This document shows positions 1 to 32,000 of a DNA stretch of 32,000 nt, piece after piece (the first letter of the stretch is position 1; each line of letters opens with the position of its first letter). The notes beneath the pieces were generated by a model. That model was given only the letters and a program-made list of their open reading frames with translations. It searched no databases and was not told the origin of the DNA. A program made the translations under genes and the position numbers. The stretch lies in contig NW_008806278.1 of NCBI RefSeq assembly GCF_000400465.1, positions 472,592-504,591 on the forward strand, in the 5' to 3' direction. The DNA is from Wallemia ichthyophaga EXF-994 (Eukaryota; Fungi; Basidiomycota).

Positions 1-123
1 CGTTGATGGAGAGTAGTGAGAAGAATTGGCGCCAATTTATAGTCTCAGCGTGGATCATATGAATCATATGCTGTCTGCCACTCCACCGTGTAGTCACGAT
101 AACCTGATCGTCTCAGGTCCCGG

Positions 124-342
124 TTGGTATCTAAACATATCCGGTACGAGAGAGGGCATGAATATTTTCAACTAGACAACTTTAACAAAGAGAATCAAAG
201 ATCATCCCGTTCTCTTTGTTACGGTGCGGTATGGCGGGACTATGACATCTTGCAAGTGATCAGCCGGGGTCAGATGATCGACGTGCCCGATCGTTGGAGT
301 AGCAAACAGCCCAAGAATAAGAGCTCAACGAAAGTGCAATAA
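124..342 (+). pseudogene. Short ORF or relic of an unknown dispersed repeat or gene family; may extend beyond the left window edge
   Basis: 72-codon ORF without an ATG start (TTG) and with stops upstream in all + frames. Bases 159-236 align ungapped at 63/78 identity to 12293-12370 inside the inverted repeat. Confidence 0.3.
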
Positions 343-577
343 TGCCACCTTACAAATCACCAAGTGGACGCCTTTCGCAAGTGTTATTGTAAATCTTCTA
401 ATCACCTATGTGTCTCATAATGACGTCACACTGCGCCCACGCGGCTGTGTCGTTGGAACTTATCATACGCCTGATTACCAATAATAAGCACGTCACTGCA
501 CACAAAAAAACAGATACTCATCGAATCGTATGCATTTTCTAATGTTTTACTCTAAGTCGTTAGGAAAGAAATCAGAT

Positions 578-1519
578 CTAGAAGATTGGTACACCCCAGT
601 CTGGTTGAACACACTTCCAGTGCTTGCCCTTCTCCTCAAATGATTCGAGCGCACGAACATCTTCTGGTGCGATGTCGATCAATTTGATGTTGCTGGCGAT
701 ACGAGCAGGGGTAACAGATTTTGGCAAAACGATAACGTTTCTGCAGACTTGGAAGGATATCAAGAGAGTACCGACGCTTGTGTTGTACTTCTCAGCCATC
801 TTGATAACCTCTGGGTCCTTGAGGATTGGGCTGTCAGTTGAGCCAAGAGGTGAGTAAGCTTGAAGAAGGATACCGTTCTTTTCACAGAATTCCTTCAATT
901 TGAGCTCGTTTGACCATGGGTGCAATTCAAATTGGTTGACGACTGGCTTGATGGTTGCGACGTTGAGGATGCGTTGGGTCTTTTCGATGTTGAAGTTAGA
1001 AATACCGATGCTCTTGACCAATCCCTTCTCAACGAGCTTCTCCATGTCTTTCCATGTGTCTTCAAGCTTGCGATCTGAGATGACGTCTCTTGAGCCATCT
1101 GGCTTGGTTGGGAAACGCTTGTCATTGCCGTTAGGGTTCATAGCGACTGGCCAGTGGATCAAGAATAAGTCAAGGTAGTCAGTACCCAATTCACTGAGGG
1201 TCTCTCTGCAACCCTCCTCGACCTTGGTGTGGTAGGTACACCACAACTTGGAAGTCAAGAAGATTTCAGATCTTGGGACACCGGAGTCCTTTACACCTTT
1301 ACCGACTTCGTGTTCGTTACCGTAGCAGAAGGCACCTGAGACTCGTTAGCTGTAAGAGAATTGCGAAGGCACTGACCCACCATCGATGTGACGGTAACCA
1401 GCTTCTTTGATTGCGTAGGAGACGGCGTGTTCAACTTCTCCTGGAGCTGATTGCCAAGTACCGAGACCGACAGCTGGGATCTTTTGTTGGTTGTTGAGAG
1501 TGAATGAAGTTGCTGGCAT
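578..1519 (-). CDS. NADPH-dependent aldo-keto reductase (AKR1/GCY1-YPR1-like)
   Basis: [30 protein letters not shown]|AFCYGNE (45-nt intron 1336-1380), [37 protein letters not shown] and [10 protein letters not shown] are all AKR family motifs. The catalytic D/Y/K/H residues are present. Confidence 0.95.
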
Positions 1520-2016
1520 ATTTGAGTTGTAAGTTGTAAGTAAACAAGGTTGTGTGCCCAAGATGCGTCTTATAAGCGATTTCTCGTCGAGCCCACGTCA
1601 TAGCCCGGCTGCTCTCCGAGGAGAAACGGATCGATTGGGACGGACGTAAAAAGTATATAAACTTTTGAATAGCACTTTCGGAATCAGAAAAGATTGCTTG
1701 TATAAGCCATAATGTTCTCTTTTCCTTCTCTAGCATTACCAGTGTGGTCACGTGAATGACGCTAGGTACGCTGCCGGGTGAACAACGGAGCGAGGATTGA
1801 AGTTTCTAGAAGAGTTGAAGCAGGGTAAAGCGATGTGAAGTGTATTGCGCCGTCACACTCCGTCCTCGCTTTTAAATTCAAATCGCTCTCCGCACTTGAA
1901 CCCCACAGCCGCCTCCGGCAAAAGTGGAAATTGAGAATGCGACGGAAGTGGACTAAGACGGCTATTTAAACTCAGCTTTATTTGAATAAGTCAATCATCA
2001 ACTCTGAATAGCAAGT

Positions 2017-3007
2017 ATGGTAAACCCAGGACCAGCCCCAGAAAGTTAGTGTTGCGAAAAGATCTTCACAGCCTCTAACAGATCACACAGTCCAAAAGTA
2101 CCTTAAGCGCTCTGGTGCAGACTTAGAGTCCACCTCAGACGCCGTCGACGCCGTCAATGAAATCAAAGGCAAGGTTGCTACCGGTGAAGAAATTGCCTTC
2201 GACGCTGTCACAAACTTCGACAATGAGAAGGATAAGACTCAATTCAGAAAGTACGAGGAGGCTTGCGATAGAGTCAAGAACTTCTACCGCGAACAGCACG
2301 AGAAGCAGACTGTCGAGTACAATGTCAAAGCCCGTCTCAACTTTAAGCAGCAGACCAGAGCTAAAATGGGCATTTGGGAAGCAATAGAGATGCTTAACAC
2401 ACTCGTAGATGAATCAGACCCTGACACTTCAGTCTCACAAATCGATCACCTTCTCCAATCCGCTGAGGCGATTAGAAGAGATGGTAAGCCTGAATGGATG
2501 CAAATCGCTGGATTGGTACACGATCTCGGTAAATTGCTGTACTTTTTCGGTGCTGATGGTCAATGGGACGTCGTTGGTGATACATTCGTCGTCGGTTGTG
2601 GATTCCCGCAAGGAATTGTCTACCCAGACACCTTCAAGAACAACCCAGACAGCCACAACCCAGAGTACAACACTGAGCACGGTATTTACACCCCTCACTG
2701 CGGTCTTGAAAACCTCATGATTTCATGGGGCCACGACGAATACCTCTACTTAATTTTCAAGCAACAATCCAAGCTCCCACAGAGCGCACTTAACATGATC
2801 AGATACCACTCCTTCTACCCATGGCACAGAGAAGGCGAATACCGTCAATTTATGGTCGAAGAAGACTACCAAGCACTCAAGGATGTACTGGCTTTCAACC
2901 CATACGATCTATACTCCAAGTCAGACGATCTTCCAAAGGTCGAAGAGTTGAAGCCTTACTACATGGGTCTCATCAACAAGTACTTCCCAGAGGAGATCGA
3001 ATGGTAG
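2017..3007 (+). CDS. MIOX: myo-inositol oxygenase
   Basis: ATG at 2017; intron from 2045 to 2090 (or 2081, also in frame). Motifs include FYREQHEKQT, LNTLVDESDPDT, HLLQSAEAIR, GLVHDLGK, QWDVVGDTF, SWGHDEY, IRYHSFYPWH and FNPYDLYSKSD, the HD-fold di-iron signature. Confidence 0.95.
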
Positions 3008-3234
3008 ACTGGATCAAGTGTAGTGTAACAATATCATTTTCAACGAGACTTTTTCCTAATCATATGTATTTCACGATTTATACACCAATTTGCATTTATA
3101 TTCAAAGTCTTGACTTTTTGGCCGATTCAAATAATTAATTGGATAGGTGTACGTATAATTCAATAAATTAATGAAATAATTGCTATATTACTGTAACTTT
3201 TTAGGCTATATAGAGTCAGTATGTTGTTAGAATC

Positions 3235-4182
3235 TTAGCTGTCACCCACCTTGGCTTCATTCATGATGTTCTTCTTCAAATCAACACCAATGTCGTCAGA
3301 AGGTGTAATAGGATGTGCTTCTTCAGGTCCTCTTGAATAAGCAACAGCCATGGTATCACCATCATCCGAAAAAGCCACAGCCTGTACTGAGTTTTTGAAC
3401 TTGCCATAACTTTTGATACGTTTTTTGGCATTCGCGTCCCAAAGGTTGACAAATCCGTCGCTCCCACCAGTAGCAAAGGTGCCATAGATGGGATGAAAGG
3501 CAAGTGCGTTGATTGGGTATATGATATCGGAGCCATCTGCGGACTGACGATGTGATTTAAAGGCATACTTGTTTGATTGCGCTTGAGGTGATGGATCAAA
3601 ATAGTCGACAGCAACTCTGCCCTCTATTGAGCTAGTGACAAAGCCAATGTCATCTGCCATACACGCCACTCTTCGCGTCATGAATTTTAGACTGGATTCG
3701 CGTAATTGTACCGGTTTGTCGAGCTTGCGAAGGTCGTGGATGGCTATATGTCTGTCTGCCATAGCTGAAACAACTAAATTATCAGAACTGTCTATATCGT
3801 ATATTTTGTGTGATAACTTGATGGAATTGGCAGGTGAATCTGACCTGCTGTCGATCAACGCGAGTTGTGAGTCTAAGGAGGACGCTAGGAGGATATTATG
3901 GGCTTTGTTAAACGATGTTGAGGATACCGCGTTCGATGCTGACCATTTCAATTTATGTTTTTGCGTATCTAAATTGTACTGATAGAGGTGACCGTCCAAG
4001 CAGCCAAAACAGAAATTAGAGGAATCAACAAAGGTAGTACTGAGGATTGGATTACTGTAATTAAAATTTATTAGGACCTTGTCATCTCTGAGCAGGTTGA
4101 AAGAGTTGTCCCACGAAGTCACCAACAAATCATTCGAATTTGGTTTAAATTTTATGTCCGAAATCAAGTCAATATTGATCAT
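3235..4182 (-). CDS. BUB3: Spindle checkpoint WD40 protein Bub3
   Basis: Intronless 315-aa WD40 ORF with [57 protein letters not shown] and TFATGGSDG. Confidence 0.9.
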
Positions 4183-5032
4183 AGCGTGTTTTATTTCTTT
4201 TTTTATTTTTGGCGGTCTCGTTGATTATATTGGTCTCGGAAGTGATGACAGATTGTTGGTGGATTTTGATAGCCCCAACAAGCTTAATTTATTGTTCACA
4301 ATTTTATACGAGAAGAGCGGCTATAGAGTGGACGTCGAGAATGAGCTCAGCGTTAAGCTCAATCCACTGCTCAAACAGCTCGATCAGATACACTCGTTCA
4401 GAACAGAATCACAGCATGTGTATTACTCCCCAATAGACATTGAGAATCCAGTAAACAGCCTCAACGCTTACAATCTCAATTCAAACGACGCGGACTTTCA
4501 CTTCATTTTCTACATCCCAACGCAATCCAACAAGCTCACAAACCATTCGCTCACAATACCAGATTTTGGCAGTCTCACAGTGCTACCACCTACTCTCACA
4601 GCCCTCCCATTACACTTTGTGAGGTTTCAGCTCATGCAACTTCTCGGATTCCAAGTCTGTGATAGATCTCCAACTCAGTCTGACATCGATCACCTCCTTC
4701 TCACCAAAATAGACAGCCTCAACGAAGACAGCGAGTTTACCATCAATCTACTCTCCGACATCCCTCCGAAATCTATCTTCCATCTCAATCAGTCTCGCAA
4801 TACCTCACTTAGTCTACCCACAAGACACCTCCACTCGTTTAAAGCAAATGGACACGCGACAAAAGAGTTCCACAACCCATCAAAACTCCCGCAGCTCTAC
4901 TTCCCCGACGAACACAAGTACGCCATTTACTTACCTCTCTTTGGACCAATCACGATACCCATCCTGTTATCAATCGTCAAGCAAATCAAGCATTTCAGAA
5001 ACAAAACAGCTAAAGATCATGTCAAACTGTAA
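4154..5032 (+). CDS. GPI transamidase subunit PIG-S/Gpi17-like, short form; start codon uncertain
   Basis: [19 protein letters not shown] and the C-terminal [26 protein letters not shown] match the PIG-S signature, followed by a TM helix and basic tail. A hydrophobic segment follows Met4154. Confidence 0.75.
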
Positions 5033-5085
5033 TCAATGACATTACTTATACGCATTACTAATATACACATGTATCTCTATTTCTA

Positions 5086-8000
5086 TTATATTTGTCTTTT
5101 TTTATAATATATCACTGGATCTATCAAACTGTCGTCGTCTGGGTTTTCATTCCTCTTGGGCTGCCATATAAACTGCTTGATTGTTCCAAGTGTCAGTGTA
5201 ACGTCTAATGGGACGTTATTGCATATCAGTTCCAATTCTCCTTCGACTGCTACATCTTTCGCAACGGACTTATCTTGTGGGAGTTTCTCTTTGACATAGT
5301 TCATTAATTTCCTCGTTCTCAAGAATCTGCTTGCATTCAGTCTGTTTCCGCTGTGACATATTAGTAGCTGCAACTTAGATACCAATACGAAACCAACCTC
5401 TCTGGTAAATCGCCTAACTCAGTCTCCCCTGGATGTCTCTCGAGCCAGAATGTAGCCTTGGGCGTACGCGGGTCTTTGTAAACATTGTTGCACAGTACCA
5501 TCTCCAGAACCCACTCAGGCAGTGTCTTTTCGAGGTGCTTTACATCATTACTATCTCCAGTAGTGCCAACTAACCCTCTGTATACACTCACAAACGCCTC
5601 AGTATCGTGACTTTCTTCGCTGACGACAATTGGTATATTATCGTGGAGTGTGATATCAGGTACGTCGCTCTTAGACGCAGGATTGAATCTTCCTTTTATA
5701 CTCTGCATAATAGTCACTTGACTTTGCGGTTGAGTGGTTTGTGGTGTGGGTGCTATCACTGGACTACTCTCCTCTTTCTTTACATTTGCAGCTTCCTTCT
5801 TCTCTTTCGAACGAGCATTCGATATCAGCATCCTGCCCATTAGACCACCTAGTCTACTACTTGACGGAGATGCCGAAAGCGTAGGTGAGCCGCCCTGCGA
5901 GCTGCTTTCTTGTGGTTTGAGACTACTCGAGCTACTAGAAGTCGAGACTTTCAATTTGCTGGGTGAATTACTGTGTGATACGGGCTGAGACTGCGATTGT
6001 GGTGCTCCCGGGTTGTTATCGTCCTCAGCATTAGAAAAGCTTTCGTTATCAGATACAGATGCAGATGCAAATGCAGGGGCAGGTGTTGGTGCTCCGGAAT
6101 GTCCAGGCGTCGGCATCAGTCCCAAAGTCGGCCTATTAAAGGTAACATCCCGAAACGCAGTACTTTCCCCATTTGGGTGTTGCTGCATAGTAGTATCAAG
6201 ACTAAAGTAGTCACTCTTCGTCTGACTTGTTGGAGTACGATCGCTTAGCGACGTACTAGGTGGTGGTTCGGCCAAAGCAGGTGGTGGTAGTGCAGGCGTC
6301 GCAGGTGGAGTTGCCAGCTGCCTCGATATACCAATCTGGGGTGTCTCGAGACCAGGTGTACCAAGCGTCGGCGTTCCGTATCCACCGCTAGCATTCTGGT
6401 TAACATAAGGCTTGTCTGAAGAAGCAACTTCAGTTCCTGAAGACTCTTCACCGATGTGCCTCTTCTCATACTCTATGAAATGGCGTAAAAGATTGGTGAG
6501 TACTAAATTTGCTAGATTTACTTGGGTTCTTGTCAGATTGAAAGCTGCAGTAGCGGCTACTGCACCCACCTCGTTTATCTTTGTTTTCGTCGTTTATTTT
6601 AACACCCTCAATACCAAGCTCATCGAGATATGCTTCACCGTCGAAACACCTGCTCTCGTCGAGATGGATTGTAAGTGAACCAGTCTGACAGTCAATGCTG
6701 TTCCAGGCGTTGGTTACAGCTTGGCCTTCGATCTTCTCTCTGACTTTCTCCAAAATGTCTTGACTAGTTAGCGTGCTACTACCATCGGTGGCCTCATCGA
6801 GAATAGAATCAATAACTTCATCGGTGTACTGACCAACGCATACACACCTAACTATATCCCATAGAGATACATGTCGGTGAGTGTTAATAGTGAGAACATG
6901 TCTGCGGTTGTTCAGCATTAGCGCTCTGATGATACCATGTCGACCTTTGATTATTGCCAGTGGTTCTACGTTAAGAGATGACCTAGATATTCTTGAACTG
7001 ATCGATGATGACGAGCTCTGCTTCAATGATGAGCTTTCTGGACGGCTAGTAGGTGGTGGTTGGATTGATAATTTCGGTGTGGCATCCTCATCTTGCTGCT
7101 GTTGATCAACATCACTCCAGATGCTCACATTGCTACTGCCTGCGCTAGCACTAAAAACAAAGTTGTTATCGCTCGCTATAAGCTTCGTAACACCATGTCT
7201 GGCCGTTGCGACCTCCTTGACGTCCTCGCCCACCATTTTAGTAATTCTACCACTTCTATCTCCGGAATAGAAAGTTTTGAGGTAAGGATCTTGCGAAAAT
7301 AGACTCCATACGCTGTCTCTGTGGTGACCAAATGTATTGATGCATGCCATTTGTCTAAGATCCCACAATTTGATATTAGAGTCTGAGCTTGCGGAAAGAG
7401 CTTTCGTAGAGTCTTCTGATAGAAGCAGCGAGCGCACATTGTCACTGTGTCCAGCCAAACTGTTAATCGGCTTAGAGGACCGTGGATCCCAGACATTGAC
7501 GACTCGTGAAGGTGTGCCTGTGAGCAGCAGTCCAGCTGAATGATTAGTAGCAATCGAATAGATTGACTGCTCAGTTGGTATAGAGATTACAGCATCGTTG
7601 CGATCCTCATTTAAATCCCATAATTTGGCACATCTATCTAATCCACCTGAGGCAATCCAAGAGCGATCGCGGCTATGTGAAGTGAGCGGAATAGTGATTG
7701 TAATACGTATTACTCACGCGTATGAAAGAACTCTAACGTAGTCGCCGTGGGTGCCAACCACAGCCGGCATGTGATTATCTTCCGCATGAGGTCTCCATGC
7801 CTTAACCGTCCTATCACTCGACGCGGAAACCAGAACCTGATTCTGCTTGGCGAGTATAATATCGTTGCAATGGTCTGTGTGCGTCTGTACACATTGTCTG
7901 AAAATTGGCTGATCTATCGGCTGAGCGTCGAGTTGATAGCTTTCCTCAAAGTGCTTAACAGGCTCATCATTTGTGCCGTACTTTACGCTCCTCTTTCTCG

Positions 8001-8322
8001 TCTGGAGTCCCAATTGCCAACTTGCGACAAGTCCGTCTTTGCCTGACGTATACAAGATACCCTCAGGGCTTGATTTTCCAGAAAGCTGAGTGGCCGTATC
8101 CAGTGCAAGCGTTGTGACGCCCAGTGAGTGCTTTGGGTGGTCCTCCTTGTCGAGCGCTGTGGTAGAAGACTCTATTCCATTATCAAGCGTATCGAGGTGG
8201 GTATATAGCGGGAACGTTCTGTTGATTCTTGCGTTGGCTTCAGGTACACCCAATAGGTATTTGCTGCTGTTTTCTTTCAGAACATACGTCAGTCGCTTCT
8301 GATTGCTGCTTGAACTCGGCAT
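5086..8322 (-). CDS. WDR48: WDR48/UAF1 (Bun107/Duf1-like) deubiquitinase cofactor: WD40 plus C-terminal DUF3337-type domain
   Basis: HSLGVTTLALD, THTDHCNDI, SASSDRTVKAW, THGDYVRVL, WIASGGLD, GHSDNVRS, SASSDSNIKLWDL and C-terminal RLNASRFLRTRKL...LTLGTIKQFIW. Introns 7673-7717, 6521-6569 and 5351-5397 restore the frame. Confidence 0.9.
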
Positions 8323-8420
8323 TCGCGGTGTGCCTTGACTGTATGAGAGGAGAGTGGAGAAGTTCGAAAAAATAAATAATTCTATCAATGGGCTATATAC
8401 ATCTCAGAATTCAAATCTTA

Positions 8421-11400
8421 TTATTTAGAACCGCCTTTTGATGTCCTCTTCTTGCTCTTCTTGTTAGTCTTCTCCGCTGCGTCATCACCCTTCCTCTTTT
8501 TCACGCTGACGTTGGTCTTGCCTTTGTTTACTTGCTCTTCTGCTTCTCTCCAGTCTTCTTCGTCCTGTGTCAGTGCGAACTTGTCCACATCAAGACTATC
8601 TATCGCATCTTTCTTTGCCGACTTGAAAGCCTCTTTGCCTGCTTCGTCGAGTTCCTCTTCAATGCCCTGGCTCATCTTGCTCCAGTCGCCCGTACCACCG
8701 TCTGCCTTCTTGGCGATCTGGGTTTGGGCTGTTGGGATTGTCTCTCCGATAGATTGCTTTTCAACATCTTGAAGACGTTTAGTAAGTCTTCTAATACTCT
8801 TCATGAAGAGAGCAAGCGCTTGTGATACTGGTACGTCTAACTCTGCCTAATGTTGGATATGTCAGCAAGCATTTCCTTTGAGATACCAACTCACCTCAAC
8901 GTCCTCAATCTGCTTTCTTTGTAAGCCGAGCGACAAGAGAATAGACGATTGTACAGCGCTCAGTTTTTCATCTCCGAATCTCTTCGTAAAGTAGAATTGA
9001 GTAATTTGTGGAAGCAAGTCAACAATGACGTGATAGTCCAGCATACTTGAGGCATAGCTTTCCAGTCTCTTCATATCGAATGGGGTCATAAAGTAGTGCA
9101 ACTCATTAGATGTGAGCGGCTCTCCGCCTTCGTCATCATTTGTACCAATCGATGTTGCCTCAAGGACAGTGAGAGCTGTGAGTGAGGGGAACTCTCTGAA
9201 CTTGTAGCTCAACAAGTTCAGAAATCTTCTTCTAAAGTCTTGTGCGAATGCTGACAACCAGCCACTTGTCTCGTCTGCATTACTGTTCAATCCTCTAATC
9301 ATTAGGCAGGAATGTTCACCAGTAAGCTCGTTCGCAGTTTGACGTATGTACAATGGAACATATCCTCTCTTCTTCCAGAATCTGAGGAGGTTTTCTGTCA
9401 TACCGTAAGACACACCCAGATAATCAAGCTTCTCAGGCTTTCTTTCACTGAGACGTTGAAGCAGTGGTGGCATAGAGGCAGCATCGCGAACCTTGATGTT
9501 GTCAGACATCAAGTCACCGCTATCTTCAGATCTGTCAAAGGTTTCTTCCATGTTGTCGTCACCTCCACCTTGGTAGATTTCACCTGAGAAGAAGGCATTG
9601 AGCTGCTCAAGAGCTCTGCTACCGTAGCCCATGTTGGCATAGTCTGGGTGACTGGCAACTCTGACGATACGAACACCAGACAATTGAGCAAAGTTCTCAT
9701 CTTGGAATTGCTGCGATATCAACCAAGGAATAAGATCTCCACCAGCTCTTTGACCTCTGCTGAGAGCATTCAAGATGCTTTCTTTGCTAATTTGACCTTC
9801 AAATGCCACTTGAAGAACAACTAGTGGTTCTGGAAGACTAGTTTCATCTCCTCTCAGTGGTGGTAGCAGCACAAAGAGAGCATGACCGGGAGCATCTGAC
9901 ATGAGCTGAAGATCGTTTGGAGAGTTCTTGTAGTGTGATGCAACATATAATCCCATCATACGCTGTAAGAATGCTTCAGAAGCTGGGTGGTAGCTGAAAA
10001 GAGTATCTCTATTGACGTAAAATAATTGACAGCTGTTTGGATGAGGTGTGCCTTTCAAGGCTGCTTTGCTAGTGACTGTAGCATCTAAGCAAAGTAATCC
10101 ATTGAGCCATTTTTCGATGTCATCTCCCGGTGAGTATCTGATTGGCTCCTCCAGTTTCAATTCTCTCAAAGTGCGTGCCTTTCCAGCAGTCGTAGCACCT
10201 TCTGGCTGGCCTTTCTTTTTGGTTGGACCGTCATTGGTTTCCTTGGAAATTGTTGGTCTAGTTTGCTCTCTCAACTGTTGGATGAGCTTAAGGGAAAGGG
10301 ATCTACCTGTACCTTCATAACCATTGATGGTGGACGACATGAATACGAGGTATGGACCTATGAGATTTCTGACCAATGGTAGTGGTATAGCAGCCGCTTC
10401 ATCAATAACCACTAGTTCAGCTTGACCGAGGACATGGGCGTCTTGTGGCTGAATGTATTGGATAGTTTGACGGTGATGCTTGAAGATGTTGACTCTAACA
10501 ATGGCCTTTTGGAAGTCTGGGTTGGCTGATTGTACGATATCGTAGTCTAAATGCTCCTCATATCCGAGACCGTCCAAACCCTTGAACAAGAATTCGAAAA
10601 GAGTACGTAAATTTTCAGGCGTAGGTGATGTGACGAATATGTTTGAGTAGCCGTGGGCCAAGGATGCTGCCATGGCTAAACCGAGTGCAGCAGATTTACC
10701 ACGACCACGAGCTGCAGTGAGGGTGACAGTTGAAGAGAGCGTCTTCTCAGCTATAGCTTCGACAAAAGTAAGCAATGATTTTGCCTAGGGAGTGTGAAGG
10801 TGGTTAGAGGGTGGTTAGAGGTTAATTGAAAGCCTACCTGATCGACTGTTTTAGTAGACTTGACTAATGATCCGACGATGTCAGTACCCTTCAGTTCCTC
10901 CTTAATAACATCAAGCTCGGCATTCTTTTTGGGTGGTTCTTGTACGGCTTTGATGTCTTTACCGCGAGATATTGGAAGTACGTTCAACTCATCATCCAAA
11001 ACGAGACAACTTGGATTTGCGCCGAGTGAGAGAATGAATCGTTCGTTGAAGCGACTAATTGGATTTTGCTGTGATTCAGTTCTGTACCTTTGGTGGACGT
11101 CCATCGACATGCTGTAGAGCTGCTTGAGAGAAGACATAGATTTGAGGAGGAGTACAACGGTACCACCGCCCTCAACGGTTTCAATAGTTCTTGCTAATAA
11201 GTTTGGAGTGATGCTCTCGAAATCCTGAAGAACGAGCATCCCAAAAGTCTGACCGAGGACCTTTGGAGTGTCCTTGTAGTAAGTGTAGCGTATATCTGTT
11301 ACAGACACAAACAACTCGAATGGATTCGCTTCATTTGGCTCTCTGATGCCTCTCTTGACATCCCTCTTGATCTTCTGCTCTCTCTTCTTCCTGTGGGAAG

Positions 11401-11648
11401 TGAACCCAAGATCATTCTTGTAGCACCATAGAACATTTGGCCTAGCGCTTGATCTGGCTTGTGAGAGGAAATAGTGCAAATTTACGATCTACGAGTACTC
11501 ATTGGCATCGTCTTCGCATCTAAGCAATATAACTCACTTGGTCTCTGCCACGATCACCAACCAATACGAAAAATGATCTATGGTTCCCTTTTACGCCATT
11601 CTCTATTAAACTTCTTACTCTTGAGTCCAGCTGCTTGACATTGGACAT
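8421..11648 (-). CDS. NAT10: RNA cytidine acetyltransferase (ac4C; helicase-ATPase plus GNAT)
   Basis: LDSRVRSLIENGV..HRSFFVLVGD, LWCYK, LQDFESITPNLLARTIETVEGGG, TAARGRGKSAALG, DEAAAIPLP, STINGYEGTGRSL and SHYKNSPNDLQ. Introns 11489-11537, 10785-10837 and 8847-8894. Confidence 0.97.
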
Positions 11649-12061
11649 GTTGGTGGTTGTGGTGATAGTTATTATAAGTTTCGCTATCGCCTCAATCTCA
11701 TTCAAATCTTTGAATTATCTTCCCAAGCACTCGTGAGGTTCTCCTGCCCCCCTTATGGACTTCTGTCTCAATCCGCGAATCCCCCACGGTTGTGTTTCGA
11801 TGGCTCGAGAGCTAGAAAGAACTTTAGATGTCTCTCTAGGATATTATTGAGTCCTAAAAGCCTCCGTCATTGCGGCGTAAAAGACGAGTGTAAGGTGAGA
11901 GAGCTGAAATGTAGTATTGAGACTTGAAAACCATCAAGCAGCTTAAGATTTACCGAAATCTATGCTGAAAGCTATATTATTGATGAATTTTAATTAGCTT
12001 GCAACAATACCAATTATATGTATTTAGTTCAAGACATGATACTAACTCATGTTAGTACAAT

Positions 12062-12169
12062 GGTGAGGTCGGATAGTGGTTATTCCGTTGATTTCAAGCA
12101 AAGAGCTTTCCAATTAGATTGGGACTGTCAATGCTTTATGCATCCTGGGTTCGAATCCCAGTCTCACCA
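12062..12169 (+). tRNA. tRNA-Leu(CAA), atypical, with 27-nt intron (12099-12125)
   Basis: Acceptor GGTGAGG/TCTCACC with discriminator A; D-arm GGAT-AGTGGTTA-TTCC and G26; anticodon stem TTGAT/GTCAA with loop TT-CAA-G[intron]T; variable arm TGC-TTTAT-GCA; T-arm CTGGG-TTCGAAT-CCCAG; oligo-T runs downstream. Confidence 0.75.
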
Positions 12170-12647
12170 TCCTTTTGCTTTTCTTTTGGCATCATCTATT
12201 TTTGATTTCTCCAACCCTGATCCATGACTGTTTAGGTAGATTTTATTCGACGGTGTAATTCGTTGATGGGGAGAAGTTGGTAAGGAAGAGCGTGAATATT
12301 TATATCTACACAACTTTAACGAAGAGAGTTAGAGATCATCCCGTTTTCTTTCTTACAAAGGGGTATTGCGATTATTTGATGGTAATTTAAAGCTTTTATC
12401 TTACCATAAATCACAAATTTGCTTCAAGATGCGCTTTTTACTGCTAAAGATTTGATGATTAAAGTGTCTTTGCCAAACCTCAATTAGGGGAGAGAAGGAT
12501 GTAAGTGCACTAAAGTGAGAAGCGAGTTGGGGTTGCGAGTATGATTGATATTTAAAACGGGTGATTGAATGGCAGCTGAGTGTGATTTTCAAGGGAGATG
12601 TCAACAGGAGTATCATGTGATTACAGCATAATATGCTTGCATCAACA

Positions 12648-12720
12648 GGGGATGTAGTCTAGTGGTTATGGCGCTTTCTTAGCATGGAAGAGGTCCCCGG
12701 TTCAATTCCGGGCATCTCCA
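12648..12720 (+). tRNA. tRNA-Ala(AGC)
   Basis: GGGGATG/CATCTCC-A acceptor, CTTTC-TTAGCAT-GGAAG anticodon arm, CCCGG-TTCAATT-CCGGG T-arm, T5 terminator at 12746-12750. Confidence 0.95.
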
Positions 12721-13040
12721 ATGACTCTGATCATTTCAGAGTATCTTTTTGCATATTTTAGCAATCCACACTTAATTTTATTCAACTCATCAATCATGCT
12801 TTAGTGTGCTTTAATATTTTGTGTTTTCATAATATTAACCAGTTTTGTTATTATTATCCCCTTATCTTCTCTCACATACAAATGTAAAATTCGGTGTGGA
12901 AGGGTTGTCGACTTGAAATGACACAATCTGTTCCAAAATCTACATTGTATCGTGCCCCACCGTCAACTTTTTCTTATGAGTTCTTTTTCGTATGCATTTT
13001 GCTGTATTATTAACACGTTGTGCATGTTGAATTCACAGTC

Positions 13041-13895
13041 TCACAAGTTTAAACACATCCTTAGTAATTTGAAATGAATATTAGTAACCATCTGCTTAAA
13101 ACGATTCAGTATTGAATAATGTTCAAATATCCTGCTTAACTTCAGCCCTGCTCGAGAAACCTTTGAAGCTTCTATCATCTTCGTTATAATTGCAAGGCCG
13201 GGGATAAGTAATGTCAGAAAACTAACATTCAATGCTCTCAAATTCAGACAGCTGATCGGCGTCAAAGACAACTTAAACGCGATTGATGGACGAGCTTTTC
13301 AGCCTTTGTAGCGTAAGATTGTTGCTTTCTTCCATGTGCGGTTATGGAGTGTTTACAAAGTAAAGCAAAAGAACCTGCATTATAAAGGAGCTGTTTGGGA
13401 TGTCTAGAAGGGAAGTTGGCCACAGCGGTATCTTCCAGCGAATTCAAGTGCAGTGTGAGCTTGTTGACTGTGTCACATGATGGCTAGTACTCCCAGAAAA
13501 ACGTTGACCTGCTTATTCAATCACATCGACGAGAGTGACCGCCAAATGGCGCAAATATCTCGGTTGAGGTAATATGATATTCCAAAGATGTCTAGTATAA
13601 GCTGCGGTGGTGTTTATTTCAATCTGCAGAAGGTTTATCTTTAACTCTATATCTCTTGTTCAGAGGAGGTGCATGTAGTGTGCAGCAGATGGGCTCCCAG
13701 GATACAGTCGTTGAACTTTATCAGGTAAAACGAGTCAAGATCTCCCAAATATCGCTTGGGTATGGCAAGGGATCTGTACAGCACGGAGATGGCGACTGAG
13801 TTGATATAACTTGATGTGAGCCTGAGTGCGCAGAATGTCTCCTGGGGGAGATAAATGAGTAACTTTACAATCAACTCGTATGGCAATATTTCCAT
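13041..13895 (-). pseudogene. F-box protein relic with frameshifts and stops
   Basis: N-terminus LPYELIVKLLIYLPQETFCALRLTSSYINSVAISVLYR is an F-box pattern. The downstream sequence breaks into several short frames with no convincing GT-AG/branch introns to join them. Confidence 0.55.
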
Positions 13896-14608
13896 AGCTG
13901 GTGGTCGTTTGTCATCAAGAGCATAGACCTTTCTGCTACTATTATATAAACGAGACTCGTCTTAAGGTTGTTGTGTTATGATATATATAGATAGAAGTCA
14001 AAACATATAGTCAAAAGCGTTACAACGATTAATAATTTTCGCCTATCTATACTTCTTGTGCATTGAAAGCTGGTGATTGTAGTGATTCAAACGGATGCGC
14101 TTCTTGGCACGTGTGCCGTAAATTAGGAGGTAAATACGTGGAGCTACCGGAGGCGCGCGGGTGGGTGCTGAGCTGGTTTTTGAAGAAGTCGTAGAGGGGC
14201 TTTGAGAGCTTCTTCATTTGAAAGCATATATTTCATCTCGAACCTTAACCCCAATCCATATATCCTCCTCCTCAACGATAATCTTGCTTGATCGAACTTC
14301 CTACATATGAAAATCCTGTGTGTGATACTGTCTACATTGCACTTACTGCAAAATGATGAGTCGGACAGTTTAAATCGGAATTGGTAAGACTTGGCAGTAT
14401 TTACGATATCCCTGAGAACACCCTGAAGCTGTCAATGTATACAATTGATCCAATCTCAGTCTAATGAAGGCCAAAATAAGCTCGAAGCATTTTTATTGAT
14501 AGATTTTAATATCTAAAACCGCCAGAAGCAGGCTCGGGCCAAAAACGCTACTTTATCGCACAAGCTAATGACGAGATATATTCTAACATGCGTTAAGAAA
14601 ATCATCAA

Positions 14609-14680
14609 TCCTTGTTAGTATATCGGTTAGTACGCCCGCTTGTCACGCGGGAGAGCTGGGTTCAACTCCCAGACAGGGAG
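14609..14680 (+). tRNA. tRNA-Asp(GTC)
   Basis: TCCTTGT/ACAGGGA-G acceptor, CCCGC-TTGTCAC-GCGGG anticodon arm, CTGGG-TTCAACT-CCCAG T-arm. Confidence 0.95.
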
Positions 14681-15302
14681 TTTAATTTTGTCAAAATGTT
14701 GACAATATTTTGCTCTTGCAATGAAATTAATGAAAAATTCACTCAATGCTAATGGACTTTTGAATGTTTTCAGAAATACCACGTCCGTCTTGACTGAAAC
14801 GAGACGCACACACAATTTACTCCAGCAAGGAATTCGAATCGTTTGGTTTTGAATGCGAGAAGGCACCACAGCACCAATCTGAGATATCGAGTTTTTCCGC
14901 AAATTGTTGCAACCGCTAGAGAAGACCTCCAGACGAACTGCGAGAAGACTTCACTCTTCCGTGCCAAGATGAAGAAAAGCAGCTTCAAGACGACAAGCGC
15001 ATGAGTATAAGCGATGCACGAAAAGAGAAGAAAAGAAAAGAAAGCTTGCTCTGATTGTGACACCTCATCCTTAAAATTTGCGTTTTATCCGACAACCCCG
15101 ATCGCTTGTATGGGGGGCGAGCAGATGAGGATGAATGAAGGGATAATTCACTACTTACGATGTGAGTAGAATAAGACACTATTTCATCTCGATCACGTTA
15201 TCATGTTATCTGCTGCACGGCCACACAAACAAGAATTGGTTTGTTCCTCGCATTGGCTGGCGAGCGGCGAAGCAAATTGCAAATTCTTCCACCCAAACAA
15301 TC

Positions 15303-15671
15303 ATGACCACTGCACAAATAGTCCTGCCCAATTTCTACAAATTCGTTCTCTGTACGGAAGCAGGACTGATAACCAACACAGAGCGCCTTCTTGCGCCAAG
15401 TTCGTTCGGCTCGTATCTCTCGTTCGAAATACTGAATACAAAAGACGGGAAATTCAAAATGCGCACAAGAGAAGTTGATGGAGGAGCCTTCGTCGGATAT
15501 TCAGATAGCGAGAGAATGTACCTTCATAAGAAACACGCTCAAGCAGACGAATTTGAAATCCATCTCAATACCATTGACAGTACGTTTCATCTCCTATCAA
15601 GCACCAACGGCAGAGTCAAATGCACTGGCAACGCCGTTTATCCTTCGCTCACCCCACCACTCAAGATATAA
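15303..15671 (+). CDS. Small hypothetical protein (122 aa), beta-strand rich
   Basis: ATG at 15303 inside ORF 15162-15671, coding-like composition, A-rich 3' flank. No family that I can recognise with confidence. Confidence 0.5.
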   Translation: MTTAQIVLPNFYKFVLCTEAGLITNTERLLAPSSFGSYLSFEILNTKDGKFKMRTREVDGGAFVGYSDSERMYLHKKHAQADEFEIHLNTIDSTFHLLSSTNGRVKCTGNAVYPSLTPPLKI

Positions 15672-15731
15672 TTATAACAGGAAATGCAACAACAAACAAA
15701 AACCATAGAAAGAACTATTTAGACAGCAATA

Positions 15732-18290
15732 TTAGGCATTCTCCCATCCTTGTACATTCACAACGCTCGTTTCTGAACCTTGTACGACATCACCAATGAC
15801 GTGTACATCATTTTCACCAGTCTTTTTGATTTCCTTGACAACGTTATCGGCATCTTGTGCATCGACTACCAATACCATTCCAATACCGTTGTTGAATGTG
15901 CGAGACATCTCACTCGAAGCGACACGACCGCTTTGTTGAAGCCAGTCAAAGATAGCTGGACGTTTCCATTTGCTAGCGTCCACGACAGCGCCAAGGCCTT
16001 TTGGTAGTACGCGAGGGATGTTGTCGGTGAAGCCTCCACCGGTAATGTGACTCATACCCTTGACTAATCCCTGTCTGATAACAGGGAGGGTTGACTTTAC
16101 GTAGATCTTAGTCGGGGTGAGGAGTTCTTCCGCTAAAGAGCCCTCGCGCTCGCTCCATGGAGCCTTTACGCAGCGGTAATCTACGTCGTTTCCATAAACA
16201 CGGGCAATGATCTTGTGGACGAGCGAATATCCATTTGAGTGTATACCCGATGAGGAGACACCAACGAGTACGTCACCAGCCTTGATATTGTTCTTTGGGA
16301 GTATTTCACCACGTTCGACAGCACCGACTGCAAATCCAGCGAGATCGTAGTCATCTATTGTGGGTAAGTAAGTGGCGTCGCGATTAGTACCCTGCTCACC
16401 GTCAGAGTAGATGTTCGGCATTTCAGCGGTTTCACCACCAATCAGAGCACAGTTTGCCTGCCTACACCCTTCTGCGATACCCTTGATGACAGCGGCTGCG
16501 TCATCGACTTGCAACTTGGAGCAGGCGTAGTAGTCGAGGAATAAGAGCGGTTCAGCACCTTGGACGATAAGGTCGTTGACTGACATAGCAACGAGGTCAA
16601 TTCCTTGTGTAGCATTAGTTGGTAACTCGAAAATACATCAACACCTACCAACACTATCATGGATCTTGGTATTATGGGCAATCTTAATCTTGGTGCCAAC
16701 ACCATCTGTTGCGCAAACTAATATAGGGTCTTTAAAACCGGCAGCTTTGAGGTCGAAAGCACCACCGAATCCACCGATATCAGCATCAGCTCCTGATCTC
16801 TTTGTAGCTTTGACGGTTGGTTTGATGAGATCTACGAGTCTGTTACCCTCTTCAATAGAGACACCAGCCTGAGCGTAAGTCATGCCCTCTTCGCTCGTAA
16901 CGTTGAGTGCTCTATGAGCAATATCTTTTCTATATGTCTTTCCTTCGAATTGAATAGCATCTACACCTTTGTAAGCTTTTTCGAGGGCTTCATGCAGCGT
17001 TGAGGCAAATGCAGATACAGCGAGAACTCTACCACCTGCGGTTACAAGTTGACCGTCTTTAATTGCAGTGCCGGCATGATACGCGACGACGTCTTGTGGA
17101 AGCTGATTAATTTTGATTGGCACGCCAGTAGGGTATTTGCCGGGATAACCACCGGAAGCGAGCACGACACTTACGGCATGCTCACCTTCTCTGAGGGAAA
17201 ACTTAACACAGTCGAGGCGGCGGTCAACACAAGCTTTCATAATCTCAGCGAGATCAGATTCTGGTGAGAGAAGACGCAAAAGTGCTTGTGTTTCTGGATC
17301 ACCGAATCTGACATTATACTCGAGTACTTTGACACCAGTTGGGTCGAGCATGAAACCAGTGAAGAGCATTCCGACCATTGGAAAACCATCTTTGCGCATG
17401 CCAGTGACGGTGTTTTGAATAATATTGAGGCATTCTTTGCGCACTTGAGGAGTTTCGGCAGGGGCAGGAGTGTATGCACCCATTCCGCCAGTATTTCCAC
17501 CAGTGTCACCTTCACCGATACGTTTGTGATCCTGTGCTGCAGGAAGGGCGTGTACGGTATAACCATCAGTGAAAGCAAGAACAGAGAGCTCTGGACCGGT
17601 GAGGAGTTGTTCGAGAACGAGAGAAGAGCCAGCAGATCCGAATTGATTCTTTTCAAGAACATTTTCAACCTCATTGATACATTCTTGTTCAGATTGAGGG
17701 ATAATAACGCCTTTACCACCAGCAAGACCGTCTGCCTTCACGACAAGGCTAATACCGTTTGAGTAAGACTGATGAACGTACTCCTTGGCTGGAGCGGATT
17801 GAGACTTGTCAAAATTCTTGAAAGCCGCAGTTGGAATGTTGTGTCTAGCCATGAAATCCTTTGAAAATGTCTTACTGCCTTCGCATTGGGCAGCTGCTTG
17901 TGAAGGACCGAAGACGCTGATACCAGCTGGGAGGGAATTAGATAGGCGTTGATAGGAAAAATACACCTGCCTTTCCTGAAATAACCCTCAACGCCGTCGA
18001 CTAAGGGCTGCTCAGGACCCGGTATGACCAGATTAATCTACGGATATAAATCAGATAAGGAATTTGAGGGTTTGAACACAACCCACATTATTCTCAATTG
18101 CAAATTTAACCAAATTATTGAAATCCTTGGGTGAATGTCCGCATTCAAAGTTTTTACATTTTGTGATATCCGCAGTGCCACCGTTACCTGGAGCAACGAC
18201 GATAGATTCTACTAGCTTTGACTGAGCAAGCGTGTACGCCAGTGTGTGCTCTCTTCCACCGTTACCGAGGATTAGGACTCTGAGTGACAT
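15732..18290 (-). CDS. ADE5,7: Bifunctional GAR synthetase/AIR synthetase (de novo purine synthesis)
   Basis: [76 protein letters not shown] and TFNNGIGMV. Introns 18038-18086, 17927-17970 (GC-AG), 16604-16648 and 16355-16399. Confidence 0.97.
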
Positions 18291-18321
18291 GGCGGTGTGA
18301 ATACAACAGCCATCATCCACT

Positions 18322-18845
18322 ATGATCAAAGTTGGTATCGGATGCTTTCTACTCAATCAACACAATCAGATTCTTATCGGTAAGAGGATCAATTCAATTG
18401 GCCATGGAACACTCGGTATATCCACACACACCGTCTATTTCTCATCTCACACACCCAACAGCACTCCCTGGTGGTCACCTCGAGTACGGCGAATCATTTG
18501 AGCAGGTTGTTCTTCCCCGTTCCTGTCTTTTTCCCGCTTACTCCCGATCAGTGTGCCGCGCGCGAAGTTGAGGAGGAAACTTCTCTTAAACCTTCTTCAA
18601 TTTCCCATTGGAAACTCGGAACCACCGTAGGAAGCCTCACCGAGTCAGAGCATTACGTCACCATCTTCATGATTGCAAAGCAAGCAACTGAAACACCTCT
18701 CGTGCCTTTAAACGCTGAACCAGAAAAATGCGAGGGTTGGTCCTGGATCGACTGGGAAGATCTCAAAACCCTACCACCAAGTAGACTATTCAAGCCGCTG
18801 AATGTGCTCATCGAGGAAAGAAGTTCATTTCGTCCGTGCATTTGA
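18322..18845 (+). CDS. Nudix hydrolase, NUDT15/plant NUDT1-like nucleoside triphosphate pyrophosphohydrolase (143 aa)
   Basis: Missed as a whole by the ORF track. Splicing out 18416-18461 and 18506-18551 gives [58 protein letters not shown]...HYVTIFM...NAEPEKCEGWSW, with a full Nudix box. Confidence 0.9.
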
Positions 18846-18874
18846 ATGGATTTAATGTATTGATATCCGCTTAT

Positions 18875-20044
18875 CTATATATCAGTTTTTATCACGCTAA
18901 TGAGCCTTTGCTCCCATTCTGCAAGTTCACCCTCCTTGTATTCGTCGGTCTTCTCTGCCAATGCCTTTTCAAACACACTCCAATCAATCACATTCTTACC
19001 AGTGGACAAACCACCATCTTCCATCGAAGCTTGAGGGAGTGCAAACTCCCCTTGTCGCGTTCTCGTCAGCTCAACGACGTGAGCTGATGATCCGAGTGCT
19101 TTACCGAGATCGTGAACAATCGATCTGACATATGTACCTCCTGATACTGTCATACGCAATTTGAAAGCTTTTGGTCCTTCTGTTGTTTCTGCACGTAGAG
19201 CGTTGTCTATCTTCTCTTCATCACTTTTGTCTTCATTCAGTTGGCTATTACTATCACTCTTTTCTACACTCTGATCGTCACTGTGGCTTACGAACTCTTG
19301 TGCTTTCTGTGCAGCCACCTTATCTTCATGGCTCAATTCATTTGTTGGGTATATGAAACTGTGTTTGTCTCCAGGGATAAAATCTTCAAGAGTGAGCGAA
19401 TGTATGGTGCATTTTCTGCTCTCAACTGGCTTTGGTGGTACTTCACCTGCTCTAGCATACTCGAACAACCTCTTTCCTTCAATTTTGATAGCCGAGAATC
19501 TTAAATCGACAGGCTAAGCAGAAGAATCGCGTGAGAGGATCACTCACATCGGCGGCAGCTGATCAATTTCACCTCTAAAGCCTTCCAGAGCTTTCTCAAT
19601 GTCGGCTTTTGTAATATGCTGCCACGGTGATTTAGATACGACGGCACCTTTAGAGTCGTACGAGTCTGTCTCGCATCCCAGCAATCCAATAGCAGTGTAT
19701 TCCTTAGAGCAATTCAACAGATCCGCTAGCTTCTTAGTACCCTTATTCAAACCAACGACAAGCACACCGTCAGCGAGTGGGTCAAGCGTACCACCCTGAC
19801 CAACTTTGACGGCGAATCCACCGATACCACGTCCACCGCCACCTTTACTCTTGCGCCACTTATTGCCCTTCTTTTTCTTGTCAGATGGCAGTGGCGGTGG
19901 AGCGTCTTCTGAAGGCTTGAACAGCTGCGAGTAACCAAAGAGCGGCTTGATAGAATCTAAAAGGGCCATAGAAGTTGGACCAGATGGTTTATTCACAGCA
20001 AATAACCCAGAAAGCGGGTAATGTATTGACTGCGTTTTCGGCAT
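18875..20044 (-). CDS. PUS4: tRNA pseudouridine-55 synthase (TruB family)
   Basis: GLFAVNKPSG, KVGQGGTLDPLADGVLVVG with catalytic Asp, GCETDSYD, PP|IFSAIKIEGKRLFEYAR (intron 19500-19547) and SGGTYVRSIVHDLG. Confidence 0.93.
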
Positions 20045-20071
20045 GAGCGTATAACTTAAACCTAAACAGCC

Positions 20072-22004
20072 ATGAGCAGAGATTTAAATAAAATTAAAGA
20101 TGAGGAACGCGAATCAAATCTCGGATCCGTTTATGGCGTTTCTGGTCCCGTCGTCATCGCACAAGGACTCGATGGCGTGGCTATGTACGAACTGATTAGA
20201 GTCGGTCATGACGAACTTATTGGTGAAGTTATTAGAATTGAAGGCAGATTGGCTATTGCTCAGATTTATGAGGAGACTTCCGGTTTGACAGTTGGTGATC
20301 CTGTCCTCCGCACTGGAAAGCCTTTATCTGTAGAGCTTGGCCCTGGATTAATGTCCAACATCTATGACGGTATTCAGAGACCTTTAAAGGGCATTAGGGA
20401 GAAATCTCAATCCATTTATATCCCACGTGGTATAAACACCGATGCTCTCGACCGCGGTGTTCAATGGGACTTCAATCCATCTGTCTCTGTCGGTGATCAC
20501 TTGTCTGGCGGTGATATTTACGGCAGTGTTTACGAAAACTCTCTGCTCAACGACCACAAGATGATGCTTGGTCCACGTTCACTCGGTACTGTCACTCATA
20601 TCGCTGAGAAGGGCGCATATAACGTCGACGACGTCGTCCTCGAAACTGAATTCGAGGGCAAGAAATCCAACCACACCATGGCACAACTCTGGCCAGTCAG
20701 AGCTCCACGTCCAGTCACCGAGAAACTCACTGCGAACAACCCCCTTCTCACCGGTCAACGTATTCTCGACTCTCTCTTCCCATGTGTTCAAGGTGGTACA
20801 ACTGCCATTCCCGGTGCTTTTGGTTGTGGCAAGACTGTCATTTCACAAGCTCTGTCCAAGTTCTCCAACTCAGACATCATCGTATACGTCGGTTGTGGTG
20901 AGCGCGGTAACGAGATGGCTGAAGTCCTGCTCGAATTCCCTGAACTCACTATCGAAGTCAACGGTCGTGAAGAGCCAATCATGAAACGTACTTCACTCGT
21001 CGCTAACACCTCCAACATGCCCGTCGCAGCTCGTGAAGCTTCCATTTACACGGGTATCACCATCTCTGAATACTTTAGAGATCAAGGTAAAAACGTTGCA
21101 ATGATGGCTGACTCTACTTCTCGCTGGGCTGAAGCGTTGCGTGAAATTTCAGGTAGATTAGCTGAAATGCCTGCTGACTCGTGAGTTGTCTTTATTGATG
21201 ATAATGGGGTTATATACTCACCACAATTCCAGCGGTTACCCTGCTTACCTCGGTGGTAAATTGGCTTCCTTCTATGAGAGAGCTGGTCGTGTCAGTACTC
21301 TTGGATCACCAAACAGAGAAGGGTCAGTTTCTATCGTCGGTGCTGTCTCTCCGCCAGGTGGTGATTTCTCTGATCCTGTTACATCATCTACCCTTGGTAT
21401 CGTACAAGTGTTCTGGGGTTTGGACAAGAAGCTCGCACAGAGAAAACATTTCCCCTCTGTTAACTGGAACGTATCCTACTCAAAATACACCAACGTTCTT
21501 GAACCATACTACGAAGATAATGCACCTGGTTTCATAGATTTACGTTCAAAAGCTAAATCTATCTTACAAAAGGAGGAGGATTTGGCAGAAATCGTTCAGT
21601 TGGTCGGTAAGAGTGCCTTGGGTGAGAATGACAAGGTTACACTTGAATTGGCTAGAATGTTGAAAGATGACTTTTTACAACAAAACGGTATGAGTGAATA
21701 CGATCGCTTCTGTCCTTTCTACAAAACAGCTGGTATGCTTGACAATTTTATTGCTTTCAATGAAGCCGCACAAAATGCAATCGTCGAAGGTGATCTTACT
21801 TATAACAATATCAAAGACGGTGTCTCCGATGTTATGTTTAAACTCTCTCAAATGAAATTTGAGTCACCATCTCAAGGTAAAGAGGATATTACCGGCAAGT
21901 TTGATCAACTTAATACCGTGAGTTGATGTATTTTTTAAAGATAAGCATTAGCTAACCACTAGTCACAGGAAATTCAAGAGAGATTTAGACAGTTGATCGA
22001 GTAA
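20072..22004 (+). CDS. VMA1: V-type H+-ATPase catalytic subunit A, no intein
   Basis: [15 protein letters not shown] (Walker A), [26 protein letters not shown] and [17 protein letters not shown]. Introns 21181-21231 and 21918-21968; stop TAA at 22002-22004. Confidence 0.98.
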
Positions 22005-22401
22005 ATTAGTCATGTTTTCTTTTTGTTATTAATCATTTTATCCATTGTAGAACTTTGTCTTTGATGTGTTTAAACTTGTGAGACTGTGAATTCAACATGC
22101 ACAACGTGTTAATAATACAGCAAAATGCATACGAAAAAGAACTCATAAGAAAAAGTTGACGGTGGGGCACGATACAATGTAGATTTTGGAACAGATTGTG
22201 TCATTTCAAGTCGACAACCCTTCCACACCGAATTTTACATTTGTATGTGAGAGAAGATAAGGGGATAATAATAACAAAACTGGTTAATATTATGAAAACA
22301 CAAAATATTAAAGCACACTAAAGCATGATTGATGAGTTGAATAAAATTAAGTGTGGATTGCTAAAATATGCAAAAAGATACTCTGAAATGATCAGAGTCA
22401 T

Positions 22402-22474
22402 TGGAGATGCCCGGAATTGAACCGGGGACCTCTTCCATGCTAAGAAAGCGCCATAACCACTAGACTACATCCCC
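22402..22474 (-). tRNA. tRNA-Ala(AGC), second copy
   Basis: Reverse complement of 12648-12720. Confidence 0.95.
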
Positions 22475-22952
22475 TGTTGATGCAAGCATATTATGCTGTA
22501 ATCACATGATACTCCTGTTGACATCTCCCTTGAAAATCACACTCAGCTGCCATTCAATCACCCGTTTTAAATATCAATCATACTCGCAACCCCAACTCGC
22601 TTCTCACTTTAGTGCACTTACATCCTTCTCTCCCCTAATTGAGGTTTGGCAAAGACACTTTAATCATCAAATCTTTAGCAGTAAAAAGCGCATCTTGAAG
22701 CAAATTTGTGATTTATGGTAAGATAAAAGCTTTAAATTACCATCAAATAATCGCAATACCCCTTTGTAAGAAAGAAAACGGGATGATCTCTAACTCTCTT
22801 CGTTAAAGTTGTGTAGATATAAATATTCACGCTCTTCCTTACCAACTTCTCCCCATCAACGAATTACACCGTCGAATAAAATCTACCTAAACAGTCATGG
22901 ATCAGGGTTGGAGAAATCAAAAATAGATGATGCCAAAAGAAAAGCAAAAGGA

Positions 22953-23060
22953 TGGTGAGACTGGGATTCGAACCCAGGATGCATAAAGCATTGACAGTCC
23001 CAATCTAATTGGAAAGCTCTTTGCTTGAAATCAACGGAATAACCACTATCCGACCTCACC
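22953..23060 (-). tRNA. tRNA-Leu(CAA) with intron, second copy
   Basis: Reverse complement of 12062-12169. Confidence 0.75.
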
Positions 23061-23605
23061 ATTGTACTAAGTTGAACATGACATTTCTGTGTCCTGTGTA
23101 ACAAATAAAGCTTACACTTTTTGATCGGAGATCTCCGGAGATATGGGGCGACGTCATAGGTTGGAGTCTGAAAGATTCATTATCTTCCGAATCAAGTTCG
23201 TGTCAGCATCTCCTAAAGTTTTCTTGCTGAAAGAGACGTCCGCCTGATGTTAAAGCTGAGGCGAGTTTAGAAAATAGATGCTAGTAGTTATCTCCTTGCG
23301 AGAAACATTCAGACCAATGGGATATTCTGAAACTTTTGCAAGAAATAAATTCCATTCTCGTATTCATTCATAGATAGCCGGTCCATCCTGCCGAGAAGGG
23401 CATTGTGCACATGACTGCGCTCGTGGAGCAAGACGAGAGGAGAATTGTTAGAGAAACAAGCCTTGATAGGCTAAAGTTACCTGCGCAATCTACACTCTCA
23501 CGTCATTGATATGACTCCGCAACAACCTTATCTATGATCTTCATTAGTGAACGACCAAGGGTATTTTACGAAGAAAGAAAAGAAACAACGCTGTTTATCA
23601 CAAGC

Positions 23606-24547
23606 ATGAACTCCCATAGCGAAATATTTGGATACCTAAGTGTCCTGAGCTGGTTATGCGCTCAGCTCCCACAAGTGTACAAAAACCACAAACTGAAGAC
23701 GATAGAAGGGCTGAGCGTGGAATTCATCATAACATGGCTCATAGGAGATCTTCTCAACCTCCTGGGATGTATATATACGAATCAGCTGCCATTCCAAGTC
23801 GCTTTATCATTATGGTTCATCTTGGTCGATTTGGCGCTCACTGGGCAATATCTCCAGTATCGCAATTACCAGGACGATAGAGGCAGGTCGACGACGAGGA
23901 TGATTACGCACAGGCAGACTGTCTCACTTTCCATTAACCGGGTGTCTGATCGCAGCGCGAGTGTGAAGCCGCCAGTAACGCTGAAACGATCACGGAGGTC
24001 ACAGACGCACTCAGTAAGAAGAGCGGAAAACAGCAGGAGTCGCACCTTTGCCAGTCTGGTCGCGCTCGGATTAACGGTAGGTGTCGGCGCTGCACCCACC
24101 CTTCCTCTCCCGTCTATCTCAGCAAAAGGTCTCGTTAGTGACGACCTCGCCATCATCATTGGCAAGCTGTCGTCGTGGGCTTGTGTAACGTTCTACTTGA
24201 GCAGCAGGATGCCGCAGATTTACTATAATTATCAACGTAAATCTGTTGAGGGTCTTTCTGTCTTCCTCTTCTTGTTCGCTTTGTTGGGAAACTCTTTTTA
24301 TACCATGTCGATACTGTCATCGCCACGATTTCAGCAGTCCCATCCTCAAGCCATGAAATATTTGCTTGAATCGTTACCGTGAGTAAACTTTTTGTCGTCA
24401 TTTTTAGTCTTATACGCAACTAATAGCTTCCTGATCGGATCAGTCGGTACCATCGTTTTTGATGTCATTATTCTTCTCCAAGTTCAAATGTACAAAGACA
24501 AGCCCCAGAACACAAGCGGGGAGCGGCAACCATTACTAGACAGTTGA
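23606..24547 (+). CDS. PQ-loop vacuolar cationic amino acid transporter (YPQ/PQLC2-like)
   Basis: Two PQ repeats (WLCAQLPQVYKN..EGLS and YLSSRMPQIYYN..EGLS). Intron 24379-24426 gives LP|FLIGSVGTIVFD and a C-terminal ERQPLL dileucine-like sorting motif. Confidence 0.9.
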
Positions 24548-24875
24548 GTCATTGTTAATTCGACGCTTTATCGCGCCACGAAAGTAATAATCTGTAGTAA
24601 CAAAGTTGTATGAAAGTTTCTAAATATTATATGTATTATACGAGAGATATGTATAACAAAGCGAAAGCTAGAACGACAACGAGAACAAGACTATGACTGA
24701 CCTTAAAGCAAGTCAGACGCGTTGGAAGAAGTTAAAGAAGTCAAGAAAATCTTGCGACTGACGAAGAACTAGTTAAATTTACATTTCATTTCATTATTGT
24801 AATCTTTTCGTTTCGTTCGTAAAAGAGAATCATAGCAGTGCATTTAAATGCGTTTGAATCTGCGCTAAACACTCC

Positions 24876-26545
24876 TCAAGCAACACATCTAATAAGCTCA
24901 AAAGTGTCTTGCTTGGGGAAATACCAAAACACCAAAGCGATAATAAAGTAACTTCCGAAAAGTACGCATCCGCTAAGCCAGTGACTTCTTCCATCCTCAA
25001 TAGCGAACCTGGCGAGGAGGACGGAGAGGAAGAGAGTCATAGTTTCCATAGGCTCGAACACCAGAGTAAGTGGTTTGGAAATAATCCAAGAAAGAAGGAC
25101 GACGAGTGGAATAACGACTGTTTGATTTGTTAGTCAGACTACTTAAAATTGCAAAGACACCCACATATTGCTATCTGTACAGTAGATCCTAAAGCCACTG
25201 CCAAAGCCAGCTCTTGTTTACCTTTAGCTGCAGCGATGACAGCTGTAGCGTGCTCCGCGGCGTTGCCGACAATAGGCAAAATAATGAGCGAAATCCACTC
25301 CTTGGACGCGCTAGTGTTTTCAGATATGCCCTGTATCGAGTCTACGAGAGCCTCGCATGTGAAGTAGAGCAGTATGGTAGTGATAACGAGAATAGCTATA
25401 CTCGTCCATACATTCAATCTCGGCTGTTCTACCTGACGCTTACTGAATGAGCGCGGAGTATCGCTTTGTGTAGAAGAGAAATAATTAGATGTTGAGGTCG
25501 CCAAAGGGGTAGCAATGATAGGCGCAGTACGTGCTCTTTTAAGTTGCGGTCTTTTGAAGCCAGCTTCAAGGTCGTCTGAAATAGATGTTGAGCGGGAATA
25601 GTCTTGGGGTTGCTCTTGTTTATTTGCGTTAGAATTTGCGTTTGCTTGTAAGTTTGCGTGTATATCTGCTTTTGATGAATTAGTTTGGTTCGCTGAAGAT
25701 TTTGGATTTAGTGGAACATCTTCATCATCGTCAATGGTATCCAGAAACTCTTCTTGATGGGTATAGAACACAAATGCCATGTAGCATAAGTAGATAACAA
25801 TGAGAATAACAGAAGTACCTCGAGACATTTGCAAGATGAAAGTTTGTTCAGAATCAGGGTCATCTGGAAATTTATCACCGAGGATGGTATGGAACGCAAG
25901 AGGAACCATCAGAGACATTACTGAGAGCATCAAAAGACTCGTATTTATCGAGGCCGGGAGTTGTTTGAATGACTGTTGACTAAATTTTATCCCACCGGCC
26001 AGGAAAGACATTCCGAGAACGAGAAGGATATTGGAGAGGAGACCACCCAATAACGAAGACTGAACAATGCTTATTTCACATCTTACCAAAGCTAGAATCG
26101 CAATGATTATTTCCACCAGATTGCCTAATGTAGCGTTGAGTAAACCACCGAGTGGCACTGAAGTTCGAAGTGCGACTTCTTCGGTGGCAAAAGAGAGCAA
26201 AGCAGCCAAAGGAACGACTCCGAGGATTGAAGTCACAAAAGTGCCAATGTCTGATATATGTACTTGATGCAGTGCCCAACTGATCGGGGCAGACAGGAGA
26301 AGAAGGTTGAGCCAGCTGTAGCAGACAGCGTTTCTAATGCTCATGATAAACCCCGGAGATGGTGCTAAAGGATATGGCGGGGTTACGAACGCGTGAAACG
26401 TTAGCGGTCTGCGAAAAGGCGAATCGATGAAACGACTCGGCGGTTTCAAGTCGTCGTCGTCTGCGCTTGATTTCTCTTGTATTGAACCGCTGCCACTGGT
26501 TGAGTTGTCTTCTCGTTTTATGTTCTTGAAAATGTTGGCGATCAT
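24876..26545 (-). CDS. Ca2+(cation)/H+ antiporter, CAX/VCX1 family
   Basis: Alpha repeats GLLNATLGNLVE and PIVGNAAEH, SLLGGLLSNILLVLG, an acidic central loop and ALGSTVQIA|IFVIP (intron 25118-25164). Start Met uncertain. Confidence 0.9.
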
Positions 26546-26652
26546 GAACGTGTGTGACTGAAGGGAGAGCAATTAGCGCGACAAAGATATCCACAGATTT
26601 ACGGCCTAAATATAAAATATGAAAATATTAATGAAATTAAGTATTCTACAAT

Positions 26653-28812
26653 TTAGCATTCTCCTAGGAAGCTATTCTTTGGGAATTGTTTACCATAGTC
26701 GTCGACAAATGTCGTCATATTTGGACTGTTTCATTTTTATTAAAAGCGCTCAATTTGGAATATCTCACTCACTTCTGATAGGCCTCTTTGAAGTGCTCTA
26801 TGTAATCTGCAGTTGGTCGATTCTTCGGGTCGCAGCCCACGTTTACCTCTCCTTCTGGCTGATACACCCTCACCCAATCCACGTACATGATCGCTGGGAA
26901 AACGAGCTCCTCAAAGTCGACATCACCAAAGTTCTTTGAAATACCGAGATTGAGGATGATATACATTGGTTCTTCGCTGATTGGTCGCTGTCCTATCTGA
27001 GACACAGGGTCAGCTCCCATTGCGCTCCCAAACAAAGTCCAAGTCTCCTCTCCATCTGATGCCCATGTCTACACTGACTAAGAATACAGTCATATGACTT
27101 GGAAGGTACTCACCACGTGTCCGTCAGGTCCGCCTGAAAATTCTACGCCGTATTCGGAAAAGCAGCTGCCGTTAGGTGTAGGATTTTCTCCACTGTAACA
27201 AGCCTGATTTGTCGTTGCCAGACTCGAAGTAGCTTGTTGGAAAACACCGCCGAGGTAAACATTTATTTCAGCCTCATCGTTGTGGAATTCGTACGTTGTG
27301 CCTTGTTTATCAATAAACTCATAGTTAGCATTGAAAGGTGCCCACTGCGCACTCTGCGAAACTTGTCCTGTTCTTGACGCTATTTCAACCTGTGCTTCAA
27401 ACACATCAATCTCAGGAGCAGCCCTGCCGACAAACTCCCCTGTCTTGCTGTCTATAGGACCAGGATGATACTCGCCTGGACAAGTGCATCTTGACAGACG
27501 CTGCCCGGGAAGGAAAGAAAGCGCACCTTCGTGGTACTTGCTACCGACTTCTTTATTAGCGACAGTAGCGGGTACACCGTCGTATGTCTGGTTAGCGACG
27601 GTGCCGACGTCGCACGTGTCATATGAGTATGGCCAAAGACCCTCGAGAGAAGCACCGTACGCGGCTCTGCCGAGATTCTGCAAATACCTTAGCAACGTGC
27701 GTCGTGAAAATCTTACTACTCACCCCCATGGTCCAAAATGCCGGCCAAAGCCCCCAGACATCGCTTGTACCAGGCAAAGCAATACTAGCTACCAAATACG
27801 CGTTGTTTGAGTAACAGAACTTGTTCCACGATGTTATCATACCACCCGCATAATCCAGATCGTGTGTCTCTCTCTCATCCAAAGTAATTGCGAGCTTGCC
27901 CTCTGTGGTTGTGATCTGCTTTGGAGAATACCATTCCAAGTTGTTCGTGCCCCAGTAGTGCAGATCGACGGCTTCCCAGTATGGGTCTTCGCCTGGATAA
28001 AATGTACGGCCGTCTACGTTGAACTCATCAGAAAACACCAAAACCTGCGGCTTTCCATCGAAGCTCGTGCGACGATGTGCTGATTGGGGGGTGTCGGAGT
28101 CTATCATGCCGAAATTGATAGCGAATTCGGGAATCTGTCCGGTAGCATTGACTCCGCCTAAGCCGTAAGAGCCGCCTTGCTCAGGATCTCGCTTTCTGAA
28201 AGCTTCTAGGAGTGGGTAACCAGCGCTGTTGTCGCTGGTGAGGTTTTACTATCTTGTAGAGAAGCAAACTCACAACAACATCAACAGTGCAGCTGTAATG
28301 AGGGAAACGCAGCCGAGGTTCATTATACCTCTGAGAGTAAACGCATGGCCCGATCTGTCTAATTTTCTGTTGATTTGGGTGTTAGATGGTGTCTGAGTGT
28401 TTATCCGTACAGCGCACCTAGCTGTCTTTTGAGCGTGTCAGCAGGTACACGCGCGTTGATTTCCCCGCACTTACACCGGGATCATGCATGTCATCGTCAT
28501 CTTCCGCGGAGGTGTGATCGATGCTCCACCATTCCTACATAGTATGTTTAGAGTAGTCCGATGCCTCTAGCAACCTGCTCACAGGATCGGGTGAGGCAGA
28601 GTATGGAGCGGGACTAATCGCTGTCGGATTTGGAGTGATACTGTTGGACCGGCTAGAAAGACTAGATGGAGAGCGACCCATGGCCTGCCAGGTAGCATAT
28701 GAGAACTAATCGATTATTTCGCCACGACAACTCCCACCTTGATCTCCTCCGAAGCTACATCTGAGACTCTGACAGACCTCTTTGGCCAATTGATTGCGTT
28801 GAGGAATCCCAT
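26653..28812 (-). CDS. KRE6/SKN1-family beta-1,6-glucan synthesis-associated GH16 protein
   Basis: LVFSDEFN.DGRTFYPGEDPYWEAVDLHYW, SWNKFC, GLWPAFWTMG|NLGRA, RAAPEIDVFEA, PMYIILNLGIS and PAIMYVDWVRVYQ. About 8 short introns, including a microexon near 28418-28425. Confidence 0.93.
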
Positions 28813-29339
28813 TTGGATGTGTTGTATCTGCTTTGTGGTTAGTGGTTGCGATCGTGTGCTCGGTGGCAGAATCGCTTCGATAAGTTAAATCCAGTTATTC
28901 ATTCTCGATTCGCATTTAGATTTGGTATGAAGACGCGTCTGCGCATCTTTAACAAGGCACGCAAGCTTTAGAGAGCGTGAAAGTAGCTGGCGGATGTGCG
29001 GTGAGATTTAAAGGCTATAAATCAGCCATACTTCCGCTCCCGCTTCATAGCCTGTCCAGTGATGAAAGGTCGTTGATATCGTCACATCAGATAAGCTGGA
29101 GTCCTTGACAAGTAGAGATTACATATACATATATATTACGAGATTATTGTTGTCTGCTGATTTGTATGCATCTTCGACTCTATTTCATCTCCGCACAAGC
29201 AGCTATACATGGACAAACAAGATATGCACAATTTAAATAGAATTTACACGAATGACTCTGATATATACACGCCTACGCAGCCGCATCTCTCGTCTACAAA
29301 CCCCACTCTCTCTTGATCCCATACTTCCATCAGTTAGAA

Positions 29340-32000
29340 ATGGAAGAAGACTTGTTCGACGTCTTTGATGGCCCATCCGAGCCAGTGGAACTGAGCACGA
29401 GCGCGTCCAAAAGAGCCCACTCAGAAGACTCCGATGGAGATTCGAAGAAGACCAAGATCCATGATGACGAGAAGTCCAAATCTGTATCTAAGCCAGCAGG
29501 AGGTGAAGGAGCTGCAGCACCAGGCGTAGCACCATCGGATGCTGCATCAAACACACAAAAACCCAACGCAGACGACATTTACGATAGAAACCAAGAACCA
29601 GTGCCTGTAGAATTAGCAGACGAAGTGGAGACGGAAGCGACCCGTGAAGTGGCAGCAGCAGCAGGCTTATCGGGCAGTGTAGAAGATGGTGATGCAGCTG
29701 GTCAGATCTCCCTCAATCACCAGGTTAGGCATAGGGTTGCCCTGCCTCCCAACTACCCATATGTGCCTATCTCGCAACACGTACCCGCCGAAGAACCCGC
29801 AAGAGCTTATCCGTTTACCCTCGATCCATTCCAGCGCGTATCGGTCAATTCGATAGAGAGAGACGAGTCCGTCCTTGTCTCAGCTCACACTAGTGCCGGT
29901 AAGACGGTTGTTGCAGAGTATGCCATTGCGCAGTGTTTGAAGAGAGGCGAGAGAGTTGTATACACCTCTCCAATCAAGGTGGGTGTAAATTTCAGGTATG
30001 AGTGACGCTCTAACGCACATTTCAGGCACTCTCCAACCAGAAATATCGTGAAATGTTGGCAGACTTTGGTGATGTCGGTCTCATGACTGGTGATGTCACC
30101 ATCAATCCTTCAGCAAGTTGCTTGGTCATGACGACTGAAATTCTAAGATCAATGCTGTACAGAGGCTCAGAGATAATGCGCGAGGTATCCTGGGTTATAT
30201 TCGACGAGATTCACTACATGCGTGACAAAGAGAGAGGTGTAGTCTGGGAAGAGACTATTATTCTCCTCCCACACAAGGTCAGATATGTTTTCTTATCAGC
30301 GACAATCCCCAACGCACACGAATTCGCTGCGTGGGTGTGTCACACGCACAATCAACCAGTGCACGTCGTATACACCAACTACAGACCCACTCCTCTGCAG
30401 CACTACCTCTTCCCGGCTGGCGGAGAGGGCATACATCTCGTCGTCGATGAGAAAGGTCAGTTTAGAGAGGAGAACTTTGTCAAGGCAATGGGTGCGCTCA
30501 TGGATGCCGGCGGTGAAGCCCCCGCTGATGCTGCAAAGGGCGGTAAGAATGGAAAGAAGGGCGCGAAGAAGGGCGCTGGCAATAAAGATCAGTCTGATAT
30601 TTACAAGATTGTTAAGATGATTATGATGAGGAATTACAATCCCGTTATCGTCTTCGCGTTTAGTAAGAGAGAGTGTGAAAACCTTGCGTTGCAGATGTCG
30701 AAATTGGAGTTCAACAGTGATCAAGAACGTGATATGGTCAGCAAGGTCTTCAACAATGCCATAGCTAATCTCAATGATGAGGATAAGAATTTACCTCAGA
30801 TTCAGCAGATATTGCCGTTGTTGAGAGTGAGTGGGGTGTCTTTGTTTGAGGCACACATCTAATCACACACCACAGCGTGGAATCGGTATTCATCACGGTG
30901 GTCTTCTTCCAATCCTGAAAGAAACAATTGAAATTCTGTTCCAAGAGGGTCTTTTGAAGGTGTGTTTGAATAGTTGAAAAATGCTTCTCTGACGCAACAA
31001 ACACAGGTGCTATTCGCAACTGAGACTTTCTCTATCGGGTTGAATATGCCTGCAAAGACAGTAGTATTCACCAACGTCCGCAAATTTGACGGCAGGGATT
31101 TCAGAACCTTAACAGGGGGTGAATATATCCAAATGTCAGGCCGTGCAGGTAGAAGAGGGCTTGATGACAGGGGAATAGTTATAATGATGTGTGACGAGAA
31201 GCTCGAGCCAACAAACGCGAAAGGAATGGTGAAAGGAGAAGCCGATAGACTGGATTCGGCGTTCCACCTCGGGTATAACATGATACTCAATCTAATGCGC
31301 GTCGAGGGTATTTCACCTGAGTATATGCTCAACCGTTGTTTCTACCAGCACCAACAAACGCAGTCTGTCCCCCAGCTCGAGAAAGAGTTAAAGGAGATGG
31401 AAGCACAGCGAGATGAACTCGTCGTGCCTGAAGAGGGGGCTATTACGGAATACTACAACCTCAAAAAGCAACTGGAAGATTTTAGCAGTGATATACGCCA
31501 AGCGCAGAACCTGCCAACTTACGCACTGCCGTTCCTCCAGCCTGGTAGACTAGTTAAAGTGAAGCACCACGAGATGAATTTCGGCTGGGGTGTTGTTGTG
31601 AATTACAACAAGCGAGTTGGACCAGCCAAAAAACCACTACCAGTGGACACCAAACCACAGGACACATATATAGTAGATGTGCTGCTCAATTGTGCAGCTG
31701 GATCTAGTGTACCGAAAGACCGCAACTCGAATAACGCAGACCAATCTCTCACTTTCAGACCATGTGCTGCTGGAGAAAAGGGTGAAGCTATGGTAGTGCC
31801 AGTGTTACTGTCGACGTTGGATGGTGTGAGCCATATCAGACTATTCCTTCCAAAGGACCTCAGACCAGCTCAAGCAAAGGAGCAGGCGTACAAGAGTGTG
31901 CGAGAGGTCCAGAAGCGTTTCCCGAAAGGTGTCGCCATGCTCGACCCTGTTGAGAATATGAATATCAAGGATGAAGGCTTTACCAAGTTGATTAACAGAG
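29340..32000 (+). CDS. MTR4: Ski2-like nuclear RNA helicase Mtr4 (TRAMP/exosome cofactor), 3' part outside the window
   Basis: [65 protein letters not shown] and [12 protein letters not shown], followed by the KOW/arch region. Introns 29979-30025, 30827-30875 and 30960-31006. Confidence 0.95.

Follow-up and report, generated by a model that had tools for sequence, protein, structure and literature searches.

An old pair of inverted tRNA-Leu genes in Wallemia ichthyophaga EXF-994 was probably enlarged by one templated copy into a perfect 1008-bp inverted repeat, giving rise to a recombination-prone structure rather than a genetic switch (estimated probability about 0.72). The repeat lies in a 32,000-nt stretch of contig NW_008806278.1 (positions 472,592 to 504,591), referred to below as the window, and brackets a cassette containing ADE5,7, a Nudix gene, PUS4 and VMA1. 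Its apparent history is read from the order, orientation and spacing of the same genes in W. hederae and W. mellicola.

The inverted repeat and the genes it encloses

The left arm (12052-13059) is the exact reverse complement of the right arm (22063-23070), with 0 mismatches and 0 indels over 1008 bp in both a base-by-base check and blastn, and the two arms are separated by 9003 bp. The geometry given in the initial annotation is thereby confirmed; a repeat finder alone gave wider arms (12047-13059 and 22063-23075), which the two other checks trimmed to their final length. A match of this size within 32 kb cannot have arisen by chance. According to Rfam the arms contain only tRNA genes, and the tRNA-Ala(AGC) and tRNA-Leu(CAA) proposed for them were recovered by ARAGORN and Rfam, the CAA anticodon being read off the sequence by eye. 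The features of the locus are as follows.

8421..11649, minus strand: NAT10/KRE33, left flank (Pfam; start set by alignment with W. mellicola and W. hederae)
12052..13059, plus strand: left (NAT10-side) arm (base-by-base check and blastn)
12062..12169, plus strand: tRNA-Leu(CAA) with intron, left copy, directed into the cassette (Rfam RF00005, 40 bits; alignment with W. mellicola and W. hederae)
12287..12370, plus strand: 84-nt dispersed element in the tRNA-Leu/tRNA-Ala spacer (mirror copy at 22752-22835; third copy, 80% identical, at 153-236)
12648..12720, plus strand: tRNA-Ala(AGC), left copy, in the putative ancestral position, directed into the cassette (ARAGORN, Rfam; W. hederae orthologue at 2331-2403 of contig L028)
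13060..22062, no strand: enclosed cassette, 9003 bp (Pfam, tRNA scans, VMA1 splicing)
13647-13895, minus strand: F-box-like ORF, cassette (Pfam)
14609-14680, plus strand: tRNA-Asp(GTC), cassette (tRNA scans)
15162-15671, plus strand: orphan ORF, cassette
about 15732-18320, minus strand: ADE5,7 (GARS/AIRS), cassette (Pfam)
18471-18845, plus strand: Nudix gene, cassette (Pfam)
18875-20044, minus strand: PUS4/TruB, cassette (Pfam)
20072-22004, plus strand: VMA1, V-ATPase subunit A, cassette (Pfam, splicing model)
22063..22065, plus strand: junction between the copied tract and the ancestral VMA1 3′ flank; GAT in both the arm end and W. hederae (alignment)
22063..23070, minus strand: right (PQ-loop-side) arm (base-by-base check and blastn)
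22402..22474, minus strand: tRNA-Ala(AGC), right copy, putative derived duplicate, directed into the cassette (ARAGORN, Rfam)
22953..23060, minus strand: tRNA-Leu(CAA) with intron, right copy, directed into the cassette (Rfam)
23534..24382, plus strand: PQ-loop transporter gene, first large exon, right flank (Pfam)

Pfam and tRNA scans reproduce the gene list originally drawn up for the cassette. NAT10 begins about 400 bp from the left arm, and the PQ-loop gene on the other side is 100% identical to W. ichthyophaga E3P81_03725. Several ORFs are split by introns of ~50 bp with canonical GT..AG ends; reading them as frameshifted or as pseudogenes is ruled out, and the spliced VMA1 model equals the deposited W. 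ichthyophaga protein. The 84-nt element of the spacer matched no Rfam family and has no significant fold, and exact-product look-ups for a BUB3-like ORF and the F-box ORF returned no match. The F-box relic was also considered as an orthologue of the W. mellicola DUF6736 gene, which is flanked by tRNA-Leu and NAT10; no similarity between the two was found.

A Pfam scan of 19 of the ORFs in the cassette and its flanks detected no recombinase, integrase or transposase domain and no homeodomain, HMG, pheromone or receptor gene, in line with the earlier statement that the cassette lacks recombinase and mating genes. A crossover within the arms would leave every gene intact, as was also stated there, and the structure involves no recombinase, mating gene or regulated promoter. 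In this it differs from bacterial invertons and the 2-micron FLP/FRT system, invertible elements that carry or adjoin a recombinase gene of their own.

The repeat in independent assemblies

The EXF-994 reference was built with SOAPdenovo (K=21) from 500-bp and 2-kb Illumina libraries, and the figure of 0 mismatches could therefore be due in part to a single collapsed repeat contig inserted at two places. Perfectly identical arms are to be expected from such a collapse, and the orientation of the cassette in the reference depends solely on the 2-kb mate pairs. That the whole structure is an assembly artefact, either a single tRNA-containing repeat contig used twice or a mis-scaffolded cassette, is nevertheless hardly credible in view of other read sets. 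Three of the four junction types occur in independent data: NAT10/arm (L024), arm/VMA1 side (L001, L002, L004) and arm/PQ-loop (L015, L018).

The places where these contigs end are equally informative. Logan contigs L001 and L004, assembled at k=31 from other samples, both stop at 22092, exactly 30 nt inside the inner border, and L024 and L018 stop 37 nt inside the outer borders (at 12088 and 23034). NCBI contig L015, reported for six samples, stops 119 nt inside the outer border; those NCBI W. ichthyophaga genomes were assembled at a maximum k of 120 (PMC6738226). Contig ends lying k-1 bases inside the arm borders at two different values of k show the repeat to be genuine; assemblies would not break off at both borders of a single-copy region. 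The contigs that carry VMA1 in other W. ichthyophaga strains are separate and measure 9242 and 9253 bp; these lengths match 9003 + 2×119 and imply the fourth junction as well. The inverted repeat is thus real and present in many strains, and short-read Wallemia assemblies break at it. One exception is Logan contig L002 (SRR25393958), which crosses the inner border and reaches tRNA-Ala, so that the extent or identity of the arms may differ in some strains. JGI metagenome contigs were scanned both for the arm sequence and for the end of the W. mellicola contig, with no match to either.

Probable direction of copying

In W. hederae the cassette has the same orientation relative to PQ-loop/CAX/KRE6/MTR4 as in W. 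ichthyophaga and the 1-kb repeat is lacking. There is a single tRNA-Ala, on the F-box side, and tRNA-Leu lies 151 bp past the end of the VMA1 gene. The order NAT10, tRNA-Leu, tRNA-Ala is also found in W. hederae, and tRNA-Leu is convergent with VMA1 in all three Wallemia species. Rfam detected no tRNA-Ala between VMA1 and tRNA-Leu in either W. hederae or W. mellicola, and blastn of the window tRNA-Ala against the W. mellicola loci found none there either.

These arrangements make the left arm the probable source. The tRNA-Leu-then-tRNA-Ala order beside the NAT10 5′ end is common to W. hederae, and tRNA-Ala stands at a similar distance from the conserved F-box region (471 bp here, 484 bp in W. 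hederae). As non-coding sequence, the inner 339 bp of the left arm have diverged too far from W. hederae for orthology to be shown directly, but their spacing and flanking anchors agree; the spacer between tRNA-Leu and tRNA-Ala measures 478 bp in W. ichthyophaga and 67 bp in W. hederae. For the right arm, the outer tRNA-Leu is probably ancestral and the inner ~880 bp (22066-22943) appear to be a derived copy of the left arm. Downstream of VMA1, W. hederae homology reaches window position 22065, diverges, and resumes at 22944 at tRNA-Leu, while the arm starts at 22063. The alignment shows an insertion junction at 22063-22065, where GAT may represent a 3-bp microhomology. Copying appears to have run from left to right because W. 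hederae has its only tRNA-Ala on the F-box side at matching spacing and a VMA1-side tRNA-Leu without tRNA-Ala, and because its homology past VMA1 stops at the inner border of the arm.

The VMA1 stop codon is separated from tRNA-Leu by 949 bp in W. ichthyophaga and 954 bp in W. mellicola. This near-equality could suggest that a long VMA1-side spacer is old and was shortened by deletion in W. hederae, but no tRNA-Ala is present in the W. mellicola spacer, and chance alone would have to place the end of a deletion in W. hederae within 3 bp of the arm border. The similar spacing is regarded as coincidence.

Staggered breaks offer another route to inverted duplicates. As modelled in Drosophila, they leave such duplicates at both ends of a segment that is inverted with respect to relatives lacking the duplication. 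The initial annotation had offered a very recent inversion of this kind as one explanation of the locus, and the identity of the arms and their position exactly at the segment ends fit it, as does the reputation of tRNA genes as rearrangement hotspots (PMC7990762). The comparison with W. hederae contradicts this history and makes it very improbable. In contrast to the Drosophila model, the relative without the duplication has a cassette that is not inverted with respect to that of W. ichthyophaga; tRNA-Ala is already in place beside the F-box region and tRNA-Leu beside VMA1, and the inner border of the right arm is an insertion junction and not an inversion junction. Staggering at one end would require 1008 bp that were contiguous and single-copy beforehand, and would invert the cassette; staggering at both ends would be expected to give interleaved repeats, not one contiguous arm.

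Enlargement by a templated copy can be set out in steps, the break-and-copy mechanism itself being deduced from the junction and the spacings. The locus would have begun as an old inward-facing tRNA-Leu(CAA) pair, a repeat of ~110 bp, around a tRNA-Asp-ADE5,7-Nudix-PUS4-VMA1 module. A single one-directional, templated copy would have enlarged it in the W. ichthyophaga lineage. After a break between VMA1 and the PQ-side tRNA-Leu, the broken end would have primed on the homologous NAT10-side tRNA-Leu in inverted orientation, and synthesis would have continued through the 478-bp spacer, tRNA-Ala(AGC) and 339 bp further. The new strand would have been rejoined 59 bp past the VMA1 stop codon, possibly via the 3-bp microhomology, so that the copied tract would have replaced a spacer of about 80 bp in W. 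hederae. Host homologous recombination acting on the resulting arms would invert the 9-kb cassette.

Inversions between Wallemia species

In W. mellicola the order is tRNA-Leu(+), a tRNA-Asp-like stretch, orphan, ADE5,7, Nudix, PUS4, VMA1 and tRNA-Leu(-), and the module is bracketed by an inward-facing tRNA-Leu inverted repeat of 119 nt (94%). The presence of the same module between inverted tRNA-Leu genes in this species argues that the bracket is ancient. With a tRNA-Leu at both ends, the W. mellicola module is flipped relative to NAT10: NAT10 adjoins the VMA1-side tRNA-Leu in 10 of the 10 W. mellicola contigs listed (24 carry the gene), and the other tRNA-Leu in W. ichthyophaga.

The W. mellicola module contigs end ~450 bp past the other tRNA-Leu, and the PQ-loop contigs (the reference scaffold and three strains) end 5.5-7 kb past PQ-loop in polymorphic, repeat-rich DNA. 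The two sets have only short repeats of 70-83% in common and thus do not bridge the far-side adjacency. A sensitive search between the spacers of W. ichthyophaga and W. mellicola gave only chance-level matches. A single simple inversion is accordingly a putative reading of the W. mellicola arrangement, as its contigs end short of the far-side junction.

A second rearrangement distinguishes W. hederae. Here inverted tRNA-Ala genes (117 nt, 94%) enclose the block from peptidase M19 to NAT10 together with tRNA-Leu, and this 16-kb NAT10 block is reversed between W. hederae and W. ichthyophaga. The W. ichthyophaga order would therefore be one inversion away from W. hederae and, putatively, one from W. 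mellicola. Each species-level inversion has a matching pair of oppositely oriented tRNA genes at its ends, tRNA-Leu(CAA) for the module and tRNA-Ala(AGC) for the NAT10 block, and recombination between these repeats probably caused both. Logan contig L016 (SRR25399871) comes from a Wallemia relative that is ~78-80% identical at the nucleotide level to W. ichthyophaga and to W. hederae alike; upstream of PQ-loop it has 1.5 kb that are unrelated and include no tRNA, and it is uninformative.

Arm identity and possible flipping within the species

Each species has its own version of the tRNA-Leu intron, whereas the copies within one genome match fully or almost fully (108/109 in W. hederae); those of W. 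mellicola share species-specific changes. Between W. ichthyophaga strains the arm carries 3 SNPs in 369 bp (L002). Independent drift since the divergence of strains that are 0.25-0.94% apart would be expected to leave 2.5-9.5 differences between one arm and the other, and the probability of none falls from 0.08 to 8e-5. The identity of the arms within a genome is taken from one short-read-based assembly, and L002 crosses an arm border. That identity reflects either a recent event or continued gene conversion, and the introns may be a sign of ongoing homogenisation. The description of the locus as a gene-converted, inversion-prone module bounded by tRNA genes is borne out in part and holds as a general idea, with inversion evidenced between species only, by the W. 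mellicola module flipped relative to NAT10.

Whether the segment also flips recurrently, leaving both orientations in circulation among the strains of W. ichthyophaga or even within one culture, is a separate matter. Perfectly identical arms of 1008 bp, signs of concerted evolution and inversion of the same module in the W. mellicola lineage with arms of only ~110 bp all lend themselves to it, and a closely similar case, whose repeat also contains a tRNA gene, is documented (PMC9731477). On the other side, all W. ichthyophaga assemblies besides the window break at the arms or were reference-guided, and short reads cannot distinguish the orientations; the species is rare, with only 21 strains studied (PMC6738226), and in the Saccharomyces cerevisiae case the orientation is reported to be stable on laboratory timescales (PMC9731477). 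Present-day flipping would be an extrapolation from the arms and the related species, and is considered unlikely.

Somewhat less likely again is a fuller version, in which the 9-kb segment flips mitotically, both forms coexist and the same recombination keeps the arms identical, the present arrangement being one state of nested tRNA-Leu- and tRNA-Ala-bounded segments that repeatedly rearrange the locus across Wallemia. W. ichthyophaga has long been regarded as clonal and asexual. Plastid inverted-repeat isomers are an example of coexisting orientations, and the locus, if such flipping were true, would be a nuclear counterpart of the plastid flip-flop whose birth by repeat extension is mapped within a few bases.

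Significance and comparison with known systems

Enlargement of the old tRNA-Leu pair, the preferred reading, would show a short inverted tRNA pair growing into a kilobase-scale perfect repeat by a single templated copy, a change by which a weak hotspot of recombination would become a strong one. States before and after the event would be supplied by the three Wallemia species, with the insertion junction resolved within 3 bp. The structure is unlikely to be of physiological importance; it disrupts none of the genes and leaves their regulatory surroundings as they were. A flip leaves 1 kb of identical sequence beside every gene, so little or no effect on expression is expected, and the only functional effect would be an additional tRNA-Ala(AGC) gene.

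In Ogataea polymorpha and Komagataella phaffii, mating-type switching relies on inverted repeats of about a kilobase that flank an invertible segment and are recombined by the host. The initial annotation invoked these yeasts as a parallel, which does not carry over: the Wallemia arms are identical and intergenic, a flip leaves the kilobase next to every gene unchanged, and the cassette, unlike those of the two yeasts, has neither MAT genes nor a position-dependent silencing context. Of the SXI1, STE3 and HMG-motif genes described for the putative mating locus of Wallemia (PMC6738226), none is present in this window.

The closest parallel is the 24-kb flip/flop region on chromosome XIV of S. 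cerevisiae (Salzberg et al. 2022; PMC9731477). In both cases a segment of housekeeping genes lies between near-identical inverted repeats, a dedicated recombinase is lacking and the orientation differs between lineages; homogenisation keeps the yeast repeats alike, as it may those of Wallemia, and a tRNA gene is part of the yeast repeat too (PMC9731477). The arms on chromosome XIV are 4 kb long and include sporulation genes, whereas those of Wallemia are 1 kb and consist of two tRNA genes and a spacer only. Both orientations were demonstrated within yeast species by long reads and PCR (PMC9731477), whereas in Wallemia the difference is seen between species only. Unlike on chromosome XIV, the birth of the long Wallemia repeat can be placed, by alignment, on one lineage and mapped within a few bp.

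Inversions flanked by oppositely oriented tRNA genes were described in Saccharomyces by Kellis et al. 2003, as recounted in PMC7990762. The Wallemia inversions likewise end at opposite tRNA genes, namely the tRNA-Leu(CAA) pair of the 9-11 kb module and the tRNA-Ala(AGC) pair of the 16-kb block, in a basidiomycete (Wallemiomycetes) and not an ascomycete yeast. With this locus the known Saccharomyces pattern reaches a basidiomycete lineage that diverged early and whose genome is very small. Further differences from the Saccharomyces cases are two adjacent tRNA-bounded inversions with one common junction, and a bracket that has apparently grown into a 1-kb perfect repeat.

Structure and gene content of the repeat

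Base-by-base comparison and blastn agree on a perfect inverted repeat of 1008 bp in which positions 12052-13059 are the reverse complement of 22063-23070, with 0 mismatches and 0 indels and with 9003 bp between the arms, just as the initial annotation had described it. A repeat search calls the arms at 12047-13059 and 22063-23075. All four arm tRNA genes are oriented toward the cassette, and the repeat reaches 10 bp upstream and 890 bp downstream of tRNA-Leu.

Features of the locus (window positions)
Left flank: NAT10 (Pfam)
12062-12169, + strand: tRNA-Leu, intron-containing, anticodon CAA read from the sequence (left arm)
12648-12720, + strand: tRNA-Ala(AGC) (left arm)
13060-22062, cassette: F-box-like ORF, tRNA-Asp, orphan ORF, ADE5,7, Nudix, PUS4/TruB, VMA1 (protein genes by Pfam)
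22402-22474, - strand: tRNA-Ala(AGC) (right arm)
22953-23060, - strand: tRNA-Leu, intron-containing, anticodon CAA read from the sequence (right arm)
Right flank: PQ-loop, then CAX, KRE6, MTR4 (Pfam)

Pfam supports the gene list first drawn up for the locus as well as the statement that the cassette carries no recombinase or mating gene, none being found among the 19 ORFs scanned. Split ORFs are not frameshifts and represent exons with introns of ~50 bp between them. The spliced VMA1 model is identical to EOR02111.1 of W. ichthyophaga EXF-994 and its protein is 95% identical to that of W. mellicola; W. ichthyophaga E3P81_03725 matches the PQ-loop ORF at 100% identity. With Wallemia supplying the best protein matches, the window belongs to a basidiomycete (Wallemiomycetes) and not to a budding yeast. 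The VMA1 stop codon lies at ~22004, leaving a gap of only 59 bp to the right arm. At the other end of the cassette, positions 13191-13483, adjoining what had been called an F-box relic, are 73-74% conserved in W. hederae. Coding sequence is conserved to roughly this degree, so what was taken for a relic may be a functional F-box gene with several exons. The W. hederae counterpart of this segment carries no gene call. In the left flank (5361-11649), NAT10 and a WDR48-like gene are fused into single models of 1997-2091 aa in population-genome annotations and are separate in that of EXF-994 (EOR02105, EOR02106); the fused models are probably artefacts of annotation.

Both arms contain an 84-nt block with sharp edges (12287-12370 and 22752-22835). 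A third copy, 80% identical and able to form a 13-bp hairpin, is located 12 kb off at 153-236, near an aldo-keto reductase gene. Rfam returned no match for the block. The spacer between tRNA-Leu and tRNA-Ala that houses it measures 478 bp in the window versus 67 bp in W. hederae, and the block may be what is left of a dispersed or mobile element that entered the DNA upstream of tRNA-Ala.

The repeat in independent assemblies

An assembly artefact was considered and rejected, because assemblies from independent reads are interrupted at the points expected for a repeat present twice. Among Logan contigs assembled with k=31, two (L001, L004) reach 30 nt into the arm from its inner border and stop at 22092, and two others (L024, L018) reach 37 nt in from the two outer borders and stop at 12088 and 23034. 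In one sample (L024, SRR25393947) a SNP at 12058, located 4 nt ahead of the left tRNA-Leu, moves the point where identity starts and accounts for the additional 7 nt. The outer edge of arm identity thus differs by a few bases among strains. One NCBI contig (L015), listed for six samples, stops exactly 119 nt into the arm from the outer border, and the genomes behind it were assembled with a maximum k of 120 (PMC6738226). VMA1 contigs of 9242 and 9253 bp in other strains fit the 9003 bp of the cassette plus 2 x 119. An environmental Logan contig (L002, SRR25393958) crosses the inner border of the right arm and reaches tRNA-Ala (22063-22431), with 3 SNPs in 369 bp (22070, 22155, 22354); in this strain the extent or identity of the arms may differ, low coverage being another possible cause. 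The EXF-994 reference was assembled with SOAPdenovo from 500-bp and 2-kb Illumina libraries, so the zero-mismatch figure and the orientation of the cassette rest on weak evidence.

Origin of the right arm

A synteny comparison with sister species, proposed in the initial annotation, was run on W. mellicola and W. hederae and yields the history of the repeat. The W. hederae order, read from one 239-kb contig (loci L028 and L029), is MTR4, KRE6/CAX, PQ-loop / tRNA-Leu / VMA1, PUS4, Nudix, ADE5,7, orphan, tRNA-Asp, F-box region / tRNA-Ala / peptidase M19, AKR, AKR, MIOX, BUB3, PIG-S, WDR48-NAT10 / tRNA-Leu, 67 bp, tRNA-Ala. The 1-kb repeat is absent from the locus on this contig, and, with respect to PQ-loop, the cassette points the same way as it does in the window. 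A tRNA-Ala gene lies on the F-box side, 484 bp from the conserved F-box region (471 bp in the window), and the succession NAT10, tRNA-Leu, tRNA-Ala is shared with the left arm of the window. On the other side, the end of VMA1 is only 151 bp from tRNA-Leu, versus 949 bp in the window. The W. hederae VMA1 3′ flank can be aligned with the window as far as 22065, beyond which the two sequences differ; the right arm starts at 22063, with GAT common to the arm end and the W. hederae flank.

The absence of the long repeat, the short gap between VMA1 and tRNA-Leu and the end of the alignment at the arm border all argue that the inner ~880 bp of the right arm (339 bp, tRNA-Ala and spacer) were inserted in the lineage leading to W. 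ichthyophaga. The inserted sequence appears to be a copy of the NAT10-side arm anchored on a pre-existing tRNA-Leu. The locus had also been read as a very recent inversion with duplication at its breakpoints. Such an inversion, formed by staggered breaks, would leave the cassette inverted relative to W. hederae and requires that the 1008 bp were beforehand contiguous and single-copy; the common cassette orientation and the insertion in the right arm rule it out. The earlier interpretation is supported in part: what stands is a tRNA-bounded module that is prone to inversion and possibly to gene conversion.

The junction of the insertion and the direction of copying are shown by the comparison with W. 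hederae. Break-and-copy is the most likely course of events: a break between VMA1 and the PQ-side tRNA-Leu would have allowed the tRNA-Leu end to invade the inverted NAT10-side copy, ~890 bp would have been synthesised, and the end would then have been joined back onto the VMA1 flank, using either no homology or 3 bp of it.

Possible homogenisation of the arms

The tRNA-Leu introns differ between species and match within a genome. The two copies are identical in W. ichthyophaga and agree at 108/109 positions in W. hederae; those of W. mellicola share species-specific changes, including compensating changes in the stem. The arm sequence varies between W. ichthyophaga strains. Had the arms evolved independently since the divergence of strains 0.25-0.94% apart, 2.5-9.5 differences would be expected per 1008 bp and the probability of zero differences would be 0.08 down to 8e-5, the observed zero coming from one short-read-based assembly. 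To the extent that arm identity in this reference is accurate, the comparison speaks for gene conversion that is still going on or for an event of very recent date.

Two tRNA-bounded inversions

In W. mellicola, VMA1 was found on 24 contigs, and the 10 of these that were listed all have the order tRNA-Leu(+), ~2 kb, tRNA-Asp-like stretch, orphan, ADE5,7, Nudix, PUS4, VMA1, ~950 bp, tRNA-Leu(-), DUF6736 gene, NAT10. The tRNA-Leu pair forms an inverted repeat of 119 nt with 94% identity; no tRNA-Ala was found at the module. Because this species also has the inward-facing pair, the tRNA-Leu bracket predates the split of W. mellicola and W. ichthyophaga. NAT10 is on the VMA1 side in W. mellicola and on the opposite side in the window, which is consistent with a single simple inversion. 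The W. mellicola module contigs end ~450 bp past the other tRNA-Leu, and those with PQ-loop, CAX, KRE6 and MTR4 end 5.5-7 kb beyond PQ-loop in repeat-rich, strain-polymorphic DNA. This last region (L017 12600-18183; L021-L023 beyond 14800) is 91-97% identical among strains and contains presence/absence blocks and an internal palindrome-like repeat of ~350 bp; every assembly ends there.

Only W. mellicola has the DUF6736-family gene (~250-280 aa; W. mellicola contig L005, 13321-14262) at this place between tRNA-Leu and NAT10. It is surrounded by direct repeats (97-121 nt, identity 71-84%) that are ~1.97 kb apart and suggest a lineage-specific insertion. The tRNA-Asp counterpart on the same contig (2683-2787) aligns at 74% with ~25 extra bases and is not called as a tRNA by ARAGORN or Rfam; the gene may be disrupted or contain an intron.

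A second inversion involves the 16-kb W. hederae block from peptidase M19 to NAT10 and tRNA-Leu, which is reversed relative to W. ichthyophaga. It lies between inverted tRNA-Ala(AGC) genes, the repeat (L029 4728-4844 and 20797-20913; 117 nt, 94%) being centred on two identical copies. Recombination between these two genes would interconvert both gene orders exactly. The W. ichthyophaga order would thus be one inversion from W. hederae (through tRNA-Ala) and apparently one from W. mellicola (through tRNA-Leu), with the latter two species two steps apart. For this reason a W. ichthyophaga-like ancestor without the long repeat is most economical. The NAT10/cassette junction would have been reused in both inversions.

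Consequences and parallels

A perfect 1-kb repeat should be a good substrate for host recombination. After a flip of the cassette, NAT10, PQ-loop, VMA1 and the F-box region would each still adjoin the identical 1-kb sequence. Since the arm sequence next to these genes would be unchanged and the 19 ORFs scanned include no recombinase or mating gene, gene expression is expected to be unaffected. The putative Wallemia mating locus, which is inverted in some strains, comprises SXI1, STE3 and an HMG-motif gene (PMC6738226), none of which is in the window.

Judged from gene order and repeat sequence, the structure adds one more case to a known class of inversion hotspots that are bounded by tRNA genes and mediated by repeats, here with a possibly homogenised repeat; its inversions are seen between species. 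It is of interest chiefly because three species allow the growth of the repeat to be traced to within 3 bp. In Saccharomyces, according to the account of Kellis et al. 2003 in PMC7990762, all between-species inversions found had flanking tRNA genes in opposite orientation, the same pattern as at the ends of the Wallemia inversions. Among documented systems the nearest is a 24-kb flip/flop region on chromosome XIV of S. cerevisiae, whose arms are continually homogenised and whose orientation has switched many times (PMC9731477); its arms are 4 kb long versus 1 kb here, and in both cases they include a tRNA gene.
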